From positions 1,116,001-1,180,000 of the forward strand of contig JBLDXI010000012.1 in the NCBI GenBank assembly GCA_047495785.1: a DNA stretch of 64,000 bases. Direction: 5' to 3'. The notes beneath the pieces were generated by a model that saw nothing but the letters and a program-made list of their open reading frames with translations, made no database searches and was not told where the DNA came from. Source of the DNA: Lepidodermella squamata (taxonomy: Eukaryota; Animalia; Gastrotricha). How positions within the stretch are numbered: the first letter of the stretch is position 1; every line of letters starts with the position of its first letter. This document shows positions 1 to 64,000 of the stretch, piece after piece. The position numbers and the translations under genes are program-made.

Positions 1-46
1 GCTTTTTCACCCAATCTCAAAACTTTAATGATCCTTTTTTTACTAG

Positions 47-253
47 ACTCTTGCCAAGATCGACCTGACCAAGGTTGAGCTCAAGTCGTGCCTGACCCAG
101 GAGGGCTACCTCGTCGTCGAGTGCCCGCTCCCGAAGATGACCACCGAGGAGATCGCCAAGATGCCGTTCACCGGCTACAACGCCTCGACTGGCATCCACG
201 CTGTCAACTGCCAGCTGAACCACGTCAAGCCCGTCACCGTCAAGACTGCCTAA
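47..253 (+). CDS. Last exon of a small heat-shock (alpha-crystallin domain) protein, subtype B; 5' part lies outside the window
   Basis: After the tag acceptor at 44-46 it reads TLAKIDLTKVELKSCLTQEGYLVVECPLPKMTTEEIAKM...HVKPVTVKTA*. It is a close paralog of exon 2 of the gene at 57497-58820, and the upstream intron is also similar. Confidence 0.9.
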   Translation, partial: TLAKIDLTKVELKSCLTQEGYLVVECPLPKMTTEEIAKMPFTGYNASTGIHAVNCQLNHVKPVTVKTA

Positions 254-574
254 AAAACGAGAAACAACCCCGAGAAGCTGATGAGCATTAGTCGAACTCG
301 ATTGTGAATGACATTTCTACTGTTGATCTATGTGATATTTGATTCTATGGTTGCTTCGCAACAATATTTCAAGAACATCGTTATCAGTAAAGCATGAACG
401 ATTGAGCAATGCGCGAGACTTTTTTAGTCATAGCAGGTTTATATTAGGTTTCTTTTTTCAACGAGCTGGGTCGCTTTTGAGGCCAAAAGTTGAACGACAC
501 CTGGTTGCACAGACACTTTTGAAAAAATTAATTTTATTGATAATTCTCATTTTTAGAACTTCTCAACATTTTGG

Positions 575-3500
575 TCAAACCTTAGAGCACTTCAAGCCGC
601 GGTCAACAAAACACGGACTAGCAATAGGATACGGAGATGGGCAGAATCCATCATCGGATGGAGACGCGATTTCCTCCCGCTCCTGGAATCCTTTATCATA
701 AACATTGCGGTTGAGCAGCCATGGTGGAGCTAATACAGAAGCAGGGTCGTACAGCGAATCTGTCCAGACATTCTCGAATGAATTGGCGTTAGAGAAAATT
801 GGCGGAAAGCGATCAACGTCCTGCCTCGGATCGAAGAGCGTGTTTTCATAGATCAAAGTCGCAGATTTCTTCAAGTGACTGATAAACTGAGCCGATTCTT
901 TATCAGCACAACTATCGCCATTATTCTCATCGATTGATGGGGAAAAATCACCCGAATTTGCTTGATCACATATTTCTATTTCACTTTTCGAGACCTTGAT
1001 AGTAAAAAAAAAATAGGAATATTTAAGTTGGAATATTCGCGCTTATAAACAAGTACGCGTTTTTTACTATTCGAACTTGGAAGAGATTCCAAAGCAAATA
1101 ATTGAATTTTTTTGCTCAAAATAGGGTGTGCCAAACAGCCCTAAATTTAGGGTTCCAGCTCTAAATTCGAGACTCCAGCACTAGATTTCCCTCATAAACA
1201 TGCTTTTTCGAGTTTCAAGTCTTCTTTGTTATCTCAATTATTTTGTTATCCTGCCTAACCAATAGATCTTCATATTACGCGTATTTTGCGGTCAGTTAAT
1301 GAGTTATACTTCAGCCTGCAGAGCCGATATCGATTCCATGTATCGATTTTACAAATCAGTGATTTTTCGTGGAACCCAACATCGCTAATTTTTCTACGTA
1401 ATTTAGGGCACCAGGTAGCTAGCATGTAAAATCCTAGGTTCAGGGAGGGCATCAGTATCGATCAAAAAACGAAAACGCCGAAATCTCAAAAAAACATGAA
1501 ACATTTAGAGACAGGACGCTTAAATTTAGTGCTGGAACCTCATTTTATGTGGTGCAAATATTTGGACCCCTTAAAATATTCTATTTCGAAGCTGAGTACA
1601 GTTCATACAGTTTCACCTGGTAGGAAAAAAGCGATTTCAGCGAATTTTATTGGGTGATGAAGTAATAGGAACCTTTCAGAAAGGTCAGGAAGCTCAAGAT
1701 TCAATTGAAATTATAAAATCAAGCAAAAATAATAGTTATTTTTTTATAGGGAATATGACGAGGCCAGATTATTTTTCCAACCCAGTGAAGTTGAGCCTTC
1801 CTCAGTTTCATGCGTGAAATATTTTGAGCGAAATTACCAATAATCCGAATAGTAAAAAATGCGTACTTCTTCAAGTACTCCGATAAAAATCAAGTGGAAT
1901 TTTCTTACACTTAATTTGGGATTTGAGGCCGTCTTCTCCTCTTGTTGAAGGGCGCCGATTTGTTGCATGAGCACAGCGACGACAATATTAATGAGGATGC
2001 TATATATTAAAAAAAATAAATGAAAAAAAATAATTGAAATTTGGTAAAAAAAACTCACAATTGTGAAAGTAGGACAAATGACATGAAATAAATTGGGGCG
2101 AATGCATGAATAATGTTACACGGAAGAACAGCCTTTTTCGAGCAAAATTTGTTGTCACCCGACATTCTAAGGATGTCCTTCAAGATCAGATTCCAATCAT
2201 CGCCCGTGAAAACTCTAAATAACGTAAGTGCTGCCATGCCGAAATTCTGAAAATTAGCATGACGCGACAGGCCGATGCAACGCTCGTAGGTACATTCGAA
2301 TCGCCCGTACAACTGAACCCCCAACGAGCCGTAGATGAAAAACAGCAATATGAAGAGAATCGATAGGTTGATGACTTGAGGAATTGCCGAGCTGACAGTG
2401 TCTAGCAAAACATGCAGACCCGTCGCAGCTCGCCATAGCTTAACAACTCGAGTTATTCGAAAAATTCTGGCGACTCTAACAACAGACGGCGATAGGTATG
2501 TAAGTTCAACATTGAAATTTTCCAGGTAAACAGCGACTAGGGATGAGGTGGTTATCGCCGCGTCTAATTGGTTCCATTTATCGCTGAGATAGCCGCAAAA
2601 GCCCATCGCCAGCATTTTAAGCAGCATTTCAGTGACTAGAAGGCCGAGAAATACGTAACCTGTTATTGTTATCGTATCTTCAAGCCAAGGCGGCATCATA
2701 TAGAACTCAACAGCCATGGATAACACGTTGATTGCCACGGCGGACATGATGAAAAGCTCGAATTTAGGATGAGTCACAAAATTAATCAAACCACGCCTCC
2801 AGGCAGGTTTCACTCGACTGGAAGCTCGGCCTCGACATCTTAGCCGGCAGGTATAATTCGCAGGCTGATTGCTTCTCTCAGGTTCATTCCTATTCATTTT
2901 CTCGGTGGTCTTTTGGAAATTATTTACAACGACCCCGACAAACATGTTGAGGGCGAAGAAGCAGACGATGAAGAGGAATGAGATGAAGTAGGCGTAGGCC
3001 CACGGGTTCGAGTTGTGAACCGGCGATAAATCCGGCCCGACGCAATCCGCCCCAGCCCGGGCTATCTCGCTCCAATCATCTAAAGTCGCTAGGATAAACA
3101 GGGTAACAAGGGCGTTGGGGAATGAGTTGAAATTATAGGAAGATATCTCCCAGTCGTAGCCTCTAGCCAGGCATTCTTCACGAGATTTAACACTGTCCAG
3201 CAGGATAGCCGTTTGCGACGATAGGTCTAGTGATGTACTCAAGTTACTTCCATAGGCGCGAATATCATAGCCCCTTGGCAGGAAGCATTTCGCAAAACAT
3301 CCGCTGAAAAGCTGGACGCCCAAAATGCCGAAAACGCCGAAGAAGAAGAAGCAAATCAGAGCGATGTGGCCGATAGGTTTTATAGAGACAATCAAAGTTT
3401 TTAGAACTATCCTCAGCCCACGAGCTCTTGAGATGAACCTCAATGGCCTCAAGGCCCTGAGAAGTCGAATCGGACGAAGGGCTAGAAAAATTGACTGATT

Positions 3501-6500
3501 TACCACGGTCCCTTTAAGCAAGTCTAGAGCTACGTCCATCACCGAAAGAAGAAGCAGGAAAAAGTCGAGGATATTAGCCGGATTTCGGAGGTAGGCACCC
3601 CTTTGAAATAGAAATCCATCAGCGATACTCTTGCATATCATCTCAAGTAGGAAAGCTCCACCGATGACGTAGCCGGCAACTCTCTCAAATTGCCGCTCGA
3701 AATCACTCATTTCCTCGCGTTCAATGCTAATCAATACGCAGCTGAAAATGGTTACAATAATGTAGAATGTGTCCCATATTGGCGAGGTTACAGCTTTTTT
3801 AAGGCGGATGCGAATGCAGTTGCGAGGTGGGAAGATGAAAAATGACGATTTGTTCGATCTACAGCACAAAATGTTAGCAAGGTTTCGCCTGATGTACCTC
3901 CCGACAGATAGAGCTTTCGCGATTGATTTGTGCCTGCCTAGCCCAGCGGTCTCCAGCTTAATTTTCGCCTCCTCCATCGCCTTGATATGCGCTTCGAGTT
4001 CTTCCTCTTGTTTGCTGCTGAATCCCTCGACTAGGATACCGACGATCAGGTTGAAAATGATGTAATCGCCGATGGCGACTAGGCCTACGAAATAGATGGC
4101 AGCCCATGCGCCGGTGTAGAACATGCCGTCACGCATGACTGTTGCCCAATTGTCGCGAGTGATGATCTGCAGCACGGTGAATAGCGATTGAAATATTGAG
4201 TCGAAATTAGCATGGGAGCAGTGAGATACAGCCACCATTTCCCCTCCTTCAGACGTCATTGTTACGTTATCGTCATCGTTGTAGGATAGAACCTTGAATT
4301 GGCATGGTGGTGGGGTAGCTGCTGGGATTGCCGTAGGACGTTCGCAGAATTTACAGCCGAAAAGGCTCAAACCCAACAACGCGACAATGTAGAGGAAAAA
4401 CCCGAATAGTAGGAAAAACGTCGTCACATTATCAACAGTATGGAGCATCAGCATCAACTGCTTTTGCAATGATGGCATAAAGCGGAGGATTTTGACTAGG
4501 CGAACTAGCCGGAAAAGCCGTAGTACCGCGAAACCCGATGTTGTATCGCCACTTTGGTTATTCAGAATCTCCACCACGCTGAATAGGCTAATGAATTTCA
4601 ATCTCTTGGTACATTTTTTACCTACTTAATGATAATAACGGCAGCATCGAGCAAGTTGAAAGCTTCTCTCAAGAAAGCTGTGGGTCCCAAAGCGATGAAA
4701 CGAATAGAAAGCTCTGCCAGAAAAATGCCGGTAAAAACCAGATTAGCTTGTTCGATCCATTGAGTCAAAGTAGCGGACTGCAAAAGCATTATGTTACCAA
4801 ATGAATCACCTTTGAATGGTGTTAAAAGTGTCAAAATTAAAATTTTAAAATTTCAAAATTATTTCAAAAAATGAGGGTGCCCCTAAAGCCCCTAAAATAT
4901 TGTTTTTCAAAACTAACCCTAACACTTATCTTAACCAATAAAAACCTAGCAATTCGTGAAAAACTTCAATTTCAAAAATTATGAGCCAAAAATTAAAATT
5001 AATAATTACAAAAAAATTGAAATTTTGTAAAAATTAACTAGATATAAATTTGAAGGGTTGTACGACTTTTCAGCAGTGACATTTCAGCAAATGAGGGTCA
5101 AATGAGCAGTGACTTTTCATCAGTGACAAGTCAGCAGCGATTTTTGTTAATTTTTCCTATATTTTTTCAAACTTATTATTTTTATCTCAATGACATTTGC
5201 GCAGTGACATTTCATCAGGAGAATTTTAGCCACCCTAAGCAGGGGGACTATGCGCTACATTGAAGTCGAGCTCAAAAAGTGCAAGGTCAATGCCCAAGAT
5301 TAATAAATAAAAATTGACGAAATGTCACTTGCTCATTTGTCGCTGCTGAAATGTCACTGCTCACTTGTCTACATGAATCATTTAAATTGATACAAAAATT
5401 GGATTTTTATGGATTTTTCACTGACAAGGTGTCACTGATGGAAAGTCACTGCTGATTTGACCCTCATTTGCGGAAGTGTCACTGCTGAAAAGTCTGACCA
5501 CGAATTTGAAGTTTTTGCTTGGAAAATCAAAAAATTTCAGGAATTTTTGAAATAAATAAATAATAAACGTTAGCAAATTACTTGTCCATGATGCTCGAGG
5601 CCCATTACGACGGCATTGAAGATGATGAGAATGCCAGTGAAAGCCTGTACAAAGGCACTCTCTAGACCTTTCAGAGTGCCATTCTGAATAGCGAAAACGC
5701 ATCTCCAAATCAATTCTGTCAAAAGGTAAAATACACAGCGGAAATTATAGAGATTATAGAGATTTTAATTTCGAACTAGTTTTTCGAAGATTTTGTAACC
5801 GTTCCTTCTCCAATCGCTTCGCCTCGCAAACGGGACATTTATCGCCGCCAAATGAAGCAGTCCGGATGGAAGGTGCCAAGCAAAGCCGCCGGTCATTCGT
5901 TATTTCCAGTTTAATCACCAGTGATTCAATGTGGTCTGTTTTTCGGCAAAAGGTTGACGCGAAGAAGCCGCGAACCTGGCGTGCGATGTGTCCGAAAAGC
6001 TTGAAAATTTGAGCGTAAAGCCCGTTCGAGTAACTTGAAACTGATTCCAACGTCGATACTGAGACCAAGTCGTCTTCAGTGCCATTATGGACATGTGTTT
6101 TACGACGTTCGTAACGCTTGATAAAATTTGGATTAGTTCAGGCCTAAAACCCGCGAATTCAACTTACGATTTGTTCTCGAACTTGCATTCTAGTTATCGC
6201 AAATTGAGCTGCGATGACAACAAGGCAAAGCTTAACGGCAAAGTATGAGCCAAGCTGTATTGAGAAGAATTGGACCTTTAGGACCTTTGTGAGCTCTTTA
6301 ACACTTACGAGGAGCAATATGACGAAGTAAGTCCACGTCCAGAATGAAAATCCATCTTGCAAATAGTTCATAATATCGACCCAGCCTTCGAGCGAAACTA
6401 CCTGGAAAATCGATACAATAGCGTAGCCGAAGTTGTCGAAATTGGTAAGTCCATGTGCCGGGTTCGGTCCTTCAGCTCGGCACTCTGAGTAGTGATTAAC

Positions 6501-7808
6501 CCACGCCCGGCACGCCGCCAGAGATGTTTCGTTGTTAGGAAACATGTCCAGGCACATCGAGTTATGCTCTTCAAACAGCGGAATTTGCTTGCAAAGCCGC
6601 ATTCCAAAGACGGGCGAACAAATGAAATCATCATCCGGCGGGTCGTAGTAGGACGGCATGAATTCGGGCGGGCTGGTTTGGTTGACTTCAAGTGGGAAGA
6701 AACATCGTTGCCGTAACACCCCAGCCCACAATTGCACGGCAATAACGGCAAATACGAACAGAACGAAAAAGCAAAACAGCAAAACTGCGATGAAATTTTA
6801 AATTATAGTCTTTCAATTGAATTTCGAAATTTACCATTTCCAATCATCGGCAAAATGTCTAAGATCAAAGTAACTAAAAGCCTGAGGCTTGAAATTCGAT
6901 TGATGGCTCTTAGCGGTCTTAGGACTCTGAGGGCGCGAATGGCGACGAGGCTGAAGTGGGAATCGGCTGAAAGGTACTCGGTCAGTCTGAAATCAATTGA
7001 TATAATTAGAGCGATATTTTTTATCATTTTGACCAACCCCATAACGATGATGAAGCAGTCGAAGCGGTTCCAAGGTTCGCTGAGATAGGCCCTTTTGCCG
7101 AACACGCCCATGGCGAACATTTTGATGAGCATTTCGGCGAGAAAGAAGGCAAAGATGACATTTTCGCAGATTTCCAGGATTAGGCATAGCTTTGTTTCGC
7201 AGAGCGAGTCGCAGGGGTCGACTAAGCCGAGAGTTACGCTGTTCACGAGGATAGCTAAAATGCTCAGCCACTCGAACCACTTGAAAGCAAAAGCAAAAAA
7301 ATTATTGAAATTATTTTCCAATTCCGTTTTTATGCCTTGAATAAGTAATTCGGACTCGAAAATGCTTTGAAACTTGGAAACTATAGTACGCTGTCCTAAT
7401 TTGGACCAATTTTCAAAGGAATATAGTTAATTCACTACCAAATTCTTATTGAATTCTGTACCAAATTATCTAGGTCCAAGTCTCCAATTTTAAGACCCAG
7501 CCTCAGACCATAACTTAACCCCTACCCCCTACCTAATCCTAACCTAACCCTAACCTAGCCAGTTAAATAACCGAATATTATGTTTAGGTATTGAATTAAA
7601 TGAAATTTGGTACCGCGTTAAGCTTTTCCCATTTTCAGATTTTTTTAACTTCAAATAATTTTGATAAAAATATTAATTTAACTATTTTATAAACTTATCT
7701 CCATGTCACGAGTTTGATAACAGCTCGGCGAAGGCAGTTCTGTTCACTAAAGCAAAACAGCGATTTATCCGCGAAAATAATAGGCTCGGTATTATAGAAA
7801 TCAGCCAT
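575..7808 (-). CDS. T-type (Cav3-like) voltage-gated calcium channel alpha-1 subunit, about 11 exons, about 1570 aa
   Basis: Four repeats have intact S4 segments (AIRALRVLRPLRAINR, VLRLFRLVRLVKILR, LRPIRLLRALRPLRFISR, VRVARIFRITRVVK). Cav3-type motifs include LWAGVLRQRC, GPNPAHGLTNFDN, LNMFVGVVVNNF, CIGLSRHANF and a gating-brake-like STLES..YAQIFKLFGHIAR. ATG is at 7808 (MADFYNTEP) and the last exon is 994-575. Confidence 0.92.
1027..1885. mobile_element. Non-autonomous TIR element, family A (possibly Kolobok-like), in the last Cav3 intron and interrupted by a family B element
   Basis: aagtacgcgttttttactattcg (1051-1073) is inverted against cgaatagtaaaaaatgcgtactt (1846-1868). The core ggaacctttcagaaaggtcaggaagctcaagattca matches the reverse complement of about 28194-28229. 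TTAA lies at 1023-1026. Confidence 0.7.
1122..1571. mobile_element. Non-autonomous TIR element, family B, nested inside family A
   Basis: Termini are agggtgtgccaaa and tttggacccct, with subterminal inverted repeats ggttccagctctaaatt and aatttagtgctggaacc. The family A sequence resumes after it. A second copy lies at about 35929-36625. Confidence 0.65.
5056..5501. mobile_element. Foldback/MITE with CAGTGAC subrepeats in a Cav3 intron
   Basis: gacttttcagcagtgacatttcagcaaatgagggtcaaatgagcagtgactttt is inverted against aaagtcactgctgatttgaccctcatttgcggaagtgtcactgctgaaaagtc. Confidence 0.7.
7385..7620. repeat. Small repeat element containing a degenerate (CCCTAA/CCTAA)n tract in Cav3 intron 1
   Basis: cttaacccctaccccctacctaatcctaacctaaccctaacc at about 7514-7556, flanked by weak inverted ends acgctgtcctaattt and aaatttggtaccgcgt. 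Confidence 0.4.
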
Positions 7809-8468
7809 TGCCAGTATATTTACATCAACTGTTAGGATTGAACAAGTTGCAAACACTCCACTATCCTAGATTTTGCACTATCAATATCTACTGCGAAATG
7901 TCTCTCTCGAGGCCACAAACATTGCCCATTTATTTTCTAACCCTCTAATAAAGCTGCGATCTCTAAATTTAAGCTCATCGTTCTGTTATATATCCGCGGC
8001 AGTCACATGACCGAAAAACAAGATCAGTCCTCGTACACCATTTTCAGACAATATATTAATTTATTTTAAAAGCTTGTCTCTATAAAAGGCGTAATTGTTT
8101 TTGCGAATTTCTACGCTAAAATCCCACGAGTCGATTTGATCAAGTAGGCGCACTTGGTGAATTCCAGCAGCGATGCCCCAATTAAAATTCATAAATAGAA
8201 TCGATAGCAAGCGAAAAAGAGACATCTGCTCAACTCTGCGTGACGAGGACTAGATCGATCCTGTTTTAGTAAAATTACCAGAATCCCTATCTAGTTCGTC
8301 TGTTTCAGATTCTATTTAAATAGAGGAATTTTCGTTTTATAACTCAGTGGCTGAGGGGGACATGCCAACACCATCATGCCCATTCATAAATTTACCTAAA
8401 AATTTACAAACAGCATTTGCTAGACTGATGGCACGCGACTTGAGTGTTTCGATTGAATAAAAAACGGA

Positions 8469-9935
8469 ATGAAAAATTCTTCGAACGAAAATTGGTGGGA
8501 AAAAACGCATTCTACGATGAATTTGAGAAAAGGCATTTTTAAATCAATCGCATCAGTATTTTTTAGTATTATTATCGCCTTCGTTTTGTTAACTCATCTT
8601 TTAAGCGTCGAAGATGTTCAGAAGATCGATAATCAATCTTCGTCCCATTCAATCGTGAACCCCCCACGCCAGCTAACCTACCGCGAGTGCCGAAAATTGT
8701 TTTACTATCGAGTGAAAGAAATTCGGCCGTATGAAACCCGAAAACCGTGGCCGACCAGCATTTTCATGAAACGCTACAACGCGACAAGGCAGAGCGTTTT
8801 CCTCATCGTAACGACAACATGGCCAGGTGAGCCGCCTAAACGTGTACCTCAAGTTTTCTCCAAGGCCGAGTACAAAAAATGGGCAAGTGATGCGAACTGG
8901 TTAATCCAGGTTTCGGGAGATAATCAATGGCTGCCGTGCAACTTTCGAACAACCGGAAATCGGCTTGACAAGCATAAATTGGTCGCTGTATTTGAATGTC
9001 CCTTGGCAATGGCTTATTACAACGGGGTTGAGTTATCGGTTATAGCTAAAATGGGCCACAAAATTGAAGTTTTTATGGAAAAGTTGCCATCGTGCCAAAT
9101 TCAACTTCCAAAGCCCCGTTACCGCCTAGTTGCTACAACGCTGGTCGCTGAGGACCATATTGACCGAATTCCCGAATGGATCGAGTACCATCATCTCATC
9201 GGCTTCGAGTTTTTCGTAATTTACGTGAATCAAAATTCAACGACTCGATTCGAAAAATTGCTCGATGTTTATATAAATCAACTAAAAATTGCTGAAGTTT
9301 CAATTTTTTATCACGATCAAGTGACAAGCAGTAACAGGAATTCAACATCGCAGGTTCCTAGCGAAAATGATTGCCTGTACCAATTGAAAGGGCGTGCGAA
9401 ATGGCTGGCTGTTATCGACGTTGATGAATTCATCCAGCTTTACCCGGGGACGAATTCGAAAAAAGCGGCAAGTTTACTGGATTACTTGGAAAAGGTGCAT
9501 CGAGATTCGGGTTTTATCGGTGGGGTAAAGCTGTACAACTGGTTTTTTGGCTATGAGCCAAATCGTAATCCACCGAGGACTTTGGCGAAATGGAACGATG
9601 GCAATGTCGTGTTTTCTCGAGTTAACGAAATGAGACGGCGAACCGTGGATAAATGGCCCGAGGCGATAGATTGGCGGCGTAAAACTATCATGCTAGTCAG
9701 CAATGTAGCGTATTTTTGGATTCACTCTGTTAGCATGGGTGGCCAGGCTGTGTGGGCGGATGCTTATGAGGACGCGAGGCTTGTTCACTACAGGACGCCG
9801 TACCTTCAACCAGGCGAATTCCTGAACGGATCGGCAACCTATGACGACAGTATGGCTGAGAAGTTCGGGAAAATGATAAGCGAAAGACTTGTATCTCGAG
9901 GTTTTATAGTGAATGAAACTGCTTTCTATGAATAA
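8469..9935 (+). CDS. Glycosyltransferase family 92 (DUF23) type II membrane protein, intronless
   Basis: N-terminal TM anchor (IASVFFSIIIAFVLLTHLL), the motifs EWIEYHHLIGFEFFVIY and NDCLYQLKGRAKWLAVIDVDEFI (DxD), and C-terminal WIH and LVHYR. Confidence 0.85.
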   Translation: MKNSSNENWWEKTHSTMNLRKGIFKSIASVFFSIIIAFVLLTHLLSVEDVQKIDNQSSSHSIVNPPRQLTYRECRKLFYYRVKEIRPYETRKPWPTSIFMKRYNATRQSVFLIVTTTWPGEPPKRVPQVFSKAEYKKWASDANWLIQVSGDNQWLPCNFRTTGNRLDKHKLVAVFECPLAMAYYNGVELSVIAKMGHKIEVFMEKLPSCQIQLPKPRYRLVATTLVAEDHIDRIPEWIEYHHLIGFEFFVIYVNQNSTTRFEKLLDVYINQLKIAEVSIFYHDQVTSSNRNSTSQVPSENDCLYQLKGRAKWLAVIDVDEFIQLYPGTNSKKAASLLDYLEKVHRDSGFIGGVKLYNWFFGYEPNRNPPRTLAKWNDGNVVFSRVNEMRRRTVDKWPEAIDWRRKTIMLVSNVAYFWIHSVSMGGQAVWADAYEDARLVHYRTPYLQPGEFLNGSATYDDSMAEKFGKMISERLVSRGFIVNETAFYE

Positions 9936-10182
9936 TAAAAAATCGATTAAGGAGGAAAATGCTAAAAGTTTTGATGTAAATTCTTTAGATTCAATTCTTA
10001 ACAGGGTTATCAGTAGTCGAAGGGACTAATGTAACGGAGATAACAAACATTTGAAATGCAGAGAAAAGTTCTGATTTATTGCATCTCTGAATAAAATTCG
10101 ATCGCATTTGATTGATCACATTGATTCAATGAGTCTTTCCACTGAGAGTTTTTCTATGCTCCAAGGCTTTCAGATTTCACAT

Positions 10183-11752
10183 TTAGGCAGTCTTGACGGT
10201 GACGGGCTTGACGGCATTGGCGATGTTGCCGTAGACGTTGCTGCCACCGAAGACGTTGCCGTAGACGTTGCTGTTGTTGAGGGCAGCGGCGGTGAGCAGC
10301 TGGGACGACGAAACCGGCAGCTTGGCGATCTCCTCGGCGCTCAGCTTCGGCAGCTCGGCCTCGATGGTCAGGAAGCCGTTGGCGTTCAGCTGCGACTTGA
10401 GCTCAACCTTGGCCAGGTCGACCTTGGCAAGGGTCTGAGAAGAGATACAGTTAGCATTTCAAGTTGGAAAAAGTTGCTGAATAGCTCACCTCGGGCAGGA
10501 CGAACTTGCGCGAGTACTTGCGGGCGACGGTGTGCTCCTTGCCGTCCTTGGCCTCGTGGGCAGCCTCGACGACGACGGCGCGCTCGGCCTTGTTCAGGGT
10601 GACGGCGACTTCCTCAGGCTTGAAGCCCTTGAGCTCAAAGGCGAGGAACAGCTGGCGGTTGCCCTGGTTGTCGACGTACTGCACCGGGTTGGTCAGGGTG
10701 TAGAGCTCGGCCTGGCTGGACGGGCGGAAGGCGATGTTGTACAGCTTGTCGGCGGCAGCCTGCGAGTTGGCGAGGCCGTTGATGTTGCCGCCGAAGAGAC
10801 CAGCCTGGTTGGCGAAGGTGTTGGCACCGCCGAAGGTGTTGGCTCCGAAGTTGTTCAGCTGGTTGCCAGAGAACTGACCGTTGAAGGCAGCGTTGCCACC
10901 GAAGAGGCCAGAGAAGTTGTTGGCACCACCGAAGAGACCGTTGTTGTAGACACCAGCCAAGCTGTTGACGTTACCACCGAAGTTGTTGAACTGGTTGGCA
11001 CCGAAAAGGCCGGCATTGTAGCTGTTCAGGCCACCGAACAGACCGTTGTTGAGGGCGTTGAAGCCGCCGAAGTTGCCAGCGATGTTGGCACCAGTACCGA
11101 AGGCGCCGCCGTTGATCTGGGCAGCGACACAGGCACCCAGCTTGGCACCTGCCTGCGAGATGATCGTGGCGCCGATCTGGGCGACGACCTGGTTGTTGGC
11201 AAAGAAGGCACCAGCAGCGGCAGCCTGTCCGCCGAGCTTGGCAGCCAGAACAGCGGCCAACTGGGCGCCGGCCTGAGCACCCCACTGGGCACCCTGTTGG
11301 GCGGTCGACTGAACGCCGAATCCGGTGGCGGCGGCGAAGACGGCCAGTTGGGCACCCAACTCGGCGACGACCTCGGCGCCGTAGGCAGCTCCCAGCTGGG
11401 CGGCCCACTGGGCTCCGAAGGTGGCGTTCAGCTGGCCGGCGATGGCAGCACCCAGCTGAGCACCGTACTCCTGGCCGATCAGGGCGCCGATCTTGGCGCC
11501 GACCTGAGCAGCGACGTTGTTGGCGTTGATCTGACCGCCGACGAGGCCGTTGTTGTAGGCACCAGCCCAGTTGTTGACGTTACCGCCGAGAACACCACCA
11601 AAGACGTTGCTGTTGACGCCGAAGCCAGTGGCAGCCGAGGCGGCGTTGATGCCAGCGAGACCAGATTGGTTGTATTGGCCGAGCTTGGCAGCAAGACCGT
11701 CGAAACCAGCCGACAGGACGGACGAAGCGTTGTTAGCGAAAGAGCAGGCCAT
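10183..11752 (-). CDS. Giant sHSP subtype A, copy 1 (504 aa; exons 11752-10490 and 10434-10183)
   Basis: Starts MACSFANN, followed by a GAxx repeat domain, GLFG/N-rich repeats and an alpha-crystallin domain (FELKGFKPEEV...YSRKFVLPE/...LNANGFLTIEAELP), ending VKPVTVKTA. One 55-nt GT-AG intron. Confidence 0.92.
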
Positions 11753-22975: not shown

Positions 22976-24774
22976 TTAGTCTGATTCAGGATGACCTTCA
23001 AGCAATGTTTGAAGTTCCTCGAATGACGGTCGATCATTAGGAATTTTATTCCAGCAGATTTTGATGATGTCATCGTAAATCAAGTCGGGGCATTTATCAG
23101 GCTTGGGTAGCCTCAATCCATTCGTAACTTGAATTATCACATCAGCATGGTCCAGAGAGTCATAGGGCTTAGTTTTACATTCTATTGAAATTTAACGAAT
23201 CGAAACCTGAATCAATTTATATTGAAAATTTACCTGAAAATACTTCCCACATAACTACGCCAAAAGACCAGACGTCACTTTTCGAAACGAAAGTGAACTT
23301 GTGAAAAGATTCAGGTGGATGCCATCTGATCGGTATCAAACCAGTATTAGTCATTTTGTAGTAGAGCTCAGGGCTTTCCAGCTTTCGAGACATGCCAAAA
23401 TCTGATATCTTCAACGTGAAATCATCCGAAACTAAAACGTTGCGACAAGCCAGATCTCGATGCAAACAGTTCTTCGATGAAAGGTACACCATCCCGCGGC
23501 AAATTTGTTGACAATAACCGAGCAATTCGTTGAAAGTCGAGGTTGAGGCATCTGTTTCAGCTTTCAGCCTCAGGAAATTATTTAAATTTCCCCTAGCCAT
23601 GAATGGCACAATAATGCTGGGCATGTTATACAAAGCCGCTACGCCGATGAGGGGTAACACATTTTCATGGTCGAAATCTTTCATAAAAACAGCCTCCTTA
23701 ACGAATTGGATAAGACCGTCGTTATTGCCGGGTTTCATAGATTTGACAGCAACCATCATCTCATCTCGAGCGGGTTGTTTCAAGCTTGCTTTATGGACTG
23801 AGCCGAACTCGCCTTGGCCGATTAGATCGCGGATTTCAATCCATTCGGAGCAGATGTCAATGCCCTCTATGGATTGAACGAGTTCATCGCAATCTGGCAG
23901 AGACGAGAGAAGGTTGGTGAAATCACTCATCGCTGTTATGTATTTCGAGGACGTCGCATGTTCGGAGCCGCGAGTCAGAGATAAAATGATGCGCTTCTTC
24001 TTCACTGCAGAGCGGTGCTTCACGCAGTAAATTGCCAAAGCTATAGATAGGCCGATGATAATGGCAACTGATGGGATAATTGTCGCTAAATAAACTGAAA
24101 AAAACGGTTTGCTAAAATAATATTTTTTTATTTTCTCAACCTGTTAAACGATCTTCTGGATCTGGATCGAAAGATGTCTGAGTATTGTCATTCTTAATGG
24201 TTGTTGTAGTTGATGGAGGAAGTTTTACTGGTTGAATGATGACCATTGGACAAGGTTGGCCCTCAGGCATCGACAGGCAAGCTGCAGTCTGCCTTATCCA
24301 ATTAATTTTCGGAATTATGCTCCGAAATCTCAATGGCAGGCCGTCTTTGCACTCAAGGTTGATCTCTTTCAGGAAAATTCCGATCTAGATTTGTTAATGC
24401 CAATCGTTAATTATAGGCAGGGTAACCTTGGACTCATCGTCGGAGTTTAAAGTTGGAAACATGAGAAATTGTGCATAAAATCGAGACGATCGGAGCTAAA
24501 GTCGATTTTAGAAAATTTTGCAAGCTGTAAAATGTCGATTTGTGACACCCCTCCAATATCTTGGCAATAATCGAATATTTCTGCAAAATTCGGCATGGGT
24601 ATTCTGAATTGGATGGAAAAATAAATTCTGACGGTGGAATTGTAAGAATACACCTTTTCCATCAGCAATTTGCCACGGCACAGTTGGCGTTTGCCGTTCT
24701 ATTTTTAGCACGAACTTGTTCACGTGAATGATGGCTGTTATTTTTTGCGTCTCCTTCGTCGTCGTATTCCACTT
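22976..24774 (-). CDS. Receptor tyrosine kinase with a short unrecognised ectodomain (5' exon structure uncertain)
   Basis: TM segment IIPSVAIIIGLSIALAIYCV-KHR, then GQGEFG, VAVK, HRDLACRN, KISDFGMSR, PIRWHPPE and SDVWSFG. The last exon ends ..CWNKIPNDRPSFEEL..* at 22976. Confidence 0.85.
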
Positions 24775-25759
24775 CTATGGCAATGTTGGTAATGAATGAA
24801 TTTTATTGCTCTTGGCTCTGGGTAGAGGCAAAAAATACGGAACGCGCCAACATTTTATTACACTGATGTCGCTAAATTCGATCTCAAATTAATTATTATT
24901 GATTTTTTGATCGAATTTCTCGAAGGCTGGTTTATTGAATCACTCAGAAATAATTATATTAATTTCTGATTTATCTGACATCATCAAATTTCAACTCCTG
25001 CTGTGCAAACGCGCTAGCTTGAATTTTTTTACAAATATTTCTAGTTTTGAAACGCTTCCGATTGGCAGTTTTTTACCCGTACAAAAGCCACTAAATACTG
25101 AGGTTTGAAAGGGTCGAAAGTGAGAATCGAAGTATTGAGTGTTCAAACAATAAAAACCATCTGACACTCGGCTAGTTTTATTATTCATTAGTGGAAATTC
25201 AAGGCGGGTTAACAAGAAAAATGAAGTTTTTGTTTGTACTTGTGGCATGCAATAGTTTTTAATGAAATTCTTCCGAGATTTCAAAACTATCCCCATTATA
25301 TTGCCCAACAATTTTTAATTTTTCGGTACTCAGATGGAATTAGCAGATGTTCTTTGTCTAATAAATAATCGCTATTTAGCTGACTGAAATTAATTTGTAA
25401 ATTTATAAAATTTGAAGTGAAATTCTGTCATCTGGTAATAAATTACGTTTGCTCTTTAAATTTTACCCCGTCTATTGTTTCATTCAAGTACAAATCGCAA
25501 ATTTCTGCGCAAATTACATAATGAAATTAGCGCAACCGATATCGGCGTAATAAAAATGTGTCGCGTGCCCTATATTTAGCTACTGATCAGTGCCAAAAGC
25601 CATAAAATTCATTCATTACCAACATTGCCTTAGAAGTGGAATACGACGACGAAGGAGACGCAAAAAATAACAGCCATCATTCACGTGAACAAGTTCGTGC
25701 TAAAAATAGAACGGCAAACGCCAACTGTGCCGTGGCAAATTGCTGATGGAAAAGGTGTA
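24649..25759. repeat. Inverted duplication with 158-bp arms at 24649-24806 and 25602-25759
   Basis: The arms differ at one position that I could see (gccatag vs gccttag), while flanking homology is much more diverged. Confidence 0.85.
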
Positions 25760-25829
25760 GGTAAGAAATCGGAAAAATTTATTGAATTAGACGACTATCT
25801 GATGCGCCATCTCTGTTCCAAATTATATA

Positions 25830-26525
25830 CTCTAATTATCGACTCGATATCAAGGGCGAATTTCAAGGTGAATTTCAAGGGTGAATCTTAAAACTGTTGA
25901 ATATGCAAATGAGCGTCCAAAATTATCTGATCCCTAATTATCCTTATTTTCCTACACAAATTTAAGAAAAATCAGGAAAAAGATGAAAATGCGTTTCCTT
26001 ATACTTAGGACATCAGGGGATAATTGTTTACAAACTTCTAAAAAATTCAAAATCATACCCACTAACGTCTAAATTGACATTTTTAATGCAAAAAGCAGTG
26101 CATAGAATTTTCGACAATTTTCCTTCTTTATTGTAATAATAAATAACAAATTCGACAATAAAGAAGGAAAATTTTCGAAAATTCTATGCACTGCTTTTTG
26201 CATTAAAAATAACGTCTAACGTTTAAGAAAACGCATTTTCAATTTTGTCATGATTTTTCTAAAACTTTTGTAGAAAAATTTTGCGGGGCGCTCATTTGCA
26301 TATTCAAACAAAGGTTTCGTGAGTTTCAAGATTTGCCCTTAAAATTCATCTTGAAATTCGGCCTTGGGGTCAATACATATAAAATTCGATTAATATAAAG
26401 AAAGTACTACACTAATAATAGAAAATGTTCTTGCTACGTACTTTTTCCTTTATTAGTGTAGTACTTTCTTTATATTAATCGAATTTTATATGTATTGACC
26501 CTTGATATCGAGTCGATAATTAGAT
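25830..26525. mobile_element. Compound foldback: a CAAGG...CCTTG palindromic MITE (about 25850-26366) inside one arm of a second palindromic element
   Basis: Outer arms are tctaattatcgactcgatatcaa and ttgatatcgagtcgataattaga. A near-perfect hairpin spans 26367-26500, and the inner element has a hairpin centred near 26140. Confidence 0.75.
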
Positions 26526-26590
26526 TGAGATTGAAATTGATTATTCTAAAAATTGTGTGGGAAAATCATGAATAATCTTGTCCGCCCTTG

Positions 26591-29500
26591 TTAAAATATC
26601 TGATTTTTCGAGCAACAACTTATTATTAACCTTAGAAGCAAGTGCATGGATTGGTCTGGAATATCTCTCATTACGGTATTAGCTAAGAATTGTAAGAAAA
26701 GTAATACCAGAACATATCGTATGCCAAATCCTGTCATATTGTCGCTTCGAATCGTTAGGAGTAACGGCGACCCTTCCGCCACTTGACACGGCGAGTAACT
26801 CGCCGACCCGCCCAAAAAACAAATCTCCTTCCGAGGATCAAACCCAACATTGTTCAAACGCCGCGAGCACTCGCTGTCGGATAAGACGACTCCAGAAGCG
26901 TAGCGATATTCAGTCAGGCTATTTACGTAGTTATTGATGCCGACGATATCAGCTGCGGACGACCACATCACATCCTGATCGCAGAATCGCGGCAAGCAGA
27001 TCGTGTTGGCTTTCGGAGATGTTTCGGCAGAAAGTCGGACGATGGAAATGCCATCAGTACGCGCTGCTCTCAACGAATCGTTCCAATGATTCTCGCAAGT
27101 GGACGAGGTTATAATTGTCCTGTCATCGATCAGCGCTGCGAAACATGGCGTGGGAGATTCTTTGTCCTCGGGAAAAATCAAGAAAGGGAACTGGCTTGGC
27201 CAAGCGCTAGCGGGGTACCGGGCTGGCTGGGCTACTGGAAAACTAAGTTCCTTCAAGCAAATACCACAAACCTCGCGAGTAGCAAGGAATCGAAAACCCT
27301 CCTGAATTTGAAACAGATCTTCCAGAGACAATTTTGCCTCGTAAATCGTCACTCCAGCAATAGCGTCATAACCATTTTGGATGGTCACTGATAGTTTCGA
27401 AGATTTCCCAACTACAACACCCTCTGCTTCTGCCCACCAAATTCGAGGAACTCCCTCGGGAGGATTAAGCATAGTTGCAACTTGGCTATGATTGTTATAA
27501 ATTGTCAACCAATTTTCACCAGCTGAAAATACAATGCCGATAAACGACCATTCCCCAGCCGAGACAATGCCAGGGGCTGAAATTAATTCATTCGAGTTCT
27601 TGAAAGCAAGCACCAGATTATCCGGTGCTTTGTAGCCGATATGAAGTGAGTCGGGTAAAATCTCCAATATTCCACCGAACGTGTTCAATTTGTTTCGATT
27701 GAAGTAGAAAGCGAGAGAGAATCCTTCCGTTGAGCGAATAGGTTGTTTGAAGTCACGAATAGTAAAAATTTCGCCTGTGAATAATACACCGACCTTTCGA
27801 CGAAAAAGCCCTTCTGTTAACACGACGGGGTAAATTTCAACATAGCTGGCTACTAGCCTTCGCGGGCCGATGTCAACGTAGAAGTTTTGAGATGTTAGAG
27901 GCCAAAAGCCGACGAGAGCAAAAGATCTCGGCAAAACAATGCCTAAATTTTAGAATTTTACATTAAATTTCATAAAAAAAATTGGATATTCGTAAATAAG
28001 TAAGTATGAGTTTTCGTCTATTCGTACTTGGAAGGGGTTCCGGGAGCGGATAATTGAAAATAATTTGTTGCACAAAATATTCTGCGTTTGAAACCGAGTA
28101 AAGATAATACTTCAAATGGTTGAAAAAAACGATCTGGCCTTATCTTATTTGCTGTGAAAAATGCTGATTTTCGTTAGATTTTACCATTACAACTGAATCT
28201 TGAGCTTTCTGACCTTTCTGAAAGGTTCCACTGCGACTTTATCACCTGAAAATGCTCTACTGGAATCGCTCTTTCCAACTAGGTGAAGTATTAGCTTTAC
28301 TCGGTTTCAAACGTAGAATGTTTTGAGCAAAACATTTTCAATTATCCGCTCCTGGAACCCCTTCCAAGTACGAAAACGCGTACTTTTTTAAGCGCAAATA
28401 TACCGACCCTTAAAAATCACAAAAAATATAGATTAATTTCAATTTATTCCATTAATTTGATTTGTATTTTTAGATGAAGCTCTGGGTAAAAAATACCTTG
28501 AGATACCCGTTGAATAGAGAAATTTCCACCTTTCTGTGCTTCGCTCAGCTGAGATAAAACATTTTCTTCACTCAAATCAGCGTTGTATTTCAGAGGTTTT
28601 GTTATTGCAAAAACCACGGATGCTTCGACGGGACATTTCAGACTTGAAGCAATCGAAGGAACGTAAGGCTTGAGGGCTTCGCTAGAAGGTCCGAAGTTGT
28701 TTTTGACCTAATAGATTATTTTAAAATTATTCATGGCCATTTTATTCAAGATTTTAATACCCATAGCAGGGCTTGATTTCGGACAGTGGCGTAGTCGTCG
28801 TTTTTGGGATTTTCCCAGCTTCCAGTTGAATTGCTTCCTCCAGTTACACAGACTGTTCCTTGAATTTTGACTTATCGAAATAAATTATTTCAATTGATTA
28901 GGATCAAAATAGTTTCAGCTTACCAGGCAGCTCAAACGAAGCCAGATCCTGGCTAGACTTACACCTCTCTATTACATCTTCTATTTGCTTTCTTGTCAAA
29001 GTTTCATTGTAGCTTAAAAAGCACGATATCGCCTCAAGTATGGTTACGCCAAAATAAGTTGGGTTGACCTTGGGCCTATTGTTGACGTAACCTAAATTCA
29101 TGGAGCTGTACTCACTGGGGATATTGTCTTCAATCAATTCTGCCAAGTTGATATCAGCAACTTTTTTGAGCGTGTAATGCGGCTCAACGCCAAGGTACCC
29201 AACAAGCTGTTTGTTCGCCGTGAAAACAAAGGCGATAAAATGCCACGTTCTATTCAAATTCCAGGCATCGTAAACATAACTTGGCTTCATAATATCGGAT
29301 TGGACACTGTTCTTTCGAACTGTAAATAGCAGCACGTTTTTAGATGGCTCCAGACTAATCTCGACAATGTAGGATGAGACATAAAATGTCGCAATGCCAA
29401 CTTTTCGATGATCGATTGTGTCGCTGTAGAAAAAGAAGGCGGAGGTCTGTTGTCTTGATGAAAACACGCCATTGCGCATATAAATGGCATCCATCGTTGT

Positions 29501-29719
29501 AGAGTCTAAATCAACTCGGGTTACGGCAAACGCGCTGTTCAGGTAACCAAAGGGGCCGGCCTGTTGCCACGGTGCGGCGTAACGGTTGATCGATGTAGAG
29601 CTGACGGCCGAGGCATTGCTGATGTCCTTAGCGCCATACTTGCTGTCATAGGGAACATAGACTACAAGAGAGGCGCCGGTCACCTGTACCCATAAAATTC
29701 CTAGTAGGGCCACATTCAT
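26591..29719 (-). CDS. Secreted protein with two LamG/concanavalin-like domains and a degenerate (non-catalytic) trypsin-like domain
   Basis: Signal peptide MNVALLGILWVQVTG. Two modules contain TWHFIAFVF and EWSFIGIVF with TLTRKQI and KLSLEDL ends. They are followed by VCG..WP..CFAALIDDRTIITSSTC..TICLP..EICF..PCQVAEGSPLL. Confidence 0.65.
27982..28409. mobile_element. Family A TIR element in an intron of the LamG gene
   Basis: About 95-bp inverted arms at 28021-28114 and 28284-28373; the right end reads ...ataccgaccc|TTAA. Confidence 0.75.
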
Positions 29720-29905
29720 CTTAGCAGAAAATTGTGTAATTACAGTTTGTGATAAGCATTCGGTAAATCTGCTGTAATTAAACCGATTTCAATCTGGCAA
29801 CCGAGAATATTTATTATAGGTCAAAATTAGACGGAAAATCCACGCATAAGTAATAATTCCAATTTTCGGTAGTGAAAAATTGCGTTTTATATGGCAGATT
29901 TTTTT

Positions 29906-30363
29906 TCACAGGTGAAATTGAGATAGAACACTGGCAACTCGTTCCATTTTGGCAGCATCCGTTAGATCAACGTTGAGCTTGGCTCTGTCTTGAATAAAAC
30001 CAATCCATCCGTCCTCGTGATCGAAGCCAGCTTGCAAGTTGATCGTGATAACAGGTTTATTCTTCGAATTCACAGCATCAACAACTTCCTTCCGGCAACT
30101 TTCGTTGAATTTAAAGTCGGAGCAAACGAATGCTACGACAACATCGGCTTCGTTTAATCTCTGCAAATAAATTTGGAAATTAACGAATTGTAGCGTAAAT
30201 TAGTTCAAACCTCATTGATTTCGTCGCTAACTTGCTTATTGGTATTGAATTTATCCAAAAGCCATACGTCGATACCTTTCTGGGCTAAGAGTTTCGCTAA
30301 TTTAGCAACATCAGCCGGCCGATATTGCTTGGCGTAGCTGAAGTAAAGCTTGCGAATTGCCAT
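29906..30363 (-). CDS. Stand-alone TIR-domain protein (135 aa; exons 30363-30211 and 30160-29906)
   Basis: MAIRKLYFSYA..LAKLLAQKGIDVWLLD..INERLNEADVVVAFVCSDFKFNESCRKEV..KNKPVITI..GWIG fits the TIR_2/SARM-like pattern. Confidence 0.85.
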
Positions 30364-31054
30364 CTAATTTTTAACCCACTAAAATAACAGATGAACTAAT
30401 TTTTCCAGAAAAAATGGGCTGGAAAAGAGGGACCATCGCGCTGTATTATAAAAAAGGCCTCTATTATTCTCAATGAATGGATCCGGTGCGTAAAAAGCAC
30501 GCGTAATTTACCTTGAGACACACATATGATATAGCGCTTGCTATTCATCTCGGTAAGGTGGTATGCGGTCGAAAAAAATTCTTCTTGCGAGAGACTAGCG
30601 CGAAAAATCTATCGAATTTGTTGTTTTTACGTATTGATTTTCCTCTAGGCGTTCTGAATATCTGTTTTATTATCATTAAGAACTTGAGTTTTTTTCAGAT
30701 TTTTTTTAATATACGGCTGATTTTTGAAGACTCAATTTTCTTTTATTCTCATTTTTCAGTCTTTGGTTCGGAAAAAAAACAAAAATAAAAGTTTTTATCT
30801 GAGAAATGTTTGTGAAAATCTGAATAAAGGCGAAGGTGTGCGTCATTAATTAATAATTACGACAAAAACGTGATGTGTTTGAATAATAAATGATCGCCAA
30901 GTTTTTTATTGCAGAATCAATAAGCTGCACATGGAAAATCTCATTTGCTAATCTCTTCGCAAATGAATCGCACCTGTGCGTGTAATATTCGAACCCGTGT
31001 GTTCGAGCGCGATAATGCACCTATCATAGACAATAGTTTAGATTTCTAGACAAA

Positions 31055-32229
31055 ATGGTAACGATTGCCAGAACGCCGTCGACAGCAGATGGGCCCGTTA
31101 TCTACATCAGCCACGCCCCAGATTTCGATGCAGAAATCGGCCGAAAATTAGCTCAATGGTTGAGGGCGACGAAGCGCTTCAAAAAAGTTGAATTGCCAAA
31201 AGGAAGCACGATTCAGTCGTCGAAATTATCGGCATCTAATGTAAAAAAAAAAATCCCAGTAATCCGCCTTAAAATTTGCAATAAAATTATTTTCAGGGCT
31301 TGCAATACGCTGATTTGGTTCTTATCTGCTACAACAATTCATATTGTTTGGACGAAAATTGCATGAAAGAGTTTCATTTTGCTCATAACAAGAAAATGCC
31401 GATGTTACTGCTCGACACTGAACAATCAATGAAGAACAAGCCTAATACCGAAATTTTATACCGAATCGATTTGCAAAGAAATCTCATCGACGTCGATTTC
31501 TCCAATGGAATCAAAGAATTCGAGAAAATCCTAAACTCAATCATCCGACTGTTGAACTGTGAACTTTTCGACGAATATTCCCTCTACAAATTCACATGTG
31601 TTATCGACGTCGCTGATCGGCTTGGTTTCGAACCGATCTTCCCACTCGCCCTCGTCGTTGTAGGAGACAAAAAAGAATCTGAGAAATTCTGGCTTTACAA
31701 TCCTTTGATCAACAACAATGCATTTCGCTTGAAGAAAGACGAGCGGTTGAAGTTGGACCTTGAGTTCAACGAAGATATCGGCAAGCCGTTAACAGTTCGC
31801 GTTGATCATTATGTTTACGGCGGTCAACATCTCGATATCAGTGCGTTTCTCGAGGCTATAGAGCTTACACCGTGTTTCCAATTGGGGGTTAAGCATGAAT
31901 TCTCGTTTGGTACAAAAGGATCGTCGTTGTCATGGTCAGATGGCGATTGGCTAATTTCATGGCTATGCATCGATGATCAACTTCGCATGGAAGCTCAATT
32001 TAGCTTGGTATTCTGTGGAGTTTATGGGGAATCTCAGTCCGAGTTAATCGATGTGATGCTGAGACCTGGCGCAAGTGATTTTCATCTCGTGTCTCTGCAA
32101 GAAAATATTGGGAAGTTCTTGAATATCCGGATGAGGTGCAGCGAACCTGCTAGTGATGTTTTAAAAATTGTCTACCTCAAACTTCATCACCTGAAAACCA
32201 AGACAGATTATATGTTCAATTATGGCTGA
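31055..32229 (+). CDS. TIR domain plus two putative PLAT/LH2 domains (372 aa; exons 31055-31240 and 31297-32229)
   Basis: TIR part reads VIYISHA...GLQYADLVLICYNNSYCLDENCMKEFHFAHNKKMPMLLL. Two beta modules follow: LVVVGDKKESEKFWL..EDIGKPLTVRVDH..FLEAIEL and LVFCGVYGES..RPGASDFHLV..ENIGKFLNIRM..YMF. Confidence 0.75.
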
Positions 32230-32285
32230 TATTAAAATACATTTTCGGAAACTGAATTCAACTGAATTTCACACTCGAGCAATTG

Positions 32286-32452
32286 TTCACGTGAAAGTCA
32301 TTTCACGTGGCCTTTGACCTTTGGATTGACACCAAATAAAAAATAGCATCATAATAAAATCAGCAGGTGATCTGGACCCATTGTTGTTGCTATTTTTAGC
32401 ATGTCTCACCCGTGCCGCAGCGCGCGCCAAAATCCGAACAAGCGCTATAAAA
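32286..32452 (+). promoter_or_regulatory. Promoter of sHSP A2: two CACGTG E-boxes, a DR1-like motif, a MEF2-consensus site and a TATA box
   Basis: ttcacgtgaa and ttcacgtggcctttgacct; CTATTTTTAG at 32390-32399; TATAAAA at 32446-32452. Confidence 0.55.
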
Positions 32453-32558
32453 TCCGCTTGAAACACGGGGCCAATTCATCATCAATCAATAGCAATTTCT
32501 CAGCTTTCTAGCTTTCGTTTTGTCATATTTTTCCGCTCGTGTCTAATCACCTACAAAA

Positions 32559-34093
32559 ATGGCCTGCTCTTTCGCTAACAACGCTTCGTCCGTCCTGTCG
32601 GCTGGTTTCGACGGTCTTGCTGCCAAGCTCGGCCAATACAACCAATCTGGTCTCGCTGGCATCAACGCCGCCTCGGCTGCCACTGGCTTTGGCGCCAACA
32701 GCAACGTCTTTGGTGGTGTTCTCGGCGGTAACGTCAACAACTGGGCTGGTGCCTACAACAACGGCCTCGTCGGCGGTCAGATCAACGCCAACAACGCCGC
32801 TGCTCAGGTCGGCGCCAAGATCGGCGCCCTGATCGGCCAGGAGTACGGTGCTCAGCTGGGTGCTGCCATCGCCGGCCAGCTGAACGCCACCTTCGGAGCC
32901 CAGTGGGCCGCCCAGCTGGGAGCTGCCTACGGCGCCGAGGTCGTCGCCGAGTTGGGTGCCCAACTGGCCGTCTTCGCCGCCGCCACCGGATTCGGCGTTC
33001 AGTCGACCGCCCAGCAGGGTGCCCAGTGGGGTGCTCAGGCCGGTGCCCAGTTGGCCGCTGTTCTGGCTGCCAAGCTCGGCGGACAGGCTGCCGCTGCTGG
33101 TGCCTTCTTCGCCAACAACCAGGCCGTCGCTCAGATCGGCGCCGCGATCATCTCGCAGGCTGGAGCCAAGCTGGGTGCTTGCGTCGCTGCCCAGATCAAC
33201 GGCGGCGCCCTCAACAACGGTGTGTTCGGTGGCCTGAACAGCTACAACGCCAGCCTCTTCGGTGGCAACCAGCTGAACAACTTCGGTGGTGCTTTCGGCG
33301 GTAACGTCAACAACTTGGCTGGTGCCTACAACAACGGCCTCTTCGGTGGTGCCAACAACAACTTCTCTGGCCTCTTCGGTGGCAACGCTGCCTTCAACGG
33401 TCAGATCGCTGGCAACTTCGGCGGCCTCTTCGGCGGTGCCAACACCTTCGCCAACCAGGCTGGTCTCTTCGGCGGCAACATCAACGGCCTCGCCAACTCG
33501 CAGGCTGCCGCCGACAAGCTGTACAACATCGCCTTCCGCCCGTCCAGCCAGGCCGAGCTCTACACCCTGACCAACCCGGTGCAGTACGTCGACAACCAGG
33601 GCAACCGCCAGCTGTTCCTCGCCTTCGAGCTCAAGGGCTTCAAGCCTGAGGAGGTCGCCGTCACCCTGAACAAGGCCGAGCGCGCCGTCGTCGTCGAGGC
33701 TGCCCACGAGGCCAAGGACGGCAAGGAGCACACCGTCGCCCGCAAGTACTCGCGCAAGTTCGTCCTGCCCGAGGTGAGCTATTGAATCATTTCCAACTTG
33801 AAATGCTAATTTTTCTTTATTTTCAGACCCTCGCCAAGGTCGACCTGGCCAAGGTTGAGCTCAAGTCGCAGCTGAACGCCAACGGCTTCCTGACCATCGA
33901 GGCCGAGCTGCCGAAGCTGAGCGCCGAGGAGATCGCCAAGCTACCGGTTTCGTCGTCCCAGCTGCTCACCGCCGCTGCCCTGAACAACAGCAACGTCTAC
34001 GGCAACGTTTTCAGTGGCAACAGCCAGTACGGCAACAACGTCTACGGCAACATCGCCAATGCCGTCAAGCCCGTCACCGTCAAGACCGCCTAA
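32559..34093 (+). CDS. Giant sHSP subtype A, copy 2 (493 aa; exons 32559-33773 and 33827-34093)
   Basis: Near-identical to copy A1 apart from indels in the FG/N-rich repeats; same intron position. Confidence 0.92.
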
Positions 34094-34831
34094 ATAACCT
34101 ATAAATTGAAGCATCTCAAACTTGAAAAACTTTCATGCATGATATTGGTGTGCTTATGTTGCACGATTATGTTCATCTGAATTGAAACACGGTCTAAAAT
34201 ATTTCAATCGCAATAAAAGTGTTGTGCAGATTTTAATGAGTATACAATGACAATCGACCTATTTGGAGGCCTGAGGATGACCCATGTCGGAGGTGACTGG
34301 CATAAGAATTTTTCAATCTTAGTTGGAGCTTTGAGGACTGATTTAGACCATATTTACAGGTAACCTCAAATTACAAGGCATTAACACACAACATAATATG
34401 TTGTATAGGTCTCCATTGCTCAGAATAATTTCGATAGCCTGATAGCATGCACTTTTCCGCTCCATTAAAAATCTCTAATGCGGTTGTTTACAAAGCTAAG
34501 CCAATAAAAATGTTTCGCAACCATTCATAGCCCGAAAATTACTTAGGCCTTTATCAATAGGTAGAAATAATAAATGCACCTCAATTCCAGTGCAAATGTC
34601 TTTTAGCGCCTAAATTAGTCTGCAAAATACACGATACACCCATTGAGAGATAGTAATCAGAAAGAAAAATATCTCGTCGTTGCCAGGTTGTCGGCTCTTA
34701 CCATTTCAATGGCTATTCTCCTATTAATAAGGGAGAAAAATTAATATCAGCCCTACCCGTTGATTAAATTTCGTCATTTTTGCCGTGTTAAAAAGATTGT
34801 TTTTTTCTCGAATTTCCACATCATCGTGTAA

Positions 34832-37805
34832 ATGACTGCGGTGGTGAGTAATACAGCTCCATTTCGAGACCGCCAAAACTCGACGGCGCCACCGCCGACG
34901 GCTGTGTTTCGAGACCGCCAAAACTCGACGGCGCCACCGCCGACGGCTGTGTTTCGAGAGCGACAAAACTCGACATTGGGGGTGAACAACAACAATAACA
35001 ACAACAATGGCGCCGAAATTAGAGATCGAAAAAATTCATCATTCATAAATAATGAACAGCGCTCACGTTCGCCGGATCCGGAATCGTCGCTGAACAACAC
35101 TCAGGTATATTACCTCATTGTTATTTTCCCAAATTAGCCAAAAAAATCTGTGAGAAAAACTATAGCATTATTTTTCATCCATTTTTTGTTTCAAAATGAG
35201 GCTAATATCAGGTAATTCAGCTGTAACTTTTCATGAAAACGTAACAGTGAGATGCTACCAAAAGGTTACAATTGATTTTTAATCATTTTTTTTAATTATT
35301 TTTCTGATCTGTTTGCAGGAGCAGATTCTCGTCCCGCGGCCGAAAACCATGTTGGAAAGGCGGCGCGTCAAATTTGCTCTGGAGACTAAACCTGAAAATC
35401 AGCGACTTTTCATATCATCTGCACGTAAGAAAATGCAAAACTTGCACGATCTATTGGATACGGATAAAACCTATGAGCTTTATGTGGCACTGGCTTCGCG
35501 AGTGATAACAGACGTCGAGCAACGCGACCCCGTGAGTCACCTGACGCCGCTGAACAAGGTCTGCTGCGGATTGCCGTCGTGGGACGTGCGTAAGCGCCAT
35601 TTATGGATGAAGATTTTCATCAAATTCGGCGCTAACTTGAATGCGATTGATGATGAGGGTCGTACGATTTTGGCGCAGTTGATTTTGGCCGAAAAAGAGG
35701 AATTATTTTGCCTGCTGGTCGAGGCCGATTTGAAAGCCACGCTGAATTTTACGCTCATCGATAAGGATGGAAATAATCTTCTGCATTTGGCGGCTTATCA
35801 TTGGCTCAAAAAAGCAACGAAGGTGCGTTTAAAAAATTATTAACAATTTCCATCTTTCGAAAATTAATTATTTTTTGTAATATTTTGATCGCAAAGAAAA
35901 TTAGCGCAGATATCATAATTTCTTCAAATGGGGGTCTAAATATTTGCGCCGCTAAATTTATGCTTCCTGGCAATAAAAATAGGGTCACACCATTATCGGA
36001 AATCGGAACCAAATTAAAGAATTTTTCGCCCTAAATCACCCTTTCTGAATTTTCTGTAATTTCAAGATTGATTCTATAAATCCAAGTCTTATACAGAAAA
36101 CCAGGGAGAATTTTAAATCAATTTATTTTGATTTTTTCTTAATAAATCTGGAAATTTAAAAAAAAAATGAGCAAATAGAGTTTTAAGCGAGTTAATTATT
36201 TGAAATTTTGTTCCACTAGCAATTTTTAGTTCCGCTAAAAGTAAGACCTCTAAAAATCGCTCCGATTCTTTGCGATTTGACTGTCTCTCTTTTCTTAATC
36301 CGCCCGCTTGACCCTGCGATTTTTTTAGATGCCTGGTACCAGGTAACATCAGCTAGTAATGAAAATTTTCAATCTTGGCTTTTAAGACTGTTGATATCGG
36401 AAAAATCACTGATTTGTAAAATCGATACTTGGAATCGATATTGTCTCTGCACGCTGAATTATTACTCGTAAGCTGACTGGTTATCGCGCAAAATTAGTAA
36501 AAAGATCTATCGGTTTGGCATGATAAAGAAAAGTTCAGATCCTATGTGAGAAACTTTAAAATAAACCATAATCATCTACCCAAAATATTGTGCTGGGAGC
36601 CTCAAATTTTAGTGTGAACTCTGAGGTGTCACCAAGTCTCACCAAGAATTTCAAGCATTTTTCGAGAACATTACAAATTGCGCGGATTTATACGACAATT
36701 TTCTTCGATTTTATCGGTCAGTCATAAAAAAATTGCGTAATTCTAGAACGTGTTATGTTTCATGAAGTATGGAAATACTTATGCGTTTATGTGAAATCCC
36801 ATAAAATTATTCTAATTTTTATTATTTTTCACGTTGAAATGTAAATTTATCACACTTCAGATAATATTGGCGCGAACTGCGGGTTACGGCACTCCTCTGC
36901 ATGAAGCGTACAACAATACAGGCCAAACGGCGTTAATGATCGCGTGCGAGAACGGCGACATTGCGCTGGCTTGCGATCTCGTTGAAGCCGGTGCCGATTT
37001 GACGATTCGCGAGTCGAATTGCCGCTACGGCTCGCAGATGGCCATCGAAATAATGGCAACAACGCTGTTGCGCAACGACATTCAACGCAAGTACACTATC
37101 GTAAACGACGACGGTATCAAAACTATTCTCGAGCGGCTAATCCGCCTTTCGTGTAAATACATGACGGCAGCCGGGCAGCTGGCTAAAATGGGCCGGCTAT
37201 TACGCTGGTGCGCCACGTCCGTGTTAGGCCAGGCGAAGGCGCGCCAACTCTGTGAAGAATTCCGCCCGAAACGCCCGCCGCAACTCCTCGTCTACAACGG
37301 CCCTATGCCGAAATTACTCGCGCCACCGTCGGCCCGCCAGCCGCGAAAATCAGCCTCCTCAAGCAATAGCAGCTCCGTAGCCAGCCCGGCTGAGCCGAAC
37401 GACGAGATGATGTTCAATTTGAAGGCATTTGATCTGCCACCTGAGGGTAACACTCAGCCGCGAGTTGGTGACGCAGCACCGGCGCCCGAGCAAACACAAC
37501 CGGCGTCTGTTGTCTATTCGCTGCTTGATATTTATTCTTTTATGTGGACGCCCGGCTGTACGGTGAATGCGCCAAAGTTGGCCGATCGCATCCGCCCGCA
37601 TGAGCATGCCTATTTGTTGAACGCGTGTATAGAACGGACGGAGGAGGATGGCGACTTGAATGCGAGTGACGGCGGGTCGCGCATGACGCACAGCCGCGCG
37701 TCCATTTTCGGCAAAGCCGGCAAACAGCTGAGCATGTTCAGCAGACTGAAACGAACCGCATCGAGCACGAAATTCAAAGGTCCAATTCCAGAAGGCACCA
37801 TGTAG
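34832..37805 (+). CDS. Ankyrin-repeat protein with an N-terminal RDRQNST repeat (at least 3 exons: 34832-35104, 35319-35822, 36861-37805)
   Basis: Motifs GANLNAIDDEGRTIL, DKDGNNLLHLAA and GQTALMIACENGDIALACDLVEAGADL, with GT-AG phase-0 junctions. Confidence 0.75.
34862..34974 (+). repeat. Coding 45-bp tandem repeat (2.5 copies)
   Basis: tttcgagaccgccaaaactcgacggcgccaccgccgacggctgtg starts at 34862 and 34907, with a partial copy at 34952. Confidence 0.9.
35929..36625. mobile_element. Family B element (reverse orientation) in an ankyrin gene intron
   Basis: ggggtctaaatatttgc and aaaatcactgatttgtaaaatcgatac.tggaatcgatat match the reverse complement of about 1326-1570. Confidence 0.6.
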
Positions 37806-37904
37806 TTCTCTCGTGATTGTTATTCAGAATTTTCAATAAATTTATTTGTTTTAACCTGGAAAAACCGCAGATTTCAAGAACTTTTGTTTTATTTATTTAA
37901 AAAA

Positions 37905-38144
37905 GCCGCTCTGAAAGCGACTGACCCCTCCGGAAGTGGCTCTAATTAAAGAACCACCAGGCCAGAACGTTCATCAACGGCCGCCTCGAGACTAGCTACC
38001 GGTGAAGGTCGCCGGGCTCGTGTGGCCAAGTTCGCGCTCAGGGCCAGTCACCACGCCTCGTCATCGCGGTTTGGGTTTGTCGTCAGATGAGGCTGACGTT
38101 GGGGCAAAACTTAATAAAGTAATGATCCCAAGAAGTATGATCTT
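37905..38144 (-). ncRNA. U3: U3 snoRNA (about 240 nt)
   Basis: The minus strand reads AAGATCATACTT (box A'), GGATCATT (box A), CCGC-GATGACGA (box C'), TGAGCGCGAA (box B), TTGATGAACGTTC (box C) and TCAGA-GCGG (variant box D plus terminal stem). Confidence 0.88.
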
Positions 38145-38189
38145 AAAATTGAAGTAGCAAAATTTTTTGAAAGGCCCTCTGCGATGTCG

Positions 38190-38221
38190 CATACAGCAAC
38201 CAGATAGATCATTTGCATATT
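38190..38221 (-). promoter_or_regulatory. U3 upstream element with a perfect octamer ATGCAAAT
   Basis: aatatgcaaatga lies at -77..-65, the same offset as in U6; there is no TATA at -30. Confidence 0.65.
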
Positions 38222-38470
38222 CACTGTTTTTACAGCAGCTGATAAAATAAAAAAAACACTGCAGACATAAAAAATCTTGTCAAGTGAATAGAGGGCCTTG
38301 TGGCCTTGTTTATTGGTTATTACAAAAATGCAGTAAAAAAAGTTGTAGTAATATAAAGCATAAATGCGAGCGCGGTTTGCACGAGTCGGAGACACATAGG
38401 AATCATAAGAAATTTAATACAACGATTGATTTTTCAGAGTCGGCGGCACAAAAGGCGAGTCACGGGTTGT

Positions 38471-39191
38471 TTACGCTTGAGCAGCAGCCGCGGCCGGAGC
38501 AGCTTTCTTCGTTGTCGCCTTCTTCGCCTTGGTCACCTTCTTCGCGGCCACCTTCTTCGGCTTCGCGGTCTTGACCTTCTTCGTCACGGCTTTCTTTGCC
38601 TTCTTCGCGCCGGCGGCTTTCGGCTTCTTCGCCTTGGTCGCTTTCTTCACGGTCTTCTTGGCCGTCTTTTTCTTCGCGACTTTCTTCGCCTAAAAATGAA
38701 AAAATAGTTAAATCGAAATTTTTAAATTTTTAAATGTAAATTTACCTTAGGCTTCTTTGCCTTCTTGACCTTCTTCGCCTTTTTCGGCTTTTTCGCCTTC
38801 TTGACCTTGGGCTTCTTCGCAACCAGAGGCTTATCGCCGACGCGGAACGAGCCAGAAGCGCCTTTTCCCTTGGCCTGGAAAGAAAAAAATTAAAAAATAG
38901 TTCGAGATATAGCAATTTTTTGCATACCTGTTTAAGAGCCTTGGCGGCGATCATGCGCTTGAGCGCGAGTTTAAGGTGGGCGTTGACGACCTTGGCGTCC
39001 TTGCCAACGTTGAAGTGAGCCAAAATGTATTTGGCGATCGCCTGGCGCGAAGAACCGCCGCGCTCCTTCAGCGCCTTGATAGCCGCAATGACCATCTCAG
39101 CGTATTTCGGGTGAGCGGCCGGCTTTTTCGGCTTGCTCGCTTTCTTGACGGCCTTCTTAGCCGGGGCAGCGTTAGCGACAGCTTCAGTCAT
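38471..39191 (-). CDS. Linker histone H1 (H1.0/H1-delta-like) with two introns
   Basis: HPKYAEMVIAAIKALKERGGSSRQAIAKYI..HLKLALKR / AKGKGASGSFRV with a K/A/P-rich tail; stop at 38471. Confidence 0.93.
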
Positions 39192-39958
39192 TTTTGCGGT
39201 AGAAAATCGGATGTGTGTGTATAAACGAATAAAGAGCGCGATAACGTATGAGTGTAGTCCAACCAGACGAAAGAATATTTCCTAGCATAATTTATACGTG
39301 CGTGGACGGACCTCGCCGTAGTGCGTCTAAATGTGTGTATAGTGCGCACGTGCATTGAGCTCACAACGGTTTTATCGTCCCTAGTAGCCTTAAAAAAATT
39401 CAAAAAATCGCCCTTCAGATAGTTTAACCTACATAAAAATTGGTATAATCACAATCCTCGATGAATTTCCTATCAAATGGTATAAAATATGTCATTTTTC
39501 AAATTATAGCCTCTCTTATATTACGACTCTTTTACGAAAATTTTATTTCTGCTTAAAATTATGCCGATTATATACGCTCGTGATAAATCTATTTCGAATT
39601 TTTAACAAATTGTTTTTATACCATTGGATGGGCCATTCATTCAGCTATCGGCGGGTGGCATTTTTATCGAAATAGTCCTTACGTAACTCGAGTTATAGGG
39701 CGCGGCGCGAAATGCGTCAAGAACTTTTCCAACGAGTGCCGCACGCACTTTTATGGCACGTGCATTAAGGCACGCTAACGGTTAGTTTTACCACAACACG
39801 GCTTATCGTTATATTTGAAATGAATATTTCAGAAAAATTGTTGACGCCATACATTTTATTGATAATTTTACTCAATTTAACAGCTGAATAGCGGTAAATT
39901 AAATAGCACAACAAACTAACAGAAAGTTTTGAGATCAGTTGGAGAATATTTTTTCAGG

Positions 39959-42611
39959 TTAATCATCACCAATTCGCTGAAATTCAGCCAATATTTTGTC
40001 AAAATCGTAAGCGCTCAGCTGCTCCAATAGCAAGTTAGTTTTGTTCGCTTTCAGCGGACTGCCGTTAAACTTGTGAGCATCGGCAAATAGATCAGTGTGC
40101 ATTCCTAAAACACGATGAAAATTTAAATAAATTTGAATAACAGGTCATAAATATAATTACTTTTCACAGTTTTCAGCATTTCTGGCCACTTGTTGTACTC
40201 GGCTTTTATTTCATCGGCATGTCGCATTATATCTCGGAATTCTTTCGACAGAAAATCCACGCTGCCATTTTCTTGAACAACCAATTCCTAGCAAAATTGC
40301 CAGAATTTCGACATACTTATAGATTCAATGAATTCACTCACTTTTATCGGCTCGATCAGCTTCATTTTCCTCGACAGCTCTAGCTGCTTTAGCATTAGAG
40401 GTTTCAGCAGTTTAAGCATAAATTCCACTGAATTATCGTCAATTTCTGCAAAAAAATCATGCTCATTCTCTGAAATCCGTCTGTTGCTTCGACTTACGAC
40501 AACGAACGTCGAGTTGCTTCTTCATTCTTGTCGCTTCTTTGGTAAGAAACTCTTTCAGCACACTAATAGTAGATATCGAATCCGATTTAAATTCTGCTTT
40601 TCCTTTGCAATAAACAGCTTTCAGTTGGGAACCGATGAGGACGGATTGAAATGTGAGGGTGACCTCGGTTTCACTTGGTGCATTTTCGGGCACTTCGGGT
40701 AGAGCAGAGAACACCCAAGCGTGCATTTCTGACAGAGTGAAATTTCCTGACAGAGTCAAAACATTTGTCGGTCGCGATTCGTCGAAGTCATGGACGCGTT
40801 GATGCAGGGACAATGGCTTGATTCGGTATTCAAACATTCGGGCTGTTTTCGGGCAGATGCGACCGATGACTGTATTTCGAGGATAAAAAATAACTCATGC
40901 AAGCAATAAACAGTCATGCTCATACCATAAATTAACAAACGGCCGTAAAAGCCTTCAAACGTTCGTAGCTTAATTTCGATGCGCTGAGTTGCTGCTTGGC
41001 ATCTATACGTGGCCGATAAAACGGACGCTCGTTCAGTCCGCAGTAACTGATCAGATGAGTTCCTGAAACTCAAAATAGCTGAATTTCGATCGCCAGTATC
41101 GATCAAATCGAGCTGGGTGTCGCAATGTAATATCAAGCAGTCGAGAGGAACCTAAAATTAAACATTACATGCATGCAGGTAGTAATGAAATGGAATTTTA
41201 CTTGAGATTCAACTGATAGGAGATAACAGCCATCTTCCTTACTCAAAATTAGCTGGTCCTTTAGCGACAATTGAGCAGCAGTGAGCACCCCACCAGCGTT
41301 CATTGACTGAGTTGAGTTATTTACTTGCAGTGCTGGCTTTTTTGGATCATGTTCCGCACCACTAACATACTCGGCAGAATATTTGTCAATTTTCTCGATT
41401 TGACGCTGACTTGCTATTTTGACCTGTTGCTCGATATCGGCGATCTCTTTTTGAAGTTTTAGCACTTTCGACTTCATGTCTCGATCCAATTCAGCACGAC
41501 CAACTTGCGAAGTAATGGCCTTCGCTATAGATTGCTCAGTGCTAAAACCAACTACCCAGCCAGCGTACGTTCCACAAATAGCTTCCGCATGATCGCTATG
41601 CGAAATGTAACCACCGTCAACGGCAGAGACGCTTTCGTTCAGAACTGTAGAGAACTCAAGGACAGGCTTGAAATCGTTAGTCTCGTCGTAATCATATGCT
41701 TCAAATGATCCATCAGCCCTGCCTACAAGAATATTGTGAACTCCCTTCTTGAATAGGTCAAACGTTGACAGTGATACTATCGGGCTATTGCCTGAACATA
41801 TTTCTACCAACTGAGGTTTGCTCGATGTTGGTGAGTCGAAATCAAGCGTGGCCATTGCAAGCAATCCGTCATTGCAACCCACAAGAACGCCTCTTCCGAG
41901 TGGGCCACTGTAAAGTTGCAAAGCTGACGGCATCGCTTTCGCATTCAGCTGACTAATAACTCTTGAGTTATTTACAACTTGAATTGTTTTGTCTTCGCAT
42001 GCCACAACGGACCATAAATTTTCGTCTTTTCGAAGAGGCAAACAGACAACAGCAACAATGGTATCGTTACATCTGCGATAATCGGCTTCTTGACAATCAA
42101 CGAAATGATTATAGGTATAATTTCCGCACAGGACTAGATGTCTAGCCTCGACAAACATCGATTTGATCGACTCGGCAAGATTCGTACCAAATGTTAAAAA
42201 CTGCTTCCCCAGCTTTGAATAACCCTCCACGGTTGTTCCTCGAGCAACGAAAATCTTATCACGAGGGGAATCGCTGGGACCTCCAAGAGCTAGGCATTTG
42301 ATCGATTCTCCGGATGGTGTTTTAAAATTTGTCTGAATAATTAGAATTCGTTGCAAAAATACTTGAATCTGAAGCATTTCAAGAGATGACTTACCACAGC
42401 TTCACGTTTTTCAATCCTAAAACATTGCAATATCCCTGTGTCATCGCCGATAGCAACAGTTTGATGCTTTTCTTTATCCGACTTTTTCGGTAATACTTTC
42501 AAACAGCCGGCGTTAATGACGTTGACCTGAAGAAACATATAATTATTATCCTATAAGACGTTTGAGAATCAGAAACAATACCTGAGAATAATCGGTTCTG
42601 TTGAGACTCAT
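39959..42611 (-). CDS. BBS7: Bardet-Biedl syndrome 7 protein (BBSome subunit)
   Basis: Motifs MSLNRTDYSQV, GDDTGILQCF, GKQFLTFGTNLAESIKSM, YTYNHFVDC, ATYRCQA, YRIKPLSLHQRVH, FKSDSISTISVLKEFLTKEAT and MHTDLFADAHKFNG. Confidence 0.92.
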
Positions 42612-42694
42612 CTCGAGAAAAGAGACACTAGGTATGACCGCAAATCAATCGTCTTCAAATTCGAAACAACAAAAGCAGTCGGCGACTTCAAGAA

Positions 42695-42708
42695 GCTACC
42701 TGAGAAAC
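42695..42708. promoter_or_regulatory. Candidate RFX X-box upstream of BBS7
   Basis: GCTACC-TG-AGAAAC fits RYYNYY-N2-RRNRAC and lies about 85-100 bp upstream of the ATG, typical for ciliary genes. Confidence 0.55.
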
Positions 42709-43358
42709 ATCGAACTCTACTCCATCCGCAGGCCTGGCGCGCTAAGGACGCTTGGAATCATAATTATTTAAAATTTTCGTTATTATCTTATTAAATTGTT
42801 AATAATAAAACAATTTAGCAAGCACTATAATGTGTCATGAATTGGCGGTATTCTAATCCTCGTACTTCCTCGTATCAGGTTTTTGTTGGGAATCAACTTT
42901 CTCACCGGGTGTTTGTATAGACGTGCGAACTGCTAGCCTGTATCCGGCGTACGGCACACGGCCTACATGAGACATGAGACGCGCACTTAGTTTTTTCTTT
43001 TTCTAGCGCTTGCTACCAAATTTCTTGCTAGAACTTGAGAATGTTGAAGGGTTTCCATTTCCAGAATGCGCTCATTTCGTAACGAACTTCGGAAATATGT
43101 TGGAAATCGGTCCCATGTTAATTGGGCTTTTGGAAGTTTTTCTTAATAACTTTCGAATTCTAAATATTACGCAAATTTGGCCTCAGTTGGGCCAATTTCC
43201 AACCATTGCAAAGGTTGGACTAAGTTTTAAGGATTAGCTCCGATCGATAAAAGTTCAAATAACCCATTCCCAACAATGATAATTTCCGAGCTGTTTAATT
43301 CTTGCTGTTCTCATTTAGCGCTGATATGACGCAGCCATCATTGTAAATTTGAAAAATA

Positions 43359-45227
43359 ATGTTGGCACATTATGCTAGCGTATCGGGAGATTCGACTCAG
43401 CCGTTGGCCAAACCACCTATGATGGCCAAAAGCAAGTCAGCGACTTTGTTTGAATCGGCAGTCACGTCGAATGCGGATGCCAAGAAAAATGGATCTCAGC
43501 ACCATCCTGGTTCCTGCTCTCATCTCGCGGCTCTGCGCCTGCAGCGAGGTGCAGATTACTTGCTGGAGCAATATTCGATAATTATTCAGCACTTCGTTGC
43601 TTGCTGCTCACCTGCTGATCGTCGACGGCGGGCATATTCCGCTGTGTGCAGTGTTTGCCGTGAACGTAACCGGTTACATGTTTGTCTTCTTTGTGTTCAT
43701 TTGGCGTGCCATTCTCCAACACGTTCTCATATTCTGACCCATTCAACTTCAACTGATCATCGAATGGCCGTCGAACTTAGTTACGGCCAACTTTTTTGCA
43801 CTGACTGCAAAGATTACGTATATGATGCGGCGTTCAGCAATGTTTTGCATCAGTTCAACAACAGAGCGCGCGTTGACATTGGCCTACCGGCTGTAGCTCA
43901 GTCGTGGGAGCCAAACGAGGAAGAGATGGAGTTGTTGAAACAGCATCCGAAACGCAGAAAACTGAGCTCTCATTTGACGATTGGTTTGAGAGGATTGTTA
44001 AACTTGGGCTCGACATGTTTTCTCAACGCTGTCCTTCAGTGCCTCGTACACACTCCTTTCATTCGAGACTTTTTCCTATCAGAGCAGCACCGATGTTCTT
44101 CATCTGATAGTCAGTCTTGTTGTCTTGGCTGTGAAATCTCTTCGACTTTACGCGAGTTTTACTCTGGGGTCCAGCAGCCATACATTCCTTACCGTTTGCT
44201 GCATATCGTGTGGAAGCACGCGAAACATCTAGCGGGATACGAGCAGCAAGACGCGCATGAATTCTTCATATCTCTGCTGGATATCATGCACGAACATCTG
44301 ACTCGAAATTCGAAAAGCTCATCAACAAGCGGCGCATCTTCAACCTCGTCAAATTCGTCGACCTCGACGTCATCGTCGCCTTGCACTTGCATCATTCACA
44401 AGGTTTTCACGGGTTCGCTACAGTCAGATGTTACTTGCCATAAATGCAACTCACCTCGAACTACGATCGACCCGTTTTGGGACATCTCCCTCGACCTTCA
44501 TCAGTCGCCCATGTCTCCCGTGGCGCCGAACGCTGCAAGTACTAACCCGGCTGCTTCATCAGGTCTTTCATTGAAAGATTGCATTCAACGCTTCACGAAA
44601 TCTGAAAAACTGACCGGTGCGAAAATTGAGTGTAAGTATCAAATTTTTATGTTACTATTTTTATTTGGGTTTTTTCTGTCAGGCACTGTCTGTAGGACTT
44701 TCGAGGAGGATCTGTGGAGCAAACAGTTGACGTTCAAGCAGCTCCCTCTCGTCGTTTGCTTTCATTTGAAACGTTTCTACGGCAATGCTAACGGTTCTCA
44801 TCGCAAAATCTCCGACCCCGTTTCGTTCCCTCTCGATTTAGACCTGACGCCTTTCACGACGCAAGCAGCGGCCGCCAGTGCCAGCAAACAACCGACGGCC
44901 CCGTCGACCCCGGCGCAGGAAGCGCTGTACGCCGACAGTAATTCCTACGCCCTATTCGGTGTTGTTTCCCACTCGGGAACGCAAATCGATAACGGTCATT
45001 ATGTTTCGTATGTTCGTCAAAATAAGGACTGGTTCAAATGTGACGATCATCTAGTTACCCCGGTTAAGACCGCTGACGTGTTGTCTGTCGAGGGTTACCT
45101 GCTCTTCTACCATAAGAAGTTTATAGACTACAGTGGTAGCTCGTTATCATCGGCTTCTTCTACCAATTCGCTGATTTCGGGCTCGACTGTAACCGCGACT
45201 ACAACATCACTTGCCAACTCTAGCTGA
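43359..45227 (+). CDS. USP22: Ubiquitin-specific protease 22 / nonstop-like (SAGA deubiquitinase); probable in-frame intron at about 44632-44682
   Basis: ZnF-UBP (CTDCKDYVYD), GLRGLLNLGSTCFLN, HLAGYEQQDAHEFFI, TTIDPFWDISLDL, GHYVSYVR and EGYLLFYHK. Confidence 0.92.
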   Translation: MLAHYASVSGDSTQPLAKPPMMAKSKSATLFESAVTSNADAKKNGSQHHPGSCSHLAALRLQRGADYLLEQYSIIIQHFVACCSPADRRRRAYSAVCSVCRERNRLHVCLLCVHLACHSPTRSHILTHSTSTDHRMAVELSYGQLFCTDCKDYVYDAAFSNVLHQFNNRARVDIGLPAVAQSWEPNEEEMELLKQHPKRRKLSSHLTIGLRGLLNLGSTCFLNAVLQCLVHTPFIRDFFLSEQHRCSSSDSQSCCLGCEISSTLREFYSGVQQPYIPYRLLHIVWKHAKHLAGYEQQDAHEFFISLLDIMHEHLTRNSKSSSTSGASSTSSNSSTSTSSSPCTCIIHKVFTGSLQSDVTCHKCNSPRTTIDPFWDISLDLHQSPMSPVAPNAASTNPAASSGLSLKDCIQRFTKSEKLTGAKIECKYQIFMLLFLFGFFLSGTVCRTFEEDLWSKQLTFKQLPLVVCFHLKRFYGNANGSHRKISDPVSFPLDLDLTPFTTQAAAASASKQPTAPSTPAQEALYADSNSYALFGVVSHSGTQIDNGHYVSYVRQNKDWFKCDDHLVTPVKTADVLSVEGYLLFYHKKFIDYSGSSLSSASSTNSLISGSTVTATTTSLANSS

Positions 45228-46050
45228 TAATTATTAGAAAAATGTTTGTTATTTAATATTTTTTCGCATTGTTTCAAGCACTTATTGCATGCTAGATATT
45301 GTTTGATGCGAAAATTTGTCGATTTTCCCATCAAATTCGTATTAGGTAAACTGTCTCAAACTAGTCGAGCTTGATAATAGCGTCTATCTATATATCAGTT
45401 GCCAGTGAAGTTGACAAATAATCCTCCTTAATTCTTTCAGCAACGTATCTGTTGATCTTCTCGTCTTTTCATTTGCTATGTGTTTGAAGAAAATAATTAT
45501 TTGAAATCTCGTCTTCTTGCCTCTCCCGTGTGTCCCGTAGGTGAGTTGTTCCAGCTTTATCGTGAACCGGAAATTCAACCCGAGTATTGGTAATTCTACT
45601 GTCGCTGCACGTTATTAACGTTATTATTGTTATATGGTTTCGAAAGACTAGCCGATATGGCTTCGCCTTTCAGACGTAATCACTACCTGTGAAAAATAAT
45701 ACTGAATTAAAATATTTGAACTGACACGGAAAGTAATAAAACTGTGAATGAGAACAGGCTGTTTTTTAGCACAATCACGTTTTTATTTCTTTTTTTTCGC
45801 AATTTCAATAGTCGTTTTTGAGCCAAAAAATTGTCAAATTCTCATCATTTCTCATCTTTTGCAAATGATATTAATTAATAATTATAAACAACTAGTATGT
45901 ACATAAGAGCTGCTTGCGTTTGTCGAAGAGGCTGCCTAGAGATTGTAACGATTCAGAAGAGGTCAGATCGATCGAGATAGCAGATTGTACAAAATATAAT
46001 CAGGTAGTTTAGAAAAACAAACACATAAATTCAGATATTTTACAAAGCAC

Positions 46051-46058
46051 TGAGGTAG
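46051..46058 (-). promoter_or_regulatory. let-7 8mer seed match (CTACCTCA) in the FREM1-like 3' UTR
   Basis: The plus strand reads TGAGGTAG, about 25 nt past the stop codon of the minus-strand gene. Confidence 0.35.
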
Positions 46059-46083
46059 AGGTCGAAAAAGGCAGTTTTTGCGT

Positions 46084-49000
46084 TCAAAGATCAGTCAAGC
46101 AAACGACGCGGGCCTTGGCAACTGAGCAGCGTCGTAATGCAATAGCCATGTTCCGGATGACTGCACACGACCTGGTCTGGGCGTCGTGTTTCGCCGCGCT
46201 CCGGTCCAACTTCCGCGCCGGGGTCATGTGCGGCGCATCGACCCAGATCGGCTTCTTCTCACTCAAATCGGACAGTTCGCGAAGGAGGGCGGGTGACATA
46301 GTGGCAGCGCTCGGCAAACGGCCTCCTAAGGCCTTGCACCGTTTATGCGCGTCCCAGTAGTGGGTAGCTAACGGCAGCTGGGCGTAGCACGTTTTTCCAA
46401 GGCTTTGAAGCGCCAACCAGCCGGTTTGGCACGATTTATTCGACCGTGACAGCCGCTTACTCGTCTCATGCGTGTCATCGTCGTTATCATCCTCCAACAT
46501 TTTCGACCTCAGATTAAACACCCTGCGATTTTCGGATAGACTCGCTACAGATTCGACAGGTTCGATGAGCCCGGTTGATGGATAGCCTTGATTTGTCGAG
46601 TAATTCGCAACGTTGCAAGGGGCTCGGTTCGCTGGGACCACCTTAATCGCGACTTTTCGAGCCGATCCTAGCAGGGTGTTCACAGGTGACCGGAGCAGCG
46701 CGCGGATAGGCCGCGTGTGGTCAACGGCTAGATGATCGATTTTCACGCTGAACATGATGCGAGTTGTTCCGGGTTCGAATTTCAGTTCCTGTTCGACGGC
46801 CTCCATCTGCTCTTTATCAGTATCGTCGTGATGAGGCTGGCGAAGTCGGACATGCAGCGAGGCGGACGTGTTGACGAAACCTACTCGCCTAACTGCGACC
46901 TGAATGAAGCCGTCCTGTTCGCAGGCTGTCAACTGGTCGTGCTCGAATTCGACGAATGACCACTCGACGTTGAACTGCTGTTGTTCCAACAACGGCCGGC
47001 GGGTCGAGCCGTCTAGTACGGAAAAATCGAAAGAGTCGCTGGTCAGGGTGTTCACAAGTTTCGTCAGCACGTAGACGATTTTTTTAGAGTCAATCTGCTG
47101 CTGTGAAAACGTTCGCAGAGAATCGAGGGAAGAGGTAGTGGCTGAAAGATCCGCGATAATACCGTAAGCCGGGGTCCTAGGAAAGAATAAAAAATTGGTT
47201 AAAAAATTAAAGATTATGAAAAATAGTTAATAATTAGTTAAATTTTGAAGTTTTTAAAATTATTCTAATAATTACTTAGAATAATTCTAATTTAAAACTA
47301 TTATTATTTTAAATTATTCAAATTATTTTAATATTCAAATCCGGAAAAAAAATTTGGGATGGGAAATGAAAAATTAAGCTCAGGAGTAAAGTAATACCTG
47401 GATATTTCGTAAACTGCATCTTCAAGTTTGCGCTGTCCATCGCCGAATTTCGCTAAAGCGGCCAAATGGCTGTTAGTAATGACGAATCCAAACACCCTTT
47501 TCGCCAGCCTTTCGATCACCCCAGGCCGTTTAGCAACTTCATACGTGATTTCGGGCGCTTTTTCCTCAGGCTTTACTGCTGTGAAATTCACTCGTAAGAA
47601 TCCGATTGTCGAGCCAGATGGTAAGTAACGAATGGCCATTGTTGTCATTTTGGAGCAATCCGTCAGGGGCGAGAAAGCTAGACCGGCCAAAACTCGAACT
47701 TTCCCGAGTTTAACGTCATCCCACGAGAAACTAGAGTCGGAAAACGAGAAACACTCTTGGCCGGTCGAGTTGATTGGAATGAAAGCTAAACTAGCACTTT
47801 CAAATTGATCAAGCTCAGTCGCATTGAAGCTTTCAAGCGACTTATCAATGTTACTCGAATCGAGAGAAATCGATAAATCGACCGATCCTTCCCTCAAAAA
47901 TTTGATGGACAACTCAATGTTAGGTATTGAGTACTTCCTTTCGCCCGAGGTGACGGAAAACCTTAGTTTATCAATGACAACAACGGAGTCATCGTTTTCA
48001 GGTATGGCGAGCTCAACACGGCCTGAATCGATATCGGCCTGAGTGAAGTCGTCATTGATTGAAAACTTCTTCGGCATCTCGAGAAGGTTGAAAATGATCT
48101 CGCTTGGAGGCGTGTCGGCATCTTCAACTTTCAGCTCATTTGACGTTAGCTTAACTGTCCTCTCATTCGATTTGAGCAGAAAGAAAATCTCGCCATCTGT
48201 GCCCTTCTTAATAACACGCGGCTGTTCGTCATCAATTGGCGTGATTTTCAGTTTGATTTCAGTCGATTTCGAGAAAAACCGGCCGTCGTAAGCAATGATT
48301 TGAAACGAATCCTCCGTAACTTCAGATCCATCGTTTTTGTACGCTAACATCGGATGTTTCCCAGCCAGTTGATAGTTCACAGTCAAATTATTCGCATTGC
48401 CAAGCTGGACCAAGGTTCCATCGTCGAGTTGGAGCAAAATTGTCCCAAATCGGGGGTACCGCTCGAAAATCAGCGACACATTCTGAGCTGGTTTGTCGAG
48501 ATCTCGCAGGGTGAACAGTTCCGAGAATTCGATTTCACCGCCCTCTTTCACACTAGCCATAGGTTGAATTAGCTCAATTTCCGGGGCTTCATCAGTCTCG
48601 GGTAAAATTTCGATTGTCATAGTTTGATTTTGAGATTTGTGCAAGCCATCGGAAGCTCGGAGATCGAACGAATCCGTTGTAGCTTCTGAACCGGTATTTT
48701 TCGTGTGATAATAATTTAAATAGATTGAACCTTCTTTGAACTGCGTAACATTGATCGATTGCCCAGTTTTAATACAGGTTTTGTTCGACGAAATTTGACC
48801 CAAGGTTTCCAGGGTTAAACAGCCTAGTTTAGGTAGGGCTGTGATTTCAATCTCAAGCTTTTCACTAGGCGAGTCTAGATCTTCGACGACGAGCATTGAT
48901 GATTCAATTTTCGCTGATTGGCCTTCGACAAGTTGCGGCAGGCCGATGATTTCGAATTTCGGCGGCCTGTTATCAGTCGGTTGAATTTTGACGGAAATTG

Positions 49001-52000
49001 TGCGGAGGAGAATTTGATGGCTGTCAACTGTCGAGTCGCCAGATGCAGTTATTCCGAGAATTGTAAGGGAATCTTCAAAAATTTCCGACCCGCTCTCGTA
49101 TTGAGGCGGGTGAGAGTAGAACAACTGGCCAGTCGCCAAATCTCGGCTGTAAAACTTGCGAACTTCTCGGTTATTCAGCATAATTTTCCCATGGAAAGGC
49201 GGCCGGACAACCAGAAATTTCATAGTCGAATTAGCCAGGCGATTCGCGATGAATTCAGCCGCTTTCGCAGCGAGAAGTGAGATTTTCTGATTTTCCGCAA
49301 CCTCGACATTCGCGACGAAAATCTCGTCCAAAATATCAGGCTGCTGAATTGAGATGGTAACCGTTCCGCTCGAGTGGTATTGCCCGTCGAAAGCCATTAG
49401 GCGAAACGTATCAGCTCGATCAGGCGAGTTAGAATGATGCTGATACTGAACATTTCCAAGTTGCTCGTAAGCGATTTTGTCGCCGAGGGAGAGGCGCTCA
49501 GTGCCATTGATGACCAAATCTCCATGGCGCGGTGTTTGCTCGATCGCTATGCTGATTTTTTCGATGGGAGAATCGGCATCGTCGACGCGGAGAGCTGGTA
49601 AAAGGCCAACTGATTCGCCGGCTCGAACACTGAGCGTTGCTTCGTGAACCCGAGGAGGTCGATTATTGATCGGTAGAATGTTAATTTTGAACACCTTGTA
49701 AAATAAAAATTATTTTATTTACTCAAAAATATTTTGAAAAAATTACACCTCAATCAATTTGATGAAAAAATAAATAATTTTTTCTTTTTTAGGTTTTCAA
49801 AATTTTATGATTTTCCATTATTTAACTAATTTTTCAAGTCAAGAAATAAATTTTAAAATTAAAAAAATTCGCATTCCTTTTCATATTTTCCCGTTGTTTT
49901 ATTTTTCAATTTTTAATTACAAAATAAATAATTTTTTCTAATTCAATTTTCGATTCAATTTATGGGATTAAGTATTTTATTCAAATTTACCTGTGATTTC
50001 GCGACTCCCTCCGGTCCTTTCACGTCGAACACGAACTGCGCAACTCGAGCACGTGACCCAATATCGCTATTCGGCGCAAAATACGCAACTCGTCCGTCTT
50101 TCACATCAGATTGAGTGAAGGACACGATATTTTCACTAGATCGCCTAGCCGGGACGTTGTTGCCCGCGGAGAAAATGACCAATTTACCAGCATCGCCAAT
50201 GGGCGATTTCGTACCGTCGGTTTCCAAAAAGTACGGCGGTCTCACGACGACATATTCAATCTCGCGATCACTCGCCGCCTGGTACTTGTACATCAAATGT
50301 TTCTCGTTCAAAATCAGAAAATCCGACTCGTTCAACGTCGCAACGTTCGAGTTTGACAAAACCGCCGACGATTTTTCGGGCGAGTACGGTTTGACCTGGA
50401 TTGGGACGGTGAAAATTTCGCCGAAATTCAACTCATCATCTTCAAGTCGCAGTCGAATTTCATCACTAGCCGTATTAGCGCCGTGGTGTTGGTACCGAAT
50501 AAGACCAGCATCGACGTCCCATTGCGTGAAAGTTGTGACTAGAGACGCATTCAGCGCGGATTCTACGTTACCGAAACGAGGCGGCTTCATCAGGCGATAA
50601 GTCACACATTTTCGGCACCGATTTTCAGTCGTATTTTCCGACGATTCCGCCAGTAAATGATGCCGGTCGAAAATGAATTGAAGCGCCTGGCGTACGACGA
50701 ACGGCTTCGCGTTAATCAGCCGAGGCGGCTCGACAGCTTTCGGCACAATGTAAACGGGAAGGCCTAGTCGCAATTCGACGAAATCGTCCTGGATGTGGAC
50801 AACAATGAAATCTGACGTGCAGTTGTTGCTATTCGGTAGGGTTTGATTGTAAATAACGGCGTTGTTAGATAAATCACCCAGGGTGAAGGACGACGCCTCC
50901 CGGTAGCCTGGTGAGTTCCGTTTTCGCAACAAAATTTTACCGCATTTCGGTTTTTCGAAGTAAACTCGTTGAATTTGCGGCTTTTTGAATGACGTCTCCT
51001 TACTAGGGCTGATCACCTCGATTTCCCGGGTTGTTATCGGCTGAGGCCGGCCGCGAAGGGCGTAGAGAGCCTCTCGGACTCGGGCGCGTGGGAATGAATT
51101 CGAGGAATAGGCGAGGGAAATTTGAACGGTTACTGCCTCTGATCGAGAGAAAAGTTCGTCGAATGCCTCGAAACGCGCCTCGCCTACACCCATGGCCGGT
51201 GGGACATCGGAGCCGGCGCGCGGGGCTGGCTGGAATGCGATCAATTTCGAGTTCACATCGCCGACTGTGAATGACGAAATGCGTTCTGTCGGCCGGAGTA
51301 GATTAACGAAAAATCCTAGCGAGGAGGATGGCTGATGAGAAATATTGACGACTAAGCGAGATGAGTCATTGATGTCCCAATCCACGAAGCTCAGCACTTC
51401 CGATGTGAAAAGAGCTGAAAAAATTGAGAAAAATCATGTTTAAATTTGTTAAATAATAAATAATAAATAATAAATATAATATAATAAATAATAAATAATA
51501 ATATTAATACAAAAATTATAAAAAATTCCTCCTTAATAAAATTAAATTAAATAAAATTAATTAATAAATTAAATAAAATTAATTAATAAATTAATTAATA
51601 AAATTATTAATAAAATTATTAATTAAGTTAATAAAATTAATAAAATTGAGAAAAATTATTTTAAAAAATTATTAACAAATCCTCCTTAATATTTTGAATA
51701 AAACTCACTGAGATACGGCGATTTCAGCACTAGTTTTAAGGCGCTCGATGCCGCAACTTGAGGCGCGTAATTTTCCAAGGCTCCCATAATTCGAACGGGA
51801 ACGTAAACATTCTCCTCCTCAACCAATCGACCCGTTGAGCCACTATCTGTCACTCGAGCTGTTAGTGGGATGTAGTCGATTGACGGGCTGAATGGCTTCA
51901 AATGGCGGTAACGCATGCCGGAGAACGCGAATTCCCAACAATCGACCGAAAAATGATCGAGCGGCTTACCGAGTTTGTCGACCAGCTGGCCCTTAGCCGG

Positions 52001-52615
52001 GAACGGGGTTGAAGTTGCGTTGTAGGACAGCGTGCATGTCACGTTATCGCCAATGTCGTAGCTAAAGGCCATTCGAAGCTTATCGAAATCTTCGGAAAGG
52101 CCGCTTAGCACGCATTCGACTCCGCCCTTTGGCGTGCCGAAAACAACCAGCTTATCACTGGGGCGTGACGTGATTTCCACGCCGAGTGTTATGTCTCGAA
52201 TTAACGGCGATGAAGTAAAATTTCCGAATGCGAAAATTCTCAGAGAAATCGAGTCATTCGCGAGTAGCGGCGAGCCGTTGTGTGAGTAGGTTATTAAATC
52301 GCCATTTTCTGCGAAATTGCATGAAAAAACGCTGGGCGCCATGTGGCCGACACGCTCAGTGAACGCGCCGCCTCGTTGCACGACAATTTTACATGTCGAA
52401 TATTCGGCGGTGTGATTGGCCGGTTTTTGATGGCTCAGCGTTGCGACGATTCTAACTCGAAGGTGGTCGGCGGTTAGCGCTACCGTTCGACCGCTGGCGA
52501 CTCGAAGCGGCTTCGCAATTTGAATGACAAGCCGGTAATTATCAGCATCGACGGCGGTTGCGATAGAAAGTCGCAGGAAGTTAACGGCGAAAATTAACGG
52601 AAACAGCCGTATCAT
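46084..52615 (-). CDS. FRAS1-related extracellular matrix protein (FREM1-like): NV domain, CSPG/cadherin-like repeats, Calx-beta and C-type lectin
   Basis: Signal peptide, ITYSHNGSPL, FSPSIDYIP, repeated FTQ.DV..G.I.Y.H and VEDLDSP, Calx-beta (IQVAVRRVG..LKFEPG..ALLRSPVNTLLG) and a C-terminal CTLD (CQTGW..CY..WDAHKRCKALGGRL). Exons are about 52615-51720, 51415-49991, 49694-47397 and 47177-46084. Confidence 0.85.
51440..51680. repeat. Almost pure A/T low-complexity tract in a FREM1-like intron
   Basis: Iterated aataaata and aattaata units. Confidence 0.85.
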
Positions 52616-55600
52616 TTCGTATCATTAATCAACATTGCCGTTTCAATGAATGACGACAAATAAAAGTTAAATTAATCATCCTATAGAGAATTAAAATCAT
52701 GTTGAGAGGTTAATGAGCCGAAAATTTCGAATCTTGACAAGAGTATTAAGGGGGATTTTCGAAGCTACTCGGGCGCGTCTGAAGACGCGAATAGTTTCCG
52801 CCTCAACGAGGCCAGGTACAAATTATTTACGGCTTCGAACAGATGGCTAAGCATGTGCGCCGCGCCCGGGTTAACAAGAAGAGGCCGAGAGATTAAGCGA
52901 ACGCGTGCGCAGTGCGCAAGATGGGCGCGCAATATATAAAAACGCGCTTTTTAATATTATATATGCGTGTGCGCACTCGGATTTGCTACATCAGGTGCGC
53001 GCAACGGAATTAACTATTTGTTTCGTGTCTTAATGAAGAGCAGGCTAAATAATAATAATAATGTAGCAAATTATTAGCATTTTATAGCAATAATTATTTT
53101 TGGCGCGGCTAATCATGAACTTCCGAGTGCCTCAACTTGCTTATGATTTCTATCAAGGCAAAAACAAACTAAGCACACGCCACACGAGAATCTTCACGTG
53201 AAGAGCTGCTGCTGTTTGCCGGCCGGTAGGTAAGGTTGTAGTGGCCAAAAATGCCGGGCGATTAATAGCCGCGGGTATAATAGAAGTTAGCTGTGAGAAT
53301 GCGAAAATAATAGAGCGCACACGCCACTTAGCTGTCAGGGCGCGTTTATTAATATTAGTTGCACATTTTTCATAATTGGTTCGAGGGTGTATATTAATAG
53401 CAAATTTACCTTTCACGAGAAGAACTACAATACGAAGATAGGTATGTAAAATATCCTGGTATTAAGTCGGCCACTCGACTTGCCAAGTATGGGAAACGGC
53501 GGCCATTTCGTCCTCATTTCACGTACTAAGGGCATAGGTAATAAGGGGATAGGAAAAGATAGCCGCCTCAAAGCGCAGGCGTGCGCGTACGCTTTGTTCA
53601 GCAGTGACTAAAAATAAACATAAATAATATACGTAGGTGCATTTGTCAGTTGCGCGCGCGCTCTCTGGAACCCGTGCGCGCAAGACGGGCGCAACATTGC
53701 CGTGTTGTTTTGTGTTGTTTATAATAAACAGCGAAAATGACATAGCGCGACACGCGTTGGCTATCGAAAAGTGTCGAGCGTTTGCAAATCGTTAATATAG
53801 CTTGAAAATATGAAATACTTACTGTTATCGTGATGCACTGCGCGCTGAGTTATTAACAGCCGAATGTCTGATAAGCGTCTAGCCGCCGCGAAGTTGATCA
53901 AATAATATAAGTATAGAACGAGATGTTGCCAGCAAGCGGCTTCTTCCCAGGCCCGTGGAGCAAATAATAGTAATACTGATATTAAAAGGTACACCCACCG
54001 TCGTCTACCTGTGTAATGACATGTTGTTGACGCCGGGCGTTATTACAGAGAGCTTGTTCACCGCGCTTCTTACACGCCTAATAACAGCTATCACGTGTCA
54101 AAAGCCAGCAAGGTGGTAGTTTGGCGATGCACGATGAAAACAACGCGCGCCAGCAACAATGCAAATTCATCAGCAATCATCGGACGCGCCTACAAATAAT
54201 AAAAGAGCATCATCCCTATCTAGGTAGCTTTCTGCCTATCAATGTGATACTTGCTTTTTAATTACTGTTATTTTTTAACCATCGTCAAAATAATGAAGCA
54301 ACTTTTACAAAAATACGACGTCAACGGTTGTCCACCTTAAATTTTGAATGGGGACAATTTTAATTAATTTTTCAGAATTAATGCGCCGAGCTCATGTTGA
54401 TTTTTAATTGAGAGTATTCCAAGTAACAAACAAATAATATAAACAAAAATAGGATTCGTCCATTCTATCCAAATTGAACCGAAGCCGGAGAAGAAAATTT
54501 AAGAATCATAAAAAAAAGGAAAAAAAATCGAACGCCCTATACAATTTGATTACTTATAAGAAAATTTGACCTCAAAGATAGAAGAAGACCGCAAAATTAG
54601 AAGAAATGCAAGCTGCGGTTTCCGGCTATTATCGAGAATAAGATTTAAGCAAAAAAATGATCAATAATTTGGATGGAGCACAAAAAATGTGTTCCATGTA
54701 ATGCTGCCATACGGGGCTGATGGTAACTAAAATGTCCTATCCCCGAGCTCTCAAAGTCACGAGAGTAAAAGCGTTCTAGCTTCCTTCAACGGCAGATGCG
54801 GTTGATGATGATGCTGATGATGACGATTAAGATACTAACCGCGCGAGAAAATGATGCGAGCGCGCTACACAGAAATTGCGCGCGCTTCGAGCGAGCGCGC
54901 AAAAAGACGCATTCATTCACGAGCGCGTCACTATTTTGTTCAGGGGCAGGTGCTAGGTAGGTAAACACGTTAGCATCACATTTTTAATAGGCTTTCTCTG
55001 CGAAACGCTAACGAATTTTTCACGGAACAGCTTTTCCAACTGATAAAATGTGCGATAAGTTTCGCACAAAAGCGCTAAACAAACTCAAGTCAGCGTTAGC
55101 TCAACAGTATTATTTTGGCCTAGATATAATAATTTGCAAAAAAATAGACTTAATTGTTGACCGAAATTTCCAAATTGTGCAAAATTCTAAAACTCATCGG
55201 CGAATAAATTTGTAGGGTGTGTGTTAAAGCCCGAAAACCCGCAGGCTCCGGACACGACTCGCATAAACAATAATAATAAAATTCGACTATAAAAAGCTGC
55301 GAAAGAGCCTTCAGGAAAGACGCGCCGTTTTATGATGCGCTAACGGCTAAATTTTTTTTACGTTTCCTATATATAGAGATATATAAATAAATTATCATTT
55401 CCATTTATATTATATAAAACGCATTTTACAGAACGGCTCATCAGGGTGACTAAATTAATGTATTACAAAGGAGAGTGCATAACAATTTCAAGTGCTGCAT
55501 ATAATGTTCAGCGGTATGGAACCGAAAAATGCGCATATTTTCAGAAAAATCATCATACATATTGTTTTCATCGTAGCAACGTTTGCTTAGGTACTTTGAA

Positions 55601-57496
55601 AGGTATTATAGTGTAACCCATAAACAGGTCGTGGAAAAACGACATCGCAAGGCGGGGCAAATATATTATTTTATGGCTACGGCTATGGCCATCTGAGAAA
55701 ATGATAATGAGCGAAGGCTGGGATGAAAAGGTAGATACATTGCGGGTTCCAGGTATCCATCCACCAGGCAGGTAAACACCCTCGAGGAGCGAGCGAGACG
55801 GGGCAATTTGTGCGCAAAACATCTACAACACATTGTCGCAAAAATAAAGAGGCGTGTTGTTTTTGTGGACACCGGCGGCGGGCGCGTCGAGGTGAATACA
55901 TTAAATAACCAACAACAGCAGTTCCCTACCTGATTTCGGCTGATGAAGGCACCACCACTACTACGACTACTACGGCTACGCAGTAAGTAATTGACGGCGG
56001 TGAAGAAGAGACTGTGTCGCTGTGGTCGGTCATCGCATGATGATCTCTTCCGCCCAGCCGCATGGGTAAACAGGAAAATTATTCGCGGCCCCGCAGCACC
56101 GGAAGCGCGCACGCTACGATGCGACATGAGCGCCAAAGCGATTTATGATGACAAATAAATGCTGTCATAAAAATACTATTACTCCCACAAATATAATAAC
56201 AATCCGGTAATAGCTTTATTCAGCTAAAAATTGAATAAATATAGAATAAAATGCGATATAATTCTATTAATAATACAAATTTTTCTTCTGCCTCAATTTT
56301 TCGCGATGAATATAAATAAACAATCGTGTGTGATTAGCGTTGGTTTGGGAATTTGTTATTACTATTGTTAATAGCACGGTTGAGTTGGCATGATGACTCG
56401 ACTAAGCAAATACTACTTATAACGCTGAGAGTTCATCTCGGTCACCTCCAATATAAGGTGTCACAAAAGCCGAAGATTTTTACTACCGGGTGAGAAAGAA
56501 GCGCGCGAAAATTGCTAGGGTAATAATTAATAGGTAATGAATAATAACGACCTGTGTACGTATAACGATTTAAAACGAGAGACTCGGTTGAATTTTATTT
56601 GAACGCACCGCCGCCGCCGGCGGTGAGCAGTCAGGCAAAGTGAGGTCGCGAACCCGCGCCTGTCTGAGATTAACTGCGCGATAGATACTCACGCAGCGAC
56701 AAGAACAGCGAGAATTATTCAAGTCACTTGAATGAATGGGTAGTAGTGAGTAGTTGCTATACAACAGGAAAGAAGGACCTGGCGGGTATATCTTGGCTTC
56801 TGAACAAATTTTCTGATGGTTATCGCATTGTTGCTGCTGGTTAACACGCAACTTTGACGCTTCCGTGCGTGACGTAGGTGCGCGCTAATTAATTAGCTGC
56901 ACACGTATACGCATACGCACACTCGCAGCGTGAGTTATTTTGATAAATTTTTACGGAAAAGCCCTGTTATGACACCGGTGACATGCTTGTTAGTTCCACC
57001 ACCACAGGAGCGGCTGTAAGTGTCGAATTATAATTGGCAATAATGTTGCCGGGAGGAGTTGTTACAAGCGGTGTGTAAATCTGGGTCTCATGAACGTGAC
57101 AAACGGCCCCGCGCTGTCGCTGGTGATCGACGATATAAATATTAATTGGCACATGAAATGGTGCACTGCAGGTTACACAACTTTTGCCTCCGCGGAATGA
57201 TTGACAGTGCGATTACCTGAAAGACTTGGATAACTGTATTCGTTGTCTAATCGCAGAAAATATGAAAAAAAATGGAAAACGTAGAACGGTCAAATTGTTT
57301 TGGTCTTCTGTCGCAAGGAATTTTAAATGAGTTTTTTACGACATTTAAATTGATTTAAAATAGCCGTTATTTGTAGCATTAATCAGCGCTTTATTTCCAG
57401 CAATAAAATCACAATATTTTAATGTTCTTGAAATTCGCGTTATTTCGATAATTAATGCTCATTCTCCTGTCCGGCTATGACGGTATCGACTTTCAT

Positions 57497-58820
57497 TTAG
57501 GCAGTCTTGACGGTGACGGGCTTGACATCGTAGGAACGGCGGTTGATGGCGTTGATGCCACCGAAGGCCTGGACGGCGGCGTTGAAGCCTCCGAAGGCGG
57601 GCAGCTTGTTGTACAGCTCGGACATGGTCGGGCACTTGGCGATCTCCTCGGTGGTCATCTTCGGCAGCTGGCACTCGACGACGAGGTGGCCCTCCTGGGT
57701 CAGGCACGACTTGAGCTCAACCTTGGTCAGGTCGATCTTGGCGAGGGTCTATCAAGAAAACGGATCATTAAAGTTATGAGATTAAGTGAAAAGTGTTTTC
57801 TCTTACCTCGGGCAGGACGAACTTGCGCGAGTACTTGCGGGCGACGGTGTGCTCCTTGCCGTCCTTGGCCTCGTGGGCAGCCTCGACGACGACGGCGCGC
57901 TCGGCCTTGTTCAGGGTGACGGTGACTTCCTCAGGCTTGAAGCCCTTGAGCTCGAAGCACAGGTACAGCTGGCGGTTGCCCTCGACGTCGATCATGCGGA
58001 TCGGGTGGGTCAGGGTGTAGAGCTCGACCTCGGAGGACGGGCGGAAGGCGATGTTGTACAGCTTGTTGTCAGCCGACAGGTTGTTCGACCAGGCGTTGGC
58101 GCCGAAGGGACCGAAGGTGGTCGGGTAGTTGATGCCACCGAAGCGCTCGAACGAGCCGGTCCAGTTGTTGGCGAGGCGGGCGGCGTTCCAGGTGTTGGAG
58201 GCACCACCGAAGCGCGACTCGGCGACGCGGGCGGCGATGACGTAGCACTGCTTGGCGCAGACGTCGGCGAAGAGCTCGGCGCCGATGCGGGCGGCGAACT
58301 CGGCGGTGTAGATGGCACCCAGGCGCTGGGCGATGATGGCACCCAGTTCGGCGCCGTGCTCGGCTCCGAAGGTGTAGCACCAGCGGGCGCACTGCTCGAC
58401 CGGCCAGCCGTTGACGAGCTTGACGGCGAGCTCGGCACCCAGCTTGGCGCACATCTCGGCTCCCCACTGGGCGCCGATGCGGACGGCCACCTCCTGGCCG
58501 ACGAAGGTGTTGAGGCGGGCGGCGACGATGGCGGCCAGCTGGGCACCGCACTCGGCACCGAAGACGCGGCCGGTCTCGGCTCCGCACTCGATCGGCGAGG
58601 CGAAGGTGTTGTAGGCGACCGGGGACGAGACGAAGGTGTTGTTGATGCCAGCAGCAGCGGCGAACGGGGTCGGGACGGCGGCGTTGATGAGGCTGCGCTC
58701 AACAGAAGACGGCGAGTAGATGTCGACCTTGTTGCGGAGCAGGCTCTCGACGTTCATCGGGCTGGTGTAACCAGCAGCAGCGGCGAAGGTTGAGGGGATC
58801 GAGGTGTATGAGCAGGCCAT
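57497..58820 (-). CDS. Giant sHSP subtype B (421 aa; exons 58820-57807 and 57748-57497)
   Basis: Starts MACSYTS, then a Cys/Glu-containing GAxx repeat domain and the same alpha-crystallin domain and intron position, ending DVKPVTVKTA. Confidence 0.92.
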
Positions 58821-59854
58821 TTTTTAGTTAGAGGAGGATCAAAACACGAACGAAAATGAAAGCGAGAAGAAAGCTATGAGCTTGAATAAGCAAGAGAGCA
58901 ATTGATGATTTTCAACGGCGTTTTCAGCGGCTTTTTAAACGGTTTCAAGTGATTTTTAGCACGCGATTTATCTGCAGGTCACAATAGAACCGTTGGCACG
59001 AGCGCGTCCACAATATGCCACGAGGCGGACTTATGTCTGTTTTTTAATGGAGCTGTTTGTTCTGATATTTCAAACAAAAATAAATGACTATTTAGTGAAT
59101 TGAAATTTTCTGAGAAACCTAGCAACGTTATTGCTGACGCCTGTTTAAGGTTCATCACCAGATCAGATTGATCAGAAATTTATTCGTCGTTCAGACATAT
59201 TTTAGACAGAAAATCAGATTTTTCGGCTACTTGAAGGTTGACAGGACGCGAAAATCAGCGAAGGCTAGACAGATCATCGACCAGATCAGGAATTCCGGTT
59301 TTGATTCAGCAAAAGTTGAAAGCGCCGCAGAGATTAACTGCAAATCTTCGATTTCCCGATTTTTCATTTTATTTCCATTCGTCATGATTTACTATATCAC
59401 CTTATCGCCATTTGCTCAGAATTCTCAGAAAAAAAATTGGCTAATTTTTCAAGACTTGAAGAAATCCAGAGGGGATTTTTTTATTCGCAGCACTTCGAAC
59501 AGGATATACTGTATTTTGTGTATTATCGTTCGAAAATAGCACTCTCTACAAAAAATACAATAACTTTCTACGCGTTCGTAAATTCGCTATATTTTATACA
59601 AGTATTAAGTGTATTTTTCCAGCACTTGATTTTTGAATCTGTACAAAATACGGAAATTGTAAACCATTCGCAAATATGATTTCGTTTATTAGGCGAAATC
59701 GGTGTGGAGGGTTCGACTCCTCGAGGGGTCATGCGAACTAAATGGCCGTGATTTAGTGGTAAATGGTGCTTTGATCATGCAAAGCCGGAACCTAACGGTC
59801 GCGTAACTGTGAAGTTAAAAATAATCACGAATCGTAAACGCAGCTGGTGATCAG

Positions 59855-62800
59855 TTAGTACTGCCTTTTAGCAGTTCCAGGAAGCACCGCGTGGAGGTCG
59901 ATCACCTTTGCTTCCCACAAACGCCAGGAGGTTAACGTAAAACAAGCAAACAAAAATGTAGCAACAAACAATTTGTTTTTGTTTCCAGTGGTGCATCTGA
60001 CGTTATTGCGACTCATTATACCCAAGAACTGTATTCTTTCATAAAAATCCCTGTAACCTATGCATTTGCTGGGCAGCCAATTCTTAGGCTGAGGCCCATT
60101 CGGCCCAACATAGTCGACAACACCCCATGTATTGTTGCCAATACAAGCGATCGTGACGTTGTTGTCCCACATAAGAGGATCGATGACCTGCTCATTCCTA
60201 CACATGTAAAATATCCGCGTCATGTACTCCCAGACTTTCGGCGTCGACGCTGCGTCCGGAGATATCACACAATTCGCGACGTTGGGCGACAAACCGCAAT
60301 TGAATGCTACCAGAGAACATCAGAAAATTTCGAAAATTAGCAAAATATCGTGAACTCACGGACGCAGCGACCTGGATCCGCTGGTGTCCAGGTGCTCTTT
60401 TCGTCGCATTGGATTAAGGAAGATTTCTCCAAAGTTTGTTCGAAGAGGTACCCCTTATCGCACGTAAAGTTGACAATAGTGTAACGCCTGTTGATCGGAG
60501 CTCCAGTTGCGCTAGCATTATAAGAGCTGAAATCAACAACAGGCAAAGGTGGGCATAAGGTAGACGAGCAGTTGAGAGCATCGCCTTGGAAAGCACCATA
60601 CGGAGGAGCTACACAAAGAAAGATATAGCAAAAAGATCAAATGACGATAAGAACCAACCGCAAATTCGAGTCAAATCTCCCGCTACCCATTCGTAATCGA
60701 CGTTGCAAGTGTAGTAAAGGGTCATTGTGCCACCACTGACAGTGATATCAGGTGATAGTTGAGCGTTAGGAATCACCGGGTAGGGACCACACAACGTTTG
60801 GCAGTCCAGGAACCGGCCAACCCAACGCTTCTTGACTTGATCGCCTTAGCATTAGGAAATTGGGAAATCATTCGAGTAAGATAAAGTTTGGTGAACTTAC
60901 AATACAAGGTCGTATTATCTCCATTCCACGCTGCGTTGGTGTAGCCAGGCATGCATGTGTACCTCACAGAGAGATTTACCGGCATGTTAATGATCTCTTG
61001 TACAGTTCCGTCCTAGAAAAACGCGCTTTTGATAAAGCCTCAGAGAAATGCGGTTATTACCATTGAGGGGTTAGGGCCGCATGTTGGGGAAATGCTAGAG
61101 CAATCATCCATTCGGAAATATGAGTCCGTATTCGAGTTCACGCTACCCTTGCCATCTCCAGGCTTACAAACGGAAGAATAAAGCAAGCACTTGTTGGTCA
61201 CTCGATTGAAAACTGCAAGTTGACAAGTTGGGACCGGTGCACACAGATTCTGACACGCATCCCCCGTCAGTGCGGAGAAGTTGCTGATCGAAGTGGTCGC
61301 GCAGGAGAAGTTACTGGCCATTACGAAGCGAACCGCGTTTGATGACTGCGGTCGAATCTTCATAGAAGTCCATGTGAGTGTTGGGCAGTAACCTCCGGCA
61401 TAGGTCCACCAGTAAATTCCGCGATCGCAAGTTGAAGTCGAAACGTATGGTCCATTCAAGTTTGAGGTCAGACTTGGCCATTTGCATGGCGCAGCTCGCC
61501 ACCAGCCACCCGTACCGCAATCATCGACCTTCACAAAAGCTCAGGCTTAGATCAAATAATTGCTCCGTAACTTACGATGAATTGAAAATCGACCAATGAG
61601 GATAGCGAATCTCCAGCGGTCGAGCAAGTTTGGTAACCACTAGAAGCAAAGGATCACTTCGTGGGGAAATGAATTAGCAATAAATACCTTAGCTTCAGCA
61701 CGCTAACGCCGGAACTCGTGTAAAACAGGTCGTACAGTGCAAAGGCGTAGCTGTAGGACGAATCTTGCATTTCAACCAGGAGCTGGTACTTATCAGCTTG
61801 GGTCAAAGCTCGAATCACGCTGTTACCAAGCCAGAAATTGGTCTTGTAACTCCCGAATGACAACTCGTAACCAGTGAAGTCTTGGAGGAAGGTTTGCTTG
61901 TTGTCAACTCGGCGTTGAATCACAGTCCAGCCGCCACCCATCATTTCCATGTCGCAATACGCCGTGAAAGGTCCACTAACAGAGCTGTACAAGTTGGTTT
62001 GCGTGTTAGAGAAATACTTCGCAGTCCCGGTGAGGGTACTTTGAAGATAGGCACAGTCTTGCGGCGCAGGGAATGCTTTGAGAAAATGAGATTTGAGAAG
62101 TTATAGGGAACTCCTAAAGACAAAGTCTTACGTTTGCAAACTATGTCAGTTCCAGCGTAAAAGCCAGATCCCAGATCAGGCAATGGCATTCGAATGATAT
62201 CTCCACTTTCATACTTGTTAGGGTGGTTACACGTGTGAAGCGTTACTTGCATTGCACCACATAGAGGCGTAGACTTCGCATTGTACGCATCAATAGCAGC
62301 TCGGCGTTGAATGGCGAGCGTGATTTCTATCAATGGCGTCGATGAAGCAAAGGCATTCCATACGGCTGTTAAAGGGAGCGAAGGGTCCAGTTTCCCGAAC
62401 AAGAACGCAGAGTAGCAAGTCGATGTGGACGTGAACCACCAACCGCCCAGCATAGCCTGAGCACAACCCTGTGATGGGCCCTGGTCTGCAGTTGAAAATT
62501 CGAGACCGTTGTGATCGGAAAGGGAGTCGCCTAATAATATCAGTTAAACTGGGTCTTTCAAGTTCATCAAAGGAACTTACCCGCCGTTCCAGCCCCTAAA
62601 CGGAATCCAGAGACAAAAAGGCGGTATCCGTCACTTTCACTCGTTATTCTGAAACTGTCGTAGTAAATCGTGGCGGTTTGACCATTATTGGCCTTCATGT
62701 ACACCCTTAGCTGATACGAGGCAGAATTAGTGAGCTTGTTCAGATTTTCATTTCCTGTGTAGAAGTCCGAGCCTCCATATCCATTGTTCCCGAAGCCTGC

Positions 62801-63870
62801 TTTATAGTCAGCCCAGTTCTTTTCGAAGTCAAATGTTTTGACTGTTCGGCGGGCAATTAGCTGAAAAATATAGGTAAGTGTCATGGGATTTCGAAATTTG
62901 AAATGCAAACCGTCCATCCTTTCAAGCCAGTTGCATCTGCTGACATTTGACAAGGCAAACGAGTAGCCCCCAAGCCAAAGGGGTACATCCAATACCGAGC
63001 ATCACTCGCAGTTCCACCGTACTGATCCAAAATATGCTTGCAATCAACAGGCTTTTCACCTTTCAAGTATTCCTCAACATTAAGAAGCTCAAACATCAGG
63101 AGAAATCTTACTTGGTCTCTTAATCATCATGACCATAGATTTCAGAGATTCGTAACGGCCCTTCCAGGTAGCCCAATTCATGCCCATTTCGAAGTCACTG
63201 CTGCCGTAGGCGCCATTCACATTCGACTCGAGGCAGTAGCCACTATTGACAGCGTACATGTCTTGATCGTAAAACCAACCACCACTACGACTCTTTGGGC
63301 AATAATCGCTGCTGGACTTATCATAGGTTTTAAATGTTTTGGTTTTGTGAACCGAAAGGCTGTCGCCTTAATTGAGGAAAATTTGCGCTATGTTTCCTCC
63401 TAAAAATTGGACTTACCAGGAGTTTCGATTTCCGATGTGACATAGCTCCCAAAATTCAAATCATACAGCGTAGTAGAATCTCCGATGATAAAGCTTGTGT
63501 AATACGCTGTTCGCTTCTCCCCTGTGTAGTCTTCCATCACGATAGCTAAAGTGTATGGCAGATTGGTTTTCTTGAAGTCGGTTAGAGTGCGTATGTTGTC
63601 ATTCCCTAAGTAGAAATTTCCACTCGGGTTGCCGAATCCTTTTGCATAGGTGTCCCAGTTTTGAGTGAAGTTGACTGTACCGTCGTAGTGTCGTGCAATG
63701 GATGTCCAACCACCTCCTAACGCAGCCATGTCGCAGTACACATACACCGTAGTCGAAAGAGAGACATCTGTCGGGTAGATGCGATAGACACCCGAACCAG
63801 CGGTAGGATTATTCTGCAATATATCTTCGCAGTCGACTGGGTACGGGTACGTAGGGAAGAAAGCTGGGTA
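59855..63870 (-). CDS. Mosaic protein with at least 3 fibrinogen C-terminal (FReD) domains, a PAN/apple-like domain and several sushi/CCP domains; 5' end probably beyond the window
   Basis: FReD motifs VYCDMAALGGGWT..WDTYAKGFG..FYLGN, WADYKAGFG, AYCDMEMMGGGWTVIQRR and GGWW. PAN-like ACQNLC..CQLAVFN..KCLLY. Sushi motifs CGP.P..RYTC.PGY and FTCDKGY..IQCDEKSTW. Confidence 0.8.
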
Positions 63871-64000
63871 GATAATACAGAAAATGGCTTGGCGATAAGG
63901 ATATTCATAAAAAATGATTACTAGGCAAAGAGTAAGGCATCGGTGATCGGCGGATCATCATTTTAGCTGTTTTGACCGATTCTAGATAGCCCTTGAAGGC

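What the first reader, a model, noticed from the sequence alone, without database searches (positions are those of the whole stretch)
2199..6389. Cav3-type channel with a non-canonical E-D-D-D selectivity filter and loss of the domain II +1 aspartate
Seen: the P-loops read SLEGW (DI, E at 6389-6387), TRDNW (DII, D at 4154-4152), TLDDW (DIII, 3080-3078) and TGDDW (DIV, 2201-2199). Established: Cav3 channels have TLEGW/TQEDW/SKDGW/TGDNW (EEDD), and the Asp after the DII Glu is conserved in Ca2+ channels and contributes to Ca2+ selectivity. Here DII has E to D and D(+1) to N with an Arg at -1, while new Asp residues appear at +1 in DIII and DIV. All S4 sensors and the long ORF are intact. Inference: this is a functional channel with a redistributed acidic ring and altered Ca2+/Na+/H+ permeation, perhaps a neofunctionalised paralog.
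Basis: partly seen in the sequence, partly recalled or inferred. Interest (0 to 1): 0.72.

Follow-up and report, generated by a model that had tools for sequence, protein, structure and literature searches.

The report
T-type calcium channel with EDDD pore
This is an intact gene for a T-type (Cav3) voltage-gated channel whose four pore residues read E-D-D-D, not the E-E-D-D that reviews call invariant. It is one of nine such genes in a small invertebrate genome, so it is a real and unusual channel family, though no current has been measured.

Summary
The four P-loops read SLEGW, TRDNW, TLDDW and TGDDW at exactly the stated codons (GAA 6389-6387, GAC 4154-4152, GAT 3080-3078, GAT 2201-2199).

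The gene is a 10-exon, roughly 1,459-aa Cav3-type channel, not one long ORF. Its S4 sensors and gating brake are intact. Heterozygous sites are mostly synonymous, which points to purifying selection.

EDDD is not special to this gene. The genome (121 Mb, 151 contigs, probably the gastrotrich Lepidodermella squamata) holds ten Cav3 genes, and nine are EDDD. Eight sit in a tandem array on contig C32. One gene on C38 is EEDD. A metagenome relative also carries EDDD genes. The nine genes plus one metagenome gene form one clade (100/99), and the window gene is sister to C32 gene F (100/100).

This scan had already reported the C32 EDDD cluster (s1-407581). This gene is its dispersed tenth member.

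What is unique here is the ring one residue above the filter: Asn in domain II, and Asp in both domains III and IV. A 2023 review says Cav3 filters are "always EEDD" and that a domain II Asp is near-universal, so this is a new variant of a known kind.

Permeation is inferred only. I found no RNA data.

The parts
7699..7808 (-). Exon 1: start codon ATG at 7808-7806, N-terminus up to ...IKLVTW plus two bases of an Arg codon
   Evidence: Reading of the sequence. Paralogs A, B, E, G and I carry four residues between ...L and WFE. Paralog A, spliced GT-AG, gives ITWR-WFER.
7281..7698 (-). Intron 1 (418 nt), non-canonical ATAAGT...AA ends, contains a high-copy repeat
   Evidence: The homologous introns of paralogs I and F appear to end in AC (I also has the ATAAGT donor; F's donor was not located). 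Paralog A's is GT-AG. Read depth is about 3,900 at 7450-7650. A GT-AG alternative (7709/7280) would delete the conserved VTWR and was rejected.
7038..7280 (-). Exon 2: DI S1-S3
   Evidence: tblastn with Cav3 proteins; Pfam Ion_trans; model.
6835..6986 (-). Exon 3: DI S3-S4 and the S4-S5 linker (S4 RALRVLRPLR)
   Evidence: The 51-nt GT-AG intron 2 (7037-6987) is removed. The spliced length matches Cav3.1.
6309..6784 (-). Exon 4: DI S5, turret and P-loop SLEGW (Glu codon 6389-6387), start of S6
   Evidence: Intron 3 (6834-6785) is dense in heterozygous SNPs and indels.
6168..6254 (-). Exon 5: DI S6 and first helix of the gating brake
5777..6116 (-). Exon 6: I-II linker with gating-brake loop and second helix (..STLES..GLYAQIFKLFGHIARQ..); the linker is short
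   Evidence: Alignment to eight Cav3 proteins and to the paralogs.
5582..5715 (-). Exon 7: DII S1
4778..5581 (-). Intron 7 (804 nt, GT-AG) filled with high-copy repeats
   Evidence: Read depth is 3,000-9,000 at 5050-5650.
4626..4777 (-). Exon 8: DII S2-S3
2059..4578 (-). Exon 9 (2,520 nt): DII S3/S4 to DIV S6. Contains TRDNW (Asp 4154-4152, Asn 4151-4149), TLDDW (3080-3075), TGDDW (2201-2196), three S4 segments and a 55-aa four-cysteine DII turret
   Evidence: The acceptor was set at 4580-4579 because the second haplotype destroys the AG at 4589-4588, and because the product then aligns to Cav3.1 without an insert.
1834..1999 (-). Exon 10: end of DIV S6 and a short C-terminal tail; the 3' end is uncertain
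   Evidence: The intron in S6 is shared with paralogs F and G. The tail is not conserved among paralogs. A possible GTAAGA donor lies near 1911. No RNA data were available to settle it.

Best explanation
The locus encodes a functional four-domain, voltage-gated cation channel of the Cav3 (T-type) clade. It is about 1,459 aa long and is built from 10 exons on the minus strand.

It belongs to an old subfamily seen so far only in this genome and one environmental relative. In that subfamily the domain II filter glutamate is aspartate (E-D-D-D). The window gene is a dispersed duplicate, sister to gene F of a tandem array on another contig.

Shown here: family identity, intactness, purifying selection, subfamily membership, and the pattern of the filter and of the ring one residue above it (+1).

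Inferred: it gates like a T-type channel, since S4 sensors and gating brake are conserved. Its pore probably still binds Ca2+, but at an outer site formed by the +1 aspartates of domains III and IV in place of the usual domain II 'beacon' aspartate, which here is asparagine. The shorter DII Asp and the neighbouring Arg probably lower Ca2+/Na+ discrimination relative to canonical EEDD channels. I therefore expect a low-voltage-activated, mixed Ca2+/Na+ conductance in which external Ca2+ blocks the Na+ current.

My odds are about 0.85 for the identity and family part, and about 0.4 for this specific permeation prediction.
For: Family:
- Pfam Ion_trans hits on all the pieces that hold transmembrane segments.
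- The best solved structures are Cav3.1, Cav3.2 and Cav3.3 at 627-658 bits, against 401 bits for Cav2.3.
- The careful tree places the gene inside Cav3.
- The gating-brake helix-loop-helix aligns to eight Cav3 proteins.

Intactness and selection:
- Every exon is open. Eight introns are GT-AG and one has AT-AA ends, with AC-ending introns at the same place in paralogs I and F.
- Between the two haplotypes there are about 16 synonymous changes against about 4 amino-acid changes, plus one in-frame 3-bp indel in a turret loop. Introns are dense in SNPs and frame-breaking indels.

Subfamily:
- P-loops of all ten Cav3 genes were read.
- The EDDD clade has 100/99 support, window+F 100/100, and paralog A plus a metagenome gene 100/100. 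The split within the subfamily therefore predates the divergence of two species that are only about 55% identical in this protein.

Mechanism, from the literature:
- A human Cav3.1 EDDD mutant is functional. It activates faster and at slightly more negative voltage, and it is more permeable to Na+, Cd2+ and Mn2+ (10.1101/626069).
- The +1 'beacon' Asp governs Ca2+ selectivity. Asn at DII +1 occurs in one anthozoan Cav3 isoform predicted to be Na+-permeable. A DIV beacon occurs in NALCN and in non-animal Cav channels (PMC10120453).
- The engineered Ca2+-selective bacterial channel CavAb has the filter TLDDWSD (PMC8677417). The window's DIII reads TLDDWSE.
Against: - There are no RNA data, so expression and the exon junctions are unverified.
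- The C-terminus is unresolved.
- No ortholog from another species was found, so conservation of the unique N/D/D ring over time is untested.
- The permeation prediction rests on mutants in a human background and on a review's classification.
- Arg at DII -1 could change the picture either way.
- Turret loops, which are known to set Na+ permeability in invertebrate Cav3, differ strongly here: the DII turret is 55 aa with four Cys.
- The read support may come from the same sample as the assembly.
Confidence: 0.7

Rival explanations
1. It is mainly a sodium-permeable T-type channel. With the DII beacon neutralised (Asn), a shorter DII Asp and an Arg beside it, Ca2+ binding is weak and the channel carries mostly Na+. 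It would work like molluscan LCav3-12a or the anthozoan Asn isoform.
For: A review classifies a neutral non-glycine DII +1 residue as sodium-permeable, and names Asn in an anthozoan Cav3. The Cav3.1 EDDD mutant passes more Na+.
Against: There are two extra carboxylates at DIII +1 and DIV +1, and DIII has a CavAb-like TLDDWSE motif. The DIV L6 loop has only two cysteines (one possible disulfide), whereas the review calls two disulfide pairs obligatory for sodium-permeable Cav3.
Confidence: 0.3
2. The substitutions are nearly neutral. E to D keeps the charge, and the channel behaves as an ordinary Ca2+-selective T-type channel. The +1 ring simply drifts among redundant paralogs.
For: The +1 ring varies freely among the ten paralogs (D, A, S or N in DII; N, D or K in DIV). 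The Cav3.1 EDDD mutant has only modest gating changes.
Against: The same mutant has altered permeation and Cd2+ block. Asp in DII is fixed across a deep clade, and one paralog keeps Glu. In the database sample, 31 of 38 E-x-D-D channels keep Glu, and 32 of 38 keep the DII +1 Asp.
Confidence: 0.15
3. It is a decaying or unexpressed duplicate (pseudogene), or the odd residues are assembly or amplification errors.
For: There is no RNA evidence. The published assembly that this genome resembles was made from amplified DNA. The C-terminal tail is not conserved.
Against: There is no stop or frameshift in about 4.4 kb of coding sequence. Heterozygosity is strongly biased to synonymous sites, and indels are confined to introns or are in-frame. 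Short-read unitigs agree with the assembly at the filter codons. The same residues recur in paralogs and in an independent metagenome.
Confidence: 0.05

Closest known systems
Cav3 / T-type voltage-gated calcium channels (human CACNA1G/H/I; invertebrate LCav3, TCav3)
   Same: Four-domain architecture; best sequence and structure-sequence matches; nests inside the clade; gating brake in the I-II linker; Asp in the DIII and DIV filter positions; DI TLEGW-like loop.
   Different: The DII filter residue is Asp where Cav3 has Glu (EDDD against 'always EEDD'). DII +1 is Asn where Cav3 has Asp. DIII and DIV +1 are Asp where Cav3 has Gly and Asn. DII -1 is Arg where Cav3 has Gln. Linkers are very short: about 1,459 aa against about 2,000-2,400 aa. 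It is one of ten paralogs, where most invertebrates have one.
Human Cav3.1 'CatSper-like' pore mutant EDDD (Garza-Lopez et al.; 10.1101/626069 and its reference 11)
   Same: The same E-to-D change in domain II, on an otherwise E-x-D-D ring.
   Different: That mutant is engineered and keeps the DII +1 Asp and Gly/Asn at DIII/DIV +1. The window gene is natural and has a rearranged +1 ring.
Anthozoan cnidarian Cav3 isoform lacking the DII beacon aspartate (Asn at +1), as described in PMC10120453
   Same: Asn replaces the DII +1 Asp in a natural Cav3 paralog that coexists with other Cav3 genes.
   Different: The cnidarian channel keeps the EEDD ring and, as far as the review describes it, has no compensating Asp in DIII or DIV. 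The review calls it the only animal Cav gene lacking that Asp.
CavAb / CaChBac, Ca2+-selective mutants of bacterial sodium channels (filters TLDDWSD / TLDDWAD; PMC8677417)
   Same: The window's DIII P-loop reads TLDDWSE. It has an Asp-Asp pair at the filter and +1 positions, as in the engineered Ca2+-selective filters.
   Different: Those are homotetramers with the motif in all four subunits and are unrelated by descent. Here the motif appears in one of four different domains.
NALCN and non-animal Cav channels with the beacon Asp in domain IV (PMC10120453)
   Same: Asp at DIV +1.
   Different: They are a different family, with filter rings EEEE or EKEE/EEKE. NALCN keeps Gly at the other +1 positions.

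Membership tests
Cav3 (T-type) channel family | Four homologous 6-TM domains with positively charged S4 segments | tested here: met
   Pfam Ion_trans on the pieces. Four P-loops and four S4 motifs are present in the spliced model.
Cav3 (T-type) channel family | Closer in sequence to Cav3 than to Cav1/Cav2/Nav/NALCN, and placed inside the Cav3 clade | tested here: met
   Bit scores are 658 for Cav3.1, 401 for Cav2.3, 300 for Nav and 180 for NALCN. Trees with outgroups support the placement.
Cav3 (T-type) channel family | Gating-brake helix-loop-helix in the proximal I-II linker | tested here: met
   Local alignment to eight Cav3 proteins across helix 1, the STL(A/E)S loop and helix 2. A structure-sequence search of this exon alone found nothing, so support rests alone.
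Cav3 (T-type) channel family | Selectivity-filter ring E-E-D-D ('always EEDD', PMC10120453) | tested here: not met
   The ring is E-D-D-D: the DII codon is GAC at 4154-4152. By descent the gene is in the Cav3 clade, but it fails the family's pore signature. I file it as a divergent subfamily, not as a standard member.
Cav3 (T-type) channel family | Aspartate at DII filter +1 ('beacon') | tested here: not met
   Asn (AAT 4151-4149). In the database sample, 32 of 38 E-x-D-D channels have Asp there.
Cav3 (T-type) channel family | Low-voltage activation and fast inactivation | not testable with these tools
   This needs electrophysiology.
EDDD Cav3 subfamily of this genome (cluster reported earlier by the scan, s1-407581) | Asp at the DII filter position, and monophyly with the C32 array genes | tested here: met
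   P-loop table. Clade support is 100/99, and the window gene is sister to gene F at 100/100.

The most novel reading that the evidence does not exclude
Gastrotrichs evolved a ten-gene radiation of T-type channels in which the filter ring became EDDD and the Ca2+-attracting +1 aspartate was moved between domains (DII, DIV, DIII) or dropped. This produced a graded set of Ca2+/Na+ selectivities from one scaffold. The window gene would be the extreme case: a Ca2+-binding pore rebuilt on DIII/DIV aspartates, with a CavAb-like TLDDWSE loop. It would be a natural test of the 'beacon' rule for ion selectivity.
Probability: 0.3. Interest if true: 0.75.

Novelty: new variant of a known kind. Interest (0 to 1): 0.55.

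Why it matters
A recent review (PMC10120453) states that Cav3 filters are always EEDD, from choanoflagellates to humans. It also states that only one anthozoan gene lacks the domain II beacon aspartate, and that non-vertebrates have one or at most two Cav3 genes.

This genome breaks all three statements at once. Ten paralogs share one scaffold but differ at the filter and at the +1 ring, which makes them a ready-made natural mutant series for testing how four-domain channels choose between Ca2+ and Na+. The window gene supplies the one combination not seen elsewhere: no DII beacon, with beacons in DIII and DIV.

It also hints that a microscopic animal with few neurons diversified its excitability through T-type channels.

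Tried and rejected
- **RNA evidence.** The run search found one DNA holder and no RNA run. Expression and splice junctions are therefore unverified.
- **Ortholog search.** The word-index protein search, the exhaustive representative search and the JGI metagenome scan gave nothing closer than 45% identity. The scan's five loci were only 28-30% identical. Conservation of the N/D/D ring in another species could not be tested.
- **Gating-brake exon against solved structures.** Only a chance match was found. The alignment to Cav3 sequences was used for this feature.
- **First gene model, intron 1.** I drew intron 1 as GT-AG (7709/7280). I rejected this after the paralog comparison showed that the four residues VTWR are coding.
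- **First gene model, exon 9 acceptor.** I placed the acceptor at 4589-4588. I rejected this because the other haplotype lacks that AG, and because the 47-nt intron ending at 4579 gives a better alignment.
- **C-terminus.** Comparing tails among paralogs found no conservation beyond DIV S6. Downstream ORFs have no Pfam match.
- **Joined protein.** Those searches used exon references only. The joined model was built and used only inside local scripts, for coordinates, local BLAST anchors against sequences already fetched, and trees.
- **Structure prediction.** I did not run it. No single referenced piece contains all four pore domains.
- **Paralog sequences in the trees.** These are stitched tblastn segments anchored on the window protein. 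They are not curated gene models.
Full report
**1. What is in the sequence**

On the minus strand between about 7808 and 1834 lies a gene in ten exons. The largest exon (4578-2059) sits within an 848-aa ORF and runs from DII S3/S4 to DIV S6. The other exons are 87-476 nt.

Seven introns are 47-61 nt long. Introns 1 (418 nt) and 7 (804 nt) are longer and hold high-copy repeats, with read depth of 3,000-9,000. Eight introns are GT-AG. Intron 1 has ATAAGT...AA ends.

- DI: SLEGW, GAA 6389-6387.
- DII: TRDNW, GAC 4154-4152.
- DIII: TLDDW, GAT 3080-3078.
- DIV: TGDDW, GAT 2201-2199.

They align without gaps to TLEGW/TQEDW/SKDGW/TGDNW of Cav3 proteins. All four S4 segments have regularly spaced Arg/Lys.

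**2. Family**

Pfam finds Ion_trans in all the pieces that hold transmembrane segments. Against the sequences of solved structures, the 848-aa exon scores as follows:

| Match | Bits |
|---|---|
| Cav3.1, Cav3.2, Cav3.3 | 627-658 |
| Cav2.3 | 401 |
| Cav1 | about 370-380 |
| Nav | about 300 |
| NALCN | about 180 |

The proximal I-II linker aligns to the Cav3 gating brake: helix 1, an STL(A/E)S loop, and helix 2.

No database protein is more than 45% identical.

**3. Is it alive?**

DNA unitigs of run X1 cover the gene at about 70x and split into two haplotypes of about 35x each. I mapped the listed differences onto the model:
- About 16 are synonymous.
- About 4 codons change the amino acid. 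Two of them, together with an in-frame 3-bp indel, lie in the DII turret loop.
- Introns carry dense SNPs and the only frame-breaking indels.

That is the signature of purifying selection on a coding gene.

Error-free unitigs span the DI, DII and DIII filter codons. Nothing was listed at the DIV codon, but the variant table was truncated. X1 may be the assembly's own sample. No RNA run was found.

**4. Context in the genome**

The genome has 121.2 Mb in 151 contigs, and the window is at C12:1.116-1.180 Mb. It holds nine more Cav3 genes:
- Eight in a tandem array on C32, at 4.335-4.485 Mb (A-H).
- One on C38 (I). A duplicate of its 3' end sits on the short contig C112.

Their P-loops:

| Gene | DI | DII | DIII | DIV |
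|---|---|---|---|---|
| A | SLEGW | TQDAW | TFDGW | TGDDW |
| B | NLESW | TQDSW | TFDGW | TGDKW |
| C | SLESW | TQDSW | TLDGW | TGDNW |
| D | SLESW | TQDDW | TLDGW | TGDNW |
| E | SLEGW | TQDDW | TLDGW | TGDDW |
| F | SLEGW | TRDDW | TLDGW | TGDNW |
| G | SLEMW | TQDSW | TLDGW | TGDNW |
| H | SLEGW | TQDAW | TFDGW | TGDNW |
| I | SLEGW | TQEAW | TFDGW | TGDNW |

Nine of ten genes, including the window gene, are therefore E-D-D-D. Only gene I is E-E-D-D, and even it lacks the DII +1 Asp.

The paralogs are 46-55% identical to the window protein, so the radiation is old.

**5. Phylogeny**

The careful maximum-likelihood tree used 32 rows and 1,203 columns. A quick 54-row tree agrees with it. It gives:
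- A clade at 100/100 holding all ten genes and two genes from an environmental metagenome.
- Within it, the nine EDDD genes plus one metagenome gene at 100/99.
- The window gene sister to gene F at 100/100.
- Gene A sister to the metagenome gene at 100/100.

The metagenome contigs (ENA ERZ23486787; L032, L034; 39% G+C) carry:
- SLEGW/TQDAW/TFDGW/TGDDW, which is the same set of motifs as gene A at only about 55% identity.
- SLEGW/TQDDGW/SFDGW/TGDHW.

The A-type versus F/window-type split thus predates the divergence of two quite distant species, and Asp in DII has been kept throughout. Whether Glu in gene I is ancestral or a reversal is not resolved, because the DII-Asp gene on L032 branches outside gene I at only 90/64 support.

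**6. How unusual is this?**

Among database proteins with four readable P-loops and an E-x-D-D ring (38 proteins):

| Position | Residues seen |
|---|---|
| DII filter | Glu in 31 |
| DII +1 | Asp in 32 |
| DIII +1 | Gly in 29 |
| DIV +1 | Asn in 36, never Asp |

Asp at DIII +1 occurs only in non-Cav3-like or aberrant entries. The clearest natural EDDD examples elsewhere in that sample are:
- A cichlid 'Cav3.2-like' protein with TQDDW (P0092, XP_039472111.1).
- An unnamed, probably protist clade (P0132, P0138, P0161) with T(R/Y)D(S/N)W and (T/S)LDD motifs. This clade is sister to all Cav3-like channels in the tree.

A 2023 review (PMC10120453) makes three relevant statements:
- Anthozoans hold the only known animal Cav gene lacking the DII beacon Asp, with Asn in its place.
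- Only cnidarians and flatworms among non-vertebrates have two Cav3 genes.

Within this genome the window gene is unique in three ways. It has Asp at DIII +1, it has Asn at DII +1, and it combines these with Asp at DIV +1, which it shares with genes A and E. It shares Arg at DII -1 only with gene F.

**7. Mechanism**

Shown: this is a Cav3-clade channel gene under selection, with ring E-D-D-D and +1 ring G-N-D-D.

Taken from the literature:
- E-to-D in DII of human Cav3.1 gives a working channel. It has a slightly negative shift in activation and faster activation, with higher Na+, Cd2+ and Mn2+ permeability and weaker Cd2+ block (10.1101/626069, citing its reference 11).
- The +1 Asp is proposed as the main determinant of Ca2+ selectivity or Ca2+ block. 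It can sit in DIV in NALCN and in non-animal Cav channels.
- Ca2+-selective bacterial mutants have TLDDWSD or TLDDWAD filters (PMC8677417). The window's DIII reads TLDDWSE.

Inference: the outer Ca2+ site is rebuilt from the DIII and DIV aspartates. Net charge over the -1 to +1 positions (4 + 2 - 1 = 5) equals that of a canonical Cav3 (4 + 1 = 5).

I expect a T-type-like channel that still binds and passes Ca2+ but discriminates less against Na+. The main rival is a chiefly Na+-carrying channel. One point against that rival is that the DIV L6 loop has two cysteines, not the four that the review calls obligatory for sodium-permeable Cav3. A neutral-drift reading and a pseudogene reading are less likely.

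**8. Organism**

An earlier agent called the genome gastrotrich-like. The published Lepidodermella squamata assembly is 122 Mb in 157 contigs at 43% G+C (PMC11660948). This genome is 121.2 Mb in 151 contigs, and the window averages about 43-44% G+C. That is consistent, not proof.

**9. Relation to earlier scan results**

Finding s1-407581 had already reported the EDDD filter shared by the C32 cluster. My independent reading of all ten genes agrees with it. This report adds the dispersed tenth member, the tree, the metagenome relatives, the +1-ring comparison and the polymorphism evidence.

Finding s1-395238 proposed an AT-AA intron at 7281-7698. Paralog comparison supports it.

**10. Limits**

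- There are no expression data, no ortholog and no structure.
- The C-terminus is unresolved.
- Paralog sequences used in the trees are stitched tblastn segments.
- The joined spliced protein was used only in local scripts and was never sent to a search or folding tool.

Noticed in passing
window 7281-7698 (minus strand); paralogs on C32/C38 (L013, L020, L029): Intron 1 of the channel gene has ATAAGT...AA ends. At the homologous position, paralog I has an ATAAGT donor and an AC acceptor, paralog F has an AC acceptor, and paralog A has an ordinary GT-AG intron. Paralogs B, E and G have no intron there. This supports the other first-stage note (s1-395238). A GT-AG alternative would delete four conserved residues.
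   Followed up: partly
G000:C38:595784-603807 (L029/L030) and G000:C112:44483-45299 (L031): This is the only paralog with the EEDD filter ring. It reads SLEGW/TQEAW/TFDGW/TGDNW, so even it lacks the domain II +1 aspartate, and no gene in this genome has the textbook TQEDW. Its 3' end is duplicated on the short contig C112, probably an uncollapsed haplotype.
   Followed up: partly
window 5050-5650 and 7450-7650: High-copy repeats sit inside introns 7 and 1. Summed unitig depth is 3,000-9,000, against about 70 for the exons, with many partial joints. They are probably small mobile elements.
   Followed up: no
database proteins P0092/P0021 (Oreochromis XP_039472111.1, Astatotilapia): A divergent teleost 'Cav3.2-like' paralog has TQDDW in domain II (E-D-D-D), while its relatives in Scomber and Anoplopoma keep Glu. 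This is another natural exception to 'always EEDD'.
   Followed up: no
database proteins P0132, P0138, P0161, P0209 (metagenome-derived, unnamed): A clade of four-domain channels is sister to all Cav3-like channels. It has an E-D-D-D ring and motifs TRDSW/TRDNW and TLDDW, strikingly like the window gene's DII and DIII loops, presumably by convergence. Arg at -1 often accompanies Asp at the DII filter position in non-animal channels (TRDDW in about ten representatives).
   Followed up: no
window 8469-9935 (+): An intronless 488-aa ORF next to the channel gene matches glycosyltransferase family 92 (Pfam PF01697, E 1.4e-23).
   Followed up: partly
In molluscan Cav3 this loop sets sodium permeability.
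   Followed up: partly
ENA metagenome ERZ23486787 contigs (L032, L034): An uncultured relative (39% G+C, long intron-poor exons) carries at least two Cav3 genes of this lineage. It is a possible source of comparative data for the phylum.
   Followed up: partly

Follow-up and report, generated by a model that had tools for sequence, protein, structure and literature searches.

A divergent pair of transcribed TIR-domain genes in Lepidodermella squamata, one of them with two candidate PLAT-like modules

In a 64,000-nucleotide stretch of the Lepidodermella squamata genome (the window), we found two divergent TIR genes that we read, with a probability of about 0.6, as an old, lineage-restricted paralogous pair that arose by inverted duplication and in which the C-terminal tail of the longer protein is most likely PLAT-like. 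Gene A, with two exons on the minus strand, encodes 135 aa; the two exons of gene B, on the plus strand, encode 372 aa. Their ATGs lie at 30363 and 31055, with 691 bp between them, and in-frame stops stand upstream of both, that of gene B at 31034-31036. The features of the locus are as follows, in window positions.

29906..30160, minus strand: gene A exon 2; 84 codons (29909-30160) and the stop codon (29908-29906); second half of the TIR domain; codon of E76 at 30088-30086
30161..30210, minus strand: gene A intron; 50 nt, GT..AG, phase 0; junction read in cDNA
30211..30363, minus strand: gene A exon 1; first TIR half in 51 codons; box-1-like motif LYFSYA
30364..30474, minus strand: gene A 5' UTR; mRNA 5' end at about 30474, from X1 cDNA records
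30475..31054, no strand: spacer between genes A and B; presumably promoter sequence for both genes
31055..31240, plus strand: gene B exon 1; first TIR half in 62 codons; box-1-like motif VIYISHA
31241..31296, plus strand: gene B intron; 56 nt, GT..AG, phase 0; from the sequence and the A/B alignment
31297..31554, plus strand: first part of gene B exon 2 (whole coding part of the exon 31297-32226); second half of the TIR domain, residues 63-148; codon of E87 at 31369-31371
31573..31941, plus strand: gene B module 1; candidate beta module of PLAT type, residues about 155-277
31942..32229, plus strand: gene B module 2 and the stop codon (32227-32229); residues about 278-372; candidate PLAT-like beta module

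These models reproduced the layout of the original prediction, which had described divergent TIR genes of 135 and 372 aa with ATGs about 690 bp apart. The phase-0 intron that it had placed at a matching position in both genes falls in one column of the A/B alignment, between E51 and R52 in gene A and between N62 and G63 in gene B, and the candidate glutamate is codon 25 of exon 2 in each gene. The absence of transmembrane segments was likewise borne out, as the highest Kyte-Doolittle mean over 19 residues was 0.73 in A and 1.39 in B, and Pfam identified neither an LRR nor a death domain in either gene.

Both genes are real and transcribed. A single cDNA library (run X1) represents the two of them, with read depth over genes A and B and none over 30519-30973, where the DNA run X2 has coverage. 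The gene A intron is removed in the cDNA, in which X1 contigs join 30160-62 directly to 30211-13 in both directions. Among the X1 cDNA rows listed, the gene B intron had no spliced form, and its model rests on canonical splice sites, frame continuity and a TIR alignment that crosses the junction. Two X1 records stop at 30474 and then continue with CCCCATGT (equivalent to ACATGGGG on the RNA strand), a tail that in our reading comes from the end of a template-switch oligo of the SMART type. A fusion of gene A to a downstream 271-aa ORF was ruled out by an AATAAA at 29815-29810 and by zero cDNA depth over 29700-29790.

Both genes are also under strong purifying selection. The comparison lineage, represented by run X2, is approximately 97-98% identical, and all 23 of the listed coding differences in A and B fall at codon position 3. 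Of these, 21 are synonymous, compared with a synonymous share of approximately 21% expected of random changes; within gene A exon 2, the count is five of five. No further relatives appeared in any collection searched, including the genome and metagenome contigs that were scanned with gene A, gene B and the module alignment.

The TIR assignment draws on several profile comparisons. The Pfam TIR_2 profile (PF13676) matched gene A exon 1 over profile positions 3-45 (19.9 bits) and gene A exon 2 over profile positions 48-115 (20.3 bits), collinear with the exon 1 match. Gene B exon 2 matched profile positions 48-109 only (14.9 bits). Each single match lies below the TIR_2 cut-off of 28 bits, in gene A because the exons were searched separately. 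In hhalign runs against 120 TcpC-family TIRs, gene A gave P=3e-4, residues 16-82 of gene B aligned on TcpC-family columns 9-75 (P=0.004), and an A+B query profile consisting of two sequences only reached E=4e-5 over 123 columns with a probability of 70%. With hmmsearch, a TcpC-family profile aligned residues 6-76 of gene A at 10.1 bits and scored approximately 0 bits on gene B. Chance matches were all that came from PDB sequence searches, whether the query was gene A exon 2 or a half-TIR profile of A and B, and from tblastn of the same exon against plasmids; nothing useful came from PADLOC or NCBIfam. On the strength of the profile matches, we assign the gene A product as a TIR domain, and we assign the N-terminus of gene B, which is also homologous to A, to the same domain on moderate evidence. 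The original prediction of TIR domains in both genes thus stood for both N-termini on TIR_2 and hhalign, for gene B with that reservation.

The two TIR domains are 27% identical over 90 residues, with a local alignment z of 5.3, and BLASTP also aligns gene B exon 1 to A. Because this alignment and identity are accompanied by a common intron column, A and B are, judged by sequence, old TIR paralogues. A recent duplication at the DNA level is ruled out, since there are no repeats between the genes. The common intron column and the 27% identical domains are also the reason for proposing that both genes go back to the inverted duplication of a two-exon TIR ancestor.

We then consider the tail of gene B, which the original prediction had labeled as two PLAT domains in a TIR-PLAT-PLAT protein. 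The TIR domain and two weakly similar modules were retained from that description, but the PLAT label itself found no Pfam or PDB match and draws only on language-model features. The tail comprises 218 residues, which the TIR domain joins without a linker, and its two modules are 28% identical in a MAFFT alignment, with a shuffle z of 1.8-2.9; the repeat is therefore marginal (p about 0.02-0.07). In size (about 95-125 residues) and in being beta-rich, the modules are similar to those of PLAT/LH2 proteins such as the lipoxygenase N-terminus, polycystin-1 and LOXHD1, whereas the second module of gene B is short and ends the protein. Additionally, the modules in our estimation resemble PLAT in their hydrophobic pattern and in the motifs G-x-x-G-E-S and D/N-I-G-K, which we treat as a lead only.

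In searches with the language-model features of Atlas, one 254-aa PLAT cluster was the top match of the whole tail (0.77), of module 1 (0.82) and of module 2 (0.90), although an Atlas score counts as no more than a lead below 0.9 and shuffled proteins reach 0.8 one third of the time. The PLAT cluster shared 176-187 of 256 features with the three queries (181 of 256 for module 1), which is the range that Atlas gives for same-family matches, and 20 of the 30 matches of module 2 belonged to the same PLAT set. The modules are most likely PLAT-like sandwiches, an assignment that is only a lead.

It is a real possibility, if the less favored one, that these C-terminal 218 residues are not PLAT and instead form another beta-sandwich or a new fold, for example one for ligand or protein recognition. 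Several results lean in this direction. Pfam PLAT (PF01477) gave no match at E<=10 for module 1, for module 2 or for both together. A PDB sequence search with the tail returned chance matches only, word-index protein searches with gene B exon 2 and with the tail gave no match even at E<=10, and exhaustive HMMER with gene B exon 2, run over 1.84 billion representative proteins, found no true relative. The lone HMMER match, a 4960-aa fish FN3-repeat protein, was an artefact in which 27 near-identical repeats of at most 2 bits each had been summed. AlphaFold was of no help to the PLAT assignment either, with low-confidence strands in module 1 when gene B exon 2 was modeled alone (pLDDT 30.5) and an unusable model of module 2 when module 1 was supplied as the alignment (pLDDT 42.0). 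However, a non-PLAT tail would have to accommodate the fact that two non-overlapping modules and the tail containing them share one top PLAT cluster with same-family feature counts, as well as the resemblance in hydrophobic pattern and motifs.

TIR domains are NAD+-consuming enzymes in bacteria, in plants and in animal SARM1, and the original prediction had proposed a candidate NADase glutamate in both genes. The motifs that it named, SCRKE in A (E76) and NCMKE in B (E87), are both present. E76 and E87 align to a glutamate present in 120 of 120 TcpC-family TIRs, and TcpC is an NAD+ hydrolase with a catalytic Glu. The tryptophan of the WxxxE motif, four residues before this Glu, is equally invariant in 120 of 120, but it is replaced by Ser72 in A and by Asn83 in B. 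Therefore, the site is only half canonical: the proposal was right about a Glu at the TcpC catalytic column, and the Trp that accompanies it is absent from both proteins.

Comparison with known TIR enzymes gives a similarly divided picture. Like A and B, the bacterial TcpC-family proteins (such as TcpC of E. coli CFT073; TIR_2) have a TIR domain that aligns over its whole length and have the Glu column in common. However, the resemblance to the family HMM is very low, with A at 10 bits and B at about 0 bits, and A and B are eukaryotic spliced genes without the TcpC N-terminal region, B adding its two C-terminal modules. SARM1/TIR-1 and the plant TIR-only and TIR-X proteins are like A and B cytosolic, lack a transmembrane segment and have the helix-C Glu in a C/W-x-x-x-E setting; in plant TIR-only proteins, there is little beyond one TIR domain, as in gene A. 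In contrast to SARM1, A and B have no ARM or SAM domains, and they have no NB-ARC-LRR partner. They also differ from the SARM1 and plant NADase TIRs in lacking the Trp before the Glu, and they have no detectable sequence relative in the PDB.

The replaced Trp, invariant in the NADase TcpC family, bears on a second alternative, namely that A and B are non-enzymatic adaptors that act through TIR-TIR contacts as scaffolds or receptor inhibitors, with A as a decoy or damper and the adjacency as a leftover of the duplication. TLR TIR domains keep this same Glu and yet are reported to be inactive, so Glu alone is insufficient for NADase activity. Moreover, the helix-C motif KEFHFAHN of gene B seems to us to resemble a TLR-type helix C, again as a lead only. 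However, the Glu has been kept in both old paralogues despite their low identity, and the Pfam match is to TIR_2 and not to the classical animal TIR model. We consider a purely non-enzymatic role doubtful.

For the paralogous pair with a PLAT-like tail, we can outline a putative course of events. The inverted duplication would have led to gene A, now a bare 135-aa cytosolic TIR domain, and to gene B, in which the TIR domain runs straight into two divergent beta-rich modules. The C-terminal modules may concentrate B on a membrane or on a partner, whereupon its TIR domains would self-associate and signal. This signaling could be that of a weak or atypical NAD+-consuming enzyme, with the Glu present and the Trp absent, or that of an assembly scaffold. 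Gene A, as a free TIR, could join or dampen the assemblies of B.

The original prediction went further and proposed a co-regulated two-component module of immunity or cell death, in which a membrane-sensing TIR-PLAT protein nucleates a free TIR enzyme for NAD+ cleavage or cADPR-type signals. In full, this reading would have the common spacer co-regulate A and B, the TIR-PLAT protein respond to an event at a membrane or one of lipid/Ca2+, and the hetero-assembly that results act as the enzyme. The divergent orientation with its 691-bp spacer, the presence of A and B in the same cDNA library, the selection on both genes, the Glu at the catalytic column in both and the PLAT lead for both modules are all consistent with such a module. 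A short spacer common to two divergent genes is a layout feature of head-to-head immune receptor pairs, and in this respect the locus is like the plant NLR pairs of the RRS1/RPS4 type, which are also divergent immune-type genes. However, Pfam identified no NB-ARC, LRR or ankyrin in A or B, so the locus departs from a sensor/executor NLR architecture in lacking the sensor part of the plant pairs. It also lacks an integrated decoy and has the appearance of a single TIR unit duplicated in inverted orientation. The A/B adjacency is present in X2 as well, but it is known from that lineage only, whose near-identity means that it says little on conservation. The surrounding genes are of housekeeping type and form no immune cluster, the WxxxE Trp is absent from both proteins, and PLAT remains unproven by Pfam, PDB and AlphaFold. 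We therefore judge a module of this kind to be improbable. An extension in which PLAT is an address tag of NAD+/ADP-ribose signaling, with TIR-PLAT making ADPR-type signals at a site marked by PLAT, another PLAT protein removing them at that site and A co-assembling with B to tune it, seems to us more speculative still and very improbable.

To the expanded TIR sets of invertebrates outside the model phyla, the locus contributes two expressed and constrained TIR proteins without a receptor part, a bare TIR and a TIR with two probably PLAT-like modules, and we found no published description of the latter architecture. Should the tail prove to be PLAT and the Glu active, gene B would encode a TIR enzyme of novel design that is addressed to membranes; otherwise, A and B would be another lineage-specific TIR adaptor pair.

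The spacer at 30475..31054 contains no notable repeats. In the comparison with X2, substitutions and indels cluster in it, except over 30804-30998, a segment without a listed difference between the two lineages.

The pair formed by gene A, which encodes a bare TIR protein, and gene B, which encodes a TIR protein with two C-terminal modules, is best explained as an ancient inverted duplication of a two-exon TIR unit, leaving one copy as the bare TIR of A and the other, in B, joined to two modules that are probably PLAT-like. Both genes are expressed and kept by selection. Their features are as follows:

30363-30211, minus strand: gene A exon 1, 51 codons
30210-30161, minus strand: gene A intron, 50 nt, GT..AG, phase 0
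30160-29909, minus strand: gene A exon 2, 84 codons
29908-29906, minus strand: gene A stop; protein of 135 aa
31055-31240, plus strand: gene B exon 1, 62 codons
31241-31296, plus strand: gene B predicted intron, 56 nt, GT..AG, phase 0
31297-32226, plus strand: gene B exon 2, 310 codons
32227-32229, plus strand: gene B stop; protein of 372 aa

Each gene has two exons and an in-frame stop upstream of its ATG, and the divergent ATGs lie 691 bp apart, in agreement with the original prediction of a 135-aa and 372-aa pair separated by ~690 bp. A and B were both free of TM segments and of LRR, death, NB-ARC and ankyrin domains, as had been claimed for TM segments, LRRs and death domains.

We compared two public sequencing runs, X1 and X2 (DNA of a related lineage), with positions 29700-32400 of the window. 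X1 gave depth over genes A and B and none at 30519-30973. Its contigs joined 30160-62 directly to 30211-13, and the reverse, so the gene A intron is spliced exactly as predicted. Two X1 records ended at 30474 and continued into CCCCATGT (RNA strand: ACATGGGG), presumably the terminal bases of a SMART-type template-switch oligo. Because the gene A intron was removed and this template-switch-like tail was present, we regarded X1 as a cDNA library; the tail also makes about 30474 look like the 5′ start of the gene A mRNA. An AATAAA signal lies downstream of gene A at 29815-29810 and X1 had no cDNA depth at 29700-29790, and the joining of gene A to a downstream 271-aa ORF was therefore rejected. 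This ORF (28904-29719, minus strand, just downstream of gene A) has a hydrophobic N-terminus and no Pfam match, and X1 did not cover its first 20 bases (29700-29719, the portion examined); its only link was a short LamG-like motif in common with the ORF at 26594-27934 (Laminin_G_3, 21 bits).

The X2 lineage is ~97-98% identical to the window and has the same A/B arrangement, with indels confined to the spacer between the genes and the gene A intron. Of the coding differences listed, 6 lie in A and 17 in B; all 23 fall at third codon positions and 21 are synonymous, the two others being M-to-I and K-to-N, compared with an expected synonymous share of about 21% for random single-base changes in these frames. 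Therefore, both reading frames are under strong purifying selection. Within the spacer, a block at 30804-30998 (195 bp; 57-250 bp upstream of the gene B ATG) had no listed difference from X2, and substitutions and indels occupied the remainder; this block may be a conserved promoter element.

TIR identity was assessed with Pfam on the separate exons, and with a family HMM and hhalign on the full-length proteins, with E. coli CFT073 TcpC, whose annotation is NAD(+) hydrolase, and 120 TcpC-family TIR proteins as the comparison set. In gene A, TIR_2 matched both exons collinearly: profile 3-45 in exon 1 (19.9 bits) and 48-115 in exon 2 (20.3 bits). In gene B it matched the beginning of exon 2, over the same profile half as gene A exon 2 (profile 48-109, 14.9 bits). 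The TcpC-family HMM aligned A6-76 (10.1 bits), and in hhalign comparisons with this family A scored P=3e-4 and B residues 16-82 scored P=4e-3. When A and B were combined in a two-sequence profile, E=4e-5 was reached (70% probability, 123 columns) over the whole TIR, with B16-148 on columns 9-139 of the 143 in the template. The B N-terminus shares 27% identity with A across 90 residues (shuffle z=5.3; BLASTP E=0.004), and, as originally noted, the phase-0 introns of the two genes match in position, each interrupting the alignment at one and the same point (E51|R52 in A and N62|G63 in B). A recent DNA-level duplication was rejected, since the two genes share no repeat at the DNA level. From these alignments we conclude that A and the B N-terminus are TIR domains and old paralogues with an ancestral intron in common.

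The glutamates proposed as NADase residues, E76 of A (SCRKE) and E87 of B (NCMKE), align with the glutamate of WTQYE, the TcpC motif, in both HMM and hhalign alignments, and this Glu is invariant (120/120 family members). However, in place of the equally invariant Trp of the motif (120/120), A carries Ser72 and B Asn83, so that the candidate site is only half canonical. A glutamate at this position is also present in TLR TIR domains reported to be inactive; its occurrence at the catalytic column would allow enzyme activity rather than demonstrate it.

In B, the TIR extends to around residue 148 and is followed, with no linker, by the tail from about residue 155. The PLAT-PLAT label given to this tail was upheld only as a lead. 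Language-model features placed the same 254-aa PLAT-bearing cluster first for the whole tail (0.77, 187/256 features in common), module 1 (residues about 155-277; 0.82, 181/256) and module 2 (about 278-372; 0.90, 176/256; 20/30 matches in that set), scores that count as leads by the calibration of the tool, and the PLAT support comes from these features alone. Agreement between two non-overlapping segments is nevertheless more than a single match. In contrast, Pfam PLAT did not match either module or both together, even at E<=10, a PDB sequence search with the tail returned nothing, and the AlphaFold models had pLDDT values of 30.5 (gene B exon 2 by itself) and 42.0 (module 2, with the alignment supplied by module 1). 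No true relative emerged from word-index protein searches with exon 2 and the tail, or when exon 2 was searched exhaustively with HMMER against 1.84 billion representatives. The sole HMMER match, a 4960-aa fish protein with >30 FN3 repeats (E=3.4e-9), was an artefact of 27 summed near-identical matches of <=2 bits each; single matches to giant repeat proteins call for caution, the FN3-repeat score being a sum of matches of about 1-2 bits. The modules are 28% identical with end motifs in common, at marginal significance (shuffle z 1.8-2.9, p 0.02-0.07). We put the chance that the tail is two PLAT-like sandwiches at a little under two in three.

The original prediction, in which a membrane-sensing TIR-PLAT nucleates a free TIR enzyme that cleaves NAD+ in a co-regulated module, is possible and draws on the conserved Glu, but both proteins lack the invariant Trp, the PLAT identity is a lead, and the adjacency is kept only in the near-identical X2 lineage, which says little about conservation. 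The observation of the locus itself was largely right. In the favoured mechanism, gene B would cluster through its tail and its TIR would then self-associate, with atypical NAD+ chemistry or scaffold signalling as the output; gene A could join or dampen this assembly. A and B belong with the TIR-only and TIR-X proteins of invertebrates.

The surroundings are not an immune cluster: within about 15 kb lie a short-chain dehydrogenase, a kinase, a LamG-like secreted protein, a giant small heat-shock protein, an ankyrin protein, histone H1, BBS7 and a ubiquitin hydrolase. The region at 32559-34093 (plus strand) encodes a long Gly/Ala/Asn-rich low-complexity protein with a C-terminal Hsp20/alpha-crystallin domain (Pfam 26.7 bits); downstream, exons at 35313-37805 (plus strand) have weak ankyrin-repeat matches, with no TIR or NB-ARC among the ORFs scanned nearby. 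The window GC of 43.9% is in line with the 43% reported for Lepidodermella squamata, in a paper that does not mention TIR or immunity (PMC11660948). No description of a TIR-PLAT architecture was found in the full-text literature; of three papers that contain both terms, the two listed deal with plant genomics. In E. coli CFT073 (L002:22764-25301), tcpC is followed by a convergent second TIR-domain gene (169 aa) and then a macro-domain gene: a bacterial pair of neighbouring TIR genes next to an ADP-ribose-binding-type domain.

Follow-up and report, generated by a model that had tools for sequence, protein, structure and literature searches.

Gene A1, at positions 32559-34093 of the window (the whole stretch of 64,000 nt that was analysed, from Lepidodermella squamata, a microscopic freshwater gastrotrich), is a spliced, transcribed and functional small heat-shock protein (sHSP) gene. 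It encodes 493 aa, approximately three times the usual size, and belongs to an amplified family of tens of copies that has a strong codon bias and is expressed without known applied stress. An sHSP is normally a small protein whose disordered termini determine how large its oligomers are and how it binds clients. In the A1 family, the N-terminal extension holds a conserved, predicted-helical domain, for which no homologue was found, together with nucleoporin-style repeats. The best explanation, argued from composition and analogy and held with roughly even confidence, is that A1 is part of an amplified family of oversized sHSPs in which a multivalent N-terminal extension would drive the formation of higher-order assemblies.

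Gene structure and transcription

A1 lies on the forward strand and consists of two exons (32559-33773 and 33827-34093; 405 + 88 = 493 aa). They are separated by a phase 0 intron of 53 nt (33774-33826, +) with GT..AG ends and a TTTTCAG acceptor. The intron interrupts the alpha-crystallin domain (ACD); relatives read LPETLAKVD without a break across the junction, and runs X2, X3 and X5 each have contigs with the intron-less joint (33773>33827). The first-pass annotation had treated 32559-34093 as one gene span, and while the gene is real, the intron within it went unmentioned. The N-terminal region, whose absence from transcripts had been named as grounds for refutation, is present in contigs of X2 that cover 32507-32627, 32655-32783 and 33108-33239.

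The protein begins with a G/N/A-rich lead (residues 1-79; 32559-32795, +) that carries two charged residues and the sequence GGNVNNWAGAYNNGLVGG, which recurs in the G/N/F tract described below. It is followed by the Gly/Ala tetrad domain, the G/N/F tract, and then the pre-ACD motif FRPSSxxELYTLTNP with the first half of the ACD, which runs to ...FVLPE at the end of exon 1 (33513-33773, +). Exon 2 supplies the remainder of the ACD (TLAKVDLAKVELKS...LPKLSAEEIAK) and an N/Y/G-rich C-terminal extension (33827-34063, +), and ends with VKPVTVKTA and the stop codon (34064-34093, +). A signal peptide is absent, as had been noted at first reading; there is no hydrophobic core of the signal-peptide kind, the maximum KD10 being 1.1-1.3, compared with 2.6 in a neighbouring secreted protein.

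Paralogs and family evolution

Four paralogs had been recognized, three of them complete and of 420-505 aa, and this agrees with gene models of 493, 504 and 421 aa plus a partial gene at 47-253. Paralog A2 (11752-10490 and 10434-10183, reverse strand; 421 + 83 = 504 aa) is 97% identical to A1 in exon 1, and paralog B (58820-57807 and 57748-57497, reverse strand; 338 + 83 = 421 aa) is 51% identical to A1. The partial gene, B' (47-253, +), is of the B type and is represented by exon 2 alone, the window edge cutting the gene. The segment duplicated between A1 and A2 comprises the gene and about 300 bp of promoter, and no more. In paralog B the four-helix domain is of a Gly/Ala/Glu kind and contains eight Cys, and only a short aromatic/Gly/Asn linker stands at the place where subtype A has its long GLFG tract.

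Since the A1/A2 duplication, dN/dS has been 0.13 in the Gly/Ala domain, 0 in the ACD and 0.61 in the G/N/F tract. The ratio obtained by comparing subtype A with subtype B (0.75-2) is uninformative because dS is suppressed, the synonymous sites being constrained or homogenised. Over the ACD dS is 0.05, and over the N-terminal extension 0.5-0.8. The sHSP family is interleaved with another amplified, GC3-rich gene, which codes for a basic secreted protein.

The Gly/Ala domain

A block of roughly 130 aa with Gly or Ala at every fourth residue had been described for both subtypes, and was recovered as a domain of 135 aa (A1 residues 80-214; 32796-33200, +; A46, G21, Q18) that is 39% identical between A and B. 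The periodicity of small residues is 4.0, with a power of 3.79 in A and 6.56 in B (maxima of 2.99 and 2.51, respectively, in 500 shuffles), and the tetrad register is G-A-polar-hydrophobic. An internal duplication is evident (22/41 identities, E = 8e-12). AF2 returned four helices for both subtypes (B, pLDDT 72 and pTM 0.61; A, pLDDT 62), in models of moderate to low confidence that rest on a three-sequence alignment. The domain is predicted to form four long helices, arranged as two copies of a helical hairpin.

The family had been regarded as lineage-specific, and for the Gly/Ala domain this looks to be so, with no homologue found in Pfam, the PDB, 1.84 billion representative proteins, a word-indexed protein collection or metagenome contigs. 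Pfam gave no match to the isolated A domain at E values up to 10, glycine-zipper families included, and a single chance match to the B domain (Yae1_N, E = 0.048). A word-indexed search with A1 exon 1 showed no relative among the candidates listed (8000, filled by low-complexity words), and the same search with the B-type domain, either within exon 1 or alone, found nothing. An ESM Atlas feature search with the domain gave no usable match, and a scan of metagenome contigs produced 198 pattern matches, none of them confirmed by tblastn. In the profile search of the 1.84 billion representatives, the Gly/Ala columns matched nothing but tetrapeptide-repeat proteins, among them bacterial VGAQ/VWDQ arrays, and these were rejected as matches of repeat composition. 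A resemblance to copper-storage four-helix bundles, prompted by the eight Cys of B, was likewise discarded, as these residues are not conserved in A.

Small residues at a period of four, in GxxxG/AxxxA patterns, could also indicate a membrane-active sHSP, the glycine-zipper helices of which would insert into or coat membranes in the manner of lipid-binding sHSPs and of glycine zippers in membranes. Among ESM Atlas structures, those closest in shape are for the most part helical bundles of membranes, but at TM-scores of about 0.5 or less and to proteins that are generically helical. Foldseek against the PDB gave a best E of 0.59, and the best Z in a wide VIA-align search was 8.0, below the noise level of roughly 13 that the tool states for helical bundles. 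Within the domain KD19 peaks at 1.46 (A) and 1.29 (B), so that no membrane span is predicted, and every tetrad contains a polar residue, which is charged (E/R/K) in subtype B. Given also the lack of any match to the Pfam glycine-zipper families, a membrane role is very improbable.

The G/N/F tract

Subtype A had been described as having an almost uncharged G/N/F/A region with repeated GLFGG/NFGG, and this corresponds to a low-complexity tract of 104 aa (A1 residues 215-318; 33201-33512, +) that is free of charged residues. Its composition is 27% Gly (G28), 22% Asn (N23) and 12% Phe (F12). Exon 1 of A1 contains four GLFG, five LFGG and 13 FG motifs; the four GLFG, most of the FG and most of the FGG motifs lie inside the tract. 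A1 and A2 differ by indels here, and the tract is mostly missing in subtype B.

The region had also been called nucleoporin-like, a description that holds for its composition (GLFG/FG motifs, Asn/Gly spacers, no charge) but not for family membership: on exon 1, Pfam at E values up to 1 returned HSP20 and a chance match to Sigma70_r4_2, with no Nucleoporin_FG or nucleoporin domain. The tract shares its uncharged character, GLFG/FG motifs and Asn-rich spacers with the GLFG nucleoporins Nup98 and Nup116, but differs from these in being short and fused to an sHSP. With GLFG or FGG occurring about every 10 residues, functional kinship to FG nucleoporins, through binding of nuclear transport receptors or formation of a selective phase like that of the NPC, might be proposed. 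However, there are just four GLFG motifs, subtype B is without the tract, and related sHSPs bear other aromatic repeats (PSTFGGN, WPSTF), so that the FG motifs seem to reflect a sticker composition common to the whole family. Aromatic/Gly/Asn repeats of the FG type are a general trait of N-terminal extensions across the related sHSP clade, and we consider a nucleoporin-like function to be barely plausible.

The alpha-crystallin domain and its relatives

Judged by sequence comparison, the C-terminal part of A1 is a complete, metazoan-type ACD that the intron divides into two halves. The view that each protein has a single, C-terminal ACD was borne out by Pfam: in each of the three complete genes, HSP20 matched the last part of exon 1 above the gathering score. 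For A1 exon 1 alone, HSP20 (PF00011) scored 26.3 bits (cut-off 20.8), the match covering profile positions 11-65 of 102. A family profile, in which both exon-encoded parts were entered as separate rows, matched the solved metazoan ACDs of SIP-1, HSPB1 and alphaB-crystallin (E = 4e-11 to 1e-8, positions 37-146), and the matches cover both halves of the domain. The dimer-interface strand keeps its LP motif and the conserved arginine of beta7, with vaRkysRkfvlP aligning to vaRefhRryrlP of HSPB6.

All four of A1, A2, B and B' end in VKPVTVKTA. This had been taken for an oligomerisation motif of the IxI/V type, and while the sequence is indeed common to all four, the actual motif letters are V-T-V, a candidate anchor of that type. 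The sequences that line up with V-T-V in relatives are IPIKTVA, VPVKT and P[IV]T[CT]K (I-P-I, V-P-V and I/V-T-C/T), and the position of the motif is conserved.

Metazoan sHSPs such as HSPB1, alphaB-crystallin, HSPB6 and C. elegans SIP-1 resemble A1 in their single C-terminal metazoan-type ACD, the beta7 context R-x-[FY]-x-R-[KR]-[FY]-x-[LI]-P and the hydrophobic-x-hydrophobic tail motif. They are about 150-250 aa in length, compared with 421-504 aa in the A1 family, which is set apart by the length of its N-terminal extension (about 275-345 aa), a predicted duplicated helical domain, long uncharged repeats, promoters without a heat-shock element, and tens of copies. The monomers exceed the usual sHSP range of 12-43 kDa, size being here a descriptive feature and not a structural criterion.

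The closest relatives are environmental metatranscriptome sHSPs of 230-370 aa. Nine of these, of 230-350 aa (P0001, P0003, P0004, P0008-P0010, P0013, P0016 and P0027), show 38-71% identity across the pre-ACD region and ACD. They have in common with the A1 family the motifs FRPxSxxE[FY][YW]TLxNPI and LP[KR][ML]TxEE, a P-[IV]-x-x-K end, an MA[SC] start and N-terminal repeats rich in FG/W/P/N; they differ in that all are shorter and none has the Gly/Ala domain. No common leader was found at the 5' ends of their mRNA contigs. The published literature, searched for sHSPs of gastrotrichs and for sHSPs with FG repeats, yielded nothing pertinent, and almost no molecular literature on gastrotrichs came to light.

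Codon bias, expression and copy number

The reported GC3 bias is real, at 0.80-0.93 in the family and about 0.49-0.63 in neighbouring ORFs, but the supposed AT-rich setting is not, as the window is about 44% GC and hence not strongly AT-rich. Contig depth is a poor gauge of expression or copy number, and with this reservation the depth over the ACD in RNA-like runs exceeded that over neighbouring genes by a factor of 10^3-10^4. In run X2 it was about 2x10^5, against 2-25 for the neighbours, an extreme value due to the many other paralogs of at least 90% nucleotide identity. The proteins had been assumed to be very abundant, and on this same imprecise measure that applies to the shared ACD at the family level but not to A1 itself, the gene-specific contig depth of which is ordinary (13-83). 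In the DNA run X1, the summed depth relative to the flanks was about 45-58x for the ACD and about 8-11x for the A-type front end, in a library that may have an amplification bias to GC-rich DNA (PMC11660948).

High family-level expression without known stress would suit ordinary holdases with a very long, substrate-binding N-terminal extension, stored at high level in oocytes, eggs or resting stages (compare Artemia p26 and C. elegans SIP-1) and forming no gel or scaffold of their own. Such a role is possible, though on balance somewhat unlikely. The ACD is complete, canonical and nearest to SIP-1 and HSPB1, and client binding by sHSPs is usually performed by an aromatic-rich N-terminal extension (PMC9458469). 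The sHSPs of tardigrades are reported to be abundantly expressed and to curb desiccation-induced aggregation (PMC9887055). However, a holdase has no need of a conserved, duplicated helical domain or of a chargeless tract of 104 aa, and neither is seen in characterised holdases, and some 45-58 ACD-sharing copies exceed the usual need for a chaperone. If the proteins are ordinary holdases, the family would be a lineage-specific expansion of modest interest.

Amplified genes, extreme codon bias and abundant family-level transcripts would also be expected of an sHSP recruited as a structural or bulk protein, in a cytoskeletal, muscle-associated or epidermal matrix. sHSPs are used as building material in the case of the lens alpha-crystallins and of the sperm outer-dense-fibre protein ODF1/HSPB10, which forms structural fibres through repetitive tails, and Gly/aromatic repeats like those of A1, which count for this reading, resemble the glycine loops of structural proteins and elastomers. 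Interleaving with the amplified gene for a basic secreted protein points the same way. Against it, the absence of a signal peptide excludes a component of cuticle, scale or eggshell via the classical route, and the high abundance was seen for the shared ACD while A1-specific depth is ordinary, leaving a bulk structural role improbable.

A proposed model for higher-order assembly

The preferred reading, multivalent assembly through the N-terminal extension, draws on the closest functional parallels, yeast Hsp42 and the sequestrase-positive sHSPs of C. elegans. Like A1, these combine a long Asn/Gly/aromatic N-terminal extension, an ACD and a long C-terminal extension. In C. elegans, sequestrase activity goes with long Phe-rich N-terminal and C-terminal extensions (PMC9458469), and Hsp42 is reported to make use of a prion-like N-terminal domain (PMC13287201, citing Grousl 2018). 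Judged on composition, A1 has an extension of this prion-like, aromatic-rich kind, of about 340 aa, and a role in organised deposition or assembly is plausible for A1 by analogy with these sequestrases (PMC9458469, PMC13287201). Hsp42 differs from A1 in being a single gene, in lacking the Gly/Ala four-helix domain and in showing no sequence kinship beyond the ACD. Condensates are formed by HSPB2/HSPB3, which heat does not induce (PMC13287201); these proteins and ODF1/HSPB10 are vertebrate-specific and have other extensions, and orthology is not claimed.

In the proposed mechanism, the ACD would dimerise via the beta6+7 strand, and the C-terminal V-T-V would dock in the beta4/beta8 groove of adjacent dimers, as in other sHSPs. 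The N-terminal extension would supply two further self-association modules, namely aromatic stickers (F/Y/W) set in Gly/Asn spacers, and the Gly/Ala domain, which may pack helices through its small residues. A protein of such multivalency could form large, possibly mixed A/B assemblies, whether sequestrase-like inclusions, condensates or a gel, in a role that would be constitutive and developmentally set, and not a classical heat-shock response. If this is correct, the family would be a natural experiment in the change from a chaperone to a material or sequestration phase, would offer a new helix-packing domain with a strict four-residue Gly-Ala-polar-hydrophobic register, and would open gastrotrich cell biology to molecular study through a first point of entry. 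A stronger version, which we think unlikely, is that A, B and more abundant paralogs together make up a cytoplasmic material, a cohesive FG/Asn hydrogel or glass that is cross-linked in three orthogonal ways, by ACD dimers, V-T-V docking and Gly/Ala packing. Such a matrix of sHSPs, whether structural or protective, would have no counterpart described so far and would have a newly evolved domain at its core.

Promoters

Upstream of A1 there are two CACGTG E-boxes (32288-32309, +), one of which is kept upstream of A2 (12012), and a TATA box, GCTATAAAA (32444-32452, +), lies about 110 nt 5' of the A1 ATG. The TATA box sits in a promoter block of roughly 230 bp that is near-identical in A1 and A2. 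A trimeric heat-shock element (HSE) was found in none of the three promoters searched (A1, A2 and B), and the lack of a canonical HSE is still compatible with stress induction through other factors.

Gene structure and transcription

A1, the gene under study, is an intact, spliced and transcribed small heat-shock protein (sHSP) gene of an amplified family; it occupies 32559-34093 (+) and encodes a product of 493 aa in two exons. Exon 1 (32559-33773, +; 405 codons) begins with the ATG at 32559 and is separated from exon 2 (33827 to the stop codon at 34091-34093, +; 88 codons) by a phase 0 intron of 53 nt (33774-33826, +; GTGAGC...TTTTCAG). The first-pass annotation had recognized four paralogs with the C-terminus VKPVTVKTA, and gene models at all four loci agree: the ending is present in A1, in A2 (11752-10490 and 10434-10183, -; 504 aa), in B (58820-57807 and 57748-57497, -; 421 aa, 51% identical to A1) and in a further B-type gene with its last exon alone inside the window (47-253, +). 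Exon 1 of A2 is 97% identical to that of A1, and this duplication extends no further than the gene itself and some 300 bp of its promoter. Post-duplication dN/dS between A1 and A2, based on small counts, is highest in the G/N/F tract (0.61), falls to 0.13 in the Gly/Ala domain and is 0 in the alpha-crystallin domain (ACD).

Public contigs were mapped onto 31000-35500, and expression was read from these contigs. Runs X2, X3 and X5 all show exact excision of the A1 intron (joint 33773>33827, GT..AG), and X2 behaves as RNA because the intron of a neighbouring gene is also removed there (joint 35101>35316). X2 contigs with at least 99% identity lie over the 5' UTR and start of A1 (32507-627), 32655-783 and 33108-239, and therefore the N-terminal region is transcribed. 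Since LPETLAKVD runs unbroken across the position of the exon junction in mRNA contigs of environmental relatives, the splice model is also confirmed independently.

Alpha-crystallin domain

By its defining domain, the A1 protein belongs to the sHSP superfamily, and its length lies beyond the usual size range of typical sHSPs. The single C-terminal ACD annotated previously was recovered in all three complete genes (A1, A2 and B), where exon 1 alone matches Pfam HSP20 above threshold; exon 2 alone has no Pfam match. A family profile, in which the two exons were entered as separate rows, matches the solved metazoan ACDs of C. elegans SIP-1, HSPB1 and alphaB-crystallin over both halves (E = 4e-11 to 1e-8), and the arginine/LP context of beta7 can be aligned with that of HSPB6. 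At synonymous sites, A1 and B diverge by 0.05 over the first half of the ACD (33513-33773 vs 57807-58067) and by 0.5-0.8 over the N-terminal extension, which suggests gene conversion or concerted evolution, or else very strong codon-level constraint, in the ACD of paralogs that have diverged elsewhere.

N-terminal region

The N-terminal architecture of A1 is unprecedented. A G/N/A-rich lead with two charged residues (residues 1-79) is followed by the Gly/Ala block (80-214; A46, G21, Q18), which keeps a strict G-A-polar-hydrophobic register, and by the G/N/F tract (215-318; G28, N23, F12), which has no charged residues. Residues 319-405 and exon 2 supply a conserved pre-ACD motif, the ACD, a tail rich in N, Y and G, and the terminal V-T-V. 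As had been noted, a signal-peptide-like core is absent, the maximum KD10 hydropathy being 1.1-1.3 vs 2.6 in a neighbouring secreted protein.

All four GLFG and most FGG motifs of A1 exon 1 (totals: 4 GLFG, 5 LFGG, 13 FG) fall within residues 215-318. The description of this protein as nucleoporin-like applies to its composition, GLFG in an uncharged, Gly/Asn-rich tract; a nucleoporin-like function is disfavoured because there is no nucleoporin match and the tract is missing from subtype B.

The spacing of Gly/Ala at every fourth residue stood up to randomization in both subtypes, the period-4.0 signal of small residues exceeding all 500 shuffles. Within the domain a module of about 63 aa is duplicated, and in B the two halves share 22/41 identities (E = 8e-12), with a weaker signal in A. 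From a 3-sequence alignment, AlphaFold2 predicted four long helices in the B domain (H2-29, H32-62, H67-96 and H99-130; pLDDT 72, pTM 0.61) and likewise four in the A domain (pLDDT 62). A membrane-active glycine zipper is disfavoured for this domain, since hydropathy is too low (maximum KD19 1.46, with no predicted membrane span), subtype B has charged residues at the polar position of the tetrad, and no family match was found.

Searches with this part of the N-terminal region alone agree with the proposed lineage specificity. No homologue was found in Pfam, among PDB sequences, in 1.84 billion representative proteins, in the ESM Atlas, in JGI metagenome contigs or in a word index of 5.8 billion clusters (queried with A1 exon 1, among the matches listed, and with the Gly/Ala domain of B, both within its exon 1 and by itself), and fold searches returned generic helical bundles only. 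Tetrapeptide-repeat proteins were the sole matches to the Gly/Ala columns among the 1.84 billion representatives, and were not counted as homologues. Judged by sequence, the A1 protein appears to carry a domain without known relatives; it is treated here as undescribed, with a structure that is moderately well predicted at best.

Environmental relatives

In the profile search of the 1.84 billion representatives, 33 proteins scored E = 1e-10 or better, each matching in the pre-ACD and ACD columns only. Those looked up were hypothetical or labelled 'IbpA', on contigs of mRNA size (about 1.1 kb) in environmental samples of JGI and Logan. They have in common with the window genes the motifs FRPxSxxE[FY][YW]TLxNPI and LP[KR][ML]TxEE, a terminal P-[IV]-x-x-K tail and MA[SC] N-termini. 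Their N-terminal extensions of 100-200 aa are rich in aromatic/Gly/Asn/Pro repeats (e.g., PSTFGGN), and FG-type repeats are therefore a clade trait; the Gly/Ala domain, seen in the A and B subtypes of this genome alone, would be an addition. The matches also include a two-ACD protein (P0002, 373 aa) and one with six ACDs in tandem (P0011, 600 aa); some invertebrates are known to have multi-ACD sHSPs.

Promoters, codon bias and abundance

About 230 bp of promoter is near-identical between A1 and A2, and includes the A1 TATA box (32444-32452, +). Some 250-270 bp upstream of A1 are two CACGTG E-boxes, 16 nt apart (32288 and 32304) within a near-palindrome (32288-32309); A2 has one at a similar distance (12012-12017), and none occurs upstream of B. 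No trimeric heat-shock element is present near A1, A2 or B; the CACGTG boxes are instead candidate sites for bHLH factors.

The extreme codon bias reported earlier is evident in third-codon-position GC (GC3), which is 0.80-0.93 in the sHSP genes vs about 0.49-0.63 in neighbouring ORFs; window GC is about 44%, which, like the short introns, is consistent with the L. squamata assembly and its reported GC of 43% (PMC11660948). Such bias recurs in the window only in two gene copies whose product is a very basic secreted protein bearing Ser-X stripes and KKHGGK repeats (13699-14229, + and 20435-20938, +; 86% identical, GC3 0.81-0.84), placed between A2 and A1.

Depths summed over contigs are poor estimates by the tool's own warning, and therefore the family-level order of magnitude alone is meaningful in the values for X1, a DNA run (flanks about 73, ACD 3200-4260, A-type front end 560-780), and X2 (ACD up to 2x10^5, neighbours 2-25, A1-specific parts 13-83). 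Taken roughly, the X1 values would amount to tens of copies that share the ACD and to some 8-11 of the A type. The claim of very high abundance is upheld for the ACD of the family but not for the A1-specific parts.

The A1 protein could be an ordinary stored holdase or a recruited structural protein. We infer instead a highly multivalent protein, in which dimers of the ACD, docking of the C-terminal V-T-V, aromatic 'stickers' set among Gly/Asn spacers and a small-residue helix-packing domain would together build large assemblies, constitutively rather than as a heat-shock response. Precedents are the sequestrase-positive sHSPs of C. elegans with their long Phe-rich extensions (PMC9458469), the prion-like domain that PMC13287201 mentions for Hsp42, and HSPB2/HSPB3, condensate-forming proteins that heat does not induce (PMC13287201).

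Other features

A U6 snRNA gene (21238-21343, +; 115 bits) follows the second basic-protein gene at a distance of about 300 nt, and a U3 snoRNA gene (37905-38144, -; 94 bits) is located about 3.8 kb downstream of A1. An ORF at 34832-35137 (+) combines a tandemly repeated TAPPPTAVFRDRQNS with a poly-Asn run (34978-35012 was skipped as a repeat in contig mapping), and the gene downstream of it has a confirmed intron (35102-35315). Ankyrin-repeat genes (14679-16837, -) carry internal direct repeats of 158-219 nt, in two families (D1 and D2). Two inverted-repeat pairs (24649-24871 / 25537-25759 and 16766-16978 / 17408-17620), whose 213-223 nt arms show 91-92% complementarity and are separated by 430-665 nt, may be transposon ends or hairpin-forming elements.
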